64,000 bases of DNA. It comes from an uncultured Verrucomicrobiae bacterium. Lineage in GTDB: Bacteria > Verrucomicrobiota > Verrucomicrobiia > Palsa-1439. The stretch lies in contig CAWEWF010000014.1 of NCBI GenBank assembly GCA_963812605.1, positions 64,001-128,000 of the forward strand, written 5' to 3'. The notes under the pieces were generated by a model that worked only from the letters and a program-made list of their open reading frames with translations, did no database searches and was not told the DNA's origin. Shown in pieces: positions 1-64,000 of the stretch. Position 1 is the stretch's first letter; each line of letters opens with the position of its first letter. The translations under genes were made by a program, and so were the position numbers.

Positions 1-897
1 CTCAATGCCCGCGCCTGGGATGGCACGGGGCACATGCTCGTCGCGCAGGTTGCGTACGACCGTCTCAATGACAAGGCGCGCGCGCGCGTGGACGAATTGG
101 CCGCCAAACTTCACAAGGGCGATGCGCCATACAACGGCATCAATATCGCGTGCTGGCCCGACGACATCAAAGGGCCGGCTTCCGACCCGCAATTCCGCGG
201 CTTGTACAAACCGTGGCATTACATCGACATCGGCTGCAATCCCAACGATCCGGATCAATTCGCCAATCCTCCCGCGTTGACCCCGACCAATGGCAATGTC
301 CTCGTGGCGCTGACGCACTGCGTGGATCTCATTCGCAACAAGCAGTACGATGCGCTCGTGACGAACGAATCCGTCGCGCTGGCCATGGTCATTCATTTCG
401 TGGGCGATATTCACCAGCCGTTGCATACGACCGCGCGCTACAACCCGGACCCGAAGCCTGACGACAAGTTCAAGGATGACGCCGGCGGCAACGGCGTGAC
501 CGTGGCCAATCTTGGCGACGAGGTTTGGGGAAAGAACCTGCATTCGTTCTGGGACGAGGCGTATCGGCGCTACTACGAGAATGGCCAGGTCCAGGCCCTC
601 GACCCGCTCGACCATGCCGACGCGCCGGACAGTCCGCCGTTGAAGGAGTGGATGAAGAAACTTCCTCTTGATGTGCCTGGGAAGCTGGATACGACTTATG
701 ACGTGAAGAAGTGGATCATGGAATCGCACGAGATCGCCTGCACACAGGTCTATGGCACGCTCGGCGAACCCTACGGTGCCAAGGACATCAAGTTGAAGGA
801 AGAATACGTCAAACAAGCGACGAACACCGCGCGCCACCAGATCGTCGTCGCCGGCTACCGCCTTGCTGCACTGCTCAACGATCTTTACGGAAAATAA
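1..897 (+). CDS. S1/P1 nuclease (5' end truncated by window edge)
   Basis: Frame +1 open from base 1: AWDGTGHMLVAQ..., WPDDIK, WHYID, HFVGDIHQPLH, GGN, NLHSFWD, AGYRLA are S1/P1 nuclease motifs. Confidence 0.9.
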   Translation, partial: LNARAWDGTGHMLVAQVAYDRLNDKARARVDELAAKLHKGDAPYNGINIACWPDDIKGPASDPQFRGLYKPWHYIDIGCNPNDPDQFANPPALTPTNGNVLVALTHCVDLIRNKQYDALVTNESVALAMVIHFVGDIHQPLHTTARYNPDPKPDDKFKDDAGGNGVTVANLGDEVWGKNLHSFWDEAYRRYYENGQVQALDPLDHADAPDSPPLKEWMKKLPLDVPGKLDTTYDVKKWIMESHEIACTQVYGTLGEPYGAKDIKLKEEYVKQATNTARHQIVVAGYRLAALLNDLYGK

Positions 898-930
898 ACT
901 CGTACAGTCGAGTGGTCGCGCAGCGAATAC

Positions 931-969
931 AAAAAGACGCGCTTCGGATACCGAAGCGCGTCTTTGTTT
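931..969. terminator. Bidirectional intrinsic terminator
   Basis: AAAAAGACGCGCTTCGG-ATA-CCGAAGCGCGTCTTTGTTT perfect hairpin with A/T tails between convergent genes. Confidence 0.85.
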
Positions 970-1001
970 CTGAAACAGGCGGTTGATCGGGATCGCTGTG
1001 T

Positions 1002-1385
1002 CTACCGCCCGCCTTCTTCGTGTCGCTCCTCGCGTGGAGGCGCAGCATGCGAAGGATATCGCGCCCGAATTTCCTCGTGACGCTCGTAAGGAACCCGCGT
1101 GTTCAATCTTACGTTCACGCGCGCCCTCTCATGAAGCACAATGGTCGGCGGCAACCGCCGGCCGTTGTGCCACCCGCCGCCTCCGAACCAGAAATAAACG
1201 CCGGTAGCGGGGTAAAAATAGACTTCTTCGTCGGGATAATAGTAGTAATCGTAGCCTTCGACAGCCACCGGTGGCGGCGGTGGTTGGGCGTACGGTCTTT
1301 CTTCATAACAGCCGACAAGCGCCACCAGCGCAGCGGCTCCGACCAGTGGTAACAACACGTCCTTGGATTTCCTCAGACCCTTCAT
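1002..1385 (-). CDS. Small lipoprotein, Tyr/Trp-rich hypothetical
   Basis: Signal peptide with lipobox LVGC, Pro linker, YYYYPD..VYF..YFW motif. Confidence 0.7.
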   Translation of the reverse strand: MKGLRKSKDVLLPLVGAAALVALVGCYEERPYAQPPPPPVAVEGYDYYYYPDEEVYFYPATGVYFWFGGGGWHNGRRLPPTIVLHERARVNVRLNTRVPYERHEEIRARYPSHAAPPREERHEEGGR

Positions 1386-1584
1386 AACATTCCCCTTTCC
1401 GTTGTCGTTCCTTGATGCACCAAAGAAACGTAAGCCCGGTTTTTAAACTCGTCAAGAGACGGGATGGAATTCCCAGCGCAGCGCTTGTTGTGGATACGAT
1501 TCCAGGCTTGCACTTTGGGATGCGTGAGAGTATTTAGCGATCAAGCTTGGAGATGGAGAGGCTCAGTTTGCGAGGTGATGGCAC

Positions 1585-3108
1585 GTGGCTACTTTCAATT
1601 CAGTTCCGCCCCGACATGAGGACACTGGCGGGGCCCATTACGGTTTTGACCCAATGCGGTTTGGTCTCATCGGCGCGGTGGTCCTGGCCGCCGTGATTGT
1701 TGTCGGGTTCGTTTTTGCCTGGTTCTACTGCCGCATCGAACCCCCCACCGGAACCTGTGCAATTCTGACGCGGCTTGACGGCAAGGATATTCCCGCCAAC
1801 GAGATCATCGCCACGTCGCCGGACCAGAAGGGAATCCAGTTGGATCCGCTGAGCGAAGGCCGCTATTTTCGCAATCCGCTGTACTGGCACTGGGAGATTG
1901 TGCCATTGGTGCAGATCCAGCAGAGCGAAGTCGGCGTGCTGGTGCGGCAGTTTGGCAAGACCGCGCCGCCGGGCCAGTTTATCGTGAAGGACAAGGAAGC
2001 GGACGGCACGCAGTATCGCGGGGTGATTGAGGAACCCCTGCGGCCGGGTACCTATCGAATCAATCCCAACGCCTATCACGTCGAGAAACGGCCCGCGGTG
2101 AAGATTGAACCCGGCGAGGTCGGCGTGGTCACGCTCCGTTACGGACGCGACCCGGCGGAGGCGAACACGATCCTGGTGAAGGACGGCGAACGCGGCGTGC
2201 AGGAGACGCCGTTGCGGCCGGGCACGTATTACCTCAACCCGTACATTTATCGCGTGGACGTGGTCGGCGTGCAGAGCCATAAGACGGAATTCGAGATCAA
2301 CTTCCTCTCGAAGGATGGTTTCCGCTTTCCCGTCAAGGGTGCGGTCGAGTGGGCGGTGGAGGAGGCGAAGGCGCCCGAGGTTTTCGTGAAGATCGGCGAC
2401 GAGGAGGACATCGTCAACAAGGTCATCCTGCGCTCGGCGCTCTCGATGAGCCGCATCCAGGGATCGAAGTACAGCTCCGCCGATGTCATCAGCGGTACGG
2501 TGCGCAAGGCCTTTCAGGATGAATTCAGCAAGCACATCACGTCCGAATCCGCGAAGAAGAACATCCTGGTGAAGGCGGCGCTGATCAGCGAGATCGAGCC
2601 GTCGCAAAAAATCGCCGAGCCGATTCGCGAGCGCGAGATCGCCATCCAGACCCGCGCGAAGTACCAAAGTGAAATCGAGCGCGCCAAGTCGGACGCGAAC
2701 GTTGCGCAGCAGATGAAAATGCAGGACCAGCGCGTTCGTTTCGTGACGGCGGAGACCACGCGCACCAACGAAATTCAAAAAGCCACGAAGGAGCAGCAGG
2801 TACAGGTCATCGCCGCGCAGCGCGACCTTGAAGTGGCGAAAAAAGACCTGGAGACGGCGGAGAACCAGTCCCAGGCGATTGTTTTCACGGGCCAGGGCGA
2901 CGCGGACGTGATTACCTATACGCGGACAGCGGAAGCGAACGCGCTGCGTTCGATCATCCTGCCGTTCGGCAACGGGGAGGCGTACGCGCGCTATTTGTAT
3001 TTGAAGAAGATCGCGCCGAACATCGATTCGATCCTCGCCAACTCGGACGGGCCGCTTGCGGAACCTCTGCGGCAACTATCGCTGTCGCCGAAAGGCGGCG
3101 CCAAGTGA
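1585..3108 (+). CDS. SPFH/band-7 (flotillin-like) membrane protein
   Basis: N-terminal TM helix, three G-x-(K/R)G...PG-x-Y-x-x-NP repeats, SKDGF SPFH motif, C-terminal coiled coil. Confidence 0.85.
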   Translation: MATFNSVPPRHEDTGGAHYGFDPMRFGLIGAVVLAAVIVVGFVFAWFYCRIEPPTGTCAILTRLDGKDIPANEIIATSPDQKGIQLDPLSEGRYFRNPLYWHWEIVPLVQIQQSEVGVLVRQFGKTAPPGQFIVKDKEADGTQYRGVIEEPLRPGTYRINPNAYHVEKRPAVKIEPGEVGVVTLRYGRDPAEANTILVKDGERGVQETPLRPGTYYLNPYIYRVDVVGVQSHKTEFEINFLSKDGFRFPVKGAVEWAVEEAKAPEVFVKIGDEEDIVNKVILRSALSMSRIQGSKYSSADVISGTVRKAFQDEFSKHITSESAKKNILVKAALISEIEPSQKIAEPIREREIAIQTRAKYQSEIERAKSDANVAQQMKMQDQRVRFVTAETTRTNEIQKATKEQQVQVIAAQRDLEVAKKDLETAENQSQAIVFTGQGDADVITYTRTAEANALRSIILPFGNGEAYARYLYLKKIAPNIDSILANSDGPLAEPLRQLSLSPKGGAK

Positions 3109-3611
3109 GCGGGCAACGGCGGGAACGTCGAATGCTCAACATTGAACTTTCAACGCTGAAAGAGGGAGGCGCGACCTACCAGGTTTACGACTTGGAGGAG
3201 AGACTTCTGGAGTACGCGGCAAGTATCATCCGTCTGGTGGAGCGGTTGCCTGCGACTCGTGCAGGCAATCATATCGCGGCGCAGTTGTTGAGGTCGGGGA
3301 CTTCGCCGTTGCCCAACCACGCCGAGGCACAAGCGGCAGAGTCGCGCAATGACTTCATCCACAAGTTAAGAATTTGTCTCAAGGAACTGCGGGAATCACT
3401 TCGCTGGTTGAAGCTCATGAGGCGCGTGCCGCTTTTACAGCCGGCGTCGCAAGTTGACGCGCTCCTGACGGAGACGGAAGCCTTGGTAAAAATCTTCGTG
3501 GCGAGCGTCCGCACCGCCACGGCGAAAAATGGTCGCCCGTCCGCAGTTGGACGTTCGAAGTTCAACGTTGGACGTTCCGAGTTGAATTCGTTGCAGGAAG
3601 GTGGGCAATGA
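3105..3611 (+). CDS. Four helix bundle protein (23S rRNA IVP-like family); true start possibly 3132 or later
   Basis: YDLEER...QLLRSGTS..N.AEAQAAESR.DFIHKL.I.LKELRE family motifs. Confidence 0.88.
   Translation: MSGQRRERRMLNIELSTLKEGGATYQVYDLEERLLEYAASIIRLVERLPATRAGNHIAAQLLRSGTSPLPNHAEAQAAESRNDFIHKLRICLKELRESLRWLKLMRRVPLLQPASQVDALLTETEALVKIFVASVRTATAKNGRPSAVGRSKFNVGRSELNSLQEGGQ
3123..3160. repeat. Period-7 degenerate repeat array (left flank of four helix bundle core)
   Basis: GAACGTC GAATGCT CAACATT GAACTTT CAACGCT; approximately reverse-complementary to the array at 3543-3586. Confidence 0.7.
3543..3586. repeat. Period-7 degenerate repeat array (right flank, inverted relative to 3123-3160)
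   Basis: GCAGTTG GACGTTC GAAGTTC AACGTTG GACGTTC CGAGTTG. Confidence 0.7.
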
Positions 3612-5227
3612 AGAACCGCACTTTCATGATGGTGACTGCCGGGGTGCTGGTGCTGCTGCTGGCGTACGTGTTCGTCTACGAAGGGTTTTGGGTTTGGGTG
3701 GTGGAGAATACCGTGGTGCCGTCGAACAAGATGCTTGTCGTGATCGCCAAGACGGGCCGGGAAATGCCGGCCGGCCAAATCATCGCGGAGCCCGGGCAAA
3801 AAGGCGTGCTCCTCGAACCGCTCGGCCCAGGCCGTCACTTCGTCAATCCGTTCCTGTACGAGCGGCAACTGAAAGACCAGGTTGTCGTGTCCGGCGGCGA
3901 AGTCGGCGTGGTGATCACCAAGTTCGGCAAAGAACTACCTGAGGGTGAGTTTCTTGCTGGTCCGGGGGAACGCGGCATCCAGCGCGAGGTGCTGTTGCCC
4001 GGCACCTACCGGCTCAATCCGTACGCCTACGAAATTCGGGTGGTAAAAATGATCGAGATCGATCCCGGTTACGTGGGCGTGGTCACGGCGCGTTCGGGCA
4101 AGCCCGCGGAAACGCAGTTGGCCGGTCCCGGTGAGCGCGGCGTGCAAAAGGTTGTCCTGCAACCCGGCTTGTACCCGCTCAATCCCGAGGCCTTTTCCGT
4201 CGAGCGCATCGAAATTGGTTACAACCAGATCACGATGGCCCACGCGGGCAAATTGCCGCAGTCGCAAACCTCGGGCCAGTTCGCCGGCAAGGAGAAACAG
4301 GCGGAAGCGATTGGCGAGGCGATGCAGCGGGCCCAGGTTCCCTCGGGCCAGTACGGCATTCCCGTCCTGCCCGCGGTAACGTTCCCATCGAGCGACGGAT
4401 TTGAGATCACCATCGACGTGACACTGCTCTGGCAATTGCTGCCGGAGGATGCGCCGTCGGTCGTGGCGCGGTACGGCAACATCAAGAAGATCGAGGAAAA
4501 CATCCTGATCCCGCAGATCAATTCCACCGCCCGCATCAAGGGGTCCACTTTTGGCGCGGTGGACTTCATCGTCGGCGACAAACGCGAGGAATTCCAGCGG
4601 GCGTTCCAGGAAACCATCGAGACGACGTTGCAGGAGAAGAAACTGCAAGTGGACCTCGCGCTCGTGCAGGACACGCTGGTCCCCGACAACATTTCGGGGC
4701 CAATTCAGGACGCGCGCATCGCGGCTGAGTGGAACATCACGAATGTCGAGAAGACAAAGACGGAAGCCAACAAGGCGGAACTGGACGAGAACATCGGCAA
4801 GATTCGCCAGGTTGAGCAGGTCGTCGAATACGAGACGCAGCGGCTGGAAGGCAACATCCACGCCGAGCAGGAAAAACAGGTGAATGAGACTGCCGCGCAG
4901 ACGCGGTTGCTCGTCGCGGAGTTGGCGCGGCAGACCGCCGCGATTCGAGCGGACATCAAACGCAAACTTGGCGGCGCCGAGGCAAAGGTGGTGGAACTCA
5001 AGGGCAAAGCGGAAGGCGACGGCTACGCCTTGCAGGTGAAAGCGGTCGGCACGCCGGCAGATTACGCGTTCTACCAGTTCGCCCAGCAATTGCCTGAACA
5101 GATGAAGCTGATGTTGATCTACGCCGGCACCGGCACGTTGTGGACGGACCTGGACAAGGCGATGAAGATTGCGCCGCTCGGCGTGCTACAGGAGCTGCAA
5201 CAAGGTCCGCCGCCCGCCAGCAAGTGA
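3608..5227 (+). CDS. SPFH/band-7 membrane protein, paralog of 1585-3108
   Basis: TM helix, three PG-x-Y-x-LNP repeats, FPSSDGF motif, coiled-coil C-terminus. Confidence 0.85.
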   Translation: MKNRTFMMVTAGVLVLLLAYVFVYEGFWVWVVENTVVPSNKMLVVIAKTGREMPAGQIIAEPGQKGVLLEPLGPGRHFVNPFLYERQLKDQVVVSGGEVGVVITKFGKELPEGEFLAGPGERGIQREVLLPGTYRLNPYAYEIRVVKMIEIDPGYVGVVTARSGKPAETQLAGPGERGVQKVVLQPGLYPLNPEAFSVERIEIGYNQITMAHAGKLPQSQTSGQFAGKEKQAEAIGEAMQRAQVPSGQYGIPVLPAVTFPSSDGFEITIDVTLLWQLLPEDAPSVVARYGNIKKIEENILIPQINSTARIKGSTFGAVDFIVGDKREEFQRAFQETIETTLQEKKLQVDLALVQDTLVPDNISGPIQDARIAAEWNITNVEKTKTEANKAELDENIGKIRQVEQVVEYETQRLEGNIHAEQEKQVNETAAQTRLLVAELARQTAAIRADIKRKLGGAEAKVVELKGKAEGDGYALQVKAVGTPADYAFYQFAQQLPEQMKLMLIYAGTGTLWTDLDKAMKIAPLGVLQELQQGPPPASK

Positions 5228-5238
5228 GGCCTGCGCTT

Positions 5239-5640
5239 ATGCCAGCGAACTTCGACCACCGCATCTTTCACCGACGCCGCAAGCTGTTCAAGGTCATCGG
5301 CCTCGTGCTCGCGCTGGCAGGCGTGTTCGTACTCCTGAACATGATGGGCGAATTACCCGAGGAGCCGCTGAAAGGCACCAGTGCGATCTTCGCGGGGACC
5401 GTGTTGGTTCTTTTTGGAATCCTTTTTCTCTACCAGGGCTACAAGCTCCCACTCGAAGAAGCGCTTGAACTCATCCACGAACGCGGACGCGGGGTCACCG
5501 AATCGGAAATCGTCCATGCCATGCGCGTGGACCAACCCACCGCCGGCCGCATCCTCCGCGGCCTCATTGCCAAGGGTTTCCTTCGCCGCGCCACCGAGCA
5601 GCCCAGTCACGCCGAGGAAGTCTTCGAGCCGGTAAGGTAG
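5239..5640 (+). CDS. Hypothetical two-TM protein with C-terminal winged-helix-like region
   Basis: Two hydrophobic helices then GVTESEIVHAMRVD...A..IL..L..KG; follows SPFH pair. Confidence 0.6.
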   Translation: MPANFDHRIFHRRRKLFKVIGLVLALAGVFVLLNMMGELPEEPLKGTSAIFAGTVLVLFGILFLYQGYKLPLEEALELIHERGRGVTESEIVHAMRVDQPTAGRILRGLIAKGFLRRATEQPSHAEEVFEPVR

Positions 5641-5783
5641 CGGCCGCGGTCGTGGAACTGAAAAGCGGTTTTTTTCTGGAACAAATCCCTCGCGCCCGCC
5701 TCGTACTGTGAAGATGGGAAATGGCGCGGTCGCCGCGATGGCCGGGGCTGCATTGGTCAACACAGTACGACGGGGGCTAGGGA

Positions 5784-6407
5784 ATGAGAACTGCGACGAA
5801 GTCGATTCTGATGGCGGGGGCATGTCTGGTGCTTGTGGGGATGACCGATCTGGCCGCAACAAACACAATCCAAATATACAACTTTAATTTCGGCACGCCA
5901 CCGTCCACCCATATTGATCCGGTCATCACCGTCGGCGACACGGTTACGTGGGTCTGGACAAATGGCACTCACAGCACCACGGCGGCGCCCGGACAACTGG
6001 AGAGTTGGGACTCCGGTGTGCAGTCAACGGGAGCGACATTCAGCCATACGTTTACCCAACTGGGCACGTTCAACTACTACTGCATGATTCACGGCACCTC
6101 TACGGGTTGCCGGGGTGTCGGCGCGATGTCGGGAAAGGTCATCGTGACGCTGCCCAACACGGCGCCGTATCCGATCACCGGAATTGTGGCGCAAGGCAGT
6201 GACATCAGCGTCACCTGGGTCACGGGCGGTATTTGCCAAACCAATATCTTACAGCGTTCGACCGGTGCGCCCGACGGCAGTTACACGAACACTTTCACGG
6301 ATATTTTCACCGTGTCCGGTGCCACTGGCAACACCACCAACTACCTCGATGTCGGCGCGGTCACCAATTTTCCGTTTTCCTACTACCGCATACACATACC
6401 GCAGTAG
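5784..6407 (+). CDS. Secreted cupredoxin/plastocyanin-domain protein with C-terminal 'YYR' domain
   Basis: Signal peptide; GDTVTW, HS, F.YYC.IH...M copper ligands; ends TNYLDVGAVTNFPFSYYRIHIPQ. Confidence 0.82.
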   Translation: MRTATKSILMAGACLVLVGMTDLAATNTIQIYNFNFGTPPSTHIDPVITVGDTVTWVWTNGTHSTTAAPGQLESWDSGVQSTGATFSHTFTQLGTFNYYCMIHGTSTGCRGVGAMSGKVIVTLPNTAPYPITGIVAQGSDISVTWVTGGICQTNILQRSTGAPDGSYTNTFTDIFTVSGATGNTTNYLDVGAVTNFPFSYYRIHIPQ

Positions 6408-6447
6408 TCAGGGGCGCCAAATAAGCCAGCGGGCACCACAAGGACAA

Positions 6448-8031
6448 CTAGGCTGAGGGTTCTTCTTTGCGATAACTGGAGACAACCCAGTCGCTGAGGA
6501 ATTTGTCGGGGTCGGCCAGGGCGGATTTGGGGATGACGAATTCAGACTGGCCGGCGTTGCTCTTCACCAGGTTCAGGCCGAACTGGTAGTCCTTGAAAAG
6601 CTCGCGGCAGAGGTCGGTGACGGATTTGTGGGCGTGCTGGGCGCGCTCAATGATTTCTTCGATCGCGTCGGGTTCCAGGCGCATCCGCAGTTTGTGTTTC
6701 TCCTCGAACCTTCGCTCGTAATCGTGGACGAGTTGGCGCATCAATTCGCGCTGTTCGTACGCCGGTTCGTTGAGGATGCGTTGCAGTTCCGCCTCGGGGT
6801 TCTCCACAAGCGAGCGCGTGACGACGAATTGCCGCACCGTCGAGGAGGGCAGCTCGAACTTGAATTCCCGCAGGGCGCGTTCGCAAACAGTGAGCAACCC
6901 GCGCGCGCCGGTGTTTTCGAGCGCGGCTTTCTCGGCGATGGCGTGCAAACCCTCGTCCGAAAACATCACGTCGATGCCAAACGCGTGGAAGCTCGATTCG
7001 TACTGCTTGATCACCGAGCCCTCGCTTTGCTTGAGGATATGGTAGAGGTCGGCGACCGCGAGTTTATCGAGGACGACGCGGACGGGAAGGCGCCCAATGA
7101 ACTCCGGTTCAAAACCGAATTTCACGAAGTCCTCCGTTTGCGCCCGCCGCTGAAGTTCCGCTTCGGTCACGGATTCCGCCAGGTGGCCGCCGAAACCGAT
7201 ATCCGCCTGGCGCACGCGCTTGCGGATGATCTCGAGCATCTGGTCGAAAGCGCCGCTAACGATGAAGAGAATGTGCTTGGTATTGATCGTCTCGCGTTTG
7301 ACCTTGCCGCGCCGCTGGTATTCGAAAGCGGCCTGCAATTGTGCCTGGATGTCCGTGGGCGAGCGGAGAGGGACTTCCGTTTCCTCCATGAGTTTCAAGA
7401 GATTGGTCTGCACTCCGCGGCCGCTCACGTCGCGCCCGATGATATTGGCGGGCGCGGCAATTTTATCGATCTCATCGAGGTAAACGATGCCGTAGCTCGC
7501 GAGGTTTACGTCGCCGTCCGCGCGGTGGATGAGCTCACGGACAAGGTCTTCCACGTCGCCGCCGACGTAACCGGTTTCGCTGAACTTGGTGGCGTCCGCT
7601 TTCACGAACGGCACGCCGATGAGGTCGGCAATCGTCTTGATGAGATACGTCTTGCCCACGCCCGTGGGGCCGATGAGCAGCACGTTTTGTTTTACGTAAT
7701 CGCGCAGTTCCTCGCCGTGCTCAGCGGCCTTGACGTGGTTGTAATGGTCGCAGACCGCGATGGCGAGGGCCTTTTTGGCGTCTTCCTGCTGGATGACAAA
7801 GCGGTCGAGATGCGCTTTGACCTCCTTCGGCTTGAGATGGAAATCGAACTCGAGTTCCTTGCGTTTTGGTTCCTCGCTCGGCGGCGCGGTTTCCACCGTC
7901 TCGGCCTGGGGCGAGGCAAAGACGACCCGGTCGCCAAACTCCTGTTTCATGAATTCAGAAAGTTTCTTCTGGATCTCTTCCGGCGACGGCAGTGGTTGGT
8001 CAGAACTCATATCATGGATACTGTAGCTCAC
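6448..8031 (-). CDS. ClpX-like AAA+ ATPase without N-terminal zinc finger (alternative start 8010)
   Basis: GPTGVGKT, KADATKFSETGYVGGDVE, LDEIDK, RDVSGRGVQ, IGF loop, PEFIGRLPV, TGARGL. Confidence 0.85.
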   Translation of the reverse strand: MSYSIHDMSSDQPLPSPEEIQKKLSEFMKQEFGDRVVFASPQAETVETAPPSEEPKRKELEFDFHLKPKEVKAHLDRFVIQQEDAKKALAIAVCDHYNHVKAAEHGEELRDYVKQNVLLIGPTGVGKTYLIKTIADLIGVPFVKADATKFSETGYVGGDVEDLVRELIHRADGDVNLASYGIVYLDEIDKIAAPANIIGRDVSGRGVQTNLLKLMEETEVPLRSPTDIQAQLQAAFEYQRRGKVKRETINTKHILFIVSGAFDQMLEIIRKRVRQADIGFGGHLAESVTEAELQRRAQTEDFVKFGFEPEFIGRLPVRVVLDKLAVADLYHILKQSEGSVIKQYESSFHAFGIDVMFSDEGLHAIAEKAALENTGARGLLTVCERALREFKFELPSSTVRQFVVTRSLVENPEAELQRILNEPAYEQRELMRQLVHDYERRFEEKHKLRMRLEPDAIEEIIERAQHAHKSVTDLCRELFKDYQFGLNLVKSNAGQSEFVIPKSALADPDKFLSDWVVSSYRKEEPSA

Positions 8032-10130
8032 CCTGCCGCATTTTCAACGATGGGCGCAAGCGCGGCCCGGAATTGCGCGAGGTTTTCCGATTTGCCGATG
8101 ACCACGAGATCGTCGCCTATGACCAGCCGCGTGGCGGGTTCGGGCATCTCCGTGAGGCTGCGACCCGTGACCGGATCACGGCGCTTGATGGCAAGGATGT
8201 GGACGCCGTAGCTGGCGCGGGGCGCCAGGTCCGCCAGCGTGCGACCGCCCAGGTGCGCGGGCAATTCGAGCGTCCGCAGTTCGAAGCCCTCGGGCAGCTC
8301 CAGGAAAACATCGCGTTTCTCATCGCCTTCCTTGACGACAAAGTGCCCGAGAAGCTGCCGCTTGTGCATGATCTCCTGGCTGTAGACGCCCAGCAGGTCG
8401 CGTTTCGAAATCCAGCCAATCAGTTTGCGATCCGTGGGATTGTTGATCACGGGCAGGCGTTCGGCGTTTTCCCGCCAGAAAATGTCCATCGCGTCGGCCA
8501 GGTTCTGGCGCGGGGTCACGAATTGGAACGAGTCGTCCACCAGATCATCGGCGATGACAGATGACAGCGATTCGCCCTGATGCAACATTTCCTTCATCGA
8601 ATGGAGTCGAATCGCCCCGAGAAACCTGCCCTCGCTATTCACCACGTAAAGATTGCTGTACGGCTCCTTCAGGAATTGCTCCACAATCATGGAGAAAGGG
8701 ACCGAGTGGCTGACCGCGGGCACGTCATCATGCATGATGTCCTCCACCCGCAGCGATTGCATGACGCCGGCTTCGAGTCCCGTGGGTAGCACCACGCCGC
8801 TGCGGTGGAGTGACTCCTCTTCCAGCGAGCGGGCCTTGAAGAGGCGCGTCGTGAAATGGCTGACGATACAAACGAACATCAATGGCAGCACAATCTGGTA
8901 GTTGTTGGTCTGTTCAAAAATCATCATGATGGCCGTGAGGGGCGCATGTGTCATTCCCGCGAGAAGCCCGCCCATGCCCACCAGCGCGTAGGCGCCATGC
9001 TCGGCCGTCGCGTGCGGAAATAATTCGTGGACACCATAGCCGAACGCGCCTCCCAGCAGGGACCCCAGCATCAGGGACGGTGTAAACATCCCGCCCGCGC
9101 CACCGGATCCAAATGTCAGTGAGGAAGCGAGCATCTTCAGGGGAATCAGCGTCAATAGCAGCAGGATCGGAAGCTGCCCGCGCAGCGTCAGATTCACTGT
9201 TTCGAAGCCGTTGCCGTACACGTGGGGATACCAAACCCCGATCACCCCGACCAGTGCCATGCCAAGCGCGGGCTTTACCCATTTCGGCACGGGGAGTTTC
9301 TCGAAAGCATCCTGCGAACCGAACAGCACGCGCATGAATAGCAGGGAGATTAACCCCGAAAGCAATCCCAGGATGAGATAGGGCAGGAGTTCCCACGCCG
9401 ACACGAGTTCGTAATGCGGGACCTCAAAGCGCGGCAGGTTGCCCATACAACTGCGGAACACCAGCGTCGAAATCACCGACACCACGACGACGGGTCCGAG
9501 CACCTCGATGGCGAAGTTGCCCATGAGAATTTCCAGCGCGAACAGCGAGCCGCCAATCGGCGCGTTGTACACCGCCGCCAACGCTGCCGCCGCCGAGGCG
9601 CAGACCAATATGCGTAGCTGCTGGGTTGTCAGGTTGAAGCGGCGTCCCATATAAGAGCCAATCGCGCTGGCCAGCAGCGCCATGGCGCCTTCACGACCCA
9701 GGGAACCGCCCGTGGAAATCGTCACAATCGCCGCCCAGTCGCGCGGCACCGTCTGCCGTACGGAGATCGCACCGCCTTTCAGGGACACGGCTTGCATAAT
9801 GGTGGTGATGCCGCCACCGCGGGTCTGGACGCGAAAGAACCAGCCGATCAAGCCCACCAACAATCCGCCGACAAGGGGAATGATAATACGGACCGGCCAG
9901 GGATTATCGGCGGCGGCATCGAGCAGATTCTGGCCGCTGCCCCAGAACTGGTTCTGGAGAAAGGAAATGATGTGCGCGGTCACCACGGAGGTGAGGCCGA
10001 CCGTCAAGCCCACCAGCGGCAGGAGCAAGAGAAACACGTTCTCGCCGGGAGAGCGTTTGGCCAGCTGCGGCCAGATCAAGGTCCGGAATTTGTTGCCGAT
10101 TGACCGAACCCATGGCAGCAATGGTTGCAT
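8028..10130 (-). CDS. ClC chloride channel/transporter with CBS pair and TrkA-C domain
   Basis: GGGIT, GSLGREG, YNAPIGG, GGMFTP ClC motifs; CBS and RCK-C at C-terminus. Confidence 0.9.
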   Translation of the reverse strand: MQPLLPWVRSIGNKFRTLIWPQLAKRSPGENVFLLLLPLVGLTVGLTSVVTAHIISFLQNQFWGSGQNLLDAAADNPWPVRIIIPLVGGLLVGLIGWFFRVQTRGGGITTIMQAVSLKGGAISVRQTVPRDWAAIVTISTGGSLGREGAMALLASAIGSYMGRRFNLTTQQLRILVCASAAAALAAVYNAPIGGSLFALEILMGNFAIEVLGPVVVVSVISTLVFRSCMGNLPRFEVPHYELVSAWELLPYLILGLLSGLISLLFMRVLFGSQDAFEKLPVPKWVKPALGMALVGVIGVWYPHVYGNGFETVNLTLRGQLPILLLLTLIPLKMLASSLTFGSGGAGGMFTPSLMLGSLLGGAFGYGVHELFPHATAEHGAYALVGMGGLLAGMTHAPLTAIMMIFEQTNNYQIVLPLMFVCIVSHFTTRLFKARSLEEESLHRSGVVLPTGLEAGVMQSLRVEDIMHDDVPAVSHSVPFSMIVEQFLKEPYSNLYVVNSEGRFLGAIRLHSMKEMLHQGESLSSVIADDLVDDSFQFVTPRQNLADAMDIFWRENAERLPVINNPTDRKLIGWISKRDLLGVYSQEIMHKRQLLGHFVVKEGDEKRDVFLELPEGFELRTLELPAHLGGRTLADLAPRASYGVHILAIKRRDPVTGRSLTEMPEPATRLVIGDDLVVIGKSENLAQFRAALAPIVENAAG

Positions 10131-10315
10131 CTGAGGTATTGTAGTAACAAATCGGGCGCGATGGGTCAAACCATGCGCTGCAGGAAAGTCTTGCAATCGA
10201 AAAAAATTGAGCGATTATGGAATGCGGCGTGTCTGACGTAACAAGGAGGTCTGACGTGCCGCACAACTGAAGGATGGCTGGCAACGCAGAGGAAGAAGAA
10301 AGGGGGACGACAGGC

Positions 10316-10543
10316 ATGACGCAACAGAATTTGACGCCGGAGCAGATTGCCGCTCGTGCCTACCAGCTTTATCTCGAACGGGGACGCACTCATGGGCACG
10401 ATTTCGATGATTGGCTGCAGGCCGAATACGAGTTGAGGCAATTGCCGGTCCGCAAACTCGCCGAGTTGGAGCCGCCGCCGGTTCCGCGAGGCAAAACCAA
10501 TTCAAGGTCCATCATCGACCTCGTCCGGACAGCGATGTACTAG
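10316..10543 (+). CDS. DUF2934 domain protein
   Basis: EQIAARAYQLYLERG...DDWLQAE motif. Confidence 0.85.
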   Translation: MTQQNLTPEQIAARAYQLYLERGRTHGHDFDDWLQAEYELRQLPVRKLAELEPPPVPRGKTNSRSIIDLVRTAMY

Positions 10544-10619
10544 CGGCGACGCGATGGAAGAAGAACCGCCGGGTACTGCCGTCGAGTCTGTGATTTCGCC
10601 GGACGATCAACTGTGATCG

Positions 10620-11429
10620 TTACTTTCCGAGTTGCGCGTGCCTTTTCATGAAACTGGCGACGCGCTTCACGTCCACAGCGTTTGACCATAAGCCGCCGAC
10701 TTTGAAGTGCGATCCGACAATGAACCCGTCCGCGAGAGCGTAGTACTTCGCCAGGTTTTGCGCCGCCACGCCGGAGCCGAGATAGATTGGCAGGCGACAA
10801 CGTTTCTTGACGGCCCGTATATCCGCGGGCCCGGGCGGGTCGCCCGTGACCGTTCCGGTGATGATCACTGCGTCGCCGCGCATAAACTCGACCGCTTCCG
10901 CCGTCTCGCCGATACCGATATCAGCGGTGATCGCATGCGAACTGTGCTTCTTTTTCACGTCGGCCCAGACCTGCACGTGGTCGGCGCCGATCTGCTTGCG
11001 GTAACGGAGCAGGGGAGCCGCGGAGGCCTGGATGAGCCCCTCGTCGGCCACGTGGGCGAAGGCGAAACCTTCGACGCGGATGAAATCCAAACCTGCCGCG
11101 TGGGCGATTGCCATGGCTTCCGTGTTGGCGCCGGCCAGGACCTGGACGCCGCAAGTCAGTTTGGTTGATTTCTTTATCGCGGAGGCGACGATGGCCATCA
11201 CCGCGACAACCTCCGGGCCGACCGCACCCCGCAAGTACGGCGTGTCGTGCATATTCTCGATCAGGATGCCGTGCACGCCTTCCTCGCGATAAATTTTGGC
11301 CTCGCGTAACGCCAGCGATTCGATCTCACGCACGGTTCGCCGACTGGCGGGCGTGCCCGGCAGCGCTTCGAGGTGAATCATGCCAATGACCGGTTTGGAT
11401 GACGAAAAGAGCGGATTCTTTGCAGGCAT
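10620..11429 (-). CDS. BtpA/SgcQ family protein
   Basis: IGMIHL.ALPG.P, IENMHD.PY, ADVKKKHS, IITG..TG, GSGV, IVGSHFK. Confidence 0.9.
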   Translation of the reverse strand: MPAKNPLFSSSKPVIGMIHLEALPGTPASRRTVREIESLALREAKIYREEGVHGILIENMHDTPYLRGAVGPEVVAVMAIVASAIKKSTKLTCGVQVLAGANTEAMAIAHAAGLDFIRVEGFAFAHVADEGLIQASAAPLLRYRKQIGADHVQVWADVKKKHSSHAITADIGIGETAEAVEFMRGDAVIITGTVTGDPPGPADIRAVKKRCRLPIYLGSGVAAQNLAKYYALADGFIVGSHFKVGGLWSNAVDVKRVASFMKRHAQLGK

Positions 11430-11545
11430 AGAAAACAATTATAACGATCCGCTTCGACAAACCAAGCGCGTTGATGAACTTGGCAGAATATCTGTATGCG
11501 AGTTCTCTCTTGTTCGCGCCGCCGCAACGTGGTTTGCTTTTCGCG

Positions 11546-13381
11546 ATGCCGACACCCGCGACCATGCAAGCGAATACGCAATCCGACTGGACGGTCATCC
11601 GTCGTCTGCTGGCACTGAGTTGGCGCTATCGCGCGGGCTGCATCAAGGTGTTCATTTACCAGTTGGTCCTGCTCTCGATGGGGCTGGCGGGGCTGGGGTT
11701 GACGGGGCTGGGGATTGATTTTGTTCGCTGGCAAATTCACTCGACAGCGACACCGCCGCACTGGCCGTTCGGGCTGGCGCCGCCAGCGGCGTGGTCGCCG
11801 ATGAAGGTGCTCACGGTCATCGCGGCCATCATGTTCACGTTCGCGATCCTGCGAGCGGTGCTGAACTACGTTTACAGCATCGCCGTGGCCGTGCTTGTGG
11901 AGCGGTACATTGTGGTCGAGATGCGGGCGCAGGTCTATGAGAAACTCCAACGGCTCAGCTTTCGCTTTTATGATGCCAACGAGACCGGCTCGATCATCAA
12001 CCGCGTCACCGGCGACTCGCGCGCGGTCGCGAACTTCGTCAACAACGTGTTGATCCAAAGCATCATCATGGTGTTGTCGCTCGTCGTGTTCCTGTCGTAC
12101 ATGCTGACCATTCATGTAAAGCTCACGCTGGCGTGCCTGGCGGTGATTCCGCTGCTCTGGGTGATCGCCGCTGTCTTCTCGCGTGTCGTCCAGCCCGAAT
12201 ATGTCCGCAATCGCGAGCTGGTGGATCGGATGATTCTGCATGTCGCCGAGACCGCACAGGGAATCCAAACGATCAAGGGTTTCGCCCGCGAACGGGAGCA
12301 GAGCGCCATCTTCGCCGCCAGCAACGAAGCCGTGCGCGCGCAACAGCAGACGATTTTCTGGCGCGTGAGCCTGTTTGTGCCGTCGATCGGGATGCTGACG
12401 CAGGTGAGCTTGTTTGTGCTGCTGATTTACGGCGGGCACCTGGTCATCGTGGGCGAATTGCCGTTGGGCACCGGCATGGTCGTGTTCGCGGGACTCTTGC
12501 AGCAGTTCGCGGCGCAAATCGCGAACATCGCGCAAATCGCCAACACCATCCAGCAGAGCCTCACGGGGGCGCGGCGCGTGTTTGAGGTGCTGGACGCGCC
12601 CATCGAAATCGTCAATCCGCCCAATGCGACCCGGCTGGCGCGCGCCAAGGGCGACGTGCGGTTCGAGAGCGTCAGTTTCGGGTACAACGCCGGGGATGAT
12701 CCGGAGTTGCAAGGGGTGACCTTTGAGGTGCGACCAGGCGAGAGCATCGCCATTCTTGGGCCGACTGGCTCGGGCAAGACAACGTTGTTGAGTTTGATCA
12801 CGCGATTCTATGATCCCCAGCGCGGGCGGGTGCTGGTCGACGGCACCGACGTGCGGCGATTTAATCTCGACGATCTGCGCCGCAACGTGGGGTTGGTGTT
12901 CCAGGAGAGTTTTCTTTTCAGCAACACCGTCGCGGCCAATATCGCGTTCGGGCATCCGGATGCGACACGCGACGAGATCGAGCGGGCGGCGAAGATCGCC
13001 GCCGCGCACGAGTTTATCGTGAACCTGCCCAAGGGCTACGACACGCTGCTCGGCGAAGGCGGCAAGGATTTGTCGGGCGGGCAGCGCCAGCGGCTGGCCA
13101 TCGCGCGCGCGTTGTTGCTCGATCCCGCGATCCTGTTGCTCGACGACCCGACGGCAGCGGTCGATCCCGAGACGGAAAAGGAGATTCTCGAAGCGATTGA
13201 GAATGCGATGCGCGGGCGCACCACGTTCATGGTGGCCAACCGCATCAGCACGTTGCGGCGCGCCGACCGCATCCTCGTGCTGGAGGACGGACGGATCGTA
13301 CAGGTCGGCACGCACGAGGAGCTGGTTCGCATTGATGGGCCGTATCGGCGCACGACGGAATTGCAGTTTGCCACCTCATGA
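11546..13381 (+). CDS. ABC exporter subunit (TMD+NBD), degenerate nucleotide site
   Basis: GPTGSGKT, LSGGQRQR, LLLDDPT (D in place of catalytic E), VANR (N in place of H). Confidence 0.92.
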   Translation: MPTPATMQANTQSDWTVIRRLLALSWRYRAGCIKVFIYQLVLLSMGLAGLGLTGLGIDFVRWQIHSTATPPHWPFGLAPPAAWSPMKVLTVIAAIMFTFAILRAVLNYVYSIAVAVLVERYIVVEMRAQVYEKLQRLSFRFYDANETGSIINRVTGDSRAVANFVNNVLIQSIIMVLSLVVFLSYMLTIHVKLTLACLAVIPLLWVIAAVFSRVVQPEYVRNRELVDRMILHVAETAQGIQTIKGFAREREQSAIFAASNEAVRAQQQTIFWRVSLFVPSIGMLTQVSLFVLLIYGGHLVIVGELPLGTGMVVFAGLLQQFAAQIANIAQIANTIQQSLTGARRVFEVLDAPIEIVNPPNATRLARAKGDVRFESVSFGYNAGDDPELQGVTFEVRPGESIAILGPTGSGKTTLLSLITRFYDPQRGRVLVDGTDVRRFNLDDLRRNVGLVFQESFLFSNTVAANIAFGHPDATRDEIERAAKIAAAHEFIVNLPKGYDTLLGEGGKDLSGGQRQRLAIARALLLDPAILLLDDPTAAVDPETEKEILEAIENAMRGRTTFMVANRISTLRRADRILVLEDGRIVQVGTHEELVRIDGPYRRTTELQFATS

Positions 13382-15207
13382 AAGCGGCCCTGACACAAGT
13401 GCGACAGGAAGACCTGGACGAGTTGAACCTGCGTCCGCTGGAAATGAACTTGATCTGGCGGATGTTCCGGTACACGCAGGCGCACGCGCGCAAACGGAAT
13501 TGGTTGTTCACGCTCGTGATTGTGCGGTCGATTCAATTGCCGATGCTGGCGTGGGCCATCGGCGCGGTGATCAACGGGCCGATTGCCCGGCACGATTCGC
13601 GCGGCGTCATGTGGGGTGCGGTCGGATTCCTGGCGTTCGCGGCAGTGACGCAGTTCTGCTTCCACTTTCGCCAGCGGCTGGCGCTGGAGTTGGGCGAGTC
13701 GGTTCTCCAGGATTTGCGACGCGACATTTTCCAGCATTTGCTGCGGATGCCGATGAGTTTCTACAACCGCACGAAAATCGGGCGCATCATCAGCCGTTAC
13801 ACGTCCGATGCCGAGGCCATGCGGGTCGGCTGGCAGGACGTGTTTTTCATCACGGCGGTCCAGGCAGGACAGATGTTTTTTTCGGCGCTGCTGATGTTGT
13901 GGTACGACCGGGTGCTGTTTCTGGTCGTACTGGCCATGGCACCGGTGTTGGGGGCCATGAATTATCATTTCCGCCGCACGCTGAGCAACGCGAACCGCAA
14001 GGTGCAGGAGAGCTGGAGTCGCGTGACGGCGACCATCGCGGAATCGGTCACGGGAATTCGCGTGACGCAGGGATTCGTGCGGCAGGATGTGAACGCGGGC
14101 CTGTTTACGGACCTGCTGATGGACCATTCGGTTTACAATCTCGGTGTGGCGCGGGCGACGGGTGTGTTTCTGCCGATGCTGGAATTGAACAGCCAGACGT
14201 TCACCGCGGCGCTGCTGGTGCTGGGCGGCTATCGGGTGTTGAGCCCGACGATTCATATGGACGTGGGCAACCTGATCCAGTTCTTTTTTCTCGCCAACCT
14301 GTTTTTCAGTTCCATTCAGCCGCTGGGCAACATGTACAACCAGGCGCTGGCGGCGATGGCGGGGGCGGAGCGCGTTTTCCGTCTGCTCGACACCAAGCCT
14401 GATTGGGAGGAACCGCCGACGGTGCGCGAGTTGCCGCGCATCCGGGGACGCGTCGAGTTTCGCGATGTCAGCTTCGGTTACGTCCCCGATCGGCTGGCGC
14501 TGGACGAAATGAATTTCATCGCTGAACCCGGGCAGACTATCGCGCTCGTCGGTCACACGGGCAGCGGCAAGAGTTCCATCGTCAATCTGATCACAAAATT
14601 CTATCTGCCGGGGGAAGGCGCTGCGCTGATTGACGGGTTCGATACGCGTGATATCCAGGGCGACTCACTGCATCGGCAAATGGGTATCGTCAGCCAGCAG
14701 AATTTCCTGTTTAGCGGCACGGTGATGGATAACATCCGCTTTGGCCGGCCCGCCGCGACCGACGAGGAAGTTGTGGATGCCGTCCGCAAACTGGATTTCC
14801 TCGACGTGATCGGTTCGCTCTCGGCGGGATTCGCGACGGCGGTGGGGGAACGCGGCACGAACCTCTCGCTTGGCCAGCGCCAGCTTATTTGTTTTGCGCG
14901 CGCGATGCTGGCCGACCCGCGCATCTTGATTCTCGATGAGGCCACGAGTTCCGTGGACGCCATGACCGAAGCGCGCATCCAGAAGGCGCTTGTAAGGTTG
15001 TTGCAAGGCCGCACCAGTTTCGTCGTCGCCCACCGCCTCAGCACGATCCGCCATGCCGACCTGGTTCTCGTGCTGAGCCACGGAAAAATCGTGGAACGCG
15101 GCACGCACACGCAGTTGCTGGCGGCGAACGGCACTTATGCGGAATTGTACCGGCAATTCATCCGCGCGACGGGGACGACGCCAAGGCAGACGGTAACAGG
15201 TGTGTAA
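13378..15207 (+). CDS. ABC exporter subunit (TMD+NBD), consensus site
   Basis: GHTGSGKS, LSLGQRQ, ILDEATS, VAHRLST; ATGA overlap with preceding gene. Confidence 0.92.
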   Translation: MKAALTQVRQEDLDELNLRPLEMNLIWRMFRYTQAHARKRNWLFTLVIVRSIQLPMLAWAIGAVINGPIARHDSRGVMWGAVGFLAFAAVTQFCFHFRQRLALELGESVLQDLRRDIFQHLLRMPMSFYNRTKIGRIISRYTSDAEAMRVGWQDVFFITAVQAGQMFFSALLMLWYDRVLFLVVLAMAPVLGAMNYHFRRTLSNANRKVQESWSRVTATIAESVTGIRVTQGFVRQDVNAGLFTDLLMDHSVYNLGVARATGVFLPMLELNSQTFTAALLVLGGYRVLSPTIHMDVGNLIQFFFLANLFFSSIQPLGNMYNQALAAMAGAERVFRLLDTKPDWEEPPTVRELPRIRGRVEFRDVSFGYVPDRLALDEMNFIAEPGQTIALVGHTGSGKSSIVNLITKFYLPGEGAALIDGFDTRDIQGDSLHRQMGIVSQQNFLFSGTVMDNIRFGRPAATDEEVVDAVRKLDFLDVIGSLSAGFATAVGERGTNLSLGQRQLICFARAMLADPRILILDEATSSVDAMTEARIQKALVRLLQGRTSFVVAHRLSTIRHADLVLVLSHGKIVERGTHTQLLAANGTYAELYRQFIRATGTTPRQTVTGV

Positions 15208-15364
15208 ATTATAGGGCGTGGACTCCTTCGACCACGAAGCCACGAAGGACACGAAGATTTATGGATAGCATTATCCATAGCCGAGGGTGGCGAGGAGGGA
15301 AACGGGCGGCGGAACTGACGAAAGCGGCTTGTGAATTGTAAAGCGGTGACACTCTAAACTTCGC

Positions 15365-16216
15365 TCAACCGGAAATATGAGCGACTTCCTTCCGTATGTC
15401 TTCGCCAGCGGCCTTAATTCCGTGCGGTATGTCGATCCAGATTATACCCTGAATATCTGAGGGTAGTTCAATAGGTCCCTTTCGTAGCGCAATGACTCGG
15501 CCAGTCTTTCTCCCCATTTGGGCGTAGAAGAATCCAAGCTCGAAGACCACGTTCTGTCGCGCTCTCCGCTTGTCGTCGTCAGTTGCGAGACTAACACCCG
15601 AATCGTCCGGTGTCAGAAGAACGAAGACGCAGTCAATGCGAGACGCGAATTCTTCAAATTTTTCAATGATGGTCTTGCCCCGACTTGGTTGCTCGCGGAG
15701 CACAACTGGTTCTTGCCACTTCAGCGTATTCTGGAGGTAGTCCTTAAGTTCGGTTAGTGTTGCTTCGTCATGCCCGTGAACGATGAATGCTTTCGGAGCC
15801 GGAATGGTCGATAAAACCCCGATCTTTTCGAGGGCCCGAAGTAGAGAATGCGGGCCTTCATCCTTGAATATGAAGGGGATTCCCTGTTCGGACGCCCATT
15901 CGCTCGCCTCGCCCCCCACGATTCCCGACGAAAGCAAGATGAGGGGCATCTTATGGCCGCGATTTTTGACTTCTCGGCACAGTGCGACGCCAGAGAAGAA
16001 ACCTGCCCGTGCTGATTCCGGTGAAATCCCCGATTCCGCGGGATCATTGGGCAGCATCACATCCGAAATTACGCAACCGAAACCTTCGAGAGGCATATGC
16101 AGCGCCTGCTGCACACTTCCAGCGACGACACTTTCAAAGCCGTTATCGGACAAGAGTTCTGTAAGTCGGATGGCGTAATAGTGGTCGTCTTCAACGATCA
16201 GGATTTTCATACGCAT
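15365..16216 (-). CDS. Response-regulator receiver fused to Cap12/Pycsar-type TIR domain (CAP12_TIR, predicted nucleotide-binding protein)
   Basis: REC: ILIVEDD, ISDVMLP, LLSS, FIFK. TIR: AFIVHGHD, L.EQP..G.TIIEKFE, VLLTPDD, RARQNVVFELG, LPSDI.GI. Confidence 0.88.
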   Translation of the reverse strand: MRMKILIVEDDHYYAIRLTELLSDNGFESVVAGSVQQALHMPLEGFGCVISDVMLPNDPAESGISPESARAGFFSGVALCREVKNRGHKMPLILLSSGIVGGEASEWASEQGIPFIFKDEGPHSLLRALEKIGVLSTIPAPKAFIVHGHDEATLTELKDYLQNTLKWQEPVVLREQPSRGKTIIEKFEEFASRIDCVFVLLTPDDSGVSLATDDDKRRARQNVVFELGFFYAQMGRKTGRVIALRKGPIELPSDIQGIIWIDIPHGIKAAGEDIRKEVAHISG

Positions 16217-16217
16217 T

Positions 16218-16634
16218 TTAGAAAGACATTCTTCCAGTTGCTTTCGATTCAATTAACTTCCTCGCCGTGTCTAATGGTGTCTCCCCTTTCCTCAGGTATA
16301 AAATGTTCTGCTTCTTTAGGTCTTCGATCTTCTCCGCATCAGCTATGACCGATAAGCAGATGATCGCGACCCCTCGCCATTGCTGCCGGATCTTACGTAC
16401 AAAGTGGAATCCTGCGGAAGATGAATCGACTCCTGGGAATCCATCACCTGCAGGCATCATTATATCAGTCACGACGACATCGATATGTTGGTGCTGAAGA
16501 ATGTCCCATCCATCTGTCACATTCGTTTTCGAAATGCAATTGTAGCCTCTGGATTCCAAGGAAAGTCGCAATGCCTCACTAAGCCACGGTTCATCGTCGA
16601 CAAAAAGGATAGTATACTTTGCATTGTCATTCAT
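16218..16634 (-). CDS. Single-domain response regulator (receiver only)
   Basis: ILFVDDE, VTDIMMP, CLSV, YLRK; start overlaps kinase stop (ATGA). Confidence 0.88.
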   Translation of the reverse strand: MNDNAKYTILFVDDEPWLSEALRLSLESRGYNCISKTNVTDGWDILQHQHIDVVVTDIMMPAGDGFPGVDSSSAGFHFVRKIRQQWRGVAIICLSVIADAEKIEDLKKQNILYLRKGETPLDTARKLIESKATGRMSF

Positions 16635-17401
16635 GCCATTCGGCTCCGGGGAAAAACAAGCGTAAACTGGGAGGTCTTTCCATTGGTATCGAGTGTCACT
16701 CTGCCCTCGTGAAGTTGCATCACACGCGTCGCCAAGTAGAGACCAATGCCTGTTCCTGCCGGGACTCTCTGTTTGGCAGCCGCACCGCGAACGCCCCGCT
16801 CGAATATCTTTTCCCTTTCTGCTCCGCTTATCGGCATGCCTACACTGGTTACCGAAACCCCAACACCATCCAACTTTTCGGCGCGAACGGTGATTGCAGT
16901 CCTGGCGTCTGCATATTTTACGGCATTCTCCAGGAGGTTGGATATAGCCTGAGCAACCAAGTTCTTCTCTGCCCGTACCTTCCGAGTATCCAAGATGTCC
17001 TTGAATGAGTCGTTGTCGACAATAATATTTTTCTCAACGTCGAAAGCTTGGGGCTGAAAATCATTGGCGAGGTTGATTGCCAGCAGCATCAGGTCAATGG
17101 GTACTTGGTTTCGCATTTGTCCAAGCTGTTCGTCGGCTTCAAGGTTCGACATCAGAGCGAAGTTCTTAATTAAGTGAACCAGAATTGTCGCTTGGGAATA
17201 CACAGAGCGAAGAAGATTTCCTTTGCGAGGCACCGGAATGCTTTCATCCTTGAGCGCTTCAATGCTCCACTTGATGGCCCCTAGCGGCGCGGTCAACTGG
17301 TGAGCAACATTCTGGAGATACATCCTGCTTAGGTCTTTGGAGGATTGAAGTTGTTTTTTTAGGTCTTCGACCTGTTTGCGGAGCTCTTCGATTTCACTCA
17401 T
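16631..17401 (-). CDS. Cytoplasmic histidine kinase (HisKA + HATPase_c) with no sensor domain
   Basis: H-box VAHQLTAPL, N-box NLLENAVKY, F-box IFERG, G2 GTGIGL; only ~30 aa coiled coil before H-box. Confidence 0.88.
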   Translation of the reverse strand: MSEIEELRKQVEDLKKQLQSSKDLSRMYLQNVAHQLTAPLGAIKWSIEALKDESIPVPRKGNLLRSVYSQATILVHLIKNFALMSNLEADEQLGQMRNQVPIDLMLLAINLANDFQPQAFDVEKNIIVDNDSFKDILDTRKVRAEKNLVAQAISNLLENAVKYADARTAITVRAEKLDGVGVSVTSVGMPISGAEREKIFERGVRGAAAKQRVPAGTGIGLYLATRVMQLHEGRVTLDTNGKTSQFTLVFPRSRMA

Positions 17402-17807
17402 AGGAAGTTCCTTAAACTGGATGCTTCTTCACTCGAATCTCGCCCGACACTCGCCTCAGCAACAGCACGGTGCTGCATGCTGGAGTCTACCAAGCGTTTC
17501 GCCGTTCGAGCAAGCCTGGCGAGTATGGAGTTGCGGCAAAGGATCTAGTATTGGTTATCGGTTTACCCTCTTTTCGGTCAAATCGACCTCAAAACGCCAA
17601 TGTTTACGAGCATTTCGTAGAAAAGCTTCCAAACCTTCCAAAGCTTCCAGAGTGCACGCATGCGATTTTGGGCGTTGGGGTAGAGTTGGCATGTGAGTTG
17701 TATGAAGAAGGTTTCCAGTCGCGGTATGACCGAGAGGACTGCCCACAACAACCAGACGGCGCGCGGGACGCACGCCCTACAATCGGACCCCAGGAAAGGA
17801 TGTAGTT

Positions 17808-18749
17808 ATGATTCCCAGTGATCTAGTCCCCGCAGCAGAGTCAGCAGAAAACAGGCGGGACGCCTGTTCAGCGAAGATGTTGGCGGCGAATCGGAGGAAT
17901 GCTCGCAGATCCACGGGGCCGCGCACGGCGGAAGGGAAGGCGGCTTCGCGGATGAATGCGGTGAAACATGGAATCCTGTCATCGGAGGTGGTGGTGCGGG
18001 GGTTGCGGATCCAGGAGCGGGAGGATGAGTTCCGGGTGTTGCGCGAACGGTGCTGGAAGAGCCTGGCGCCGGTGGGGCCGGTGGAGGAAATGTTGGTGGA
18101 CAAGATCGTGACAGCGCAATGGCGGTTGCGGCGGGCGTTGCTGGCGGAAACGGGGGAGATCGTTCTGAGCGTGGACGGCGGGCGCTGGGAGCGGTCGAGG
18201 CGGGACCCGATTCCGCTGGTGACGTTTTTGGATGAATTCCATGACGCGTCGGTGGCGATGACCAAGTCGACGCAGGGATTGGAATACCTGAGACATATCC
18301 TGAAGAAAGTCCGCGAGGGTTTGGAACTGGACGGAGAATTGACGGAGAAGACGTGCGAGTGGGTGCGGAGGCGATTCATGAACGAACCAAATGCGATGAC
18401 GCAGGCGCTGGAGGAGTATCGCGCGGAGTTCCTGGCGAATGCGGAGGGGTTGAGTGCGGAGGTGCTGAAGGATCGGCATCGGGTGGCCGTGGAGCGGTAC
18501 ATCGAGTTGAAATTGATCGGCTACGCCGAGTTGAGCGGTGAGCGGAAGGAGCGGGAAGACAAGGAGGAGACGGCGCGGCAGGCGGCGAATGTGTTGCCGT
18601 CGACGGAGGTGCTGGAGAAGATTTTGCGGTATGAGAGCGCGCTGGAGCGGCAGTTGTATCGGGCGATGAACCAGCTTGAGAGGCTGCAACGACGACGGGA
18701 AGGGGAGGATGTTCCCCCACCAGTAACGATGCAGTTATCGCGGGGATGA
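17808..18749 (+). CDS. Conserved hypothetical protein (STGP-x-T-x-EGK...NA-x-KHG family); true start possibly 17877
   Basis: AANRRNARRSTGPRTAEGKAASRMNAVKHG N-terminus; WRLRR and RYE..LERQLYRA..QLERLQ motifs. Confidence 0.7.
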   Translation: MIPSDLVPAAESAENRRDACSAKMLAANRRNARRSTGPRTAEGKAASRMNAVKHGILSSEVVVRGLRIQEREDEFRVLRERCWKSLAPVGPVEEMLVDKIVTAQWRLRRALLAETGEIVLSVDGGRWERSRRDPIPLVTFLDEFHDASVAMTKSTQGLEYLRHILKKVREGLELDGELTEKTCEWVRRRFMNEPNAMTQALEEYRAEFLANAEGLSAEVLKDRHRVAVERYIELKLIGYAELSGERKEREDKEETARQAANVLPSTEVLEKILRYESALERQLYRAMNQLERLQRRREGEDVPPPVTMQLSRG

Positions 18750-18833
18750 CGGGGCTTGAAAACATGTGTTTCTGCGAAACGAACCCATTTTGGGGGCGTA
18801 CCGATGAGGTTTGGGAGAGTTCGCCTGCTTTTG

Positions 18834-19079
18834 CTACAGGCGCTTTTTGGCGAAGGATCGGCCTGATGCGGTTTTGAGGTAACGCTCAAAGTCCAAGGCC
18901 GATTGGCGATGGGTAAACGCAATGCAAGTCTTGATACGCCAGGGACGAAACGCTCTCGTGTGAATGGACTTTCCGGAGTTGTGCTCGGCAAGTCGCGCCT
19001 TGAAGTCTTCAGTGAAGCCGGCATAGAAGCGGGTTGGGTCTTTTTCGCTGGCGAGGATGTAGACGTAGTAGAATTTCAT
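18834..19079 (-). CDS. GIY-YIG nuclease family protein
   Basis: FYYVYIL...FYAGFT.D...RL.EHNSG...T...PW...A..FERYLK.ASGR. Confidence 0.88.
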   Translation of the reverse strand: MKFYYVYILASEKDPTRFYAGFTEDFKARLAEHNSGKSIHTRAFRPWRIKTCIAFTHRQSALDFERYLKTASGRSFAKKRL

Positions 19080-19141
19080 GGCTTGCGCGGCTGCCCGCCT
19101 TCGCTTCGCTACGACGCGGCAATTTTCGCTCCGAGCGAAAA

Positions 19142-19174
19142 TTGGCGGAGGGGGCGAGATTCGAACTCGCGAGG
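19142..19174. repeat. att core: 33-bp copy of tRNA-Ser 3' end
   Basis: TTGGCGGAGGGGGCGAGATTCGAACTCGCGAGG is identical to 40441-40473. Confidence 0.95.
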
Positions 19175-19246
19175 CCAACATGACCGCACACAATGCAACT
19201 TTACTAGGAAATATGACACTATAGAACGCTATTGACAGGGGTGGAC

Positions 19247-19266
19247 GTTATGATAATCTGTTATGA
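19247..19266. promoter_or_regulatory. Tandem GTTATGA (13-bp period), candidate integrase arm-type site overlapping a putative int promoter
   Basis: GTTATGA at 19247 and 19260; TTGACA at 19232; same pair at 40361 and 40374. Confidence 0.55.
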
Positions 19267-19290
19267 CAAAACGAACAAAGATTATCCCAT

Positions 19291-20485
19291 ATGGCCAGCC
19301 TACACAAAGATCCGCAGGGGCGAAGCAAGTTTTGGTACTGCGCTTTCAGCGAATGGGACGCGGACGAACAACGTTGGCAGCGCCGGTTCCGGTCCACCAA
19401 GACTGCCAACAAAGAACAGGCCCTTCAAATCTGCCGGACATGGGAGCAAGCGGCCAAGACTGCCCAGACAGGCCGACTGACACCCGACCGCGCGCGGGAA
19501 ATCCTCGCCAACGGGCTGGAAGGAATTTTTCTCGCCAGCAATCGCGAGCCCATGAAGCGGTACACGGTCCGGGAGTGGGGGCAGCAATGGCTCGACAGCA
19601 AGTTGATCGAGAACACCCCGCGCACCCATGAGCGATATGCCGGCATCATCACCCGGTTTTATGAGCACCTCGGCGCGAAGGCTGACAGGGACATTGCCGC
19701 TGTGACGGCATCGGAGATCACCGCCTTTCGGGACAAGCTGGCAAAAGAGCTTTCGATCAATACCGCCAACCTTGCCGTGAAGACTTTGCGTGTGTGTTTC
19801 GGTGCCGCCTACAGCAATGACCTTATTACCAGCAATACCGCCGCGAAGGTAAAGAAGTTAAAACTGCCGCGCATGGGGCACCGCCGCGAGTTTAAGCCGG
19901 CGGAAATCCGCCTTCTACTGCAGGCCGCCGGTGACAGTGAATGGCGCGGCATGATTCTGACCGCACTCTATTCCGGGCAACGGCTCGGTGATGTGTCACG
20001 GTTGCGGTGGGGGGACGTGCGGCTGGACACCCGCGAGATCGTCTTTCGCGTCAGTAAAACCAACGAAGTTCTGCCGTTGCCGATGGCGCGCCCGCTGTCC
20101 GACTATCTCGAAAGCTTCCCGTCGAGCGACGACGCCAACAGTTTCCTTTTTCCGAAAGCTGCCGCTTGTACCCGCACCGGGTATGTTGAGCAATCAGTTT
20201 TACAAGGTCATGGAACAAGCCGGGCTCGTACCGCAGCGGAAGAACGTCGACACTGGTAAAGGCCACCGCGAGCGTCGCACAGTCAGTTCCTTGTCCTTCC
20301 ACAGTTTGCGTCATAGCTGTGTGACGTTTCTCAAAGCCGCCGGAGTCAGCGATGCCATCGCGCAAGCCATCGCCGGCCATGCGTCTAGTGCCGTCTCGCG
20401 GATTTACACCCACCTTGACGTGGAAACCCTACGCGGCGCTGTCGCCAAACTGCCGGACGTGACGAAGGATGACGCAAAGCGTTGA
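19291..20485 (+). CDS. Tyrosine recombinase/integrase, one frameshift near 20180
   Basis: SGQRLGD (R), VSKT (K), SFHSLRH, IAGH...IYTH; split between ORFs 19291-20259 and 19988-20485. Confidence 0.9.
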
Positions 20486-20486
20486 A

Positions 20487-22156
20487 CCCAGATTTCCCAG
20501 ATTCGCTTCACAAGTCAATGTTAGTGACATACAATGAAGCCGCATAAACAAAGGGTGTGATCGATGTTGAAGCGACAAAAAACGGAGAATCCAATGGGTG
20601 CAAGCTAACAAACAGGCTCTGCGGGTGACTTTCGATAGTCGTTTGAAGCTGGAGTTTCACGGTTCCAAGGTCACCTCCGATGCGGGCTTGCTGGCTTACC
20701 GGGAACTGGATGAGGCGCTGGGACTGACCGCCATGGTGAGTGACCTGCTGAATGATTGGCGCACGGGAAAGAACACGCAACACTCGATGGTGGCGCTGCA
20801 TGCGGCAGTCGATTTTCAGCCGTCTGGCTGGATACGAGGACACCAATGACGCCGAACGGCTCTCGGTTGATCCCACCATGCGGCATGTGGTTGGCGGGCG
20901 AGCCACGGAACGCACGGCGGCTTCCACCAGCCAGATGGGTCGCTTCGAGACCGAGGTGTTGACGCAGCCGCGGAATCTGGCGGAGTTGACGAAGCTGTCG
21001 GGAATATGGATTGAGCGGCTGCGGGAACGCCAGCCGATGCGGGAACTGATCCTGGACATGGATAGTTCGGTGAGCGAAACCTATGGGGAGCAGGAAGGCA
21101 CGGCCTACAACGGGCATTTCGGCTGCACCTGCTACCACCCGCTGTTTTGCTTCAATCAGTTTGGCGATGTGGAAGCAGTCCCTGTTGCGGGAAGGCAACG
21201 TCCATAGCGCCAAGGATTGGCTGAGCGTGCTGGAACCGGTGGTGGCACGCTATCGCGGCCAGAAGTTGCCGCTCTATTTCCGGGCGGATGCCGCCTTTGC
21301 CAACCCGGAGATTTATGAGTATCTGGAAGCCGAAGGTTACGGGTATGCCATCCGGCTGCCAGCCAATGATGTGTTGCTGCGGGAGATCGCGCCGCTGCTG
21401 ACCCGTCCAGTGGGGCGTCCCTCGAACGCGCCGGTGTCTGGTATGCGGACTTTCAGTATCAGGCGAAGAGTTGGGATCGCGCCCGTCGGGTGGTGGCCAA
21501 GGTGGAATGGCACAAGGGGCGAATTGTTCCCTCGCGTCGGGTTCATCGTGACCAATCTGAGCCGGCCAGCCAAACGGGTGGTGCGGTTCTACAACCAGCG
21601 GGGGACGGCGGAGCAGTGGATCAAGGAAGGCAAGAACGCGGTGAAATGGACGCGGCTGTCCTGCCACGACTTTGTGGACAACCAGGTGCGGCTGCAACTG
21701 TTCGTGCTGGCGTACAACCTGGGCAACTTCCTGCGTCAGGCGGTGCTGCCGCAGGTCGGTGCGTCACTGGACGTTGACGACGTTGCGGGAGAAACTGATC
21801 AAGATCGGGGCGAAGGTCGTGCGCCATTCCCGGCAGGTGATCTTCCAGATGGCGGAGGTGGCGGTTCCACGAGAGTTGTTCCGGGCTATTCTGGAAAGGA
21901 TTGGATGGCTGAGATTGCCCATGCCGCTGCCCGGCTGATGCTCGCTGGGCGGCAAATGCGGGAAAGCAAAATGGCTGACGGCGATGCTTTGTCTGCGTTC
22001 GGTCGAAAATCGGTGCAGAACGCAATTTAGAGCCGAAGGCATCGTCTCCGGAGCCTAGAAAAGGCTTGCTTGCAGTGTCAGGAGAGATAAAATGCGATCA
22101 ATGAAACTGAATGGCCCGCGCTGATCGCGGGCCGTAGGTCATATGGGAAATGTAGG
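20487..22156 (+). mobile_element. IS1380 family insertion sequence
   Basis: Terminal IRs CCCAGATTTCCCAGAT vs reverse complement CCTACATTTCCCATAT (13/16); flanks TTGAA / ATGAA; encloses transposase. Confidence 0.8.
20594..21938 (+). pseudogene. IS1380 family DDE transposase, several frameshifts
   Basis: VTSDAGLL, GYED.ND, LDMDSS..ETYG.QEG..YNGH, YHPL, FRADAAF, FYNQRG.AEQWIKEGK, LAYNL spread across frames. Confidence 0.88.
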
Positions 22157-24160
22157 ATGAATACACACGGGCTTACAGACCGGCGTATTGGCATCGCAAT
22201 TCTCTGCGCCTTGTTCTTCGCCTCCGCGCCGGCGCAGGCAACGCTGACCACGAATAGTTGGGGCAGTTTTTTCAGCGGCCCCTGGCAGGGCGGAAGTTTA
22301 TGGTCCCTTGGTGTACCTCCTTCCAGCAGCCAGAGCATCGTCACGATCACCAATAGTTTCGTGACCGGAACCTCCAAGACCATCACCATCGACGGCACCA
22401 CTGCGACGAATTTCCCGGCCACGATGACCATCAGCAATCTCGCCGTGCTGGGCTCACTGGCCCTCGGCAACGTGCCGCCGTTGGGCAACAATATTTTGGC
22501 GCTCAGCGGCACCTCGACCTCGGCGCTGACCGTGCTCAATTCCCTCGTGGTCAGCAACGGCGGCATCATCTCCATCTCGAATTCCATTCTGAATACCGGA
22601 GGGAATGAACTCATCGGGGCCCTCGGCACCATGTTCCTGTCGAGCGGAACGAATAATACCGCGGACAACTTGGTCATCGGCGACGGCGTGAATGGCGCCG
22701 CGTTGTGGATGAACGGCGGCGCGTTGAACGCGGCGGCTCTCACCATCAACAACGGAGCGCTCCTCGTCCAATCCAACGGCACGGCAAATATTTACGGCGC
22801 GGAGTGCGTCGTATTCGGCAACTGGGCTTTGGCCGGTGGAACGCAGAATGGTACCCTGATCGTTGGAAATGGTGGCACGCCCGGTACCGCCACCATGACC
22901 GGCGGGCAACTGCTTGGCGGCCTCGGTATCAACCGCGGCACGATGGTGGTGTCCAATGGTCAGGTGAACCTTGCTCAATCCGACGTGGGTTCCCCCGCGA
23001 ATTCTGATGGCACGTTGACCATTGCGGGCGGGACAATTTCTTTGGAAACACTTCAGATTGGCGGCGGGACGGGAACACTTTGGATGACCGGCGGCAGTCT
23101 TCAGATTACCAACAACTATCTGTACGACGGAACCGGCAACGGAGGTGCCTCCGGAACATTGATTCAATCCAACGGAACCATGGCGCTGTTTGGAGAACTT
23201 GTAGGCTCCCCATTCATCGGCGGTCCTCCATCTGGCACCCTGACCGTCGCCGGCGGCGTCCATACGATCGGCGCCGGTGGATTGGCCGTGGGGTCTGCGG
23301 GAACCGGAACCTTCTGGTTGACGGGCGGACAAGTGATCGTCACCAATGGCTACACGTATCTCGGCTACGAGGGCTTTGCCACAATGACCGTCTCGAGCGG
23401 CACCTGGATGGCTCGCGATGTTTATGTGGGTACCGATGATAGTGAAGGAACGCTGACCTTTCTGGGCGGCATCACGACAATCTCCTCCAATCTCACCTTG
23501 GGCGATTGCGGCGAGGGGTCTTTGGGCCACTTGTTTCTAAAAGATGGCTATCTGTTTATCACCAACGCCGCCCACAACGCCACGCTCAACGTCCGTAACG
23601 ACGTGGTCTTGATCACGGGTGGTCACTTGATCGTGGACCGGGTCGTCATGACCAACGACTGCGGCCTGTTCATCCACGCCGGCGGCACTGTGAGCGTCGG
23701 CAGCGAGCTTCTCGATCCAAATCTGGACGCCGATAACGATGGCCTGCCAAACGGCTGGGAAATCGCCCACGGTCTCGACCCGCTCGACTCCAGTGGCGTC
23801 AATGGCGCCGACGGCGATCCCGATGGCGACGGCTACAGCAACATGCAGGAATACCTCGCCGGCTCCGATCCGCAAAATCCTTTGTCCACCCCACTCAATC
23901 CCGGCGGCACTTTCGCCTTCACCTCAATCGTGCACACCGGAAACAATATCGTCCTAACATGGAATACCGTCGGCGGAACAACCAACCAGGTACAAGTTTC
24001 CCCCGGTAGTGTCGGGGGAAGCTACTCGACCAACGCCTTCACCAATCTCGGCGCGCAAATGCTCATCACCGGCAGCGGCGCCGTCATCACCAATTTCACC
24101 GACACCAACGGCGCCACCAACAAACCCGCCCGTTACTATCGGATCCGCCTCGTACCATAA
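22157..24160 (+). CDS. Secreted Gly/Thr-rich beta-repeat protein with Ca-binding (TSP3-like) repeats and C-terminal 'YYR' domain
   Basis: Signal peptide; repeated GTL.I.GG units; DADNDGLPNGWE, DPDGDG.SN..EY.AG.DP; ends TNKPARYYRIRLVP. Confidence 0.8.
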   Translation: MNTHGLTDRRIGIAILCALFFASAPAQATLTTNSWGSFFSGPWQGGSLWSLGVPPSSSQSIVTITNSFVTGTSKTITIDGTTATNFPATMTISNLAVLGSLALGNVPPLGNNILALSGTSTSALTVLNSLVVSNGGIISISNSILNTGGNELIGALGTMFLSSGTNNTADNLVIGDGVNGAALWMNGGALNAAALTINNGALLVQSNGTANIYGAECVVFGNWALAGGTQNGTLIVGNGGTPGTATMTGGQLLGGLGINRGTMVVSNGQVNLAQSDVGSPANSDGTLTIAGGTISLETLQIGGGTGTLWMTGGSLQITNNYLYDGTGNGGASGTLIQSNGTMALFGELVGSPFIGGPPSGTLTVAGGVHTIGAGGLAVGSAGTGTFWLTGGQVIVTNGYTYLGYEGFATMTVSSGTWMARDVYVGTDDSEGTLTFLGGITTISSNLTLGDCGEGSLGHLFLKDGYLFITNAAHNATLNVRNDVVLITGGHLIVDRVVMTNDCGLFIHAGGTVSVGSELLDPNLDADNDGLPNGWEIAHGLDPLDSSGVNGADGDPDGDGYSNMQEYLAGSDPQNPLSTPLNPGGTFAFTSIVHTGNNIVLTWNTVGGTTNQVQVSPGSVGGSYSTNAFTNLGAQMLITGSGAVITNFTDTNGATNKPARYYRIRLVP

Positions 24161-24282
24161 CCCCTTCTGCCTCTCACATTCGCACGGGCCTCCGAAGAAT
24201 CGAAAGCCCAACAGCCTGCCACCCAACTGACAAGGCTCGGTTGAAACCAAAGAAAGCCAGACGTAGTCGCAAACACGAGGCC

Positions 24283-24525
24283 ATGGCGCACGGTGGCAAA
24301 CAACAATTGCAGGTGCCTTCGGAAATCGTGTTTGAAGTGTACAGGCCGAGGGAAGGCGGTTATGTGGCACGGGCAGTCGGGTATTCGATTTTCACTGAGG
24401 GCGACACACGCCCGCAGGTTGCACAGAACGTCAGGGCCGCAGTTTTTTGTTATTTCGGCGGGAAAGAGTTGTCACCAACACGAATCCGATTGCGTTTCAT
24501 TTACCCAGCGGATGTTGACGTATGA
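24283..24525 (+). CDS. HicB-like antitoxin
   Basis: EIVFEV...EGGYVARAVGYSIFTEGDT...NVR.AV.CYF...IRLRF matches the short HicB-like family; start uncertain. Confidence 0.7.
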   Translation: MAHGGKQQLQVPSEIVFEVYRPREGGYVARAVGYSIFTEGDTRPQVAQNVRAAVFCYFGGKELSPTRIRLRFIYPADVDV

Positions 24526-25520
24526 GCATATCCGCCAATGCTTCGGGAGTCGAGTTGGTCGAGCAGCTTCGCGCAGTCGGCTACGAGCGGATTGCCCGGA
24601 GCGACGGGCACTTCGTTCTGGACACAGACCGCAACGGCGCTCATCGGATTGTCCTACCTGATTGTGATCGACTATGCGAGCACACGGTGCGCTCAATTAT
24701 GCAAGACGCAGGCTCTCATGTGGGACGTGAGTCTTCTGATACATGGGAGGGTGCGAAACCGCCCCCAGGCGGCGGAAGCGTCGTGATCTACCGTGAAGGC
24801 GTCGGACAGGTCCGGCTGTGGTATGACGAGACCGGCAAATTGGAGAAAGAGGAGCCGGTCGAGCAACCCGTATCCCCAAGCCAAACCCAACGGGTGTGCC
24901 GTCCGCGTGACAAGAAACTACAAGAGTGGCTTGGAATGATGGGCTATGCGTCCCTTTACGAATGGCCAATGCCAGAGTGGGCCTGGAACGCCTACGCAGA
25001 AATGCAGCGGATGTATCTTCCGGAACTGTGGAAGCGGTTTACGACGTGGGACGCATTCTTGAACGATCCCCTCCAGCAGGGACTACGGACTGGCTATCAA
25101 TTGGCGCTGTGCGTGACCACCATGGACAACGCGACGCTGCTGGACAGACGCGATCCGGAAGCTGCGATAGCGGCTAGAAAAGAGCGGCCAATCTACATTG
25201 AAAATGTCGAGCGAGTCTGCGAAGAATGGTCTCTTCCGCGCCAGCAGAAGTTCTTTAAGGGATTTACAATGGCACTCACCGAGGACGCCGTCTACTTTGA
25301 AACGGGCAAACCCACAGTTGACGCTGGCAGATTCGCAGTGCTGGGGTTCCTTCTCGACCATCGCGCTGAAGTGAAAGAAAAGTATATGAAGAAGCGCCAG
25401 ACTATCGGTGACCTCTACACTTGGGTGAGCGGTGATCTTGAATCCCGTTGTATGGAACTGAAAACGTTCCAGAATCTTTGCAGTAGAATTGGCCTTCGTC
25501 TGCGATCCCGCAAGCGATAA
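24522..25520 (+). CDS. HicA-like N-terminal domain fused to ~250-aa unknown region
   Basis: SG.ELV..LR..GY...R.DGH..L.T...G.H.I.LP...L...TV.SI resembles HicA; ATGA overlap with HicB-like gene. Confidence 0.55.
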   Translation: MSISANASGVELVEQLRAVGYERIARSDGHFVLDTDRNGAHRIVLPDCDRLCEHTVRSIMQDAGSHVGRESSDTWEGAKPPPGGGSVVIYREGVGQVRLWYDETGKLEKEEPVEQPVSPSQTQRVCRPRDKKLQEWLGMMGYASLYEWPMPEWAWNAYAEMQRMYLPELWKRFTTWDAFLNDPLQQGLRTGYQLALCVTTMDNATLLDRRDPEAAIAARKERPIYIENVERVCEEWSLPRQQKFFKGFTMALTEDAVYFETGKPTVDAGRFAVLGFLLDHRAEVKEKYMKKRQTIGDLYTWVSGDLESRCMELKTFQNLCSRIGLRLRSRKR

Positions 25521-25637
25521 ACACCGCCCACATTGACGCGGCAGTCCGAAGTAGGAGTTTAGCCACCGCACTTTCCCGGCCCCACCCTCTTTCTGCCCGG
25601 GAAAACGACCGCTTGCATAGGAGTACGGTCGCGTCCA

Positions 25638-25922
25638 ATGAAAGCCGATACTGTCACACCGCACACCGCCAGTGCGAATAAAACGGCGGCCCCGATTGCG
25701 CCCGGTGCGAGTGGCGCGCAGCCTGAATTTTGTAGGCCCGCGGATATGCCCCGGCTGTTCGGAATCGGGCGCACATACGCCTACCAACTCATCAACGAAG
25801 GGAAAATCAAATCTATCTCACTTCGGAAACGGGGTGCACGCACTGGTGTGCGTCTGATTTCTTGCGACTCCGTGCGGGAGTTCTTGGCGAGCGAAATGGA
25901 GAAGGGCGAGGAGAAGGTATGA
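25638..25922 (+). CDS. AlpA/excisionase-like HTH protein
   Basis: R.AD..RLFGIGRTYAYQLINEGKIKS...RLI...SV; paralog of 39972-40253. Confidence 0.75.
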   Translation: MKADTVTPHTASANKTAAPIAPGASGAQPEFCRPADMPRLFGIGRTYAYQLINEGKIKSISLRKRGARTGVRLISCDSVREFLASEMEKGEEKV

Positions 25923-26183
25923 AGCAGCAAGGGAAACCGGTTCGGCATTTGGACGACTTGTCGTTGGAGGAGTTGCAGGGCTACGCCGCACGAATGTCCG
26001 AATTGGAACCCTCTCAGCAGGGAGCGTTACGTGGAGAAGGTGGCTAAACACAGAGGGTTCTCTATCATATTCCGCGCGTTACAACGGATCGACGAGTGTT
26101 ACGACCCCGACGAGATTCGGTTTCCCTGGGCTCTTTTCGGAAAGGTGATCAGGGATGTGGCGAACGGGCGTGACGGGAGTTGA
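25919..26183 (+). CDS. Small hypothetical protein, probably frameshifted near 26000
   Basis: ATG overlaps AlpA stop; another frame stays open 26001-26183 (NWNPLSRERY...FGKVIRDV). Confidence 0.3.
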
Positions 26184-26401
26184 GGGACAAATTTTCACCG
26201 GCCAAGTTCCACGAGGCAACATTTCACGGGCCTATTTCCATCTAGCGATTCGGTACCCGTCCGCGTTTCTGGCTCGACACCCTATAGCCGCCCCCCGCTG
26301 GAATCAAGTTCATCAAGAAGGCAGGCCGGTGATGGGCTGTCAAGGCCGCGCTCACATATTCCTTGAATATTGGACGGCATTCGTCCATATTTCACGGTGC
26401 C

Positions 26402-27553
26402 ATGAAGATTAGCCGACTGGAGTTGAAGCACCGGGTGGAGCAGGGATTAAAAACCTTCCCTGTCACGGCGCTCTTGGGGCCGCGGCAGAGCGGCAAGACC
26501 ACGCTTGCCCGCGAGATCGCTGGAAAGAAAGGCCGATACTTCGATCTCGAAAATCCCCGTGACCAAGCGCGACTGACACAGGCGCAATCCGTCCTTGAGG
26601 AGTTGCGCGGCTTGGTCGTACTGGACGAAATACAACGCCGACCCGATTTGATGCCGTTGCTGCGGGTGCTGGCGGATCGCCGTCCATTGCCCGCTCGGTT
26701 TCTGCTGCTCGGCAGTGCTTCGCCCGATTTAATGAAACATTCATCGGAGTCGCTAGCGGGCCGGATTCACTTCGTGGATATGAGCGGGTTCAGTCTACTG
26801 GAAGTCGGCGCAATCCAGCAACGCAAGCTGTGGGTGCGCGGCGGCTTCCCGGACTCGTTCCTGGCCCGAAACGATGCCGATAGTCTGGCATGGCGCGATG
26901 ATTTTATCCGCACGTTTCTGGAGCGCGACCTGCCGCTGCTCGGAGTTCACATTCCGCCGGAGACGTTACGGCGGTTTTGGACGATGCTGGCGCATTATCA
27001 CGGGCAAATCTGGAATGCTTCGGAGTTGGGCAACTCCCTCGGTGTGGCGCACCATGCCACGCGCCGCTACCTGGACGCCTTGGTGGGAGCCTATGTGGTG
27101 CGGCAATTGCAACCGTGGTTTGAGAACGTCGGCAAGCGCGTGGTCAAATCGCCGAAGGTCTATATCCGTGACAGCGGGCTGCTTCACGCCCTGCTCGGCA
27201 TTCCGGATTGGACAAGTTTGCAAGCGCACCCGAAGCTCGGCGCATCGTGGGAAGGCTTCGCGTTGGAGCAGGTCTTGGCGTGGGCAGGCGAACGCAATGC
27301 CTATTTCTGGGCCACGCACGGTGGCGCGGAGTTGGATTTGATGGTGACGCTCGGTGGCAAGCGGTGGGGCTTCGAGTTCAAGTGCTCCGACACGCCGGCG
27401 CTGACCAAGTCCATGATGATTGCCTTGGAAGACCTGAAATTGAAGAAGTTGTGGGTCGTTTACCCCGGCAAGGAGTCCTATCCGCTGCATGACCGTGTTG
27501 AGTGCATTGGCCTAGGTGACTTGGAGAAAGCCCGGCGAGCGAGCGGGGGCTAA
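26402..27553 (+). CDS. AAA_14 ATPase with DUF4143 domain
   Basis: GPRQSGKTT, LDEIQ, LGSAS, ESLAGR, RGGFP, KSPKVY..DSGL, ELD...FEFK. Confidence 0.9.
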   Translation: MKISRLELKHRVEQGLKTFPVTALLGPRQSGKTTLAREIAGKKGRYFDLENPRDQARLTQAQSVLEELRGLVVLDEIQRRPDLMPLLRVLADRRPLPARFLLLGSASPDLMKHSSESLAGRIHFVDMSGFSLLEVGAIQQRKLWVRGGFPDSFLARNDADSLAWRDDFIRTFLERDLPLLGVHIPPETLRRFWTMLAHYHGQIWNASELGNSLGVAHHATRRYLDALVGAYVVRQLQPWFENVGKRVVKSPKVYIRDSGLLHALLGIPDWTSLQAHPKLGASWEGFALEQVLAWAGERNAYFWATHGGAELDLMVTLGGKRWGFEFKCSDTPALTKSMMIALEDLKLKKLWVVYPGKESYPLHDRVECIGLGDLEKARRASGG

Positions 27554-28027
27554 GATGCAGGCGGGAAAGCCATTTGAAGGCTTCTGATTAGACTGGGACG
27601 TATAGTTAAAGCCATACTTGAACTGGATCGCCTAAATCAAGCTACAGCCAAGACAATATATGTCCGGACAATTCGGGCAGGAAGGCGGGCGGTTTATCCA
27701 AACGCTGCCGCAGCCGAGACCAACGCCCGCCGCACAAGTCGCCGCACAGTTCGAGGATCAGGAAAACCGCCAGTAGGACAGGCTATTGCGTGACATTAGC
27801 GGCACTTTCACATACCCAAACCCACCGCTGCCTGATCTCAAGGTGCTTGGCATCATTGTTGTCTATCCGTCGCGATGTCGATATGAAGTCCTATTACAAG
27901 CTGCTAGTGACAAAGTTCGCCATTGTTGGCGGGCTAGGTGAATTGCACTATCATCGTGTGATTATTCTTGCTGATACCGGGACATAGCGTTCACCTGGTC
28001 TTGGCTCACGTGCGGCACGCGTTGCCG

Positions 28028-28738
28028 TCATGGGTCGTAGCGAACATTCCGTTTTTTTACTTGGCCGATAGCGAGGGTCTCCACGTGTCCATCGGTGAAA
28101 AGGAAGTTGGCGGCTGTATTCGCCCGCTGCCGCCAGCGAATAAAGCCGGCACTGCTACCGGTATTAACGTCGTCAACATTCGGCCCGGGGGCAATAGGAT
28201 CGTCATTGTCTGAAGCGCCCGCAACATATTGCTGGTAGATACATTGAACGGAGTAGGCTGTCGACAGGGCGTTCCCGCTCCACGCCTGGCAGCCATCCAT
28301 GACGAGAATGGTTTCACTGGGGCGACTCAAGCGGGAGCGTCGATAGAGGCCAGTGGATCGGGTATCCGGCACGAGCATAGGATGGGCGGAATAGTCAAGG
28401 TGCCCGATGGTCGTGAGACCGTTTGGGCACTTGAACACTTTACTGTAATCGCTAGTGGTCGCGTATGTTCCCCCGGCTTTTGAGAGGTACGGTTGAATCA
28501 ACAGCGTCCAATCGGTAGTGCCGGTGTAACCAGCCGGGAAGTAATCGTCGTGATCGTCGGCATACATCAAGGTCGCTAGGCCAATCTGGCGCAGGTTGGC
28601 AACTCCGGAAGCCGTCCGGGCCGTCCGGCGCGGTCCCAGCGCCGGTAAGAGCATCCCAGCCAATATGCCAATGATGGCTATGACGACCAGGAGTTCGATC
28701 AACGTGAATGCCTTTCGGCTGTTAGCGAACATTCTCAT
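28028..28738 (-). CDS. Prepilin-type N-terminal methylation protein with H-X9-DG-like C-terminus (DUF1559-like)
   Basis: [45 protein letters not shown]. Confidence 0.88.
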
Positions 28739-28886
28739 CGGATCCTTCCATGAAGGAAGGCATCGGCCAACGGCAGACATGAAAAGTGGGCGCAACCACT
28801 CGTTGTTCACCGAGTCGTGAACGTGGGACTTTGTGCCTGTTGTTTGTTTGCCCATAGTGGTTGCGCCTGAACAAATCGGCTTCTTA

Positions 28887-30383
28887 CTACGGCACCAGCA
28901 CGCGAACGCGGTAGTAGCGCGACGGTTTATTCGTCGCCCCGCCCAGATCCACCATATTGGTAAGGGTGCCAAGCCCCACACCGCCCATGAGGACGTTCGT
29001 CACGCCAGTGCTTGCGAAGTTGTTACTGTTGTAGCTGCCGTTGGCCGTGCCCACAGTGAACTCCAGCACGTTGGTGCGGCTCCCCAACGGTGGCATGCGG
29101 CTGCTATCGCCGCTGGCTCCCAGGTAACTCACAAAGACGTTCGTGCCGCCGTTCGTCGCAGCGATGCTAATGATGTGAACGTATGCCGCAGCATTGGTGG
29201 GATTGAATCCCGCCAGGAACTGGTTGGTGTTGCTCATCCCTTTGCCAAACGGATCCGCGCCCGGTCCACTGAATGCTGGATTGGTCAGTTCACCGGACGT
29301 GAAATACTGGTTCTGCCAGACTGCAAATGGATCCGTCCCCAGCGGCTGAAACGCGGCATCATCAAAATACACGGATCCACTGCTGTACGCGACGTTCTTG
29401 AACAGTAAGGTATACCGGGATAACATCGTGTTCGGGGGTGCGGTGGCAGTCAATACCAGTTGTGTGTACACATTCAGCGTTAGATTGTTCTGGTTGACGT
29501 CGACCTCCTGCGCAGCCAGCAGACCATTGGTCGTGTCCTCAAACTCAATTTTCAAGGTCGCGGCATTGTTGGTGCCGATAGGGTCGGATGACAGGCTCTG
29601 TACCCACGCCGTTGCCATCCAGGCCTGTCCCGCCGTCGCGAGGACATCCTGATACGCGCCGGAGTAGTTCGGGTCGGCATTGAATCCGCCAAACATCTTG
29701 AGGTCCTGCGTTCCGGTGTGTGAATTGCCCGAGTTACGCAGAACATTGGGGATGACGTTATTGAAGAAAACCCAGTTGAGGGCATTTGTATCTCCGAACT
29801 CAAAACCTGGATTCTCCAATTGCGTCGATGCAAACTCCGCATCATCAAAATACACGGAACCGCTGTTGAATGCGACGTTCTTAAACACTAAGGCATACCG
29901 GGCATACATCGTGTTCGGGGGTGCGGTGGCAGTCAATACCAGTTGTGTGTATACATTCAGCGTTAGATTGTTCTGGTTGACGTCGACCTCCTGCGCAGCC
30001 AGGAAACCGTTGGTCGCGTCATGAAACTCAATTTTCAAGGTCGCGATATTGTTGGTGCCCATAGGGTCGGATGACAGGCTCTTGACGAACACCGTTGCCT
30101 TCCACGTGTCTCCCGCCGTCGCGAGGACGTCCTGATACGCGCCGGAGTAGTTCGGGTCAGCGTTGAATCCGCCAAACACCTTGAGGTCCTCCGTTCCGGT
30201 GCGGGAATTGCCAAAGTCACGCTGAACATTGGGGATGACGTTATTGAAGAAAACCCAGTAAGAGGCATTTGAATCTCCGTACTCAAAGCTTGCGTTCTGG
30301 AGTTGGGCCGGGCTCGATGTTGCGAAAGCGGCGTACACGAGAAGACCAAAACCGTAGCCAATCCACTTGCTGTGCGAATTCAT
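28887..30383 (-). CDS. Secreted protein with two tandem carbohydrate-binding-like beta-sandwich domains and C-terminal 'YYR' domain
   Basis: Signal peptide; twice L.N..FE...GAYQDV...VYFDD; ends [15 protein letters not shown]. Confidence 0.8.
29356..30303. repeat. Intragenic tandem duplication, 483-bp period
   Basis: GCATCATCAAAATACACGGA at 29356 and 29839; GAAGAAAACCCAGT at 29763 and 30246. Confidence 0.9.
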
Positions 30384-30407
30384 AAAGCTTATCCCTTCAG
30401 AACTAAG

Positions 30408-30422
30408 TGTTACGCATAACAT
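30408..30422. promoter_or_regulatory. Candidate LacI-family operator 1
   Basis: TGTTACGCATAACA pseudo-palindrome overlapping a minus-strand promoter (TTGACA at 30446-30441). Confidence 0.6.
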
Positions 30423-30608
30423 GTCACAACCAATACTTCTTGTCAACAACATTTGAAGCCAGACCCACGAGCCGGAAAGGCGGTCATCGTTACAAAAAGC
30501 GCTATTTTATTGAAAAATGCGCAAAAATGATCGGCAAATTTTGTTGTAGTTGCATCTGTTTTCATTGGCGGGGCTTCCACGAGTGGCTGTTGACAATTCA
30601 AAAAATAT

Positions 30609-30623
30609 ATGTTATGCGTAACT
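30609..30623. promoter_or_regulatory. Candidate LacI-family operator 2 (inverted copy)
   Basis: ATGTTATGCGTAAC is the exact reverse complement of 30409-30422; TTGACA at 30590. Confidence 0.6.
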
Positions 30624-30952
30624 GGTGGAAAGTGAAGGCGCGTTGCACGCGGTTGGATGGGTTCCAAGAGTCGGTCTTTGCCCAAACAATTCGTCGCAGT
30701 CCCGTTGGGTGGGTGATGAGGTTGTGACGTGAACGTGATTACTCGTATTGCACTGACCTTCATGACTGTGGGTGTGGCTTTCGTCACGCTGTTTAACCCA
30801 CAGCAAGACTGCAAGCGATTTTAGCATTGGTATATTGATATATGGATACCTTCAATTTCATCACGGCGCGCGGGATCTCTGACTCTTCGAAAAAGCCCGT
30901 TGACAAGGCAGAGACGGCGAAGCTACAAGGGCTCGCGTATTTGGGGAGCTGC

Positions 30953-31991
30953 GTGAAACGAACCGTAACAATGAACGACATTGCCCAGAAAACGGGTTTA
31001 TCGGCGATGACCGTCTCCCGAGTCCTCGCTGGCAAGAAATGGGTATCGAAGTCTACCCAGGATCGGGTTCTTCAAGTCGCGAAAGAACTCGACTATCGCA
31101 TGAACTCGCTGCCCCGCCAATTGCGGACCAATCGTAGCGAGCTAATTGGAGTGATCGCTCCTTTTAGCGGATTCGTCACGAGCTATTATTTTGGGCTGAT
31201 CCTGTGCGGGATGAACCACGCTCTGGATGGTACCCACTACCACTTGACTTTCTATGACAGCACATCCGGAAACTTGGACACGGTGGCGAAATGCCCGGAG
31301 CTTCTGTCGCGAAGGACGGGTTGACGGGTTGATTGTTGTGGATCCGACCGGTCGTGAGGACTTCTCGAAAACCTTTGTCAACCTGGGCATGCCTATGGTG
31401 GTCGTAGGTGCTTCGTACGGTAATCAGCGGATTAGTTACATCGATATGGACAATTACCAGGGCGCCGTGCTTGCCACTGAGCATCTAATTGCTCTGGGAC
31501 ATCGCCGGATCGGCTTTTGCGGTGGAATTGTTGAGCACGTCGATGCGATAGAACGCGAACGGGCGTTCCGCAAGACAATGCGCAGGCATGGCTTGCCGGT
31601 GATCGAGAAATGGGTTCTTCACTGCGACTTTGAAATGCGTAAAGCGCTGCATGCGGGACTAAAGTTGCTCGATACCCGCGATCGCCCCACCGGCATTTTC
31701 TCCGCAAATGACGTTATGGCTTTTGGTTTGATTGACGCTGCAAGGATTCTTGGACTGGCTGTGCCAAGCGATTTGTCCGTGGCTGGATTCGATGACATTG
31801 ATGACGCTGCAGCATTTCTACCGCCACTGACTACGGTGGGCCAGCCGATTCAGGAAATTGGCCGCACGGCGGTGGCCTATCTTCTGGGGGCCATTGGCAA
31901 CCCCCGTCCTCCCATCCTCCACCAGAGACTACCTGCGCAACTTTTCATACGTGCGTCGACCGCGGCGCCGCCCAAGACCGGCGGTTCGTGA
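30953..31991 (+). CDS. LacI family transcriptional regulator, frameshift near 31300
   Basis: TMNDIAQKTGLSAMTVSRVL HTH; VDGLI, HLI.LGHRRIG, ND.MA.G, VP.DLSV.GFDD, PPLTTV.QP. Confidence 0.9.
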
Positions 31992-32030
31992 GCCCTTCAC
32001 TCAAAGGTTTATGCTGATGAAGCTTGATAT

Positions 32031-34023
32031 CGATTCTTCAACGGGATCGCGACCGGCAAGACGATATCTTTGTACTGTAATTGGCTTCACAATGATTTGT
32101 TTTCATGGGTGCACGAATCGATTAGACATACCCGCAGGTTCCACCGTGAGCACGTCATCGGGATCGAATGTTCAAACGATCAGCGTGTCCCCTTTTATCA
32201 AGTCGTTCAGAAGTCCACCGGCTATTTCTTCCAGCAGGGTACGAATCTGTTCTTGTCGACAGGCGTCTGCTCTGTGAATCCTGCAGAGTGGTCACCGGGT
32301 GCCGGCGGAGTCCATCCTGAAGAAGGCACAAGGTTCCTACGATGCCTTGCCGCGGTTCGGTGGCAATACCCAGCAGTGGGCTGTAGCCACGGTGGATCGG
32401 ATTCGCTCATGGGGCTTCAACACCGCTGCGGCTTGGTGCGATGAGGAGATCTACAAGCAACCGATTCCATGCGCGCGCGTAATCTGGTTCGGCAACGATT
32501 CGCCGAGTGGCAACCGCCTTGTGGATGTGTTCAGCGCCGATTACGCGGCGCTGATTGAGGGCACCGCCGCAAAAGATGTCGAGCCGCACCGAAACGATGC
32601 ATGGTTGATCGGGTATTTTATAAATAACGAACTGCCGTGGTACGGTGAATTCGGCTGGGCAACCGATCCTGAGAAGTCGTTGTTTAACCAATACTTCGCA
32701 TTGCCCCCGGGCGCGCCAGGGCGACGCGAACTGTTTCGTTTTTTGCACGAACGCTACAGCTCCGTCGAGAAGCTGAAAGCGGATTGGAATACCAGCGCTG
32801 CCGACTGGGAAGAGTTGGAGAAAGAAGCGCACCTCACCGGCACGACGCTTACAGCTCATCGCGTGAAGTTTTCCTGGGCCGGCCGCGTGGCGGAACGTTA
32901 CTTCGCGTTATGCGCGGAGGCCATCCGCCGCCACGATCCGAATCATCTGATTCTTGGCTGCCGATTTGCAACCAAACCGCCGCGTTCTGTTGTCGAGGCG
33001 ATCGGCAACTACGCCGATGTCGTCAGTATCAATATGTATTCTAAGAGCGGCGATCTGAACTTGGAATACTTGCGTAACGTGTATGCGCTCACACGTAAGC
33101 CCATCATGATTACAGAGTTCTCCTGGCGCGGGATGCAGAACCGTTCTGGCGATGCGAACACGGGCGGCGCGGATGTGACCGTCCAGACTCAGCAGGAGAG
33201 GGCGGATCACTATCGACGTTACGTCTCGCACCTGCTGCAGGAGCCTTACATAGTCGGCATGCATTGGTTCCAATATGTGGATCAACCGCCGGCTGGCCGT
33301 TATCTCGACGGTGAGAATTCCAATTATGGCATCGTTGATATCCATGACGAGCCCTATGAGGAACTGACCGGCGCGATGCAGCAAACCAATGCGCGTCTAC
33401 CATCGCTTCGAGAGGGACGAGTGGGGACGGTTCCCGTCGCATTCGACGAGAGATCATGGAACGAATTGATGCCGATCCACGTCGCCGCAGGCAAGCTCGC
33501 TCAGCCGGTAATATTAGCAGCCGCAACGTCGAAAGCACCTCTGTCTTTGTTTGAATTGCATGCCGACAGTTCGCAGGGGAATCAAGGGGCATGGGAACGC
33601 GCTCCCGATGCCTGGATTTTCCATTATCAATCTGCTCGCGGGTGGGGGGTGCACGGTGACATACCACTTGAGGAGATCCTGCCCGCAGGTGCTGCCAACG
33701 TCGAAGTCGAGCTTCAAGCGCCATCTGGTTTGCAAATGCAAGTGTTCCTCCAAGAGACCGGGGATGGCCCGACAGGTCTACAAGTGTATCAAGGCAAGAA
33801 CGGTGCCGACGGTGAATCATTCGAGTTGCCACAATTCGCTGCCACGGGTACACGTCAGGTCGTACGCTTCAACTTGAACGATTGTGTGCGTCGGGTTTAC
33901 TGGGGTAACCAGGGGGGCAATCTAACAGTAGATACACAGGGACTCCGCAGCCTGAGTATCTATCTCCATGCCGGACAGGGATCAGGCGACGTACGCATCT
34001 ATGCCGTTAGCTTTACAAGTTGA
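32031..34023 (+). CDS. Glycoside hydrolase, GH50 (beta-agarase-like) family, two frameshifts in 5' part
   Basis: RIRSWGFNT, IGYFINNELPW, DPNHLILGCRF, DVVSIN.Y, KPIMITEF, VGMHWFQY.DQP, ENSNYG. Confidence 0.75.
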
Positions 34024-34177
34024 GGTAACACACGTATCAGACTTTGGATCAGTATCGCGGGGATTGCCTTAAATCCCAAACTGGACTGGAGGCGAGACAT
34101 GCCAAGGCGCGATGAGAACGACTAAACCAACGGCCCGCACTTGCCGCGCAGGTTTACCGGAGAACTCGTCAACGAAA

Positions 34178-34834
34178 CTACACGCGACGCCGCTTGGCGA
34201 ACGCGACAAGACCCAGCAGACCCGTCAGCGCCAGCGCGACGGTGCTCGGCTCGGGAACCAGCGTCTGGTCATCGAAGTAAACGGTGACCGGTGTGGCATC
34301 AAGGACGAGATCAAACACCTGTATGGACGCCGTGCCCGCCGGAGCAGTAGCCGTTACTGACAGTGGCACCCAAACACCCGCCACGGCATTGGTGCCGTTG
34401 ATCTCATTGCCGAGCTCGGCGTTTCCTGGCGACGTCTCGGCAGTACCGAGATTACTCCCCGTGCCAGCGGGTCCAGACCAGTAGGTAATCTGCAAGGCGC
34501 CCCAAGTGTTGACGTTGGTGCCGGGGACTGTTGGCGTGAGGCCAAATGCCGTCATGGTGAAAATCTGACCAGCACTCGCCGGGAACGTTTGATAAGCGCC
34601 TGGGACGGTGAAACCTCCCGGGCCCGCCAACTTGTTTGCATTTGTTCCGGAATGCGCGAAGTCGGTTGAAAACACGCCGCCGTTAAAGAACGTCCAACCG
34701 CCAACACCGTTGCCGGAGGGGCTGGTGACCGACCCTTCAGAACCTGGATCTACGAGAAGATTGGCCCTACTCGTTGTGGACATAGTCAGTGTGCAGACGG
34801 CGACGCAGACCAGTAGAATACTAACTCGCTTCAT
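34178..34834 (-). CDS. PEP-CTERM protein with carbohydrate-binding-like domain
   Basis: Signal peptide; GAYQ...VYFDD; VPEPSTVALALTGLLGLVAFAKRRRV. Confidence 0.9.
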   Translation of the reverse strand: MKRVSILLVCVAVCTLTMSTTSRANLLVDPGSEGSVTSPSGNGVGGWTFFNGGVFSTDFAHSGTNANKLAGPGGFTVPGAYQTFPASAGQIFTMTAFGLTPTVPGTNVNTWGALQITYWSGPAGTGSNLGTAETSPGNAELGNEINGTNAVAGVWVPLSVTATAPAGTASIQVFDLVLDATPVTVYFDDQTLVPEPSTVALALTGLLGLVAFAKRRRV

Positions 34835-35065
34835 AACCTTATCTCCCTTGGGTTTTACTAACCCTAACTATACTCGCTTGATGCAAATCATTGCAGTTTC
34901 TTCGAAATATGTCAAGCGCATATTTAGAAGCAAATGGGAACCCGTGGGTACATCATGACCCCCCTGTGGTGAAGTTGAAGGTGATGAGTATGAGGCGGCT
35001 GCGGGATGGCCAGCCGCATACGTCAATTCACAGCATGTGTGAGATGGGAGCGAGGACGCTCCACT

Positions 35066-35425
35066 CTACGATGAGCCTCTACTGATCGGGGTGATACTGA
35101 TCAAGGCTACGAAAGGTTCGGCACGGTCAAGATCGGCATACCGTCTGGGTTGCATGTGGACTGTGGCGAGTTCATTTTCCCGGAGCAAATCGGCCAGTCG
35201 ACCGAGACGCCAACCCAAAATCATCACGTCGGCGTTGGAGAAGGCGAGCGCAAGTTTTTGCGGCGGAGCGTTCTTATCTTGCCCCGCGTCCGGGTTGGGT
35301 TCCAGGGTGTAATCAATCAACTGGTTGGTGTGAAAGCCACGCCGGCGCTCCTCGTCGACATGGAACTCGATGCAGGCGCAATACTTGACGGAGGTTGTAT
35401 AGCAGTCGTCTTTGGTGGGGTGCAT
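35066..35425 (-). CDS. Hypothetical protein downstream of relaxase
   Basis: MHPTKDDCY...; joined to relaxase in ORF track only through a frameshift. Confidence 0.55.
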   Translation of the reverse strand: MHPTKDDCYTTSVKYCACIEFHVDEERRRGFHTNQLIDYTLEPNPDAGQDKNAPPQKLALAFSNADVMILGWRLGRLADLLRENELATVHMQPRRYADLDRAEPFVALISITPISRGSS

Positions 35426-35447
35426 GGGGTGATTGAGGGTTGAATGT

Positions 35448-38400
35448 TCAGACACCAATGCCGCGAGAGTGGCCGATGCTTTCAGGCGGGGTGATGCCCC
35501 GACGCAGCTTGCGGCGGGCGGACTGCTCTTGCTGCAGAGCTTCCTTGACCGTGCGAGATCGTTTGAGGCCGCTGGTTCGTTTGACGGAGTCGGCCGTTTG
35601 ACGGAGTCAGCCTGTTTTATGGACTCAGCTTGTTTGATGGACTCGGTTTGCTCAAACTTGGTCGTGACAGTTTCCTTTTGCTCAATGACGGACCGTTCGC
35701 GAAGCCATCGCTGCACATCTTCGGCCACCTGTGCGAGCCGTTGCACCGGAGATAAACGCGTGGCGCGGAAAGCTCGCGGCGACTGACGCATCGGGCGCAC
35801 CGTGCGAAAATCTTGGTGCACCGCGCTCGCCGGGGTGCCGATATCCTGCTCTTGCTGCGGTTGTCGCAGGAAACCGAGTTTGGCCAGGTCATCGCGCAGG
35901 CCTTGGAGTTCGACCGCAGCCTTGCGTTCGTGCGAATCGGTCACGCGACGCGCGAGCAGTTCGGCATCATCGGTGAACACATGAACACGCTTGCGCCCGC
36001 GCGAAATGGAAACGTAGAACTGTTCACGGTTCACCGCGCCGAACGAACGCGACGATGCGACCAAAAGCACGTCATCGACGGTCTTGCTCTGTGATGAGTG
36101 TGAGGTTACGGCGTAGCCGTGGGTGAAGGTGTTGAATGTGCCAGGCAGCACCCGGCCATCGGTGAGACTGATACGGCCACCGCTGATCTCCCGAACCTGA
36201 ACACGCTCACCGTTGATGAACTCTTTGCCATGATTAGCTTGCAACAATAGCCAATCGCCAGCAGCGACTTTCAACTCGCGGGACACGCCCACGTCGAACG
36301 AGGCGGCGGCACCGGCCGGGATAAAATCCACTTCCATTCCATCCGGACGGCGAACGCGCAGTCCGTTTTCGAGAACGGCTCGGATTTCGACCGTCTCGCC
36401 CCGATCAAAGTCGCGCGTTTTTCTGACAAAGCGCAGGCGTTGACCCGGTTCGTACTGGTTCGTATTCTTCTTTTGCGCTTGCGTCCACGAGAGCGAATCA
36501 AAAACGCACACTGTCTGCTCATCCTGGCTGACGACACCCTCAGCTTTCAGAACCTCGCGCACCTTCTCGGTCACCGCCTCAATCTCGGCCCAAGTGGGCG
36601 AGACCAGCAATGCGGACCTGCCTTGTTTGGTCGCCGACAGGTATGCCTCAGCCGCCTGCTGGTAAAGCTGCCCATCATCCGTCGCCGCCTCCGTGACCGC
36701 GCCAAGTTCCACGAGCTTGGCAAACGCCTTGTCGGTCTGTTTGGCAGCAGCCAGTTCGACGACCTGACGGAAGACGGCGGGTTTCTGGCGGCGGATGGTG
36801 GTCAGTTCGCTGAAGCGGTAGGAGGAATACTGTTCAAGGATGCGCAGCGCATCGCCGCGAGCAACGGAAGCGTGTTGGCCGGTGTCGCCGGAGAGCACCA
36901 CACGAGCGCAGTTACTAACGGCCAGATTGAACAGTTTCACCATGTCATCGAGGCCAACAGCGCCGGCTTCATCCAGGACAATCACGCTGCGGGCGGAAAG
37001 TGTTCGCTGCATGGCCCAATCCGTCAGCAGCTTGGCAAGCGTGACCGCTTCCAGCTTGTCCTTGCGTAGCGTATCGGCAGCGGCAGCAGTCGGAGCGCAG
37101 AACAGAGCCTCGAAACCTTCGTTGTCGAGTATCCGGTTCAGTTCAACGAGGACCGTGCTTTTACCGGTGCCTGCCAACCCACGGAAGCCGGTGAAGCGGT
37201 CCGGGCTGGTGAGAACATGTTCCAATGCTTTGCGCTGATCCGGGCCGAGATGAGACGGCGGTTCGTAGCCGCTGGTCATCGGGGTGACGGTGTCGATGGT
37301 GGCGTTGACCGTGCGAATCAACAAAAGCTCCTTGGTGAGGATGTCGCGGGTCGAGAACTCCGAACCGACGCGCACCAGCTCAGAGCGTTCCGCCAGTGCA
37401 TTCTTTAGCAGCGGCAGGTCCAGTTGGCCGCAGCCGTTGACCAGGGCGGCTTCCAGAATCTTGTGTTGCGGCGCGACCGAAGCACGCTCGAAAACATGCG
37501 CGATGCCGTGGTCAACAGCCTCGCGCATCGTGACCGAGTGGGTGAAATCCCCCGACTGACCATTGGCCGCTTCGACCACTTTGCGTAGCGCCCGTTTCTC
37601 GAAGAAACCGATCTCGCCAAGTTGCTGTCGGCGCACTTGATCATCGGACGCGCCCTTGAGCTTCTTGGGGCGGGACTGGTGGACGACGTGAGCGATCTCC
37701 TGCTTGGTCAGTTTGCGACCGAGCTTCGCCTCCTGACGTTTCACGGCCAGGTCCCGTTGCTGCGACCGTTTCGAGAACCGGTCAATCAACTCAGGCGCGA
37801 CGCCCTCGATCTCGAACCCATTGGCGGCCTTCCGGGTGCAGTAGCCCGAGCCGGTGGAGCCGCTTGGCCAGTTCGTTGCGATAGACGGCCGTGCCGTAGT
37901 TGAGCGCACCGAACATATCGCCGGTTTGCAGCGCCTTCCACCGCTTCTCGGACTTGTCCCAAGTGCAGTTGAACAGGACGAAATGCGTGTGCAGTTGCGG
38001 GTCCAGGGCGCGGGAAGTCGTATGCAGGAACGCTGCGCCAACCAAGTTGCCAGTGATGCGATCCTGATCTTCGAATGGCGGCCTTGCGGATACGCGTGGC
38101 GGCGAACTGCTCCAACTCACGCAGTGCCATCGTGGAGGCCTCTTGGTGTGCCTCGATGATGCGATGGTCATTCATCATGACCGCCAGAATCGACACCGAC
38201 TTGGGCGGCGAGCAGACGAAATCGAAATAGAGCCGACGCTCCCGGAACTGTTGCGGGGTGAGTTGTTCGCCTGTAGTTGGGTGCAGGTTATCGCAGAGGC
38301 GCAGGAACGCTTCGCGGGCGACAGCCTCACCTGGCTGCAAGCCCAACTGTTCTGCGCCGATGCCAATCCAATGACCGCCTTGATCGTGTGCCAACACTTC

Positions 38401-38490
38401 GCCCTGAGCGTAGTAATCGTTGTGGGAGAGGTGCTCGTCGAAGTAGGTCGTGGCAGCGGCTCGATTCTTTTGTGGGATGGCGCTGAACAT
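35448..38490 (-). CDS. MOBF (TrwC-type) relaxase-helicase, at least 3 frameshifts
   Basis: NDYY, FDFVCSPPKSVS, HTTSRALDPQLHTH, FEIEGV..FSKRS; helicase GLAGTGKST, DEAG, GYAVTSH, YVSISRGR. Confidence 0.9.
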
Positions 38491-38573
38491 GGCTGAGGAG
38501 GTTACCGGAAACCGTCGCTTAAAGTTGTTCCCAAATGGGAACCACTTGGCAGGTATCCTTGTGGTGATATGGG

Positions 38574-38640
38574 CGGCGTTGAAAGCGCCATTAGTCATCG
38601 CTCCGCAGTGTCGCACGAAAGTCGGCGTGTGTTATGTATC
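38574..38640. promoter_or_regulatory. Candidate oriT/nic region
   Basis: CGCAC-GAAA-GT(CG)GCG-TGTGTTATG resembles the R388 nic hairpin; lies between divergent relaxase and accessory genes. Confidence 0.45.
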
Positions 38641-39000
38641 TGCTACACGCGATAACGAGGTGGGCCGGGCTATAACGCTCACCGATGTCAGCGAGTATTC
38701 ATGCGGCACACTGTAACCGGAAGAGACGGACCGACCATTCGCAAATGCGATCAAATTGAACAGGCCAAGTGTGGCAGAGAAACGGAAGAATTCGGGATGA
38801 CACTTACCCCGCCTCAAAGCGGTGACGAAGCTGCTCGACCGGTGTCGGTCTGGCTGCTCGGTGGACAACGCGTGGCCGCATCGCGGACTGACGAGCGGAC
38901 TCCGCATGGCTGTCGGCAGGATCCGCGTGGTCGCACGAGTCGGCGAATGTCTCGCCGCTCGAATGTCAGCCACGAATCAAACCATTGAAATGACAATACC

Positions 39001-39387
39001 ATGAGCACACCGATTGATTACACGAGGCTGGCCGCAACCCTGGACTACGCGTCGCTGGAAAAGAAGCTGGATCAATTAACGCAGCTTGATCCACCGAGGA
39101 CGCGCAAGACTGTCGCCGACGTGTTGGAGCCACTGCGCGAACGGTTGCTCGATCTCCACCGCAAGGGGTGGAGCAGTGGCCAACTCGCCGACGAGCTGAA
39201 AACTGCCGGCGTGCCGGCGAGTGCGGCACGCTTACGCGAGTGCCTGAGTCGCTGGACGGCACGCGGCGACGGAGCCGCCAAGTCGCGCACTCGCTGCAAA
39301 TCAAAACGCGCTTCTGCGAACGCACAGGCAACGATTAGGGGAGCCACACTGGAAGGAGCAACGACAATCAGACCGGACAGGTGTTGA
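39001..39387 (+). CDS. Putative mobilization accessory DNA-binding protein
   Basis: L.PLRE.L..L..KGWS..QLA.EL...GV..S...L; divergent from relaxase. Confidence 0.55.
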   Translation: MSTPIDYTRLAATLDYASLEKKLDQLTQLDPPRTRKTVADVLEPLRERLLDLHRKGWSSGQLADELKTAGVPASAARLRECLSRWTARGDGAAKSRTRCKSKRASANAQATIRGATLEGATTIRPDRC

Positions 39388-39971
39388 CGGTACGTTGAAG
39401 GCACATGAAATCATCACCGCTTACTCACCGGTGGAATGCTGGCAGACCCGGCGGGGCGGACGCTTCTGTCGCGTTCCGCTCGCCGCGTCTGCGGCGCTGT
39501 CAGGGCGTAGCGACGGCACAGTGTCGTCCGTGGCCGCGCGTTGCTTGCCACCGACGACCAGACAGCGATCGTCAGATGGCAGTCAGCCAATTTGGGAACA
39601 CTCCGTGGTCGCGGACACACCCTGTCCGCACAGCATGCTCTCGCCGACTCCAATCATTCTCATCGCCGACTGCGAGGGATATTCACGCCGTCCTCTACGC
39701 GTCCTGTTTATGACCAGCACGGTCAAATGACTCTCCATCGTGCCATCCATGGGCGCATTATACTGCTGTATCAGTCACCAACTCTGCGTGAGTGGCCTCT
39801 TGATTGTACGGCTCGCTGCGCGCCGTCAAGATGTTCCTCGCTGCGCTGCGGTCCACCGCTGACGCTTCTTGACAGCGCTCGCTCCGCCAGCGGCCTGGTT
39901 TCTAGTACTTCACGCTGGAGCTTTTCACTGAAGGCAATCAAGCCGAAATCCATAGTACGAAAAAGGTGTCT

Positions 39972-40253
39972 ATGAACAATCAACGAACACAACTGCGCAC
40001 CACTGGCGCAGAAACCACCGCGGCACCGATTGCGCCCGGCAATTGTGGCGCGGCGCTTCCTGAGTTCGGACGGCTCGCCGACGTTCGACGCTTATTCGGG
40101 TTGAAACGTAGCTTCACCTACCAACTGATAAACGAGGGGAAAATCCGCAGTGTGAGTTTGAGAAAAGCCGGTGCGAAAACCGGCTGTCGACTGATCCACA
40201 TGCAATCCGTCCGGGACTACCTGACCTCTCAAATGGAAGGGGGTGCGTCGTGA
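39972..40253 (+). CDS. AlpA/excisionase-like HTH protein
   Basis: RLADVRRLFGLKRSFTYQLINEGKIRS...RLI; next to tRNA-proximal att. Confidence 0.78.
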   Translation: MNNQRTQLRTTGAETTAAPIAPGNCGAALPEFGRLADVRRLFGLKRSFTYQLINEGKIRSVSLRKAGAKTGCRLIHMQSVRDYLTSQMEGGAS

Positions 40254-40360
40254 ACACGAAACGCGGAAAGATGGCTGCATTGGTGGGCATCCGAGCACGC
40301 AAACAGAATACCGCAACCGCTTTTACACACCTGCGGACAAGCCCGAACGCAGACGGACTT

Positions 40361-40380
40361 GTTATGAAATTGTGTTATGA
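40361..40380. promoter_or_regulatory. Tandem GTTATGA (13-bp period), candidate arm-type site
   Basis: GTTATGA at 40361 and 40374, same spacing and orientation as 19247/19260. Confidence 0.55.
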
Positions 40381-40441
40381 AATCTGTCTGTCTACTAGTC
40401 TTGATCACGAAATATCTCAATTTTACTATAGAAAAAGAAGT

Positions 40442-40533
40442 TGGCGGAGGGGGCGAGATTCGAACTCGCGAGGGCCTTTGCAGACCCCACACGCTTTCCA
40501 GGCGTGCGCATTAGACCACTCTGCCACCCCTCC
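40442..40533 (-). tRNA. tRNA-Ser(GGA)
   Basis: GGAGGGGTGGCAGAGTGG...CACGC-CTGGAAA-GCGTG, long variable arm, GTTCGAATC, CCA end. Confidence 0.96.
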
Positions 40534-40554
40534 GATGACTGAAAGCGCTGAACT

Positions 40555-40737
40555 TTACTCCGGGGGTGGCGGCAGCGTCAACTGCTGCAACAACCACTCT
40601 TCCTCGAGCGGGCTGAGGTCGAAGCGGACGGCGGTTTGTTCGATGGCGTCGAGCTTGGTGATGCCGGGCGTTTCCTTGAGCAGGTTGCTCAACCATTCCA
40701 GCGCGTGGGCGCGTTTTTCGGCTTCGGCTTTGCTCAT
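40555..40737 (-). CDS. Small hypothetical protein
   Basis: AGGAGG RBS, ATGA overlap with sua5; A.EW.....I...AVRFDLSPLEEEWL. Confidence 0.65.
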   Translation of the reverse strand: MSKAEAEKRAHALEWLSNLLKETPGITKLDAIEQTAVRFDLSPLEEEWLLQQLTLPPPPE

Positions 40738-41711
40738 GTTTGACCTCCTTTGCCCGCGGCCCGCAGCAATCGGTCGCGGACGGCGAGACCGAGTCCCTGC
40801 GGTACCGGCAGCAGGCACAATACCACTTCCATACCCTGTGTGTCCAAGTCGCGCAACTGGGCGAAGACGGTTTGGGCCAGCCGCTCAATGGTGGTGGTTG
40901 TGTCCAACACGCCAACGCGTTTGCCGTCGTTACGCAACTTGTCGGCTCGCGCGCGAAGTTCTTCCTCGTTCTCGAACAACTCAACCTGTGCGCGGGGTGC
41001 GTAATGTTTGAGCGTCATACCGGGACCGGCAAGGCCGGCACGCGCGACCTCGTCGGCGACACCGGTCGCGAGTCGCACGGTTCCGAGCACCTTCTCCAGT
41101 TGCTCACGGCTCACGCCGCCGGGCCGCAGGATTGCCGGCGGCGATTGCGTCAGGTCGATCACAGTGGATTCCACGCCCACCGGCGTGGGGCCGGCATCCA
41201 GAATCAGGTCCACGCGGTCACCCAGGTCCTCAGCGACGTGCTCGGCGCGCGTGGGGCTGGGACGGCCAAAGCGATTGGCGCTCGGGGCGGCAATGGGCGC
41301 ACCCACGATGTCCAGCAGCGCGGCGGCGACGGGATGCCACGGCATCCGCAAGGCGACCGTGGCCCGGTGCGCGGTCACTTCGTCGGGAACTTGCGCGGCT
41401 TTTTCGACGACCAGGGTCAACGGCCCCGGCCAGAACCGGCTGACGAGCAGTTCGAATTGCGGCAACAACCGTTTCATGAGCGCATGCGCCATCGGCAGGT
41501 CGCGGACGTGGACAATCAGCGGATCCCAATCGGGCCGATCTTTCGCCGTGAAGATTTTGCGAACGGCCTGCGGGTCGAGGGCGAGGGCACCGAGTCCGTA
41601 AACGGTTTCAGTCGGGAACGCTACGAGCCCTCCGGCGCGCAGAATCTCCACGGCGCGCTCGATGGCCTGGCGTTCGGCGTCGTGGGGATCGACTTTCAGG
41701 ATATTCTTCAT
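40734..41711 (-). CDS. sua5: L-threonylcarbamoyladenylate synthase (Sua5)
   Basis: VAFPTETVYGLG, PLIVH, FWPGPLT, AAPSANR, GVESTVID, PGM..KHYAP. Confidence 0.95.
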   Translation of the reverse strand: MKNILKVDPHDAERQAIERAVEILRAGGLVAFPTETVYGLGALALDPQAVRKIFTAKDRPDWDPLIVHVRDLPMAHALMKRLLPQFELLVSRFWPGPLTLVVEKAAQVPDEVTAHRATVALRMPWHPVAAALLDIVGAPIAAPSANRFGRPSPTRAEHVAEDLGDRVDLILDAGPTPVGVESTVIDLTQSPPAILRPGGVSREQLEKVLGTVRLATGVADEVARAGLAGPGMTLKHYAPRAQVELFENEEELRARADKLRNDGKRVGVLDTTTTIERLAQTVFAQLRDLDTQGMEVVLCLLPVPQGLGLAVRDRLLRAAGKGGQT

Positions 41712-41810
41712 TCGCCGCCGGGCATCCAGTGTGACACACGGCGGAAATGGTTAGAAGCAGGATTTTCTTGCGAGGAACGGACGGGAATGAAAGAGTGGCG
41801 GCACGACTGC

Positions 41811-42665
41811 ATGAAGAATACTGGCATCCTGCTCGTGGATTGTCCTGACCAGAAAGGGATCGTGGCGACGATCTCCGAATTTCTCTACCGTCATAACGCC
41901 AATATCCTGCATGCCGATCAACATCAGGACGGCGACCTCAGGTTGTTTCTCACGCGCGTGGAGTGGGACCTCGCCGATTTCAAGTTGCGGCCGGCGGATT
42001 TTGAGAGGGCATTTGCGCCGATTGCGAAGCAGTTCCGGATGCGGTGGCGATTGGAGCTTTCATCCCGGCGGCCGCGGGTCGCGATCTTCGTCTCGAAGTA
42101 TGACCATTGCCTGGTGGATTTGCTGTATCGACACGAGAGCGGCGAATTGGCGTGTGAGGTTCCGATCATCATTAGCAACCATCAAGCCGCGGAACGGCTG
42201 GCGAAGTTCCACAAGATTCCGTTTCACCTGATCGCGATTGAAGATGGCCGGAAAAAAGAGGCGGAACGACGGCAACTGGCGCTATTGAAGAAGCACGCCA
42301 TTGATCTCGTGGTGCTCGCCCGCTACATGCAGATCCTGTCGCCCGAATTCGTGACGCAATATCCGCAACGGATCGTGAACGTGCATCATTCCTTCCTGCC
42401 CGCGTTCAGCGGGGCGCGGCCTTATCACCGGGCATTCGAGCGCGGCGTGAAGCTGATTGGCGCAACGAGTCATTATGTGACGGAAATCCTGGATGAAGGG
42501 CCCATCATTGAGCAGGACGTGGTACGCGTTTCGCATCGCGATCAATTGACAGATTTGATCCAACGCGGACGGGACCTGGAGAAGGTGGTGTTGTCCCGCG
42601 CGGTCCGCTGGCACATCGAGCATCGCATTCTGGTGTACGCCAAAAAGACGGTGGTTTTTGACTAA
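41811..42665 (+). CDS. purU: Formyltetrahydrofolate deformylase
   Basis: CPDQKGIVA, SKYDHCL.DLL, LARYMQILS, NVHHSFLPAF.GARPY, GATSHYVT..LDEGPIIEQD. Confidence 0.96.
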   Translation: MKNTGILLVDCPDQKGIVATISEFLYRHNANILHADQHQDGDLRLFLTRVEWDLADFKLRPADFERAFAPIAKQFRMRWRLELSSRRPRVAIFVSKYDHCLVDLLYRHESGELACEVPIIISNHQAAERLAKFHKIPFHLIAIEDGRKKEAERRQLALLKKHAIDLVVLARYMQILSPEFVTQYPQRIVNVHHSFLPAFSGARPYHRAFERGVKLIGATSHYVTEILDEGPIIEQDVVRVSHRDQLTDLIQRGRDLEKVVLSRAVRWHIEHRILVYAKKTVVFD

Positions 42666-42745
42666 TCCGGTTCGGAAATTGATTGCACCACCTGTCTGCA
42701 AGCCGTCTGCAAACTGGCACATGGACTGCTACAAAAAGCCTGCCT

Positions 42746-43189
42746 ATGAGATCCAAGACCAATTCCTCGAAGAAAAAGTTCCTTTTGGTTGCCGAGGACG
42801 ACGAGTCGCTTGGCGCGCTCGTTTGCGAGGCGCTGCAAGCCGCGGGGTTCAAGACGCATTGGGTCAAGGATGGCATCGAGGCGCTCAATTACGTCCTGGA
42901 ATCCCGGCCCGATGGCATTGTTTTGGATCTCCTTCTTCCGCGGCTCAGTGGTTTTGAAATCTGCGGCATGGTGCGCAAGAGCCGGGCGGTGCAGTGGACG
43001 CCGATCATCGTGATGTCCGGCCGCGCCGAGCACTGCGACAAGATGCAAGCCTTCGAACTCGGCGCCGACGACTATGTGATCAAGCCGTTCCGCGTCGAGG
43101 AACTGGTCGTGCGCATTGATGCCGTGCTCCATCGCAACGCCGAGCGGGCCTACCCGACGCCATTCCTCACGTCGTCCTACAACGCCTAG
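42746..43189 (+). CDS. Single-domain response regulator (OmpR-like receiver)
   Basis: LVAEDD, VLDLLLP..SG, MSG, GADDY.IKPF. Confidence 0.88.
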   Translation: MRSKTNSSKKKFLLVAEDDESLGALVCEALQAAGFKTHWVKDGIEALNYVLESRPDGIVLDLLLPRLSGFEICGMVRKSRAVQWTPIIVMSGRAEHCDKMQAFELGADDYVIKPFRVEELVVRIDAVLHRNAERAYPTPFLTSSYNA

Positions 43190-43295
43190 TACTCCGCGCG
43201 AGATCTTCACTCGGCCGAATGTCAAAGACCGGCTGTGCTCCCATTATTTCCTTGAGGGAAGGCCGCCGGAACAGGTAGTGAGTGGACACCGCGCG

Positions 43296-44887
43296 ATGAA
43301 CCAGATACACAACCCAATCCTCCGGGGTTTTACCCGGATCCGTCATTTCTCCGGGTCGGCGACGATTATTACATCGCCAACAGCACCTTCGAATGGTTTC
43401 CCGGCGTGCCGATTCACCATTCCAAAGACCTCGTCAACTGGCGGCTGATCGGCCACGCGCTGACCCGCCGTTCCCAACTGAATCTCGTGGGCATCGGCGA
43501 TTCCGCCGGCATCTGGGCGCCGTCGCTGAGCCATTGCGAGGGGCAATTCTGGCTCATCTACACCATCGTCCGGACGCGCGTCGGCAACTTTAAGGACGTG
43601 CATAATTACCTCGTCACAGCGCCGGACATTCTCGGGCCGTGGTCGGACCCGATCTATCTCAACTCCAGCGGATTTGACCCGTCGCTCTTTCATGATGACG
43701 ATGGGCGCAAGTGGTTGGTGAATATGCTTTGGGACTTTCGCAAAGACCGTTCACGGTTTGCCGGTATTGTGCTTCAAGAGTACGATCCGCAAGCGAGGAA
43801 ACTTGTGGGTCCGATCCGAAACATTCTTGCCAAAAAAGTGCTTACCGAAGGTCCCAATCTCTACAAGCACGACGGTTATTATTATCTGATGCTCGCCGAG
43901 GGCGGCACCGGCTGGAGCCACGGGATTTCGATGGCGCGCGCCAAATCCATCACGGGTCCGTATGAACTCGATCCCCAAGAATCGATCCTGACGGCGCGCG
44001 ATGATGAATCCATCGAACTGCAGAAGGCCGGCCACGGGGAATTGGTTGAGACGCCGTCGGGCGAATGGTATTTGGCCCACCTCTGCAGCCGCCCCGTCGG
44101 CAAGGAACGCCGGTGCATCCTGGGACGTGAAACAGCCATTCAACGGGTCGCGTGGTTGGCTGACGGATGGTTGCGCCTGGCTGCCGGTGGCACACGACCG
44201 CAGATTGAAGTCCCCGCGCCAAAGGACGTGGCGCTCCATCCCTGGCCGGCGGATCCAGACCGGGATGATTTTGATTCGGCGAAACTCAGCCCGTCGTGGA
44301 GTTCACTGCGCGTTCCGGTGGAGGAAAGCTGGTTGACGCTTACAGAGCGCCCGGGCTGGCTGCGGCTGCGGGGAAGGGAAAGCCAACATTCCTTTTTCGA
44401 GCAAAGCCTGGTTGCCAAACGCTTGACAACCCTCCGTTGCACAGTGGAGACGTGCGTTGAATTTAGCCCCACACATTTCACACAGATGGCCGGGCTGATC
44501 TGCTGGTATGACACACGGACGCATTACTACCTGCGAATCACACATGAGGAATCGCACGGCAAAGTCCTCGGGATCGTCCTGACGGATGACGGCAAGTATG
44601 ATGAATTGACCGACAGCCAGATTGGCATCGCAGATTGGAAGCAGTGTTATCTTCGCGCCAACATCGACTGCGAGCGCCTCCAGTTTTTCGCTTCGGCAGA
44701 TGGGCGGCAATGGCAACCCATCGGCCCCAGCCTCGATGCCACGAAGCTCGCGGACGATTATGGCCAGGGTCTCCACTTTACCGGCGCCTTCGTCGGCCTA
44801 TGCGCGCAGGACCTGGGCGGAACGCGTGTCGTCGCGGACTTCGACTATTTCTCGGTCACAGTGAATGGTACGCTCGGAGGGATTTGA
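43296..44887 (+). CDS. GH43 beta-xylosidase/arabinosidase, frameshift near 43330
   Basis: NPIL.GF.PDPS, STFEWFPG, WAPSL, GFDPSLFHDDDG, EGP, AEGGT, GH, LGRET, C-terminal FTGAFVG. Confidence 0.92.
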
Positions 44888-44942
44888 ACCCCCAACCCTC
44901 GGTTCCGAAGACCGATGCTCTATCCAGTTGAGCTACGAGCGC
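44866..44942 (-). tRNA. tRNA-Arg(TCG)
   Basis: GCGCTCGTAGCTCAACTGGATAGAGC-TCGGT-CTTCGGA-ACCGA...GGTTCAAATCC...CCA. Confidence 0.95.
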
Positions 44943-44951
44943 AAAAAAAGA

Positions 44952-45029
44952 TGGGGTGACCGACGGGATTTGAACCCGCGACAGCCAGATCCACAATCTG
45001 GAGCTCTACCAGGCTGAGCTACGGCCACC
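44952..45029 (-). tRNA. tRNA-His(GTG) with G-1
   Basis: GGTGGCCGTAGCTCAG...CCAGA-TTGTGGA-TCTGG...GGTTCAAATCC...CCA. Confidence 0.95.
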
Positions 45030-45134
45030 ATCTCAAAGTGTTGCGTTGCTTGGAGCGGCGCGAATTTAGCATTGCGGCGCTCTGGGGGTCAAGTTATCGT
45101 GCGGAAACTCCGTGGAGGAGCCATCCGGGCCGTG

Positions 45135-46253
45135 ATGAAAAAGATCGCGCTTCTTATCCTGACCCTCGTGCTCGCGCAGGGCGCGCTGGGACAGGTCGAT
45201 ACCGAATCCCGACGGACACTGATTCTGCAGACAAGTCTTTCTCTTCGCGGCGAGGAACAACCGAATGCGTTCGGGTACTATTGGTTCAACCAGGACAACT
45301 ATCCATGGACGAACACGGCGCTACGGGTGATCTTCGCGGGAGTTTTCGGGGATGCCGAGCTAAGTTATTTCCTGCCGGGCAACACCAATATCGCCATCGG
45401 CGCGGGTTTGGGCGGCGGATTGTATATCAACAGCATTACGCCCTATCGCGACGGCGAACGCCTGACGCGCCAGCAGTTCTACGGCGACGTGATCACGGCG
45501 CGCGTGTTTATCAACGACTCGATCCCCAATTCGACGCCGTTGCCCCTGAATTTGCGCGCCACGTACGGCGTCACCGGCGCGTTCTATCGCAAGACTGATA
45601 CCACCAGCGGCTTCACGATCCCCAATGACTTTTACGAGCAGTCGCTGACCGCTGAGTTCCGCTTTGGCGGCATCGAGCCGGGGCTTAGTGCCCGGCGCGG
45701 CGTGGAAATTTACGTGGCCGCCGATACAGACTACCGCAGTGGTTTCGATGCCTTCGGGCCGGATGGCTCGTTACTGCCGGCCCACACGCAGTACGACCGG
45801 GTTTACGGTTCACTTTCCGCGAAGATCCCCGTGCAGCAAACGACGTTCTACGCGCGCGTTGGCGGCGGATTGGGCGAGAAACTGGACGAACTCAGTTCGT
45901 ACAAGATTGGCGGAAACCTTCTCGGCGTCGAGCCATTCACGGAGACGGTGCACGGCTATTATGTGCGCGAGTTTTTCGCGTCCGATTTTGGGATTGCCAA
46001 TCTTGAAGTCAATCAACAGCTCACGGAGGAGCATGCCGTGATCGTCCATCTTTACGGAGATTGGGCGGTGGTGAAACCGGTGCCGCCCGACCCGCCGGAT
46101 TGGGACAACATCTTCGGTATCGGCACGGGTCTGAGCTTTCGGGCAATCAGGAACATCGATTGGTTGATCAGTTACGGCTATGGCATCAACGCCATTCGCG
46201 ACGGTACCCGGGGTGCCCACGAGATTGGCCTGGCGCTGCAAAAACAATTCTGA
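45135..46253 (+). CDS. Outer-membrane beta-barrel protein (hypothetical)
   Basis: Signal peptide MKKIALL..., amphipathic beta strands, terminal Phe (LALQKQF). Confidence 0.72.
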   Translation: MKKIALLILTLVLAQGALGQVDTESRRTLILQTSLSLRGEEQPNAFGYYWFNQDNYPWTNTALRVIFAGVFGDAELSYFLPGNTNIAIGAGLGGGLYINSITPYRDGERLTRQQFYGDVITARVFINDSIPNSTPLPLNLRATYGVTGAFYRKTDTTSGFTIPNDFYEQSLTAEFRFGGIEPGLSARRGVEIYVAADTDYRSGFDAFGPDGSLLPAHTQYDRVYGSLSAKIPVQQTTFYARVGGGLGEKLDELSSYKIGGNLLGVEPFTETVHGYYVREFFASDFGIANLEVNQQLTEEHAVIVHLYGDWAVVKPVPPDPPDWDNIFGIGTGLSFRAIRNIDWLISYGYGINAIRDGTRGAHEIGLALQKQF

Positions 46254-46308
46254 AGCCGACCGCCAAACTTCGGATTTACACGCCTCCTCGACGCGGTATA
46301 CTGCGCTG

Positions 46309-48072
46309 GTGAACCGCATTCGTCTTCTTCCCGAGCAGGTTGCCAATCAGATCGCCGCGGGCGAAGTGGTCGAGCGGCCCGCCTCGGTCGTGAAGGAGTT
46401 GGTGGAAAACTCGCTCGACGCGGAGGCCCGGCGCATCACGGTCACCATCAAGAACGGCGGGCGCTCGCTCATCAATGTTGCCGATGACGGCTTCGGCATG
46501 GGCCGGGACGACGCGCTGCTGGCGCTGGAACCGCACGCGACCAGCAAGATTTCCAAGGCGGAAGACCTGCACAGCATCACATCACTCGGGTTTCGTGGCG
46601 AGGCCATTCCGAGCATCGCGGCGGTTTCACGGTTCACACTCACGAGCCGCGAGCGTGGTACCTTGAGCGGCACGCAGATCGAGATCGCGGGCGGAAAAAT
46701 CCTTTCCGTGTCCGATGTGGGGGCGGCGGAAGGAACGGTGGTGGAGGTCCGCAACCTCTTTTTCAATCTGCCCGCGCGCCGCAAGTTCCTGCGTTCGATA
46801 CCCACCGAGACGGCGCACATCGAGCACATCGTTACGCTGTGCGCGCTGGCGCATTCCCAGGTGGCGTTCCGGCTGGTCGTCGATGGTCGCGAAGTCTTCA
46901 ATCTCGCGCCGACGAAGGACCTGCTCGGTCGCCTGCGCGAATTCCATGGCGCACGGCTTGCCGAGGAACTGCTCGCGGTCGACCTGGCGCGCGGTGATGT
47001 ACGGGTCACGGGATTCATCGGCAAACCCGGCGTCAGCCGCGCCGATCGTCGTCAACAACATCTCTTCGTCAATCACCGGCCCGTCGAGAGCAAGGGCATC
47101 AACTACGCGCTGCTGGAGGGATATCACACAGCGCTGATGAGAGGAAAATTCCCCGTGACGTTCCTCTTTCTCGAGATCGACCCGGAGGTGGTCGATGTGA
47201 ACATTCATCCGGCCAAGCGCGAAGTGCGCTTCCGCGATGAGTTCGTCGTGCGCCAATGCGTGATCGATGCCGTGCGCGCCGCGCTGGAGCCGGAGGTTGC
47301 GGGTTTGCGCCCGGTTCAAAGCGAAGGCTGGCCAAAAGCCGAGCCGCGGGCTTTTGCAGCGTCAGCGCCTCCGCCCCTGGTTCTGCGAGCGGCGAGCGAC
47401 CTGACAAGTCATTCTCAACAACAACCGACGATGCCTTTGCCCCTGGAGGGCGAGGCTCCTGCCGAGCCATCCACCCAGGTCCGCACCGAGGAAGGTTTGT
47501 GGCGGATCCTCGGCGTAATCGGGCAGCTATACGTTTTGGTCGAATCGCCGGAGGGCCTGGTGTTGATGGACCAACACGCGGCGCATGAGCGCGTGCTCTT
47601 CGAGAAAATGCTCCGGGAATTGGAAACCGATTCCGCGCCGGCCCAGAAGCTTTTGCTGCCGCTCACACTCGAATTGGATGCGCGGGACGCGGCGTTCCTT
47701 CACGCGAACCAAAAAACGCTGCATAAGCTGGGCATTGGCGTGAGTGAGTTTGGCGAGAAGACTTTTCTGATCGATGCTTTACCGCCGTATTTCCCCACCG
47801 CCAACCTCGCGCAGACGTTCCGCAACATCATTGACGAACTGCGGCAAACGGGTGAAGAGGTGCACGTACGGCGGTTGAGCGAAGACCGCATTGCCACCAC
47901 CGTCTGCCGTCACGCCGTGAAGGCGCATGACCCGTTGCGCGGTGAGGAACTGCGCGCGTTGCTGCAACAACTTCACCAGTGCGAATTACCCTACACCTGT
48001 CCGCACGGTCGTCCGACCATGATCCAGATGTCGTACGCCGAGTTGGAGAAGAAGTTCGGAAGGAAAGCGTGA
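46309..48072 (+). CDS. mutL: DNA mismatch repair endonuclease MutL
   Basis: QIAAGEVVERPASVVKELVENSLDA, GFRGEA, DVNIHPAKREVRF, DQHAAHER, CPHGRP. Confidence 0.97.
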   Translation: MNRIRLLPEQVANQIAAGEVVERPASVVKELVENSLDAEARRITVTIKNGGRSLINVADDGFGMGRDDALLALEPHATSKISKAEDLHSITSLGFRGEAIPSIAAVSRFTLTSRERGTLSGTQIEIAGGKILSVSDVGAAEGTVVEVRNLFFNLPARRKFLRSIPTETAHIEHIVTLCALAHSQVAFRLVVDGREVFNLAPTKDLLGRLREFHGARLAEELLAVDLARGDVRVTGFIGKPGVSRADRRQQHLFVNHRPVESKGINYALLEGYHTALMRGKFPVTFLFLEIDPEVVDVNIHPAKREVRFRDEFVVRQCVIDAVRAALEPEVAGLRPVQSEGWPKAEPRAFAASAPPPLVLRAASDLTSHSQQQPTMPLPLEGEAPAEPSTQVRTEEGLWRILGVIGQLYVLVESPEGLVLMDQHAAHERVLFEKMLRELETDSAPAQKLLLPLTLELDARDAAFLHANQKTLHKLGIGVSEFGEKTFLIDALPPYFPTANLAQTFRNIIDELRQTGEEVHVRRLSEDRIATTVCRHAVKAHDPLRGEELRALLQQLHQCELPYTCPHGRPTMIQMSYAELEKKFGRKA

Positions 48073-48605
48073 GTGCCAACTGTCCCCGTTGCACGAAGCC
48101 ACTCAAGGAACAACAGCTTGACGCGCTGTCGTTTCGTTGTTGTCGCGACTGCAAGGGGATGTTGTTGTTGCATCGCGATTTGATCGATGTGTTGGAGAAA
48201 AGCTGGCACACGGTATCGTGCGAGACGGCGGAGACAATGGCTTTTCGCGCGGCGGAGGGTTGGCAGGATGAGCCGAAGTTCCTTTGCCCCGATTGCCACC
48301 AGGCAATGGAAAAGTACGGTTACATGGGTATTGGCGCGATCCAGATTGACCGTTGCGATCCTTGCGCGCTGATGTGGCTGGACGCGGATGAATTGCAAAA
48401 CATGGTCCTGGCACTGGCGAAAACGAATTACCGCGCCGAAACGGCGTGGCAGGAATCCAAGGAACGCGATTGGGACATTATCACCCCGGTTGATTTGTCG
48501 GATCCCGGCGTCAGAGCGACGGGCGGTGGTCCGTGGTGGTTATACGGGGCGGGCGATTACCAGTTGGGGCCGGCCTTCTCGCTCCTCAGTTTGCTTTTTC
48601 GCTAG
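48069..48605 (+). CDS. Double zinc-ribbon (zf-TFIIB-like) protein
   Basis: CPRC...C..C.G, CPDC...IDRC..C...WLD.DEL. Confidence 0.78.
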   Translation: MSANCPRCTKPLKEQQLDALSFRCCRDCKGMLLLHRDLIDVLEKSWHTVSCETAETMAFRAAEGWQDEPKFLCPDCHQAMEKYGYMGIGAIQIDRCDPCALMWLDADELQNMVLALAKTNYRAETAWQESKERDWDIITPVDLSDPGVRATGGGPWWLYGAGDYQLGPAFSLLSLLFR

Positions 48606-48631
48606 GGTTCTGCTAGCCTGCAGCCAAGCTT

Positions 48632-50515
48632 ATGGTCAGGACACCACGGGTGGTCGTCTTTTTACCGGGACTATTGATGTACGGTGTCCTCGTCTTTGCG
48701 GGGCCTGCCGATGTTCCCGTTACGTTTCAAATTAACACGAACACCACCGTTGGAGAGAGCATGTTTGTGTTGGGCAGCATTCCCCAGTTGTCCAGTTGGA
48801 ATCAGGTCAACGCAATCAAGCTGGTGCCCTCCAGTTGCATCGGCTCCGTGTGCACGTGGACCGCGAGCGTCGGCATCCTGCAAGGTACGAGCTACGAATA
48901 TAAGTTCGTGAGCCGTAACGATTGCGCGACCTGCTACAGCGACGCCAGTAACGTTGCGTACGAGCCGCCCTTCAATATCAACCGCACCGGCGCCACAGCC
49001 AGCGAGCCACCTTCGCCATGGAACGGGAAGACGATTTTTTATTTGTCAGGTTGGTCAAGCGTTTCACTGCTGTACTCGAATACCACGACGGGCTCCTTTG
49101 CCATCCTGCCGATGCAGGCTGTCGGCCCCGGTCGCGGCGGCGCCGAGAAACTCTGGCGCGCGGACGGCGTCAACCATGCGGGCGAAACGAATCTGGTCTT
49201 CGTGTTCACCGACAACCAGGGCCACTATGACAATCCTGACGGAGTGGGCGGGCGCAATTACGAGACACCGCTGGATGCCGCCGTTGTCCAAGACGGACAG
49301 GTGTACAACTACTGGCCGCCGCCGTCTGTTTCAACCAACCGCGTGGTCTCGTTCGCCATCACGCCAACCAACGGGCTTCCGCAGCGGACGATTCGCGTAT
49401 ACTTGCCGCGTGGCTTCAACGAGAACGCAACGAAGAGCTATCCGGTGTTGTACATGCACGATGGCCAGAACCTGTTTTTGGGAATGGCGGGGTTGAGCGG
49501 CTACAGTTGGGGAGCGGACACGAATGCCGCAAACCTGATTCGTTTCGGCAAGATGCGCGAGATCATCATCGTGGGCGTGGCCAGCGACACGGGCAACCGT
49601 TTTTGTGAATACGCTCCGCCCGGTTGCCCGTACAGCGAGTGCAGTCAGCCCTCCGGCGACCAATACGCCTCCTTTCTGGCGGATCAGCTCAAGCCTTACA
49701 TCGACAACACATACAGCATCACGACCGGCAGGACATTAACCGATGCTGATGACACGGGGATTCTCGGTTCCTCGTTGGGGGGATTAATCTCGGCGTACAT
49801 CGGTTGGCAACGATCGGGCACGTATCACAGGATTGGAGCCATGTCGTCGTCATTCGATATTTGTTCTCCCATCCCCGCACCGGATACGAAACGGCCAATC
49901 CGCATTTACCTGGACAGCGGGAACATGGATGCGCAGGGCTCCATTGGCAGTAGCGATGATCTATTGAGTACGGTCGGTGAGCGTGACAACTTGGTCAATA
50001 ATGGATACGTCTTCAACATTGATCTTGATCACATGATCGGCTATGGCCATTGGCACAGCGAGCAATGGTGGGCGGTGCGCTTGCCACGCTGCTTCACCTT
50101 CTTGTTCCCGACCAGCGACGAGGCCAATACGGTCCTGGATGCCGCTACGCCGCCGCGGATCACGAATCTCCAACTCACCGGGCCGAGCAACATCGTGACC
50201 TGGACGAGTTACCGACTGCGAACGTACGCGGTACAAGGTGTCACAAACGAGCAGTATTCGAGTTCGATGACGTGGAGCGATCTGTTCGTCACACCCTTGC
50301 CAGAGCCGCTGCTGTGGAATTATCCAAGTGTCGGTGTCAGCAATACGTTTCATTTCCTTCGTGTACGTGAATCCGACCGTCCCCCTTTGGCCGAATTGAC
50401 CCGGCCTGGCGTCAGGGTCAAGTTAGCGTCCCAGGACTTTGCGGGCTTCGCGGACATCGGCAGTAATCTGCGCTTTCAATGTTTCCGCCGACGTGAACTT
50501 CTGTTCGTCGCGTAA
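48632..50515 (+). CDS. Secreted CBM20 + alpha/beta-hydrolase (putative esterase); true end probably near 50399
   Basis: CBM20 GE..FVLG....L..W, YEYKF; VYLP.G, YPVLYMHDGQN, GSSLGG, YLDSG, H.E..W; long overlap with ribF suggests a late frameshift. Confidence 0.82.
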   Translation: MVRTPRVVVFLPGLLMYGVLVFAGPADVPVTFQINTNTTVGESMFVLGSIPQLSSWNQVNAIKLVPSSCIGSVCTWTASVGILQGTSYEYKFVSRNDCATCYSDASNVAYEPPFNINRTGATASEPPSPWNGKTIFYLSGWSSVSLLYSNTTTGSFAILPMQAVGPGRGGAEKLWRADGVNHAGETNLVFVFTDNQGHYDNPDGVGGRNYETPLDAAVVQDGQVYNYWPPPSVSTNRVVSFAITPTNGLPQRTIRVYLPRGFNENATKSYPVLYMHDGQNLFLGMAGLSGYSWGADTNAANLIRFGKMREIIIVGVASDTGNRFCEYAPPGCPYSECSQPSGDQYASFLADQLKPYIDNTYSITTGRTLTDADDTGILGSSLGGLISAYIGWQRSGTYHRIGAMSSSFDICSPIPAPDTKRPIRIYLDSGNMDAQGSIGSSDDLLSTVGERDNLVNNGYVFNIDLDHMIGYGHWHSEQWWAVRLPRCFTFLFPTSDEANTVLDAATPPRITNLQLTGPSNIVTWTSYRLRTYAVQGVTNEQYSSSMTWSDLFVTPLPEPLLWNYPSVGVSNTFHFLRVRESDRPPLAELTRPGVRVKLASQDFAGFADIGSNLRFQCFRRRELLFVA

Positions 50516-51355
50516 TTTCGACAGAAAGAGAACCTCGACCTTCTGGCCGTAGAGTTCCCGCGTGAAATCGAGAATATGCACTTCCAACACCCGGGGCGAT
50601 TGCGCACCCGCGAAAGTAGGGCGCACGCCAATGTTGACCACGCCACCAAACTGTTCCGAACCGATGATGACGCGCACGGCATAGACGCCATCGGGCGGGA
50701 GAACCTCGTCATGGGGATTCAGGTTCGCGGTTGGGAAGCCCAATTCGCGTCCGCGTTGGTTGCCTGCTTCGACGGTGCCGAGAATCGAGAACGTTCGTCC
50801 CAACATCGCGGCAGCGCGTTCGAGTTGGCCCTGCAATACATGCTGTCGAATCGCCGTCGAACTGATCATCTCTTCGCCCAGCATCACCGATTTGATTTCC
50901 CTGGCAACGAAGCCGTATTGTGGTGCAAGCGCCTCCATCAATCGCACATCACCCGCGCGATCGTGGCCGAAGCGGAAGCGGGTGCCGACGCAAATCTCCT
51001 GCAGTTGATTTGTCTGGCGCGCGACCATCTTGATGAATTGTTCCGGCGGCGTGAGCGAGAACGGTTTGTCGAACGTGAGCAACAGGCAGGCGTCCACGCC
51101 GAGTTTGTCAATGAGCGCCAGCTTATGCTCGGTGGAAGTCAGCAGCAGGGGGGCCTTGTCGGGCTGCAGAACCCGCAGCGGGTGCGGGTCAAAGGTTAAC
51201 ACCACCGCGGCGCCGTCCGCCGCTCGCGCGTCATCGCGCGCCTGTCCCATTACGCGCTGGTGGCCCAGATGAACGCCATCGAACACGCCAATGGCCAGGC
51301 ACACCCTTTGGGAGTGCTTCGCCAGTTCTTCGAATGTGCGAAAAACCTGCATCAC
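50423..51355 (-). CDS. ribF: Bifunctional riboflavin kinase/FAD synthetase
   Basis: GVFDGVHLGH, TFDPHP, ISSTAIR, GFPTAN, NIGVRPT, LRDEQKF. Confidence 0.96.
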   Translation of the reverse strand: MMQVFRTFEELAKHSQRVCLAIGVFDGVHLGHQRVMGQARDDARAADGAAVVLTFDPHPLRVLQPDKAPLLLTSTEHKLALIDKLGVDACLLLTFDKPFSLTPPEQFIKMVARQTNQLQEICVGTRFRFGHDRAGDVRLMEALAPQYGFVAREIKSVMLGEEMISSTAIRQHVLQGQLERAAAMLGRTFSILGTVEAGNQRGRELGFPTANLNPHDEVLPPDGVYAVRVIIGSEQFGGVVNIGVRPTFAGAQSPRVLEVHILDFTRELYGQKVEVLFLSKLRDEQKFTSAETLKAQITADVREARKVLGR

Positions 51356-52077
51356 GCAGCATTGGTGCCGACAAACTTCAGGATGGGAATGATGAGCGAT
51401 TTCAATTCTTCACGTGTTTGTGCCAGGACCACCGGGAGCTGGTGGGCGTCGTTTACATCGAATTTTCCGGACCGCGTGCGCCGCAACTCGTGAAGGTGCG
51501 CGCCGCAGCCAAGCAGATCGCCAATGTCCGAACAGATCGTGCGCACATACGTACCCTTGGTGCAGGCCACGCGAAACGTGATACGCGGCAGTTCGATCCC
51601 CATCACGCGAAGATCATAGATGTGAATGTGCCGCGGTTCGCGTTCGACCGTCTTGCCTTTGCGCGCAAGTTTATAGAGCGGCGTGCCCTGATGTTTGACC
51701 GCGCTGACCATCGGCGGAATCTGTTGGATGTCACCGCGGAATTTGGCCAGGACCTCTTCAATATCTTCCGCAGTGAGCGCCGGCACCGGTTTCTCAGCGA
51801 TGATCTCGCCGTCCGCATCCTGCGAATCCGTCGAGACACCGAGGATCATGGCGCCTTCGTACGCCTTGTCATCGGACATCAACCGATCCTGTAGTTTGGT
51901 CGCGCGCTCCAGGACAAGAATCAACAAACCTGTTGCGGCCGGGTCCAGCGTGCCGCAGTGGCCCACCTTCTTGAAGCCGAAGTGACGGCGCACGCGGTCC
52001 ACGACATCGTGCGACGTCATGCCCGCGGGCTTGTCGATCAATAAGACGCCGTCAAATGGTGAAAGCTGCGCTTGCAT
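51352..52077 (-). CDS. truB: tRNA pseudouridine(55) synthase
   Basis: DKP.G.TSHDVV, KVGHCGTLDP.ATG, PPMVSAVK, KGTYVRT. Confidence 0.96.
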   Translation of the reverse strand: MQAQLSPFDGVLLIDKPAGMTSHDVVDRVRRHFGFKKVGHCGTLDPAATGLLILVLERATKLQDRLMSDDKAYEGAMILGVSTDSQDADGEIIAEKPVPALTAEDIEEVLAKFRGDIQQIPPMVSAVKHQGTPLYKLARKGKTVEREPRHIHIYDLRVMGIELPRITFRVACTKGTYVRTICSDIGDLLGCGAHLHELRRTRSGKFDVNDAHQLPVVLAQTREELKSLIIPILKFVGTNAA

Positions 52078-52090
52078 GGGGCCCGGAAGC

Positions 52091-53074
52091 TTACAGTACT
52101 GCCGCAGCCAGCGCTTCGCTCACGGCTGCGAGCACTTTGTGCTCGATCTCGTGTGGTTCGCCCGAAAGGCGCGCGCCAGCAGCTTCGCGATGACCGCCAC
52201 CGCCGAAGCGACGGGCGATGGAATTCACGTCGACCTTCTGGTGTTTCGAGCGCAGGCTGATACGGACCTTGCCCGGCTCGGCCAATTCTTCGAAGAGCAG
52301 CGCCACGACGACGCCTTCAATCGCGCGAGCATAGTCAATCAGCCCTTCCGTGTCTTCGCGCTTGGCGCCGGACTCCTCGAACATCTCGACCGTGACCCAC
52401 GTGTAGGCAATGCGCTTCTGGTCGGTCAACTGGAGCTGCGCGAGCGCCTTTTGGAGCAACATCAGTCGCGCATACGGATAACTCTCGTAGACCTGGCGGC
52501 AAATCTCGCCGACGTTAATTCCGGTGTCCACCAGTTTGGCGGCGACCCGGAGCGACTCGGAGGTTGTGCCGGCGTAACTGAAAGAGCCGGTATCCGTCGA
52601 AATGGCTGCGAACAGGCAGGTCGCGATTTCCTTGGTCAGTTTGAAACCGCCGCGATGGATCAGGTCGTAGGCAATTTGTCCCGCCGCAGGAGCTTCGGGC
52701 ACAATCCAGTTGATTTCGGCGAACTTTTCGTTGCTGACGTGATGGTCAATATTGATGAAGTGCTTCTTGCTGCGAATCCGTTGTGCCGCGGAGCCGACCC
52801 GCTGCCAGGTGGAGGTGTCGATGGCGATGACGACATCAAAATCCTTTGGGTCGGCGGGTGGGCGGGAGATCAAATTGGCCTGCGGCAGAAAACGGAATTT
52901 CGCGGGAACTTCATCGTCATTCCAGGCCTCGACCGTCTTGCCAAGATCCTGGAGCAGCAGCACGAGCGCCAACTGCGAGCCGATCGCGTCGCCGTCGGGG
53001 CGGTAGTGCGTGAGCACCAGGAATGTGGACTGGCTTCGCAGCAACTCGCTGATTTGCTGGACAGGATCACTCAT
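52091..53074 (-). CDS. nrnA: DHH family nanoRNase/pAp phosphatase
   Basis: HYRPDGDA, IDHH, TDTGSF, SLRS, GGGGH..AAG. Confidence 0.92.
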   Translation of the reverse strand: MSDPVQQISELLRSQSTFLVLTHYRPDGDAIGSQLALVLLLQDLGKTVEAWNDDEVPAKFRFLPQANLISRPPADPKDFDVVIAIDTSTWQRVGSAAQRIRSKKHFINIDHHVSNEKFAEINWIVPEAPAAGQIAYDLIHRGGFKLTKEIATCLFAAISTDTGSFSYAGTTSESLRVAAKLVDTGINVGEICRQVYESYPYARLMLLQKALAQLQLTDQKRIAYTWVTVEMFEESGAKREDTEGLIDYARAIEGVVVALLFEELAEPGKVRISLRSKHQKVDVNSIARRFGGGGHREAAGARLSGEPHEIEHKVLAAVSEALAAAVL

Positions 53075-53420
53075 CGGCCGGTTCGCCCCCGAGTTCGTCG
53101 AGCAAATGCTCGATGTGAGTGGCGTGCGCCTCGGTTTCGTCGAGAAAGAACTTCAGCCGCGGTGTGTATTTGAGGACGATGCGGTGCGCCAGCTCGTGCT
53201 GGATGTGGCCATGTCGGCGATCGAGCGTGTCGAGGGCGCGCTGCTTCTGTTCGGCCGAACCGATCACGCTCAGGTAGATCCGCCCGTCCTTGAGGTCGGG
53301 GCTGATCTTGGCGGAGGTGATCGTGACGAAACCGCAATCGGTCAGGTTCAACTCCAGCACGATCTGACTGACCTCGCGCTTGACCAATTCAGAGACTCGT
53401 TCAATTCGGTGGTTGCTCAT
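53067..53420 (-). CDS. rbfA: Ribosome-binding factor A
   Basis: RIERV, VTIT....SPDL, LKYTP.L.F..D; located after infB. Confidence 0.93.
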   Translation of the reverse strand: MSNHRIERVSELVKREVSQIVLELNLTDCGFVTITSAKISPDLKDGRIYLSVIGSAEQKQRALDTLDRRHGHIQHELAHRIVLKYTPRLKFFLDETEAHATHIEHLLDELGGEPADE

Positions 53421-53512
53421 GGTAATGTTGGCCCAAGAAAAGGGAAGAGCGGGCGACAGGACCTGGATCATTCCGTGTTTCGTCCTCCGCGTTGGGCGGT
53501 TGAGTTTTGGGT

Positions 53513-55846
53513 TTACAGACTCGCCGCGACTTTTTCGACCGTGTAGCACTCCAGGATGTCGCCTTCCTGGATTCCAGGGAAATTCTCCAGCCGCAAGCCA
53601 CACTCCGACCCGGCTTTGGCCTCCCTGACGTCGTCTTGAAAATGTTTCAGGCTCGAGATGCGTCCCTCATACTGCACGGCCTTGCGACGCAGCAATCGGG
53701 CCCGCGCGCTCCGCGCGATGCGGCCATCAGTGACCACGCAACCCGCCACCGGCGGGCCCTTGGAAAGCTCGAATACCTTCCGCACTTCCGCGTGGCCGAT
53801 CACGACTTCCTTGGAATCGGGCTCCAGCAGGCCTTCCATCGATTCCTCGACCTGCTCTATCAACTCATAAATGATGGTGTACAACTTGATCTGCACATCC
53901 TCGTGCTTCGCCGCATCCGTGACGCCACTTTCTGGTTTCACGCGAAACCCAATGATCACGGCGGACGAAGCGCTGGCGAGCAGGACGTCGTTTTCCGTGA
54001 TGCTGCCGACCGCGCCATGGATGATTTCGAGTTCGATCTTCTCGCTCTTCAGTTTGCCCAGCGAATCGGCGATGGCTTCGAGCGAGCCTTGCACGTCGGC
54101 CTTGAGGACGAGGTGCAGCTTCTTGCGCTCGCCGTCCTTGAATTGCGTAAAGAGATCTTCGAGCCGTGAACCGCGCGCCTGTCCCAGGATCGCGCCCCGC
54201 GCCTCGAGTTCGCGCTGTTCGCTGAGGGCGCGGGCTTCTTTGTCGTTTTTCATGGCTGTGAACTCCGCGCCGGCATCGGGCAAACCGGAGAGGCCGACAA
54301 CCTTGACCGGCGTGGAGGGCGGCGCCTCCTTGATGCGCTGGCCTTTGTCGTTGATCAACGCGCGGATCTTCGCCCAGAACGGGCCGACCACGATGCCATC
54401 GCCCACGTGCAACGTGCCTTTGCGCACCAGCACGGTGGCGGTCGGTCCCATCCCCGGCTCGATCTGCGCCTCGATCACGTTGCCGCGCGCCGGGACTTTC
54501 GGGCTGGCTTTCAATTCCATGATCTCGGCTTGCAAGAGGATCATTTCCAGCAGCGTATCGATACCCTTCTTCGTCGTCGCGGAAACCTCGACGGTGATGG
54601 TTTCGCCGCCCCAGGATTCGGGACTAAGCCCGTGCTCTTGCAGTTGCTTTTTCACGCGGTCGGGATTGGCGGTCGGCAAATCGCATTTGTTGATGGCCAC
54701 GAGGATCGGCACCTGGGCGGCCTTGGCGTGATTGAGGGCCTCGATGGTCTGCGGCATGATGCCGTCGTCCGCGGCGACGACGAGGATCACGATGTCCGTG
54801 ACATTCGCGCCGCGCGCCCGCATCTTTGTGAAGGCCTCATGGCCGGGCGTGTCGAGGAACGTGATGGTCTTGCCTTCTGGCAGGGAGACGACACTGGCGC
54901 CAATGTGCTGCGTGATGCCGCCGCTCTCGTGGGCAACCACGTCCGTCGTTCGAATCGCATCGAGCAGCGAAGTTTTGCCATGGTCGACGTGACCCATGAC
55001 GGTGACCACCGGCGGGCGCGGCATCAGGTCGGTGGCTTGTTCTCCCACCTCGAGCGGCTCGACTTTCTTCGGCGGGGCGTGGACCGTGCCGGCGCCGCGT
55101 TCGCGCTTTTCCAGCTCGAAGAGGAAGCCGTGACGTTCACAAATCTTGCGCGCAATGTCTTCGCCAATGGTTTCCGACGGGTTGGCGAAAACATTCATGG
55201 TCATTAACTCGGCCAGCAGGACATGCGACTTGATGCCGATGCGCTGGGCGAAGTCCCGCACGATCACCGGCGGCTTCATTTGCACAACCTTGTTGCCCTT
55301 GTCGTCCACGATAAACGCGGGTTGCGTCGGCGTCGCTGGCGCATGGGCAGTCGGTCGTGGCGCGGGAGCGGGCGGTGCCACTGGTCGGTGCGCCGTCGTG
55401 ATCTTCACGGTCGGCTGCGGCGCGGGAGCCGGCCTCGGGGGCGCCGGAGTCGGTGTGGGTTTTGGAGCGGCGACCGGCGCCGGTGCGGGCGCCTGGGACA
55501 TCGGCGGTGTCACGACGGTCTTTGCCGGAGCCAGTTGGGGCGGTTCTGTGACGGCTTTTGGCGGTTCGGCAAGAGGCGCGGGTGGCGGAATGGTGGCGAC
55601 CACCGCGGCGCCGTCGTTTTTCTCAGCGGCTACAGCCGCCGGTGTTGCGGCCGGGGAGGCGGGCGCTTCGGGTGCGGCCGGTGGCGGCGCGACGTATCCG
55701 TATTCCTTTTCAATCGACTCGGCGGTGATCTTGTCGACGGTGCTGGAGTGGCTCTTCACGGGATAGTTCATCGTGTGCAGCTTTTCGATCATGTCCTTGT
55801 TCGAAAGGCCGCACCGCTTTGCCAACTCGTGTACGCGAATACTCAT
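53513..55846 (-). CDS. infB: Translation initiation factor IF-2
   Basis: [43 protein letters not shown]. Confidence 0.98.
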
Positions 55847-57144
55847 TACGCCTTTGGTTCACCCTCCGCCTTCGGTTCATCCTCCGTGGGCTGGGCCGCT
55901 TCGCGCCGTTCCTGCTCCGCATTGGCGGCCTGTTGCGCCGCCGCTGCTTTTTCCGCGCCCAAAATATCGGTCAGATCATTCAGGTCCGCCGCGAGCAATC
56001 CTTCCAGGGAATGGAAACCGCCCTTGACCAGACCCTCAGCCGTCTCACGATCAATTCCCTGGATCGTCATGATCTCTTGTATCGCGCGCGCAACTTTCTC
56101 TTCGAAGCCCAGTTCCGCCGTCTCTTCCTTCTCAATCTCTATGTTCCAACTGGTCAGCTTGGCGGTCAAGCGCGCGTTCTGGCCTTTTTTGCCGATGGCC
56201 AGGGAAAGCTGGTCGGGGTCAACGATGATTTTCACGGAATGCCGCGCCTCGTCGATGACGAGATTCCGCAGCTTGGCCGGGGCCAGCGCGTTGGTGACGT
56301 ACTGCCGAACATTCGGGTCCCAACGGATGATATCGATTTTTTCGCCGCTGAGTTCGCGGACGATGTTTTTCACACGCATCCCGCGCATGCCGACGCAGGC
56401 GCCAACGGGGTCGACTTTCTCGTCGTGCGACAAGACGGCAATCTTCGTCCGATAACCCGCTTCGCGCGCGATGCCTTTGATCTCGACCGTCTTGTCGGCG
56501 ATTTCCGAGACTTCGAGTTCAAAAAGTTTGCGGACAAAATCGGGATGGCTGCGGGAAAGGACGATCTCCGGGCCGTGCGCGGCATTTTCGACGCTCAGCG
56601 TGTAGGCGCGGATGCGGTCGCCCGGTTGGTACTCTTCGGTGGGCACGCGCTCGCGGCTGGGCATGATGCCTTCGATCTTGCCCAGGTCGATGATGACGTC
56701 GCTGCGTTCGAAGCGGCGCACCGTGCCGGAAAGGATGTCGCCGGCGCGGCCCTTGAACTCCTCGAACACCATGTTCTTTTCGACCTGGCGGATGCGCTGG
56801 AGCATCGCCTGCTTGGCGGTTTGCGCGGCGATGCGCCCAAAATTCTGCGGCGTGACCTCGATTTCGATGTTTTCACCGAGCTGGGCGGCCGGAAACCGAC
56901 GGCGCGCGTCCGCCAACGAAATCTCATCGTGCTTGTTGACGACATTCTCGACCACCAGTTGCTTGGCGAGGGCGCGAATCACGCCCGTCTTACGGTCGAT
57001 TTCAATGCGGAGATCGCGTGCGGGACCGACACTTTTCTTGGACGCTTGCAGCAAAGCCTGCTCGACGGCCTCAAACAGGATTTCCCTGTCAATGCCTTTT
57101 TCGCGCTGAAAATATTCTACTGCGACTATTAGTTCACCGCTCAT
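55846..57144 (-). CDS. nusA: Transcription termination factor NusA
   Basis: FGRIAAQTAKQ, LSRSHP, AREAG.RTKIAV, DPVGACVG, LSLAIGKKGQNARL. Confidence 0.97.
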   Translation of the reverse strand: MSGELIVAVEYFQREKGIDREILFEAVEQALLQASKKSVGPARDLRIEIDRKTGVIRALAKQLVVENVVNKHDEISLADARRRFPAAQLGENIEIEVTPQNFGRIAAQTAKQAMLQRIRQVEKNMVFEEFKGRAGDILSGTVRRFERSDVIIDLGKIEGIMPSRERVPTEEYQPGDRIRAYTLSVENAAHGPEIVLSRSHPDFVRKLFELEVSEIADKTVEIKGIAREAGYRTKIAVLSHDEKVDPVGACVGMRGMRVKNIVRELSGEKIDIIRWDPNVRQYVTNALAPAKLRNLVIDEARHSVKIIVDPDQLSLAIGKKGQNARLTAKLTSWNIEIEKEETAELGFEEKVARAIQEIMTIQGIDRETAEGLVKGGFHSLEGLLAADLNDLTDILGAEKAAAAQQAANAEQERREAAQPTEDEPKAEGEPKA

Positions 57145-57185
57145 AAGCGTTCCGTATCCTTCGTCGGCACAACCCTTTCAGGGAA

Positions 57186-57210
57186 CAAAAAAGTGGGTTT
57201 TTGACCCACT
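57186..57210 (-). terminator. Leader attenuator hairpin upstream of nusA (rimP/ylxS-leader-like)
   Basis: Minus strand AGTGGGT-CAAAA-ACCCACT-TTTTTG, about 40 nt upstream of nusA start. Confidence 0.65.
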
Positions 57211-57334
57211 GGTTCCATACCGCCAAAATCTACCCGCAAAATATAGGTGAATCACCGGAATCGGTCAAGCTCATATCAAGCCGGGCGTAACGGGCTTGTT
57301 TTGCGACGCGCCGGGCCCTTACAATGCGCGGCCA

Positions 57335-57960
57335 ATGAACCTGCCGAACAGGTTGACCGTCGCCCGCATCGTCCTGACCGTATATTTTGTCATGGCCCTG
57401 CTGTTGCCGCCGGCTGGCTGGATCCGCTCGCATTTCCCGTTTGGGAAGACGACGGCGCTGATTATCTTTGTTGTGGCGAGCCTGACGGACTGGTGGGACG
57501 GCTGGTACGCTCGGCGGCACAATATGGAGACGAGCTTCGGCATGCTGTTGGACCCGCTGGCTGATAAAATCCTGACGACGGCGGCTTTCATCTGCTTTAT
57601 CGAGCAGCCCAGCTACCGACCGGGCGTGCCATTGGTCCAGGCGTGGATGGTGCTGGTGATCGTGGCGCGGGAATTCCTCGTCACGGGACTGCGATTGTTG
57701 GCCGTCCAACAGGGCGTCGTGCTGCGCGCCGAGCGGCTGGGCAAACACAAGACCGTCTCGCAAATGGTGACGATTATTTTCATCCTGCTTGGATTGGCCG
57801 CCCGTGAGGATTGGAATTGTTTTGGCTGGAGCCTCAGCGGTTCAACGTGATATTTTCACGGTCGGCGTTCGGGTTGATGCTGTTGACCGTTGGGCTGACG
57901 CTTCTCTCGGGCATCGTCTATTTCTACAAGAACGGGGAACGCTTCCTTCATGATGCGTGA
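57335..57960 (+). CDS. pgsA: CDP-diacylglycerol--glycerol-3-phosphate 3-phosphatidyltransferase, frameshift near 57835
   Basis: NLPN.LT..R, TDWWDG..AR, FG.LLDPLADK, REFLVTGLR, GK.KT..QM. Confidence 0.92.
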
Positions 57961-58421
57961 TCGACTTGTCAAATTCGTGGCAACTGGCTTTGGGGTTGGT
58001 TATGTGCCGGTGGCACCGGGTATCCGCCGGCTCGCTGGTGGGGATCGGCTTCTGGTGGGCGCTGAACCAAACGCAGCATGTCTGGCTGCGCGGTCTATTA
58101 CTGGTGCTCGCCATTGCGCTGGCCGTGTGGTTCGCGGGCGCCGCTGCGGAATTGATGCATCATCCCGACCCGTCGAGTGTCGTGATCGACGAGATCGTGG
58201 CGATGCCCCTGGTGATGATCGGTTTGGGCGCGCGTTGGTGGCATGTGGTTGTGGCGTTTGCGCTCTTTCGTCTTTTCGACATTTGGAAACCACCACCCGT
58301 TCGTGAAGCGGAGGATTTTTCAGGAGGGATTGGAATCGTGTTGGATGATCTGTTGGCCGCCGCCTATGCTTGCCTGGCGACGCATCTGGTCGTGTATTTG
58401 GTCAGTTTGACGGGGCGTTGA
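57953..58421 (+). CDS. pgpA: Phosphatidylglycerophosphatase A, frameshift near 58022
   Basis: ATGFGVGY.P.APG, DPSSVVIDE, FRLFDIWKP, GG.GI.LDD..A. Confidence 0.92.
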
Positions 58422-58653
58422 GCTTGGCGAGGAAAACCTCGAGCTGGCCGGTGTCGAAGTTGGCAAGGACATGACCATCCACGACGATGGTGGGAACAAA
58501 ACGCTGGCCGGAAAGACGCCGCATCTCCTTGTCGGCAGCCGCGTCGCAGCCCACGTCAATTTCCTCAAACGCGATGCCGTGCGCCTTCAAATAATCCTTG
58601 GCTTCAACGCACCAGCCGCACCAATTGCGCGAGTAAAGTTTGACGTGCCGCAT
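58402..58653 (-). CDS. Glutaredoxin family protein (intact copy)
   Basis: WCGWC active site, SGQ..VPTI.VDG. Confidence 0.9.
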   Translation of the reverse strand: MRHVKLYSRNWCGWCVEAKDYLKAHGIAFEEIDVGCDAAADKEMRRLSGQRFVPTIVVDGHVLANFDTGQLEVFLAKLNAPSN

Positions 58654-58666
58654 GATTTTTCCTTGT
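58488..58666. repeat. 179-bp direct repeat, copy 1 (5' part of glutaredoxin gene)
   Basis: Matches 60064-60242 at offset 1576 with about 8 substitutions. Confidence 0.92.
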
Positions 58667-58985
58667 TATTAAGATGCACAAGTGGAAAAGGAAGTCGCAC
58701 TATAATGCACAAGTCGAAGTAGAGGAAGGAGAGGTTTTTTGAGCATTCCTTCCATCTCGTTTCGTTGTCGCCCGTTCAGACTTCTCGCTCAACGTTTTGG
58801 CCCTGTGATAACGTGTCGGATTTTGCGGCGAAATAGCAAACTGTTGGAAAAGCACCATTTGTCATGAAAACTGGTGTGATTTCTGTGGACGGTGGCTGCG
58901 AATTGGCTGGTTGCAGAGGTACGAGTCCTGCCTGCGAGGGCTCTTGCTTGGTGAAGTGGATTTGGTACGCTAATATCTTGACCGT

Positions 58986-59297
58986 ATGGAGATTCCATCT
59001 TCACAGTGCCCTGTAACAGAGTTGAAGCCCCGTGGCTGGCCTTACGCATTGGAGAGCGTCGTTGCATTGCTTCTTATGGGATTCTTCATCCCCATTAATT
59101 ATCCAGGTGGGCATGGTCATCCGTACTGTGGAGTTAATGGTGCAGCATTTGCAGTGTTATGCGCTGCCATCTGTTGCCACGGATATCTGTGGTGTCCCCG
59201 ACATCTGCTTTGGGCGAAGGCCGTCACCTTCATTTCCCTCACACTTTCCTTGAGTTTCACCATGTGGTGCGTGCTTACGTACATTTTGCACACTTGA
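58986..59297 (+). CDS. Small hypothetical membrane protein
   Basis: Three hydrophobic segments in an AT-richer insert; no family recognised. Confidence 0.4.
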   Translation: MEIPSSQCPVTELKPRGWPYALESVVALLLMGFFIPINYPGGHGHPYCGVNGAAFAVLCAAICCHGYLWCPRHLLWAKAVTFISLTLSLSFTMWCVLTYILHT

Positions 59298-59526
59298 GTC
59301 GCTTCACTTGCCGAGTTGCTCTAGTAAATACGGAAACCTTTGTGAGTTGAAACCGCAAGGTTCGCAAACCGTCCAAAGCGGGGAGTCTCGGAAGTGGCGG
59401 GAGGCAGGGTTAGAATTGAGGCGGAGAGGGGCCAGCGCAAGGGGTTCACCCCTGCGCGGCCCCTCCGCCCCTGAAGTGTGTTAGATGACGAGCTGACGGG
59501 GTGCAAGGAGCGGCGAGGTGGGGGGG

Positions 59527-59763
59527 CTACGGGCGGCGTCGGGACGCAATCCAGAGGTCGAACATGGCGGGCCTGTCGGAAAAGTGACGGTGGCATCGTC
59601 GGCAGAGACAAATCCCATTGTCGAGGACAAGTTGGAGGGACGGCGTGCGGGAACGGGGGATGATGTGGGCGGCGTCCAGATTTGTCTCGGAGCGGCAGTG
59701 TTGGCAGCACCACTCGTCTCTGTCGAGGACGGCGAAGAACCAATCGTGGAGGTTGTGAATCAT
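59527..59763 (-). CDS. Small HNH endonuclease
   Basis: RD...CQHC...AAHIIPR...NGICLCRRCH. Confidence 0.8.
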   Translation of the reverse strand: MIHNLHDWFFAVLDRDEWCCQHCRSETNLDAAHIIPRSRTPSLQLVLDNGICLCRRCHRHFSDRPAMFDLWIASRRRP

Positions 59764-60013
59764 CGGGGCCTTTCCGCGAGAACGACTCGCTGTTGAAAAG
59801 AGCGCACCCCGTAGTTTTTTTTCGAGGGGAGAGGGGCGGAAAAAAATGTCAAGGAGGAACGCACCGCAGACGGCGGGGGGAGGGGGTCGAGGAGCGTAGT
59901 ATCCTTGACACTCGCGAAGGGGTAGAATCGAAGACCAGCGAGGAGAGCCTAAAATCAATCGAGTCGGACGAGTCAGCTAGGCGAGGGGGTTCGGTCGTGT
60001 CGTTGGGAGGTCT

Positions 60014-60229
60014 TTAGGGATTCAGCGCCAAGAGAGCATGAGACTGGAGAGGGGAACTACATTTGGTGGGAACGAAACGCTGGCCGGAAATACGCCGCAT
60101 CTCTTGGTCAGCAGCCGCGTCGCAACCCACGTCAATTTCCTCAAACGCGATGCCGTGGGCCTTCAAGTAATCCTTGGCTTCAACGCACCAGCCGCACCAA
60201 TTGCGCGAGTAAAGTTTGACGTGCCGCAT
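60014..60229 (-). pseudogene. 3'-truncated glutaredoxin copy
   Basis: Same N-terminus to ...RFVPT then unrelated tail; repeat copy 2 at 60064-60242. Confidence 0.85.
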
Positions 60230-60304
60230 GATTTTTCCTTGTGAATCGCCCGCTAACATCGCAGATTGGATGCCGTTTGCAACCTTACGGTTGCGGGTAA
60301 ACTC

Positions 60305-61887
60305 ATGAAAATCCTGATTGCCGATCCAATCTCAAAGCGCGGTGTCGAGTTGCTGCGGGCCAACAAGGCCTTCCAAGTCGATGAAAATGTCGGCCTGAAA
60401 GAGGACGCGCTCTGCGAAATCATTGGCGGGTACGACGCGCTCATCGTGCGCAGCCAGACCAAGGTCAACAAGCGCGTCATCGAGGCCGCGAAGAAACTTC
60501 GCGTGGTCGGTCGCGCCGGCGTTGGCGTCGATAATGTCGACGTGGACGCGGCCACGCGCCGGGGCATCATCGTGATGAACACGCCCGGCGGCAATACCAT
60601 CTCCACCGCGGAGCACACGTTCTCGATGATGATGGCGCTGGCCCGCAATATCCCACAGGCCCACATGTCGATGAAGGCGGGGAAGTGGGACCGCAAATCT
60701 TTTGAAGGCGTCGAACTCTACAACAAGACGCTCGGCATCATCGGCATGGGACGTATCGGCACGGAAGTGGCCCGGCGGGCGATTGCGTTCGGGATGCGGG
60801 TGTTGACGTATGATCCGTTCCTGAGCCTCAGCCGCGCGAAGGCACTGCAAGTCGAAGTCGTGGAACTCGACGAGATCTACAAGCGCTCGGATTTCATCAC
60901 CGTGCATGTCCCGATGACCGACCAGACGCGCGGGATGATCAACAAAGACACGATTGCGAAGATGAAGAACGGCGTGCGGCTGATCAATTGCGCGCGCGGC
61001 GGCATCATCAACGAGAAAGATTTGTACGACGCCATTAAGAGCGGCAAGGTCGCCGGTGCCGCGCTCGACGTATATGAGCAGGAGCCGCCGAAGGATTCTC
61101 CATTGTGGAATTGCCGCAGGTGGTGATGACCCCGCATCTGGCGGCGTCAACCACGGAAGCGCAGGAATCGGTCGGTGTCGAGGTGGCCGAGCAGATTGCC
61201 GATGTGCTGGCGGGCGGCACCATCCGCAACGCCGTGAACATGCCGACCATCGATGCGAAAGTGCTGGCCGTGCTGCAGCCCTACCTGACGTTTGGCGAGA
61301 AGATGGGCCGGCTGTTGGCCCAGATCGCGCCGCGACGCATCGAGCGGTTGTCGATTGAGTTTTGCGGCAAGGCGGGCGAGTTGGAGAGCGGCCCGATTGG
61401 GCGGGCGGTGTTGAAGGGGTTTCTTGAAAACGCCCAGGGCGGCGACGTGAATTACGTCAATGCTCCCGTGATTGCGCAAACGCTCGGCATTCGCGTTGGC
61501 GAAGTGAAGAGCAGTGAGCCGATTGATTATGCGGAGTTGATCAACGTCCGCGCGTTTGTAGAAGGGCAGGTGGCGAGCGTTTCCGGGACGTTTTACGGTT
61601 CGCCGAACAATCCGCGCATCGTCCGCATCAACGACCGGCCCGTCGAGGCCGTGCCGCACGGCGTGCTGTTCATCATGAGCAACAAGGACCGGCCCGGCAT
61701 CGTCGGCTGGATCGGCACGACCATGGGCAAACACGGCGTCAACATCGCCAGCATGTCCCTCGGTCGCGATAAAGAAGGCGGCCAGGCCCTCACCGTCCTG
61801 AACCTCGACAGCCCCCCCAGCGACGCCCTCCTCGCCGAGATCCGCAAAGACAAGGACATCTTCGACGTGAAGGTGGCGAAGCTGTGA
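60305..61887 (+). CDS. serA: D-3-phosphoglycerate dehydrogenase with ASB/ACT domains, frameshift near 61105
   Basis: RAGVGVDNVD, GMGRIG, NCARGG, TPHLAAST.EAQ, DRPGIVG. Confidence 0.95.
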
Positions 61888-62378
61888 AGTATGCGCGGTT
61901 TGAAGAATTGCCGGTCTGGCAGGCGGGAATGGAACTCGCCGAGAAGGTCTTCCGTTTGACCGAGCACAAGAGTTTCAGTTACAAGGGGGATTTGCGAAGT
62001 CAATTGCAGCGCGCCGCATTGTCGGTTTGCAACAACATCGCGGAAGGTTTTGAACGCGGCACGACACCCGAATTGCTCACATTCCTCTATATCGCCCGTG
62101 GTTCGGCCGGTGAAGTGCGTTCGATGCTCATTTTGTGTGATCGCCTTCCATACTTCGCCGATTTCAAATCTGAAATCTCAGATCTCAGATCCAAAGCCGA
62201 ATCTATCTCCCGCCAACTTCGCGCTTGGGCTGATTCCTTGCAGAACTCGGATATTAAAGGCCAGCGGTATCTCACCGAACGCAGCCGAGCCGAAGACGAT
62301 CAGAAGAAGCGAGCCGATGCTTTCGTCGCCAAGCTAAAGAAAGTGCAGCAGAAGGGATCAAATACGATTTCTGCGTGA
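61884..62378 (+). CDS. Four helix bundle protein (23S rRNA IVP-like family)
   Basis: FEEL.VWQ, Q..RAALSV.NNIAEGFER, FLYIARGSAGEVRS. Confidence 0.92.
   Translation: MKYARFEELPVWQAGMELAEKVFRLTEHKSFSYKGDLRSQLQRAALSVCNNIAEGFERGTTPELLTFLYIARGSAGEVRSMLILCDRLPYFADFKSEISDLRSKAESISRQLRAWADSLQNSDIKGQRYLTERSRAEDDQKKRADAFVAKLKKVQQKGSNTISA
62161..62195. repeat. Period-7 repeat array inside four helix bundle gene
   Basis: ATTTCAA ATCTGAA ATCTCAG ATCTCAG ATCCAAA. Confidence 0.7.
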
Positions 62379-62413
62379 GATCGTCATTCGAGAGAACCTG
62401 CCAATGAATGTCT

Positions 62414-64000
62414 ATGAAACTCTCTCCTGACAAAAAGCTGGCGGGCATTCTGTGCCCGGTGTTTTCGATTCGCACGGAGGATGACCTGGGCATTGGCGAT
62501 ACTGAGGGCGTGCGCCAGATGATCGATTGGTGTCACGAGCATGGGTTTGGCCTGTTGCAGGTGCTGCCGATCAACGAGACGAGCGACGACAATTCGCCTT
62601 ACAATGCCATCAGTTCGATGGCGCTTGGATCCGACGACGATCGCCATCTCGCCCAAGTATCTTCCGGATTTGTCAGTGGCGAAATTCAAGGAGATTGCCA
62701 AGCCGGGGTTGCTCAAGGAATTGCGCGCGGGCGCGGTGAAGTACACGAAGGTGAAGGAACTGAAGCGCTCGCTGTTACGCGCGGCGTTTGAGGCGTTCCT
62801 GGCGGAGCACTGGAACAAGAAGACCGAGCGCAGTGAGTCGTTTCGCGCGTTTCTCGGCGAAAATGGGGACTGGATTTCCGATTATGCGATGTTCCGCGTG
62901 CTGATGGAGGACTACCATGACTGGCCCACGTGGGACGAATGGCCGCTGGATCGCCAGAACCCAAAAAAGGCATGGTCATGGTTCCTGTCGTTGCCCACGC
63001 GGCAACGCGATGAGTACGCCGAGCGCATTCTGTTCTGTGCCTACGTCCAGTGGATCGCTTACGATCAATGGAAGAAGGTCAAGGAGCACGGCACAGAAAA
63101 AAAAGTGTACTTGATGGGCGACATCCCTTTCGGCGTCAATCGCTACAGTTCCGACGTGTGGGGCAATCGCGCCATCTTCGATCTCACTTGGAGCGGGGGG
63201 TGTCCGCCCGAGAAGGTTTTCAAGGTGGATCCGTTTACGGAGAAATGGGGACAAAACTGGGGCATTCCGCTCTACAAATGGGACGTATCGCGCGCGCGCA
63301 ACCACGATTGGTGGCGTATCCGCTGTGGCAACATCCACAAGGTATTCCACCTGTTCCGCATCGACCACGTGTTGGGTTTCTTCCGTATCTATTCGTTCCC
63401 GTGGCCGCCGAAGGAAAACGGGAAATTCCTGCCGCTGACCGAGGAACAAGCCGTGAAACGCACCAGTGGACGTTTGCCGCATTTTCAACCGCACGCCGAC
63501 GACACTCCCGAGGGAGCGAAGCTCAATCAGAAGCAAGGTGAAGAGCTGCTGGCGATGGTGCTGGAAGCGGCGGGGGATACCGCCGTTGTCGCGGAAGATT
63601 TGGGGGTCGTGCCGCCGTACGTCCCGTTGGCACTGGAGCGCCTGAAAATTCCCGGGTACAAGATCCCGCATTTTTTGCGCGAGAAGGACTACTCCTTTGT
63701 CGATGGCAAGACCTATCCGCGTTTGTCGCTGGCAACGCCCGCGACGCACGACCACGAACCGATTGCGAGAATGTGGCATGAGTTGTGGGAGAAAGCCGAT
63801 AGCGGCGACGACGGCGCGCGGTGGGATTTGAAGCGCTGGATGAAATTCTGCGGCGCGGAACAGGAAGCGCCCCCGCGCGAGTTCAATGATCGCATCCATC
63901 AACTCATCCTTCGCGGCGTGCTCAACTCCAATTCCTGGTTCGCCGTGTTCATGATCACTGACATTTTCGGCACCGAAGGCCGTTTCAATGTTCCCGGCGC
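62414..64000 (+). CDS. malQ: 4-alpha-glucanotransferase (GH77), frameshift near 62627, runs off window
   Basis: GIGD, QVLPIN, SPY, MGDIPFGV, GQNWG.P.Y, FRIDHVLGFFR, AEDLG, THDH. Confidence 0.93.

Follow-up and report, generated by a model that had tools for sequence, protein, structure and literature searches.

The three-gene cassette at positions 15365-17401 of the analyzed window (a contiguous stretch of 64,000 nucleotides of Verrucomicrobiae DNA) raises the question whether a TIR domain of the type found in CBASS and Pycsar effectors could be governed by a phosphorelay rather than by a cyclic nucleotide and, if so, which stimulus such a device would respond to. All three open reading frames are carried by the minus strand and encode, in the order of transcription, a histidine kinase (16631-17401), a stand-alone receiver (16218-16634) and a receiver-TIR fusion (15365-16216). 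The compact operon structure that had been proposed from the sequence could be read directly: the ATG of the lone receiver overlaps the stop codon of the kinase in an ATGA, and a gap of 1 nt separates the lone receiver from the ATG of the fusion at 16216. The cassette is also AT-richer than its surroundings, as had been claimed, with a G+C content of 0.48-0.52 across 15250-17750 compared to 0.58-0.63 in the flanks. The AT-richer intergenic stretch 5' of the kinase (17402-17807, minus strand; G+C content 0.48-0.50) is the presumed promoter region of the operon, and a promoter can only be presumed there because a consensus scan of this stretch detected no sigma-70-like site.

The fusion gene, the effector gene of the triad (Pfam PF00072 plus PF10137), yields a protein of 283 amino acids when translated from the ATG at 16216; an alternative start is located two codons later, at 16210, and fits a database protein of 281 amino acids (P0004) that is 100% identical to the fusion, and the longest frame begins with the TTG at 16252. 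The receiver domain (approximately residues 3-131; 15824-16210, minus strand) was delineated by alignment and by structural matches to receiver domains and scores 34.1 bits with the Response_reg profile PF00072 (cut-off 30.2). It retains E9, D10 and D11, the phospho-acceptor D52, S96 and K118, of which D52 and S/T96 are present in all 52 homologs and K118 in 48 of them, and contains a 13-residue insertion within the beta3-alpha3 loop. A Foldseek search with a model of the full-length fusion was dominated by receiver domains, with PleD (receiver-GGDEF), RssB and PorX as the top fold matches, and was uninformative on the TIR part, which is why a TIR-only model was built. In PleD, RssB and PorX, too, a receiver governs the attached enzyme or adaptor via phosphorylation-dependent association, but their outputs serve signaling or proteolysis targeting in housekeeping circuits, and none of them is a TIR. 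A protein-atlas search with the receiver part of the fusion, in which TIR families were skipped, returned generic stand-alone receiver clusters only and no other effector fusions. A look-up of sequencing runs returned no RNA run and a single DNA run (share of words 0.05).

The TIR domain (approximately residues 143-263; 15428-15790, minus strand) is of the Cap12 type by profile, sequence and fold, in agreement with the Cap12/PycTIR assignment made by the sequence-only reading. The match to PF10137 (CAP12-PCTIR_TIR; E-value 9.9e-32, 109.9 bits with a cut-off of 24.7) spans profile positions 2-117 of 119, a sequence search identified Cap12 (9lmq, E-value 9.6e-06; also 7un8), and the TIR-only AF2 model (pLDDT 82.9) retrieved, as the top Foldseek hits, the TIR-STING structures 9lmq, 9lmr and 7un8 (E-values from 3.8e-07 to 5.9e-04, TM 0.60-0.70). 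In SfSTING, R78 and N80 form the pocket, E84 is responsible for catalysis, and D110 completes the active site in trans (Morehouse et al.). The fusion residues R220, N222, E226 and D254 align with these four positions, respectively, and are conserved in 52, 51, 51 and 52 of the 52 homologs, so that the predicted NADase active site is intact and E226, the glutamate of NVxFELG that had been singled out beforehand as the expected catalytic residue, is the putative catalytic one by this alignment. The TIR motifs HGHD, TIIEKFE, TPDD, RQNVVFELG and LPSD, listed in the same reading along with the receiver residues, are all present in the fusion and show little or no variation across 30 aligned homologs.

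The lone receiver (138 amino acids; 16218-16634, minus strand) is readily recognized by the Response_reg profile (E-value 8.1e-15; 55.4 bits with a cut-off of 30.2) and possesses an intact phospho-acceptor pocket consisting of D13, D14, D57 and S95, which is retained in all 46 triad-linked homologs. Domain profile searches detected no DNA-binding output domain in either the lone receiver or the receiver-TIR protein, as had been stated, and we propose that the former acts as a competing phosphate sink, or buffer. The first gene encodes a minimal cytoplasmic histidine kinase of 256 amino acids (16631-17401, minus strand) with matches to Pfam HisKA (E-value 2.2e-06; 28.1 bits, cut-off 26.9) and HATPase_c (E-value 3e-16; 60.3 bits, cut-off 26.4), and with sub-threshold matches only, to CreC, PhoR and WalK, among the NCBIfam profiles. 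A short coiled coil at the N-terminus is followed by a DHp domain, in which His34 is the H-box residue, and by a CA domain; the protein has no transmembrane or sensor domain and contains only about 25 residues ahead of the DHp domain. Among 39 aligned kinase sequences, the H-box histidine, the N box and the G2 box are at least 90% conserved. The G1-box Asp of GHKL ATPases contacts the adenine of ATP; in the corresponding column, all 39 family members have Ser or Asn and never Asp, and in the kinase from the window, Ser is aligned opposite the G1 Asp of VicK (4i5s). This invariable replacement makes ordinary ATP-dependent kinase activity questionable. Among the triad-linked kinase homologs, complete stop-to-stop frames measure approximately 257-341 amino acids, and the search for longer relatives yielded no close one and only a single protein with 25% identity. 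With so few residues before the DHp domain and no close longer relatives, the earlier proposal of infection sensing by the kinase lacks a structural foundation.

The three genes belong together. For the tally of gene neighborhoods, we took the receiver-TIR loci flanked by 1400 bp or more on either side, left out the loci of the window itself (L006, L007) and the TIR-only matches from the phylum search (L008-L014), kept the viral loci L095-L174 for a separate analysis, and entered "none" where no ORF matched the kinase at E<1e-15 or the lone receiver at E<1e-10. At 16 of the 21 loci, the fusion is accompanied by close homologs of the kinase and of the lone receiver, in the order kinase-receiver-fusion in seven and fusion-kinase-receiver in nine, and in several phyla; this is the conservation survey that the sequence-only reading had called for, and it came out in favor of the triad. 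Together with the family scores and fold matches, the recurrence of two gene orders across phyla supports the wiring of kinase, receiver and receiver-TIR as one unit. The family is large: 6833 homologs of the fusion were detected at E<=0.001 among 8000 candidates scored, 105 of the 120 homologs listed combine PF00072 with PF10137 (with 53-100% identity to the fusion among those listed), and the full fusion is present in 94 of the best 150 representatives of clusters formed at 50% identity. The hosts are soil, sediment and groundwater bacteria of several phyla.

The TIR subfamily is shared with CBASS Cap12 (TIR-STING) and Pycsar PycTIR, and the catalytic Glu, the Arg/Asn pocket and the trans Asp are kept in the fusion. 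The triad differs from both systems in that the input domain of the fusion is a receiver instead of a STING, SAVED or cNMP sensor, and in that it includes no CD-NTase or linked cyclase, so that a covalently attached phosphoryl group, and not a diffusible nucleotide, would act as the trigger. The absence of such partners, noted by the sequence-only reading for the window, extends to the genome (90% complete), in which no SMODS, SAVED or STING domain was detected, the SAVED and STING searches being positive in no control genome either; the only cyclase genes, two of class III (frames of 656 and 661 amino acids), are located on another contig. A PADLOC scan, another of the checks that had been suggested, recognized the TIR part and failed to recognize the whole: no complete system was reported for the triad, and candidate families were matched only by the TIR part and the ATPase part. 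The closest family for the TIR part is PDC-S35 (E-value 5.4e-46), with a match limited to residues 140-278 and to profile positions 118-250 of 264. PDC stands for phage-defense candidate, in this case a single-gene one. Similar single-gene proteins of 220-310 amino acids are common on viral contigs; unlike the fusion, however, PDC-S35 has an N-terminal part with no recognizable receiver, the match to its profile is not full-length, and neither a kinase nor a lone receiver belongs to that candidate. All 80 viral-contig loci retrieved contain a PF10137-type gene; one of these (L095) encodes the full receiver-TIR fusion, and the others examined match the TIR part and have different N-termini. The PDC-S35 match and the viral loci connect the TIR module with defense.

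The closest known system is Detocs, which consists of the kinase DtcA, the lone receiver DtcB and the receiver-PNP protein DtcC, according to the accessible part of its description (Rousset et al. 2023, bioRxiv 10.1101/2023.01.24.525353). There, mutants in the kinase His and in the Asp of the effector receiver lose defense, and a mutant in the Asp of the lone receiver is toxic (10.1101/2023.01.24.525353); this precedent demonstrates by experiment that a kinase, a buffer receiver and a receiver-effector form a working anti-phage design. The triad resembles Detocs, as far as the same source goes, in that a kinase gene is joined by genes for a lone receiver and for a receiver linked to an enzyme that arrests the cell, and the implied A-B-C order matches that in the window. 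It differs from what this source describes in the kinase and in the effector. DtcA is large, with TPR repeats and the His at position 645 (10.1101/2023.01.24.525353), whereas the kinase from the window has 256 amino acids, an altered G1 box and no sensor or TPR region; and the Cap12-type TIR is not among the effector types named for Detocs, namely PNP, REase, TOPRIM and a transmembrane hydrolase, although effector swapping is known and Table S5 of that work may list more (10.1101/2023.01.24.525353). The comparison rests on the published description; the PADLOC library, which may or may not include Detocs, returned no family so named. The idea that Asp phosphorylation takes over from a second messenger and that the lone receiver functions as a sink fits this logic by analogy, insofar as it is set out in the accessible text. 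The sequence-only reading did not name the Detocs precedent. In the openly accessible article texts that our search covered, we found no description of a receiver-TIR response regulator or of the triad, and in the accessible parts of PMC7824862, PMC9503650, PMC7159879, PMC8195603, 10.1101/2025.09.30.679545, 10.64898/2025.12.03.692087 and 10.64898/2026.04.30.722052 this arrangement is not the subject.

The distribution of the cassette is sporadic. In a sample of 401 genomes of the phylum, G000 was the only one with a match to the kinase and also the only one with a full receiver-TIR fusion, the cassette in its present form occurs in one of the 18 genomes of the genus, and a decayed copy is contained in another locus (L004); across phyla, the identity is 55-58% (Thermodesulfovibrionales, Terriglobales and Planctomycetota). 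The triad occupies a variable spot, bordered by an ABC transporter on one side and a tRNA-Ser site on the other, at which three congeners have unrelated DNA. None of the 10 ORFs from the variable spot of these congeners was matched by PADLOC, and Pfam identified one DUF3800 and one RCC1-repeat protein among the ORFs of the spot and nothing else. The proximity to a tRNA integration site, as noted previously, stood in part: an exact copy of the 3'-terminal 32 nt of tRNA-Ser(GGA), an attachment-site repeat (19142-19173, minus strand), is located 1.7 kb from the start of the kinase gene, but no intact tRNA gene is nearby, the tRNA genes being at 40442, 44866 and 44952. The repeat recurs at 40441-40472 (0 copies expected by chance), inside an intact tRNA-Ser gene (40442-40533), and the two copies bound a 21.3-kb integrated element to the right of the triad, which itself is outside the element; in relatives, an intact tRNA-Ser(GGA) gene occupies the position of the 19142-19173 copy. 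An Rfam match to tmRNA at 19154-19171 (E-value 0.014) was rejected as this sequence is the tRNA-Ser 3' end. The cross-phylum identity, the G+C dip and the variable spot beside the tRNA-Ser site all point to mobility of the cassette.

On balance, we lean toward the interpretation that the triad is a horizontally mobile, self-contained two-component module with an enzyme, not a transcription factor, as its output, and that it is most likely a phage-defense switch that follows the Detocs logic, the PNP ATP nucleosidase being replaced by a TIR NADase. Under this model, the minimal kinase would autophosphorylate at His34, and the phosphoryl group would be transferred to Asp52 of the receiver-TIR protein in competition with transfer to Asp57 of the lone receiver, which would serve as a buffer and set the threshold. 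Phosphorylation of Asp52 beyond the capacity of the buffer might then alter the association of the receivers such that the Cap12-type TIRs pack together, with Asp254 of one subunit completing the Glu226 site of another, and the ensuing hydrolysis of NAD+ would arrest the cell, that is, cause abortive infection. A homodimer prediction with two copies of the receiver-TIR protein, run without controls, scored 0.10 against a mark of 0.42.

The same wiring could also serve a physiological role, whereby the receiver-TIR protein, as one of a general class of response-regulator outputs, lowers NAD+ or makes an ADP-ribose-derived signal depending on the nutritional or stress state, leading to dormancy or metabolic shut-down; we consider this possible although rather improbable. 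The genes adjacent to the triad are what one might expect in this case: the anticipated enrichment in defense islands did not materialize, given that the 92 ORFs neighboring 23 triad loci gave no defense-island signal and are mostly housekeeping genes (including those for histidinol dehydrogenase, citrate synthase, chaperonin and MutL), a result that, without a baseline, amounts to neither proof nor disproof. The mobile or defense-like neighbors among these 92 ORFs are few, namely RhuM (2), integrase (2), IstB (1), REase (1), and the PADLOC candidate families PDC-S05 (2 ORFs) and PDC-S23 (2 ORFs). The relatives of the fusion point in the same direction, since one receiver-TIR protein is fused to a PTS HPr domain (P0214), a double-receiver form adjoins a hybrid kinase with Hpt (L050), further receiver-TIR proteins occur with other kinases (L041, L052), and P0189 combines a related TIR module with a ligand-binding domain of the LacI type; the HPr fusion and the Hpt hybrid-kinase neighbor, in particular, hint at metabolic rather than phage inputs. 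The kinase, moreover, lacks a domain able to bind a phage component. A housekeeping regulator, however, would be expected to be inherited vertically and not in the sporadic, mobile manner described above (1 of 401 genomes of the phylum and 1 of 18 of the genus in the present form), and the decayed copy, the foreign G+C content and the fact that the characterized PF10137 members seen are all abortive-infection effectors argue against such a role as well.

The atypical G1 box invites a further reading, which we regard as unlikely, namely that the kinase itself is the sensor: its remodeled nucleotide pocket would tie the flow of phosphoryl groups to the condition of the nucleotide pool, the threshold would be set by the lone receiver, and the triad would be an autonomous metabolic-state switch that cuts NAD+. 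The pocket might read a donor that is not ATP, or it might register that nucleotides have collapsed or been chemically altered in infection or starvation.

The polarity of the control could, in principle, be inverted, in a logic resembling that of toxin-antitoxin systems: a constitutive kinase would keep the TIR silenced by phosphorylation, the loss of which would free the NADase, with the lone receiver tuning the decay time. Constitutive activity is indeed the simplest default for a kinase without an input domain, the tight coupling of translation across the three genes is reminiscent of addiction modules, and the mobile cassette is readily lost. Phosphorylation might cease upon ATP collapse, upon host shut-off or when a phage protein blocks the kinase. 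Nevertheless, we find this scheme quite unlikely, given that in Detocs, as far as described in the accessible text, the effector Asp is needed for defense and the loss of the buffer Asp is toxic, which implies that phosphorylation is the "on" signal, and that strong constitutive activity is less readily expected from a kinase with an atypical G1 box. In another reading, the TIR-like domain would not hydrolyze NAD+ at all and would act on another nucleotide or nucleoside, in the way of the related folds of DNPH1 and deoxyribosyltransferase, or as a scaffold. Foldseek with the TIR-only model also lists DNPH1 and 2'-deoxyribosyltransferase (E-values of about 1e-3 to 1e-2), and the domain shares only 20-23% identity with the solved Cap12 TIRs. 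We nevertheless regard this reading as highly improbable because Cap12 TIR-STING gives the best matches in both sequence and fold, the four NAD+-site residues of SfSTING are kept, and the PF10137 score (109.9 bits) exceeds the cut-off (24.7).

Returning to the favored interpretation of the triad as a Detocs-like phage-defense switch, the proposed mechanism, if correct, would mean that covalent Asp phosphorylation can replace the binding of a cyclic nucleotide in triggering the assembly of a TIR NADase, and that two-component systems and TIR immunity, the two largest bacterial signaling vocabularies, are joined in a three-gene unit. The phyla that host receiver-TIR proteins are poorly served by defense screens in model organisms, and the system, being small and soluble, would be convenient for studying how a receiver controls TIR packing. 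A sensor-less kinase with an altered ATP pocket also raises the question which signal is sensed. Should the kinase itself prove to be the sensor, the family would represent a class of widespread and as yet unstudied "NADase response regulators" and go beyond an effector swap in Detocs.

Three minus-strand ORFs at 15365-17401 encode a 256-aa kinase with HisKA and HATPase_c domains (16631-17401), a 138-aa lone receiver (16218-16634) and a receiver-TIR fusion of 283 aa, counted from the ATG at 16216 (15365-16216). On inspection of the sequence, the kinase stop and the lone-receiver start share an ATGA, and a single base separates the lone-receiver stop from the fusion ATG. In Pfam searches, the fusion scores 34.1 bits for the receiver domain (cut-off 30.2) and, downstream of it, 109.9 bits for PF10137, CAP12-PCTIR_TIR (cut-off 24.7). 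A 281-aa database protein (P0004) is 100% identical to the fusion, consistent with a start two codons later. The G+C content dips to 0.48-0.52 at 15250-17750, against 0.58-0.63 on either flank. The ORF, domain, junction and composition evidence thus bears out everything that the sequence-only reading had stated about the triad's sequence. Alignments of homologues show a complete phospho-acceptor set in both receivers, along with 10-13 inserted residues in the loop that follows the acceptor Asp, and Pfam and NCBIfam profile searches detected no DNA-binding domain in either, in agreement with the earlier statement that neither receiver has a DNA-binding output.

The concept of such a triad is already known through the anti-phage system Detocs. 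According to the accessible part of its preprint (10.1101/2023.01.24.525353), the TPR-bearing kinase DtcA, the lone receiver DtcB and the receiver-PNP fusion DtcC protect E. coli against phages; defence depends on the His of the kinase and the Asp of DtcC, a DtcB Asp mutant shows effector-dependent toxicity, DtcB is proposed by the authors to be a phosphate buffer, and the effectors beyond PNP include REase, TOPRIM and a transmembrane hydrolase. As far as that part extends, the triad fills all three of these roles, its genes following the order implied by the A-B-C names, but differs in its Cap12-type TIR effector, in a kinase that lacks a sensor and has an altered ATP pocket, and in the existence of a second gene order (fusion-kinase-receiver) in its family. 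A Detocs-like circuit is the best-supported reading of the triad. We found no description of the TIR effector, the sensor-less altered-pocket kinase or the second gene order in the literature searched, which comprised openly accessible main texts.

Among 8000 candidates scored, 6833 are homologous to the fusion at E<=0.001, and 105 of the 120 homologues listed (53-100% identical) are marked with both PF00072 and PF10137. A library clustered at 50% identity contains 9333 matches at E<=0.001 and 280 at 1e-30; the best 150 cluster representatives include 94 that span both domains, 15 partial ones and 41 that match in the TIR part only, with N-termini of other types (12-408 residues) before the TIR. 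Six-frame ORFs of fetched loci (5 genome, 80 metagenome and 80 viral-contig) were searched with the three window proteins. In the 68 non-viral loci whose match takes in the receiver, the order is kinase-receiver-fusion in 22 and fusion-kinase-receiver in 17, a further 5 and 3, respectively, showing receiver-fusion and fusion-kinase where the contig end cuts off the rest; neither partner order is seen in 21, many of them at contig ends. Conservation of the triad, which the sequence-only reading had proposed to survey, is apparent where at least 1400 bp are available on both sides: 16 of 21 such loci keep it (7 in the window order, 9 in the other) and 5 lack it, two of the latter (L041 and L052) having a different HATPase_c protein next to the fusion. 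The two gene orders match two sequence clades, with >50% and ~40% identity to the window fusion, between which kinase divergence parallels fusion divergence.

Other receiver-TIR architectures were encountered as well. In locus L050 (1268-4560), a double-receiver-TIR protein directly follows a hybrid kinase that carries two receivers plus an Hpt domain; the cluster representative P0214 is an HPr-receiver-TIR fusion with an N-terminal PTS HPr domain; P0188 is listed with these two, and P0189 carries a related TIR module behind a LacI-type periplasmic-binding-like domain. Viral contigs from IMG/VR (L096-L174) commonly encode single-gene proteins of ~160-330 aa in which an unannotated N-terminus precedes a C-terminal PF10137 domain, occasionally as two adjacent copies (L096, L117 and L152 are cited among the viral loci). 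Of the fetched viral loci, only L095 has a full receiver-TIR, and no kinase is adjacent to it.

In a phylum-wide sample of 401 genomes, the full fusion occurs in one, the window's own, seven others matching in the TIR part only; with six candidates scored per genome, the triad kinase was likewise found in the window's genome only. Within the genus (n=18), one genome has the window form, a second carries a copy from the other clade (47% identical) and a third matches in the TIR part only. Full-length relatives at 55-58% identity were recovered from MAGs of Thermodesulfovibrionales, Terriglobales and Planctomycetota. A Verrucomicrobiia MAG (L004, 5802-6576) contains a decayed copy without the lone receiver, in which an 80-aa kinase fragment (residues 1-60) precedes a fusion ORF beginning at residue 91.

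The triad has an ABC-transporter pair on one side and, on the other, a 32-nt copy of the 3' end of tRNA-Ser(GGA) (19142-19173), which recurs exactly, as a direct repeat, inside the intact tRNA-Ser(GGA) at 40441-40472. These repeats bound a 21.3-kb integrated element (19142-40472) with an integrase (19291-20259 and 19988-20485, the catalytic part in the second frame), transposase-like ORFs in three frames, named from translation only (20598-22030), a DUF4143 AAA ATPase (26363-27553) and, distributed between two ORFs, a TrwC/TraI relaxase-helicase (35069-38616). In appearance, this is an integrative mobilisable element undergoing decay. In three congeners the tRNA at the first site is intact, and the place of the triad is taken by 3.7-6.9 kb of unrelated sequence. 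The repeat positions and this comparison therefore place the triad outside the element but inside a variable tRNA-adjacent spot. The triad is separated from a small minus-strand GIY-YIG nuclease gene (18834-19148) by a plus-strand Arg/Glu-rich ORF of 313 aa (17808-18749), for which Pfam, PADLOC and NCBIfam returned no match. The GIY-YIG gene adjoins the 3' fragment of tRNA-Ser, and a stretch 83% identical to it is found beside the intact tRNA-Ser of a congener (G412; L184, 7167-7418). The only cyclases found in the window's genome are two class III nucleotide cyclase domains on contig C8 (125027-125605 and 144714-145295, in frames of 656 and 661 aa), unlinked to the triad.

The 92 ORFs flanking 23 triad loci are mostly housekeeping genes, the only mobile or defence-like matches being RhuM (2), integrase (2), IstB (1), REase (1) and the PADLOC candidate families PDC-S05 (2) and PDC-S23 (2); 10 ORFs in the congeners' variable spot gave no PADLOC match. 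The defence-island association that the sequence-only reading had suggested checking thus yielded no signal at these loci, and because the scan has no background rate, the sparse defence neighbours weaken the defence reading without refuting it. The housekeeping neighbours, as well as the HPr and Hpt variants of receiver-TIR proteins, lend support to a rival, less probable reading of the triad as a physiological NAD+ switch.

The DHp domain of the triad kinase is preceded by ~25 residues, a coiled coil as predicted by eye. Linked kinase homologues have complete stop-to-stop frames of about 257-341 aa, and a search among longer proteins recovered a single relative, a 25%-identical hybrid kinase, which is weak evidence. 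A kinase without a sensor would also suit another rival reading, an inverted, addiction-like logic. The alignment of 39 sequences shows conserved H-, N- and G2 boxes. In GHKL ATPases, the Asp of the G1 box binds the adenine amino group; the corresponding position, opposite the VicK Asp in the HMMER alignment, is Ser in the window kinase and Ser or Asn in 39/39 kinases (the window's and 38 homologues in L001-L094). Given this replacement, the family may have a different mode of nucleotide binding, a preference for another donor, or mainly phosphatase or phosphotransferase activity.

The assignment of the TIR to the Cap12/PycTIR family in the sequence-only reading is upheld by the PF10137 score, far above its cut-off, and by both sequence and fold. 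The C-terminal 145 residues of the fusion match Cap12 TIR-STING chains by sequence alone (PDB 9lmq, 9.6e-06; 7un8, weaker), and TIR-STING structures are the top Foldseek matches (TM 0.60-0.70) of a TIR-only AlphaFold model (pLDDT 82.9). Fusion residues R220, N222, E226 and D254, conserved in 52/52, 51/52, 51/52 and 52/52 full-length homologues from the fetched loci, align with SfSTING R78, N80, E84 and D110, the PDB chain numbers being offset by eight from those of the paper, as inferred by counting. In the accessible text of Morehouse et al. (PMC9402430), R78 and N80 are phosphodiester and ribose contacts, E84 is the catalytic residue, D110 enters the partner's active site upon filament formation, and filament-driven packing of Cap12 completes the active site in trans. 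Animal TIRs, DNPH1 and deoxyribosyltransferases are far weaker Foldseek matches to the model. A further, improbable rival reading is that the TIR acts on a substrate other than NAD+. PADLOC, to which the sequence-only reading had pointed, does not recognise the triad as a system, but within the fusion it matches the TIR part only, with the candidate family PDC-S35 on top (5.4e-46), followed by the CBASS TIR effector (8e-13) and PycTIR (5e-09). Trigger, substrate and direction of control are all inferences for the Detocs-like circuit, in which phosphorylation of Asp52 would alter the association of the fusion's receivers, so that the TIR domains would be brought into a Cap12-type, trans-completing packing.
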